From positions 1 through 6,357 of the IMG/VR virus record IMGVR_UViG_3300032431_000286: a DNA stretch of 6,357 nt; one strand, written 5' to 3'. A program made the translations under genes and the position numbers. Below, piece by piece: positions 1 to 6,357 of the stretch. Positions within the stretch are counted from its first letter, which is position 1. Each line of letters starts with the position of its first letter. The notes below the pieces were generated by a model. The model did no database searches. It worked only from the letters and a program-made list of their open reading frames with translations, and was not told the origin of the DNA. The stretch is from a virus.

Positions 1-127
1 GGGCTTCGAGGTCGAAGGCGTTAGGCTTATCCGGGAGCCGGATGTAAGTCAGAGCCCGCCGGCGAGGGCCGACCAGGACATCTAGGTAAAGGTCCACATT
101 CGAGGCAACGCGCCGCTTTTCTCCAAG
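1..127. repeat. Terminal direct repeat, copy 1, identical to 6231-6357. This is a circular-contig overlap.
   Basis: Base-by-base comparison shows 1-127 equals 6231-6357. The repeat lies inside the zot coding frame, which reads continuously across the junction. Confidence 0.95.
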
Positions 128-202
128 CGCCAACTGCGCGCGCCAAACCGAAAATTTTGTCTTGCCGGTGCCCAACTTGCCAACTACAGCGTAGACCGCC
201 AT
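1..202 (-). CDS. zot: N-terminal segment of the Zot/pI-like assembly ATPase. The gene wraps around the circle and continues at 6230 down to 5551, giving 882 nt and 293 aa in total.
   Basis: The minus-strand ATG at 202-200 gives MAVYAVVGKLGTGKTKFSVWRAQLALGEKRRVASNV..., with Walker A GKLGTGKT at residues 8-15. This frame joins exactly to the 5551..6327 ORF through the terminal repeat. A GGGG run lies 6 nt upstream of the ATG. The track ORF 27..266 is in a different frame. Confidence 0.85.
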   Translation of the reverse strand, partial: MAVYAVVGKLGTGKTKFSVWRAQLALGEKRRVASNVDLYLDVLVGPRRRALTYIRLPDKPNAFDLEA

Positions 203-299
203 TCCAGCCCCCAGCAGAGAAAACGCCAGAGCCGATAACGCCCCATGCGGTGAAACCTGGGCACAACGATCCAAACGGGATACTTAAAGAATTTCATAG

Positions 300-620
300 T
301 CAGATATTCGCAGTGACTTTGATAACCTGGACTTGCAGCCTATACGTGATGCAGGCCGCCCACAGAACGAAGATCGCAGCAAGGCAGGTGCCAGCCACCG
401 GCGGGAACGCCAGGCCAAGCAATTGCCCCAAGTCCGTTGTAAACAACTGGGCGACCAGCGGGGCGACCGTGCTATTGAAAAGGAGCATAACCCCCGCACC
501 AAGCGCCGTGATCGCAAGAACTGCAGCAACCCGGAGGGCAATACGCGCCGCCCAAATCTTCGCAAGAAATAAGGTCGCGCCCGCGAATAGCTGAGCGACG
601 AGGGAAGCGAATAAGGGCAT
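300..620 (-). CDS. pVI-like minor coat/membrane protein (106 aa)
   Basis: The product is very hydrophobic with about three TM-like segments (MPLFASLVAQLFAGATLFLAKIW..., ...AVLAITALGAGVMLLF..., ...CLAAIFVLWAACITY). Its ATG lies 2 nt after the pIII-like stop, with GGGAG about 9 nt upstream. Its position between the pIII-like and pI-like genes matches Ff gVI and CTXphi ace. Confidence 0.6.
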   Translation of the reverse strand: MPLFASLVAQLFAGATLFLAKIWAARIALRVAAVLAITALGAGVMLLFNSTVAPLVAQLFTTDLGQLLGLAFPPVAGTCLAAIFVLWAACITYRLQVQVIKVTANI

Positions 621-622
621 TT

Positions 623-2089
623 TTAACTACTCCCGCCAAGTGTCCGCGTGACCATGCCGATGCATATAAACACCGTCATGAGAATCCATGCAAAAGACAT
701 TACGCCGTGAATGATCGGCTGGAATCTGCACAGGTCCAGAGTAACCATATTGCCCGCAAATAGTCCGACATCCATAACGGTGCAGACCGAGGGAAGGGCA
801 AACGACCAGGTGAACGCCAAATCAGCCGCCGGAGGGTTTTCGAGCACATCGAAAAGACCATCCGCCGCCGGGGTCGGGTCCGCCGGGTCCACTGCCACCT
901 CAACCGTGCCGCCCTCGTCTATCTTGCATCGAGGGGTGCCAGGCATGCCGCAGGTGTCCTTTTCCTCCGGAGCCGGGGCCGGGTCCACGCCTGGTGCACT
1001 CTGTACCCCGGTAGTCTCGACGGTGACGACCGGTGCAACGCCAGGCGCGGCCACCGTGGTGGTGGTGGTGGTCGAAATATTCCAGGTCACGTTATCGCCC
1101 TGGTAAGTGATATTCGCCGTCGGGGTAACAACCCGTGTTGTCACCGTCCCATCGGGCGCCGTGGCTGTCGTGGTCGTTTGCGGTAACGCAACCGTCGCCG
1201 GACCCGTGGTGGTCTGTGGAGCCAGGTTCGGGGCTATTACCACGCCCGCATCACCAGTATCTTTCGCATACTCTTCCAACTGAGAGCCGGTAAGGTAAGG
1301 CGCCAGCCTGGTCGCGACCTGGGCCGGGCTTGCAGGCTGCCAGAACAACGGCGCCGTGGTGCAAAGCGACGGATTGGACGCAAGCGACCCCGAGTTAGGC
1401 TTATGGCACCCGAGCACATTTTGCTGCACGTAGCTTTGGCCATCACTCACTCTGTGCGACTCTTCGCCAGACGGAAACCGCACCGAGAAATACCCGCCCG
1501 AAATTGAAAAAGGGATATTCGGGTGAACCGTCGAAGTAACCCCTGAGGTTACGTTCATACCGGGCGACTCCGCCTGCAACTGCTCCATAGCGCAAGGGCG
1601 CCAAAGGGCATAGACCGCCTGGAAATTCAGCCCGCTCTGAGGGCACATGTTGTAGCCACCATGCGACACGAACAGAAAGGCATTCGTGGGCGGTTCACCG
1701 AAGTCCATAAGGAAACCAAAACCGCCCGGGGCCATGCTGACCCGACCATTATTGAGGGACATTGCATCGTGCAGAGAGAGCCCCGCCACCCCCGCGCCAA
1801 GGCCAGCCGCCAGGAGCACACCGCGCGGCACTGAGCGCGACACAACGACCGGAACAGCTACCCCGGCCACCGCAGCAACACGAGGCAGGGACGCCCGCAC
1901 CGCAGTCGTGCCTATGGCTGCCACAGCCGCATTGGTGGCCCTGGCAAGCATCGCAGTCATGGCGGGCGCCAGGACGACCGCAGCCCCAGGCAACAACGCC
2001 GCCGCGCCACTGGCCAGCAGGAGAAAGAATAAGGCCGAGGAAATCCGAGGGATGTGCATAGGGAAGGGCAGCACGCCGCCCGACCCCAT
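623..2089 (-). CDS. pIII-like minor coat / host-adsorption protein (488 aa from the ATG at 2089)
   Basis: This is the largest structural ORF and lies directly after the coat gene. It has hydrophobic N-terminal segments, Thr-rich linkers (PQTTTGPATVALPQTTTTATAP, NISTTTTTTVAAPG), Cys pairs and a C-terminal membrane anchor (VMSFAWILMTVFICIGMV). Third-position GC is high throughout. The start is ambiguous: the maximal ORF begins at a TTG at 2128 (501 aa, overlapping the coat gene by 29 nt), and ATGs occur at 2089 and 2059. None has a strong SD. Confidence 0.7.
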   Translation of the reverse strand: MGSGGVLPFPMHIPRISSALFFLLLASGAAALLPGAAVVLAPAMTAMLARATNAAVAAIGTTAVRASLPRVAAVAGVAVPVVVSRSVPRGVLLAAGLGAGVAGLSLHDAMSLNNGRVSMAPGGFGFLMDFGEPPTNAFLFVSHGGYNMCPQSGLNFQAVYALWRPCAMEQLQAESPGMNVTSGVTSTVHPNIPFSISGGYFSVRFPSGEESHRVSDGQSYVQQNVLGCHKPNSGSLASNPSLCTTAPLFWQPASPAQVATRLAPYLTGSQLEEYAKDTGDAGVVIAPNLAPQTTTGPATVALPQTTTTATAPDGTVTTRVVTPTANITYQGDNVTWNISTTTTTTVAAPGVAPVVTVETTGVQSAPGVDPAPAPEEKDTCGMPGTPRCKIDEGGTVEVAVDPADPTPAADGLFDVLENPPAADLAFTWSFALPSVCTVMDVGLFAGNMVTLDLCRFQPIIHGVMSFAWILMTVFICIGMVTRTLGGSS

Positions 2090-2099
2090 GGACACCGGA

Positions 2100-2309
2100 T
2101 TAAACCGTGCCCTTGAGACGCTTGACAAACTTGATGGCGATCATCACCACGACCACCGCGCCCGCGATGACCACCAGAGCGCCGGCCATGGCCAGGCTGG
2201 ACGCCGTCGCCGCAGTGATGGCGGTGGTGAAGGCCGCCGGGGCCTCAGCTTGTGCAGAACCGGCCATCAGGCCGAGCAGCGCAACCGGGAAAATCTTCGA
2301 CTTCAACAT
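2100..2309 (-). CDS. Major coat protein (pVIII-like), 69-aa precursor
   Basis: MLKSKIFPVALLGLMAGSAQA is a typical signal peptide ending in AQA. The mature part of about 48 aa has an Ala-rich N-terminus, a hydrophobic core (LAMAGALVVIAGAVVVVMIAI) and a basic C-terminus (KFVKRLKG), which is the classic inovirus capsid architecture. A strong GGAGG SD lies 7 nt upstream of the ATG. Confidence 0.85.
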   Translation of the reverse strand: MLKSKIFPVALLGLMAGSAQAEAPAAFTTAITAATASSLAMAGALVVIAGAVVVVMIAIKFVKRLKGTV

Positions 2310-2378
2310 GGCAAAACCTCCAGAAAAACAACCACCGGAAAGCGCCGGAACGCATGCGGGAAAAGACCCGAATTCACA

Positions 2379-2489
2379 TCACACCACGCCGTAAATCCGA
2401 CGGATGAAAGAGCGAGCAAGACCGGCCGAATACCCGGTGATGAAAAACACGCCAGCAGCTCCAAACCAAAACAACGCACTCTCAACCAC
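2379..2489 (-). CDS. Small hydrophobic protein (36 aa, GTG start), a candidate pVII/pIX-like minor coat protein. It is not in the supplied ORF track.
   Basis: Hand translation gives (M)VESALFWFGAAGVFFITGYSAGLARSFIRRIYGVV followed by a stop. It has one TM-like segment and a basic tail. The GTG starts 2 nt after the preceding stop codon, with GGGAG 5 nt upstream. It fills the gap before the coat gene, where Ff phages encode gVII and gIX. Confidence 0.4.
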   Translation of the reverse strand: MVESALFWFGAAGVFFITGYSAGLARSFIRRIYGVV

Positions 2490-2491
2490 GG

Positions 2492-2707
2492 CTACTCCCG
2501 AGCGCCGACCGAATAGCCAAAGAAGGTAATGCAGCACATGACAGCCCACAGCACGCCCTCAAGCAGCGTCGAAAGCTTTTCGGACTGCGCCAGGAGCGCC
2601 GCCGCTGTTACTTCGGTCGCCGGTTGCACCCACTGGGCCGAGGCCCCGAAGGACGCCAAGGACACCACGAAGAAGGCCACGATCAGCCAGGCCAGGCGCG
2701 CGGTCAC
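2492..2707 (-). CDS. Small membrane protein (71 aa) with a signal-peptide-like N-terminus and a C-terminal hydrophobic segment. Candidate minor virion or assembly protein.
   Basis: The GTG start overlaps the upstream stop as GTGA (2707-2704). The product is MTARLAWLIVAFFVVSLASFGASA / QWVQ...GVLWAVMCCITFFGYSVGARE. Third-position GC is high and the gene lies in the structural block. Confidence 0.6.
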   Translation of the reverse strand: MTARLAWLIVAFFVVSLASFGASAQWVQPATEVTAAALLAQSEKLSTLLEGVLWAVMCCITFFGYSVGARE

Positions 2708-3000
2708 GGGCGCACCCCGAAGGCATCAGCCAGGCCGACGGCCCGGCCTTGCTCCAAAGGAGCCGACACCGCAAAGGTCTCAGGCACCGCCGCCACGACC
2801 TGGCCGCGATGATCGAGCACCACACCCACCCGACGGACCACAGAGGCACCCTGCACGCCGTTGTGCGCCGCCTGATACCGCTCCGCCGGGCCGATGCTTT
2901 CCTGACAGGTCAGGCCAGCAGCTGCAGCGTCGCAAGCATGAAAGGACGCCTGGACGCCGTGCACCAGGTAGAGAAACGCGCCGATCAACACAAAGCCCAT
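2704..3000 (-). CDS. Hypothetical secreted or membrane-anchored protein (98 aa)
   Basis: The ATG at 3000 has GGAG 7 nt upstream. The N-terminus is hydrophobic (MGFVLIGAFLYLVHGVQA) and is followed by a Cys-containing soluble part. The stop is coupled to the next gene through GTGA. I recognise no family. Confidence 0.55.
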   Translation of the reverse strand: MGFVLIGAFLYLVHGVQASFHACDAAAAGLTCQESIGPAERYQAAHNGVQGASVVRRVGVVLDHRGQVVAAVPETFAVSAPLEQGRAVGLADAFGVRP

Positions 3001-3032
3001 GGAGTACTCCGAGAGTTAGCGGGAAGGGATGG

Positions 3033-3329
3033 CTACTTGCCGCCGGCCACCGGCTTAGCCGAGAAGACCAATTGCTCCGCCTTGCCAAAGCGCATGACGG
3101 TGCGGATGTCCGCATCGCACTCGACCGGGAATTGGCACTTTTCCAGGCTGCGCGGGATAGACGAATCGACGCATTGGAGCTCCATGCCCATCACGCCGAG
3201 CGCCACGCCCTGGCCCATCGGGGGCGCAAGGGGAGCCGTTGTAAAGAGCTTGCCCATGTCGTAGGCCTTGCCCGACTTGGCACCGACGCCCGCTGAGCCT
3301 TCAACACCGAGAACCAGAATTTTGATCAT
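3033..3329 (-). CDS. ssDNA-binding protein, gV/pV-like (98 aa)
   Basis: The gene lies immediately downstream of rep with a 6-nt gap. The size is typical of inovirus gV proteins. The N-terminus MIKILVLGVEGSAGVGAKSGKAYDMGKL resembles the M13 pV pattern (MIKVEIK...SGVSRQGKPYSLNEQL). This is based on my own recall and position, not on a database search. Confidence 0.6.
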   Translation of the reverse strand: MIKILVLGVEGSAGVGAKSGKAYDMGKLFTTAPLAPPMGQGVALGVMGMELQCVDSSIPRSLEKCQFPVECDADIRTVMRFGKAEQLVFSAKPVAGGK

Positions 3330-3335
3330 GACGAA

Positions 3336-4400
3336 TCACCTTTGAATGTGTGCCAGCAGCTGGGCCCACGTCAGCTGGGAGGCGAGGACATCCGGCCGCA
3401 AACGGCGCGGCGTACCCACTACCCGAAATTCTTGGACGAGGTCCGCCGCCTGGGCCTGGAAACACTCGGTCAGGGTCGAAACGAGCTTGCCGTAAGACCG
3501 TCGGAGGTGAAACATCAAATGGCCTATGCCGACGCGCCCCGCTGTCTGCGAGGTAAGAATCTTTTCGCTAGCGTGCTCCAGCATCTCCGCCAGGGCCGGA
3601 TAGGCACCGCAGAAGAACAGGTCGCGCTCAGTCAACGCGCGGAACGGAATGACCCGGTCGCGGTTGCCAAATTGCACTTCAAACCGGACCCACTCGGAGC
3701 TCAGATCGCCGCCCTGTTTGCCCTTCTCGTACACCCTCAGCAGCTTCCCATTCGCGGCACTGCCGACGTAGAGGGTGCGCCCCTTTTCCCGGTCGATCCA
3801 ATCGCCCGCGCATGTCGTCGTGGGAGGGCGACCGCCCGAGGTGAAGCGCCCCGCCTTGTGCATCGCTACAGCGTCGTCTACGCCAATATGGCCATCGAGG
3901 AAGTCCACCGCCAAATCCAAGCGAGTGATACGCGCATCGAGCGCCGCCAGCAGCTTGCCCAGACGCGACCACGAGGACACCACGCTACAGCCGGAGCCGG
4001 TCAGCTGCAGCATCCACCGGCCGGCCTGGCTGGCCCCACCGTAGCAGAGGAAGCCAATCGGGAAGGTCCGCGACCCGACCGAAGCATGGAGCTTGATGCC
4101 CTTGTCAAAGCCGAACATCCCTCGCCCCTCCACGCCAGACAGAGGGCGACGAAAGACACGGGTGAGAAGGGCCAAAAACTGGGCCTGGGTGTAGCGATCA
4201 GGTCCGGGAAAAGTGGCATTTAGCCAATCCACTTTCGCGGCTTGCTCTCCTGTTCGGGAGGGCAAACTTTCCCCCCGTGTTACAGCACGGGGGAGAGCAG
4301 CTGCCGTCGGTGCTGCCGTCGCGCTGCGCGCGCCAGCAGCACCGCCAGCAGCTAAAGGACGGTTCAAGACTGCAGCGGAAAGGACCGTGGTTTGTGGCAT
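3336..4400 (-). CDS. Rolling-circle replication initiator of the Rep_trans family (RstA/gpII-like), 354 aa from the ATG at 4400
   Basis: Family-typical motifs are present: VDWLNATF, RLDLAVDF, TLYVGSAANGKLLRVYEKGKQ and WVRFEVQFGN. The first 45 codons are Ala-rich and low in complexity, have a lower third-position GC, and coincide with a long hairpin. The functional start may therefore be the TTG at 4265, which has a G-rich SD 5 nt upstream and lies 10 codons before VDWL. Confidence 0.9.
   Translation of the reverse strand: MPQTTVLSAAVLNRPLAAGGAAGARSATAAPTAAALPRAVTRGESLPSRTGEQAAKVDWLNATFPGPDRYTQAQFLALLTRVFRRPLSGVEGRGMFGFDKGIKLHASVGSRTFPIGFLCYGGASQAGRWMLQLTGSGCSVVSSWSRLGKLLAALDARITRLDLAVDFLDGHIGVDDAVAMHKAGRFTSGGRPPTTTCAGDWIDREKGRTLYVGSAANGKLLRVYEKGKQGGDLSSEWVRFEVQFGNRDRVIPFRALTERDLFFCGAYPALAEMLEHASEKILTSQTAGRVGIGHLMFHLRRSYGKLVSTLTECFQAQAADLVQEFRVVGTPRRLRPDVLASQLTWAQLLAHIQR
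4299..4353. repeat. A 55-nt imperfect inverted repeat (hairpin/cruciform) built from tandem 12-nt repeats. Candidate cis-acting element such as an origin or packaging signal.
   Basis: The sequence is GCTGCCGTCG-GT-GCTGCCGTCG / CGCTGCGCG / CGCCAGCAGC-AC-CGCCAGCAGC. Pairing position i with 8652-i gives 22 Watson-Crick pairs out of 26, a 3-nt loop at 4325-4327, and mismatches at 4305, 4307, 4317 and 4319. Confidence 0.6.
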
Positions 4401-4458
4401 TCTTGACCTTCGGGTGAGGGATGGCGGACGGCTGGATTCTGTACAAAAATTCTAGACC
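4401..4458. promoter_or_regulatory. Divergent control region between the rep and regulator start codons
   Basis: This is a 58-bp gap. On the minus strand TAGAAT (4454-4449) matches the -10 consensus at 5 of 6 positions. On the plus strand TTGACC (4403-4408) matches the -35 consensus at 5 of 6 positions, but there is no good -10 at 17 bp. The palindromes TGTACA (4440-4445) and TCTAGA (4451-4456) and an ATTCT direct repeat are present. There is no SD before the regulator ATG. Confidence 0.3.
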
Positions 4459-4755
4459 ATGCGTGACGTGAAAACCCTACTGGACTTGGCCAAAGTTCGT
4501 GTTAAGACAGACTTAGAACTCGCCAAAAGGCTGGACGTACCACGGAGCCGGGTAAGCGACTGGCGCCATGGCCGCACCGCCATGACCCCGGACAGCGCCG
4601 CCGCGATATGCGACATCCTCGAACTGCCCGCGGACCAGGCGCGGCAATGGGCCGCCGCGATGGTGGTGGCCAACGCGAAGCCGGCGAGCAAGCAAAAGAG
4701 AATGCAGCGCGCGCTATTCGAGCGCATCACAACACCCGCAGCGCCGGCCGAGTAA
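4459..4755 (+). CDS. Cro/CI (XRE)-type helix-turn-helix transcriptional regulator, a phage repressor-like protein of 98 aa
   Basis: TDLELAKRLDVPRSRVSDWRHGRTAM is a textbook HTH. The gene is divergent from rep, as rstR is in CTXphi. The repeated LAK motifs are reminiscent of the phage-related DUF3693 family, which I recall but have not verified. Confidence 0.8.
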   Translation: MRDVKTLLDLAKVRVKTDLELAKRLDVPRSRVSDWRHGRTAMTPDSAAAICDILELPADQARQWAAAMVVANAKPASKQKRMQRALFERITTPAAPAE

Positions 4756-4773
4756 GCCCCGGCTTGCATACCC

Positions 4774-4792
4774 TCCGGGCTGCACGCCCGGA
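4774..4792 (+). terminator. GC-rich hairpin 19 nt downstream of the regulator stop. It is a possible terminator but lacks a U-tract.
   Basis: TCCGGGC-tgcac-GCCCGGA forms a 7-bp stem with a 5-nt loop and has no T-run after it. It is part of a larger GC-rich structured region (4756-4860) that includes TTGCAT/ATGCAA long-range complementarity (4764-4769 with 4815-4820) and a CAGCATGC direct repeat (4811-4818 and 4830-4837). Confidence 0.2.
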
Positions 4793-4896
4793 CCCCTGCG
4801 GGGCAAGGGGCAGCATGCAACCGGACCGCCAGCATGCGCAGGCCGCGATTTAGGGCAACGCGCTTATCAGTGTGGCGGTTTGCCTAACGGGAGACT

Positions 4897-4924
4897 TGAC
4901 CAGGTCGATTGCGCGACCTGGTCA
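4897..4924. repeat. Perfect inverted repeat with an 11-bp stem and a 6-nt loop, located between convergent genes
   Basis: TGACCAGGTCG-attgcg-CGACCTGGTCA. It begins 8 nt downstream of the stop codon of the 48-aa minus-strand ORF (4932-4934). Neither side has a T-tract. Confidence 0.7.
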
Positions 4925-4931
4925 GGAGGTG

Positions 4932-5078
4932 TCAGCAGCCGGGCGCGATCAGCGCCGCCGCGACTTCCCGCATCAGACGTTCATTTGCCCGGATGTTGCT
5001 CGGCCAGGCGAGGTAAAGGCCCCGCAGCCTGGCCAACCACCGCGCCAGGCTCGACGGCCCCACGTCGACGTTGTTCAC
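4932..5078 (-). CDS. Small hypothetical protein (48 aa, GTG start), in frame with the upstream 108-aa ORF and 1 codon after its TGA stop
   Basis: Hand translation gives (M)NNVDVGPSSLARWLARLRGLYLAWPSNIRANERLMREVAAALIAPGC followed by a stop. GAGGG lies 7 nt upstream of the GTG. Third-position GC stays high. The ORF is below the length cut-off of the ORF track. Confidence 0.35.
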   Translation of the reverse strand: MNNVDVGPSSLARWLARLRGLYLAWPSNIRANERLMREVAAALIAPGC

Positions 5079-5081
5079 GGA

Positions 5082-5408
5082 TCAGCCCTCGACGTTTACG
5101 AGGACGTTGACGCGCGTCAAGGTCGGGTCTGCGCGGGTCTGAATCGACGCCGCCGCGTTGATCGCCGCCGCCACCGTGGCGAACTGACGGCCGGCCTCAG
5201 GCGCGCGGGTGCTGGCCAATGTCCAGAACTCAGGAGGCGGGCGCGGCCCCTGAGCTTCGAGCGAAGACAGCGGCCGAGGGCTGAAGATCGTAAGCAGCAC
5301 CTGGAAATCGTCGGTGCCGTACCAGTAGACCTTTATCTCGCCCACCCTGAACAACCCATCGCACCCCACGAGGAGCGCGGTCAACTGTCTGTCTGTGCCG
5401 TAGTTCAT
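5082..5408 (-). CDS. Hypothetical protein (108 aa) in the accessory slot downstream of zot
   Basis: The ATG at 5408 has AAAGGG 5 nt upstream. The product is MNYGTDRQLTALLVGCDGLFRVGEIKVYWYGTDDFQVLL.... Third-position GC is about 85% by hand inspection. The track's longer version (ATG at 5480, 132 aa) adds 24 codons with low third-position GC and no SD. There is no signal peptide or TM segment, and I recognise no family. Confidence 0.6.
   Translation of the reverse strand: MNYGTDRQLTALLVGCDGLFRVGEIKVYWYGTDDFQVLLTIFSPRPLSSLEAQGPRPPPEFWTLASTRAPEAGRQFATVAAAINAAASIQTRADPTLTRVNVLVNVEG

Positions 5409-6357: not shown

What the first reader, a model, noticed from the sequence alone, without database searches (positions are those of the whole stretch)
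4932..5408. Orphan 108-aa and 48-aa module in the zot-downstream cargo slot, split only by an in-frame TGA
The only coding part of the genome not explained by the inovirus core lies between the zot stop and the convergent regulator gene. ORF 5408-5082 (108 aa, good SD, high third-position GC) ends ...GTC GAG GGC TGA. It is followed in the same frame by TCC GTG and 47 more sense codons (5078-4932) that keep the coding-like third-position GC. GAGGG lies 7 nt before the GTG. Three readings are possible: two translationally coupled cistrons, a TGA read-through fusion of about 158 aa, or a recently interrupted gene. Neither product has a signal peptide, a TM segment or any motif I recognise. In CTXphi the equivalent slot after zot carries ctxAB, and Pf-type prophages carry toxin-antitoxin or exclusion genes in accessory slots. 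This is therefore the prime candidate for a host-modulating, immunity or TA-like moron. It has its own AT-rich upstream region with palindromic repeats.
Basis: partly seen in the sequence, partly recalled or inferred. Interest (0 to 1): 0.7.

Follow-up and report, generated by a model that had tools for sequence, protein, structure and literature searches.

The report
Phage cargo gene behind host parS sites
The odd gene pair after the assembly gene of this small filamentous phage is a real but unknown accessory gene, with its own normal stop codon, plus a probable small add-on gene. The "palindromic repeats" in front of it are two copies of the bacterial chromosome's own centromere sequence (parS), so the phage may borrow its host's DNA-segregation protein ParB.

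Summary
The sequence facts hold. ORF108 (5408-5082, minus strand) ends in TGA, and a 48-codon ORF follows in frame with a GAGGG/GTG start. The window is a complete circular 6,230-nt inovirus.

ORF108 is a real gene. One homologue (47% identity) sits in the same slot of another inovirus, with dN/dS about 0.3. It ends at the same TGA, so the stop is native, not a recent break or a read-through site.

ORF48 is absent from that relative. Its codon usage is coding-like (p about 0.001), so a lineage-specific, translationally coupled small basic protein is the best reading. Neither ORF matched any family, fold or defence model.

The unexpected part lies upstream. The "palindromic repeats" are two copies of CGTTTCACGTGAAACG. 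This is the canonical chromosomal parS (ParB-binding centromere) except at its two outer, permissive positions. The identical 16-mer precedes every ORF108-like gene found except one, in three inovirus lineages and a tailed-phage-like element. It is missing from nine relatives that lack the gene.

Best reading: a mobile accessory cassette of host-type parS plus a small acidic cytoplasmic protein. It would tie the phage episome, and perhaps the cassette's expression, to host ParB. The protein's function remains unproven.

The parts
5566..5581 (.). Distal parS-like site CGTTTCACGTGAAACG. It lies inside the last codons of pI/zot and is part of a 22-nt exact repeat (5560-5581).
   Evidence: Its 14 inner positions match canonical parS TGTTTCACGTGAAACA (PMC5450999, PMC7022226).
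5526..5541 (.). Proximal parS-like site CGTTTCACGTGAAACG, 40 bp from the distal copy and 118 nt upstream of the ORF108 ATG.
   Evidence: The identical 16-mer sits upstream of the homologous genes in L014, L155-157/L068, L158 and L160.
5409..5550 (-). AT-richer intergenic leader and promoter region of ORF108. Blocks conserved with L014 include CAGTTACAC and the Shine-Dalgarno GAAAGGG (5420-5414).
   Evidence: No consensus sigma-70 promoter was found by the scan. L014 has TTGCAA-17-CATAAT in the aligned place (read).
5082..5408 (-). ORF108: a 108-aa acidic (pI 5.2) cytoplasmic protein of a tiny uncharacterised family, with a native TGA stop at 5084-5082.
4932..5078 (-). ORF48: a 48-aa basic (pI 10.6) ORF with GTG start and SD GAGGG at 5090-5086. 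It is lineage-specific, probably coding and probably translationally coupled.
   Evidence: JGI called it as a gene. There is no homologue, and it is absent in L014 and L155.
4897..4924 (.). Perfect 11-bp hairpin (TGACCAGGTCG / CGACCTGGTCA, 6-nt loop) 8 nt after the ORF48 stop. It is the likely end of the convergent transcription units.
   Evidence: (I14).
4756..4896 (.). Structured non-coding block between the hairpin and the HTH gene. Hairpin 4775-4791 keeps its loop but has compensatory stem changes in L014. It is a candidate origin, packaging or terminator element, not part of the cargo gene.
   Evidence: ssDNA fold z = -3.7 for 4756-4931.
4459..4755 (+). Convergent 98-aa XRE/Cro-CI-type HTH regulator (context).
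   Evidence: Homologues at 35-40% identity occur in L014, L068/L155 and L007.
5551..6357 (-). pI/zot assembly ATPase (293 aa). Its first 25 codons are at 202-128, because the window is a circular genome with a 127-nt overlap (context).

Best explanation
The region is the payload of a small mobile accessory ('moron') cassette in the variable slot between the assembly gene pI/zot and the convergent repressor of a complete 6,230-nt episomal inovirus, probably of Burkholderiales.

The cassette has three parts:
(i) Two host-chromosome-type parS sites (5526-5541 and 5566-5581).
(ii) ORF108, a genuine, complete, soluble and mildly acidic cytoplasmic protein of a very small new family. Its TGA is the ancestral stop.
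(iii) In this phage only, ORF48, a small basic ORF that starts 3 nt after that stop behind its own Shine-Dalgarno sequence. It is most likely translated by coupling, not by read-through.

Shown here: the gene is real, the stop is native, the slot is variable, and the 16-mer is identical to parS at all positions that matter for ParB. The 16-mer also travels with this gene family.

Inferred: host ParB binds these sites on the double-stranded replicative form. This would link the phage episome to the host ParABS segregation machinery and keep it stably inherited without integration. It may also dampen the adjacent cassette promoter, as ParB does at chromosomal parS3 and parS4 in Pseudomonas aeruginosa.

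ORF108 is then a ParB-linked maintenance or host-interaction factor, not a virion or assembly protein. Its biochemical activity is unknown.
For: Genome and slot:
- The window has a 127-nt terminal overlap and three identical assemblies.
- The gene order is rep, ssDNA-binding-like, coat genes, pIII, pVI, pI, ORF108, ORF48, then the HTH on the other strand.

ORF108 is real and complete:
- An exhaustive HMMER search of 1.84 billion representatives found one homologue (P0003, E 1.8e-13).
- It lies directly after pI and before a convergent HTH in another inovirus (L014/L162).
- Identity by codon position is 0.59/0.65/0.41 (chi-square p = 2.5e-4) and dN/dS is about 0.29.
- Start, Shine-Dalgarno and stop positions coincide in the DNA alignment, and similarity ends at the stop.

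Distant family:
- A 110-113-aa family (A4) sits in the same slot of a third inovirus lineage (L155-157/L068) and in a tailed-phage-like early operon (L158-160).
- hhalign gives probability 69%, E 4.5e-5 over 71 columns. These are the top non-self hits of the ORF108 HMM among 9,462 ORFs.

parS:
- The 16-mer differs from canonical TGTTTCACGTGAAACA only at positions 1 and 16. Along with the 5/12 transition, these are among the few symmetrical changes that Burkholderia cenocepacia ParBc1 tolerates (PMC5450999, section 18).
- It is 16/16 identical in all seven instances, although the proteins have diverged to about 27-47% identity.
- It is present in 3 of 3 pI-clade lineages with the gene and 0 of 9 without (Fisher p = 0.0045). 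The carriers are not monophyletic in the pI tree.
- The same sequence occurs next to parB genes and next to gidA/mnmG in metagenomic chromosomal contigs.
- A single chromosomal parS together with the cognate chromosomal par operon stabilises unstable plasmids, and ParB represses promoters next to parS (PMC7022226).

Other support:
- No integrase or dif-like site was found in the window.
- Relatives L003 and L004 carry a ParB-family gene in the same slot.
- All family members are acidic (pI 5.2-6.3), which argues against them being the DNA binder.
- ORF48 is probably coding: shuffle p = 0.0012, and only 0.75% of off-frame 48-codon windows reach its score. Its DNA is unstructured (z = -0.36). 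JGI called it as a gene.
Against: - No experiment or structure links ORF108 to ParB, ParA or partition. AlphaFold models are poor (pLDDT 50-52) and Foldseek finds nothing.
- The host is unknown, so the presence of a canonical ParB is assumed from relatives in Burkholderiales.
- One family member (L159) has a different sequence in place of parS, so the link is not obligatory.
- In the window and in L014 the sites lie about 100-130 nt upstream of the start codon, probably upstream of the promoter and not within it. Direct promoter occlusion is therefore clear only in the L155/L158 group.
- Homology between the ORF108 pair and the 111-aa family is only probable.
- A multicopy replicative form may not need partition.
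- The 16-mer is frequent on viral contigs generally (more than 120 hits), so its presence alone does not prove function.
- ORF48 has no homologue, and 19% of true coding windows score as low as it does.
Confidence: 0.55

Rival explanations
1. The palindromes are operators for a phage-encoded regulator (the convergent HTH repressor or ORF108 itself) and resemble parS only by coincidence or convergence. The cassette would then be an ordinary autoregulated moron with no link to host ParB.
For: - The site co-occurs strictly with the gene family.
- In L155/L158/L160 the site sits between a -35-like and a -10-like hexamer, a typical operator position.
- XRE-type HTH dimers bind palindromes of this size.
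Against: - The site is 16/16 invariant although the candidate binders have diverged strongly: ORF108-like proteins to about 27-47% identity and the HTHs to about 40%. That fits a highly conserved host protein better.
- No similar site lies in the rep/HTH divergent promoter.
- L007 has a related HTH but no site, and L158-160 have the site (in two of the three) but no such HTH.
- ORF108-like proteins are acidic.
- The sequence equals parS at every position ParB needs (PMC5450999).
Confidence: 0.17
2. ORF108 and ORF48 are one gene: a TGA read-through (or recoded) product of about 158 aa, or a gene interrupted recently by a nonsense mutation.
For: - The two ORFs share a frame, and GC3 stays high across the stop.
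- ORF48's composition is coding-like.
Against: - The 47%-identical homologue ends at the homologous TGA, and the sequence beyond it is unalignable and hairpin-rich.
- The in-frame open stretches after the stop in L014 (37 codons) and L155 (43 codons) have no codon periodicity.
- In L158-160 the next gene overlaps by ATGA in another frame.
- ORF48 has its own SD and GTG start.
- Being in frame is a 1-in-3 chance.
- No homologue of any length spans both parts among 1.84 billion representatives.
Confidence: 0.05
3. ORF48 is not a gene. It would be a chance open frame, or the decaying remnant of a captured coding sequence, in the 3' untranslated region of ORF108.
For: - No homologue was found anywhere.
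- It is absent from both related lineages, which have non-coding DNA here.
- The two other gene callers (ENA, Logan) did not call it.
- Open frames of this length are common at 67% GC.
Against: - Its codon-usage score lies in the range of real genes and is reached by 0.75% of off-frame windows. Shuffle p is 0.0012, and 0.0001 for GC3 minus GC2.
- It has a well-placed SD and a start 3 nt after the stop.
- The strong hairpin follows ORF48, not ORF108.
- A remnant of formerly coding DNA would also explain the composition.
Confidence: 0.35
4. ORF108 (with or without ORF48) is a toxin or immunity component paired with the HTH regulator as a toxin-antitoxin-like or abortive-infection module.
For: - The HTH has weak sub-threshold similarity to HigA-type antitoxins and to a PHROG 'plasmid antitoxin with HTH'.
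- The partners are small, one acidic and one basic.
- Pf-type phages carry toxin-antitoxin genes (general knowledge).
Against: - The genes are convergent and not in one operon.
- The HTH belongs to the phage-repressor family phrog_638 and occurs in relatives without ORF108.
- ORF108-like genes occur without this HTH in L158-160.
- There are no PADLOC, Pfam or NCBIfam toxin or defence hits.
Confidence: 0.06

Closest known systems
Chromosomal parS (Spo0J/ParB centromere, TGTTTCACGTGAAACA) and its ability to stabilise plasmids in the presence of chromosomal ParAB
   Same: - The 14 inner positions are identical, the palindrome is perfect, and two copies lie close together, like the parS clusters near oriC.
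- The only differences are at the distal positions 1 and 16, which ParBc1 of Burkholderia tolerates (PMC5450999).
- The same variant is found next to parB and gidA genes.
- A single parS plus the chromosomal par operon stabilises unstable plasmids (PMC7022226).
   Different: - Here the sites are on a 6.2-kb filamentous-phage genome that encodes no ParA or ParB.
- Binding and function are untested.
- The sites are tied to a small unknown gene, not to an origin region.
Plasmid-prophage partition modules (P1 ParAB-parS, N15 SopAB, cluster-A mycobacteriophage ParABS); recalled from general knowledge
   Same: These are phage genomes maintained as episomes through a ParB-centromere system. Their centromere sites can lie in or near phage promoters and influence expression.
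   Different: Those phages encode their own ParA and ParB with private centromere sequences. This phage carries only the host's universal site, so it would depend entirely on host proteins.
ParB or KorB as transcriptional repressors at parS/OB sites (P. aeruginosa parS3/parS4 upstream of PA0011/PA0013; RK2 KorB)
   Same: The parS site lies immediately upstream of, or within, the promoter of the adjacent gene. In L155/L158/L160 it sits between the -35-like and -10-like hexamers. ParB bound at intergenic parS represses neighbouring promoters (PMC7022226).
   Different: No expression data exist. In the window and L014 the sites are about 100-130 nt from the start codon, and the promoter is not mapped.
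The post-zot cargo slot of CTXphi (ctxAB) and the accessory genes of Pf-type prophages
   Same: There is a positional analogy. The accessory locus lies downstream of the assembly ATPase and next to the repressor, has its own regulatory region, and varies among relatives.
   Different: There is no sequence or fold similarity to CtxAB, toxin-antitoxin or exclusion proteins. The pI here is M13-like (45% identity). The cargo is linked to a host centromere sequence.

Membership tests
Chromosomal-type parS site (ParB/Spo0J binding site) | 16-bp palindrome matching TGTTTCACGTGAAACA, especially at positions 2-15 | tested here: met
   CGTTTCACGTGAAACG occurs at 5526-5541 and 5566-5581, matching 14 of 16 positions with mismatches only at 1 and 16. 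The consensus is taken from PMC5450999 and PMC7022226.
Chromosomal-type parS site (ParB/Spo0J binding site) | Deviations confined to positions known to be tolerated by ParB | tested here: met
   PMC5450999 section 18 states that for B. cenocepacia parSc1 only the distal (1-16) changes and the 5-12 transition keep binding. Caulobacter sites are listed with t/c at position 1 (PMC7022226 table).
Chromosomal-type parS site (ParB/Spo0J binding site) | The same sequence serves as a natural parS near parB/oriC in bacterial genomes | tested here: met
   Of 19 other metagenome loci with the 22-mer, 6 encode a ParB homologue within about 1-2 kb. L021 has two sites beside mnmG/gidA.
Chromosomal-type parS site (ParB/Spo0J binding site) | Specific binding by the host's ParB, with ParA-dependent segregation | not testable with these tools
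   The host is unknown. The nearest pI relatives are prophages of Burkholderiaceae, Rubrivivax and Variovorax. EMSA, ChIP and plasmid-stability assays are needed.
Moron / mobile accessory cassette | Present or absent among otherwise syntenic relatives, and found in unrelated phage backbones | tested here: met
   The cassette is present in the window, L014/L162 and L155-157. It is absent in L003-L012, where the slot has other content or is empty. Carriers have different Rep types, Rep_trans versus G2P. Related genes lie in an operon with an O-like replication initiator in L158-160.
Moron / mobile accessory cassette | Own promoter and terminator | tested here: inconclusive
   There is an AT-rich leader with conserved blocks and a strong downstream hairpin. 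The sigma-70 scan found no site in the window, and promoter-like hexamers were read only by eye in L014 and L155.
Programmed stop-codon read-through / interrupted gene | Conserved coding extension beyond the stop in homologues, or a sense codon at that position | tested here: not met
   The homologue stops at the same TGA and there is no conservation downstream. The post-stop frames in L014 and L155 lack codon periodicity.
Type II toxin-antitoxin module | Two adjacent co-directional genes in one operon, with a recognisable toxin or antitoxin family | tested here: not met
   ORF108 and the HTH are convergent. Neither ORF108 nor ORF48 hits any toxin or antitoxin family. The HTH is below the HigA cutoff (21.2 against 47.7 bits).
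Inovirus core virion or assembly proteins (pI/pXI, pIV, coat proteins) | Sequence homology, or a signal peptide or TM segment typical of these proteins | tested here: not met
   There is no PHROG or Pfam hit and no hydrophobic segment. The gene is absent from most relatives that share the same morphogenesis module.
ORF108 family (window ORF108 plus L014/L162 ORF106) | Significant full-length sequence similarity, the same genomic slot, and shared start and stop | tested here: met
   E 1.8e-13 against 1.84 billion proteins, BLASTP 5e-19, and alignments A1 and A2.
Wider family including the 110-113-aa proteins P0006-P0009 | Detectable homology by profile comparison | tested here: inconclusive
   hhalign gives probability 69%, E 4.5e-5. 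HMM cross-hits are only E 0.026-0.42 in one direction and 2.8 in the other. The same slot, size, charge and upstream parS support the link, but they are context, not homology.

The most novel reading that the evidence does not exclude
A non-integrating filamentous phage pirates the host's chromosomal ParABS system through two canonical parS sites and encodes no Par protein of its own. The ORF108-family protein that always travels with these sites is a new factor acting with, or gated by, the host ParB-CTP clamp. It might tune ParB loading or spreading on the tiny genome, or touch ParA. Its N-terminus GTDRQLTALLVG loosely recalls the ParB N-terminal GLGRGLxALLG motif, which I quote from memory.
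Probability: 0.25. Interest if true: 0.8.

Novelty: new variant of a known kind. Interest (0 to 1): 0.55.

Why it matters
How episomal, chronically infecting inoviruses are stably inherited without integrating is poorly understood.

A 6.2-kb phage that carries only the host's universal centromere sequence would be a minimal natural case of centromere piracy, and it is directly testable. Clone 80 bp, then measure ParB binding, focus formation and plasmid stability.

It would also give a first functional handle on an otherwise anonymous protein family that moves between phage types together with parS. It would suggest as well that host ParB can act as a regulator of phage genes.

On the annotation side, in-frame stop-separated ORF pairs in GC-rich phage genomes should not be read as read-through or pseudogenes unless a homologue supports that reading.

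Tried and rejected
Family and database searches:
- Pfam, PHROGs, NCBIfam and PADLOC scans of ORF108, its homologue, ORF48 and the 111-aa family found nothing.
- A profile search of PDB sequences gave only noise, with a best E of 0.035 over a 37-residue Ala-rich helix.
- tblastn and blastn against GenBank phages and PLSDB plasmids found nothing.
- The word-indexed search of 5.8 billion proteins returned only the protein itself.

Structure:
- AlphaFold2 on the single sequence and on a 2-sequence alignment gave pLDDT 50-52.
- Foldseek against PDB had no hit below E 0.1.

Other scans:
- Rfam found nothing relevant.
- A degenerate DNA pattern across the stop-codon junction had no hit in JGI metagenome contigs.

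Ideas considered and dropped:
- The upstream ATG at 5480 as the start. It has non-coding composition and is not conserved.
- The long plus-strand ORF 4872-5456. It has the wrong codon periodicity and a score of -0.12.
- ORF108 as a split-off pXI-like C-terminal part of pI. It has no TM segment and is absent from most relatives.
- The palindrome as the Rep origin. Carriers have two unrelated Rep types.
- The palindrome as the HTH operator. There is no copy at the rep/HTH promoter.
- A dif-like Xer site in the window. None was found.
- A conserved 'basic in-frame tail' after the stop in three lineages. The L014 and L155 stretches lack coding signal.
- DUF3653/XafT-like identity of the regulators in L003 and L004. 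Not found.
Full report
WHAT THE WINDOW IS.
The 6,357-nt window has a 127-nt terminal direct repeat and is 100% identical to two other assemblies: ENA ERZ27246954 (6,371 nt with a 141-nt overlap) and Logan SRR5468153 (6,260 nt with a 30-nt overlap). It is therefore a complete circular genome of 6,230 nt.

All genes but one run on the minus strand. In order they are:
- a Rep_trans-type replication initiator (4400-3336);
- small genes of 98, 98 and 71 aa, then the 69-aa major-coat-like gene;
- a pIII-like gene of 488 aa and a pVI-like gene of 106 aa;
- a 293-aa pI/Zot ATPase that runs across the junction (202-128, then 6357-5551);
- ORF108 (5408-5082) and ORF48 (5078-4932).

A 98-aa XRE-type HTH regulator (4459-4755, plus strand) converges on them. 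No GenBank phage is similar at the DNA level. The pI is 45% identical to M13 pI, and the Rep is 32-36% identical to RSS1/PE226-type Reps. The closest pI relatives are prophages of Burkholderiaceae, Rubrivivax and Variovorax, plus IMG/VR contigs.

THE OBSERVATION.
Two caveats apply:
- Sharing a frame is a 1-in-3 event.
- A 48-codon open frame is unremarkable at 67% GC. With a stop probability of about 0.023 per codon, roughly a third of frames stay open that long.

Only the codon bias of ORF48 exceeds chance.

ORF108 IS A REAL, COMPLETE GENE.
The word-indexed search of 5.8 billion proteins returned only the protein itself. An exhaustive HMMER pass over 1.84 billion cluster representatives, queried with the fused 158-aa sequence, returned one true relative. 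This is P0003, with E 1.8e-13 and 47% identity over residues 10-105. The other two hits (P0004, P0005) are long repetitive proteins matched over short stretches and I disregard them.

P0003 lies on a JGI contig (L014) directly after pI and before a convergent HTH gene. A 6,344-nt version of that phage (L162) comes from the same two samples as the window phage and has a G2P-type Rep instead of Rep_trans.

The true start in L014 is the upstream ATG, giving 106 aa. MNTVTDRQMVALLV aligns with MNYGTDRQLTALLV. This confirms the 5408 start and rejects the 5480 start.

Selection acts on this frame:
- Identity by codon position is 0.59/0.65/0.41 (chi-square p = 2.5e-4).
- Nei-Gojobori dN/dS is about 0.29, with dS near saturation.
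- Divergence of ORF108 (47%) is similar to that of pVI (41%) and the HTH (40%) between the two phages. pI is 65% identical.

THE TGA IS THE NATIVE STOP.
In the DNA alignment of the two loci (A1) the coding regions align codon for codon up to a TGA at the same column (...GTC GAG GGC TGA against ...TTC GAC GTT TGA). Similarity then collapses. L014 has a hairpin-rich, non-coding 250 nt before its HTH gene and nothing resembling ORF48.

The frame also stays open after the stop in L014 (37 codons) and in a third lineage, L155 (43 codons). Those stretches have flat or inverted GC by codon position (0.81/0.73/0.65 and 0.56/0.60/0.60), against GC3 of 0.69-0.83 in the real genes of those phages. They are chance frames.

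In the tailed-phage-like loci the next gene overlaps the family member by ATGA, in a different frame. No protein in the 1.84-billion set spans both parts. Read-through fusion and recent interruption are therefore not supported.

ORF48.
It exists only in this phage. Four points favour coding:
- Its codon log-likelihood ratio is 0.20 bits per codon, within the range of rep, pIII and pI. It ranks just below all the accepted genes among 58 ORFs of at least 40 aa.
- Shuffling gives p = 0.0012 for that score and 0.0001 for GC3 minus GC2. Only 0.75% of 48-codon windows in wrong frames of the core genes reach it, and 19% of true coding windows score lower.
- Its DNA is not unusually structured (z = -0.36), whereas the next 176 nt are (z = -3.7).
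- The perfect 11-bp hairpin (4897-4924) follows ORF48, not ORF108.

The JGI pipeline called it as a gene; the ENA and Logan callers did not.

With SD GAGGG 7 nt upstream and the GTG 3 nt after the ORF108 stop, translational coupling is the natural reading. I put the chance that ORF48 is a functional gene at about 0.6. The alternative is a chance frame or a relic of captured coding DNA. It is basic (pI 10.6), whereas ORF108 is acidic (pI 5.2).

THE SLOT IS VARIABLE AND THE CASSETTE IS MOBILE.
Among the relatives that share the pIII-pVI-pI module, the space after pI holds different things:
- nothing (L006);
- a 72-92-aa 'DRDWY' protein with a C-terminal TM segment (L003, L004, L007, L012);
- in L003 and L004, additionally a convergent ParB_N/HTH_ParB/KorB protein.

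One IMG/VR relative (L068; full genomes L155-157, with L155 circular at 6,713 nt) has a 111-aa acidic protein in the slot. It has three homologues at 65-73% identity.

Profile-profile comparison of the ORF108 pair with this family gives probability 69%, E 4.5e-5 over 71 columns. The N-terminal TDRQLTALLV aligns with TAQQLAAMIV, and STR..R.F.T..AA...A..I aligns with STR..R.Y.T..AA...A..I. These proteins are also the best non-self hits of the ORF108 HMM among 9,462 ORFs, at E 0.026-0.42. I regard the homology as probable, not proven.

Three of the family members (L158-160) lie in an operon together with small ORFs and a membrane protein. Two of those loci (L158, L159) also show a wHTH protein that resembles lambda-O-type replication initiators in L158 and MarR-family HTH domains in L159. 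L158 additionally carries an endonuclease-VII/Lar-like zinc-finger protein. That backbone is different.

Carriers of the cassette are not monophyletic in a pI tree, because L014's nearest relative is L003. Their Rep types also differ. The cassette therefore moves, or is replaced, as a unit.

THE PALINDROMIC REPEATS ARE HOST-TYPE parS SITES.
The repeat is CGCTAACGTTTCACGTGAAACG, present twice and 40 bp apart (5520-5541 and 5560-5581). The distal copy forms the last codons of pI. The palindromic core CGTTTCACGTGAAACG equals the universal chromosomal parS TGTTTCACGTGAAACA at positions 2-15.

[quoted passage not shown] It also reports that for Burkholderia cenocepacia ParBc1 all symmetrical changes abolish binding except the distal (1-16) ones and the 5-12 transition. 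PMC7022226 lists tGTTNCACGTGAAACa for B. cenocepacia chromosome I and t/c at position 1 for Caulobacter.

Four further results support the identification:
- The exact 16-mer sits upstream of every ORF108-like gene I could inspect except L159. These are the window (two copies), L014/L162, L068/L155-157, L158 and L160.
- It is absent, even allowing 3 mismatches, from all eleven fetched loci that lack the gene. For the pI-clade lineages whose slot is visible, the count is 3 of 3 with the gene against 0 of 9 without (Fisher p = 0.0045).
- The flanks and the proteins have diverged heavily, yet the 16 nt are invariant. This fits a binding partner that is itself highly conserved, such as chromosomal ParB. 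It does not fit the fast-evolving, acidic cassette protein (pI 5.2-6.3).
- A scan of metagenome contigs with the 22-mer returned 20 loci. Six of the 19 others encode a ParB homologue within 1-2 kb, and L021 has two sites beside mnmG/gidA, the classic oriC-proximal location.

The 16-mer also hits more than 120 IMG/VR contigs, some in arrays of 2-4 copies. None of these others has a pI of this clade.

HOW IT MOST LIKELY WORKS.
Shown:
- a mobile cassette made of host-type parS plus a conserved small cytoplasmic protein, in the variable post-pI slot;
- no integrase and no dif-like site in this genome;
- a CI/Cro-type regulator;
- a ParB-family gene in the same slot in some relatives.

Established elsewhere (PMC7022226):
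- one chromosomal parS with the chromosomal par operon can stabilise unstable plasmids;
- ParB bound at intergenic parS represses the neighbouring promoters, and silences more widely when overproduced.

Inferred: on the double-stranded replicative form, host ParB loads at the two sites. This would couple the episome to ParA-driven segregation and to the ParB condensate, and it would modulate transcription of the adjacent cassette.

In L155, L158 and L160 the site lies between a -35-like and a -10-like hexamer, 43 nt from the start codon. In the window and L014 it lies 98-133 nt upstream, probably ahead of the promoter. The regulatory part is therefore less certain here.

What ORF108 itself does is not shown. 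My working view is that it is a maintenance or host-interaction factor whose production or action is tied to ParB. I give this about 0.25 for a direct ParABS connection. The alternative is an unrelated effector that merely uses a ParB-gated promoter.

Secondary-structure content from two low-confidence models agrees on three N-terminal strands, a proline-rich loop, a strand, a long helix and a C-terminal strand. No fold match was found.

COMPARISON WITH KNOWN SYSTEMS AND NOVELTY.
- The slot is analogous in position to the ctxAB slot of CTXphi, but nothing is homologous.
- Plasmid prophages such as P1 and N15 carry their own ParB and private centromeres (general knowledge). This phage carries only the host's universal site.
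- In 7.7 million PMC papers and bioRxiv, searches for parS with inovirus or filamentous phage, or for host ParB with phage genome, found no report of such a case. This is not proof that none exists.

I class the finding as a new variant of a known kind: centromere use by an episome, here by piracy of the host site on an inovirus. It is attached to a new, tiny protein family.

VERDICT.
- Observation: confirmed.
- Interpretation: partly supported. The accessory cargo slot, the real gene and the coupled cistrons hold. Read-through, interruption and toxin-antitoxin do not.
- Interest: 0.55.

Noticed in passing
window 5551-6357 plus 128-202 (pI/zot); L003-L014, L155: The pI/Zot proteins of this whole clade are short (277-340 aa). 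The window protein has no hydrophobic segment after the ATPase domain, and no other clade member shows a clear TM-strength peak. M13 pI has its TM at 254-272 and a periplasmic domain. How such a pI is anchored, or how it contacts a secretin, is unclear.
   Followed up: partly
L003 8889-9107, L004 about 8876-9136, L007 5985-6263, L012 about 7043-7318: Several relatives carry, directly after pI, a 72-92-aa protein that starts MG.QDRDWY and ends in a TM segment (phrog_13107, function unknown). It occupies the same slot as ORF108.
   Followed up: partly
L003 9160-10038 (-), L004 9144-9977 (-): Two prophage relatives encode a ParB_N + HTH_ParB + KorB-domain protein, convergent on pI, in the same slot. 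A partition-type function therefore recurs at this position in the clade. Whether it lies inside the prophage borders was not established.
   Followed up: partly
window 4756-4931: This is a strongly structured single-strand region (z = -3.7). It holds a perfect 11-bp hairpin (4897-4924) and a hairpin at 4775-4791 whose loop is conserved and whose stem shows compensatory changes in L014. It is a candidate origin, packaging signal or bidirectional terminator.
   Followed up: partly
window 2382-2549 (-): A 56-aa hydrophobic ORF between the 71-aa gene and the major coat gene has a coding-like codon score (0.21 bits per codon). It was not called by the ENA or Logan pipelines and may be a small coat or assembly protein. 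It has no PHROG hit.
   Followed up: partly
L162 (ENA ERZ27246954) and L163 (Logan SRR5468153): The only clear relative of ORF108 belongs to a second inovirus with a different Rep type. It comes from the very same two samples as the window phage, so the two phages co-occur and may share a host.
   Followed up: no
Some contigs hold arrays of 2-4 copies (L040, L033, L134). Carriage of chromosomal-type parS by phages may be widespread.
   Followed up: partly
L014 about 2054-2067 / L162 5528-5541: A dif-like core (ACAATGTATATTGT, within ATTCCACAATGTATATTGTGACAA) lies inside the 3' part of the HTH gene of the L014-type phage. Nothing similar is in the window or in L155.
   Followed up: no
window 5408-5370 (ORF108 residues 4-15): GTDRQLTALLVG matches 7 of 12 positions of the ParB N-terminal ParA-activating motif GLGRGLxALLG, which I quote from memory. 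The Arg is not conserved in the 111-aa family, so this may be chance.
   Followed up: no
window 4401-4458; L014 2424-2495: The divergent rep/HTH promoter regions carry their own, different repeats: ATTCTGTA/ATTCTAGA in the window and the palindrome CTTCTCCAC-t-GTGGAGAAG in L014. These are presumably the repressor operators and are unrelated to the parS-like sites.
   Followed up: no
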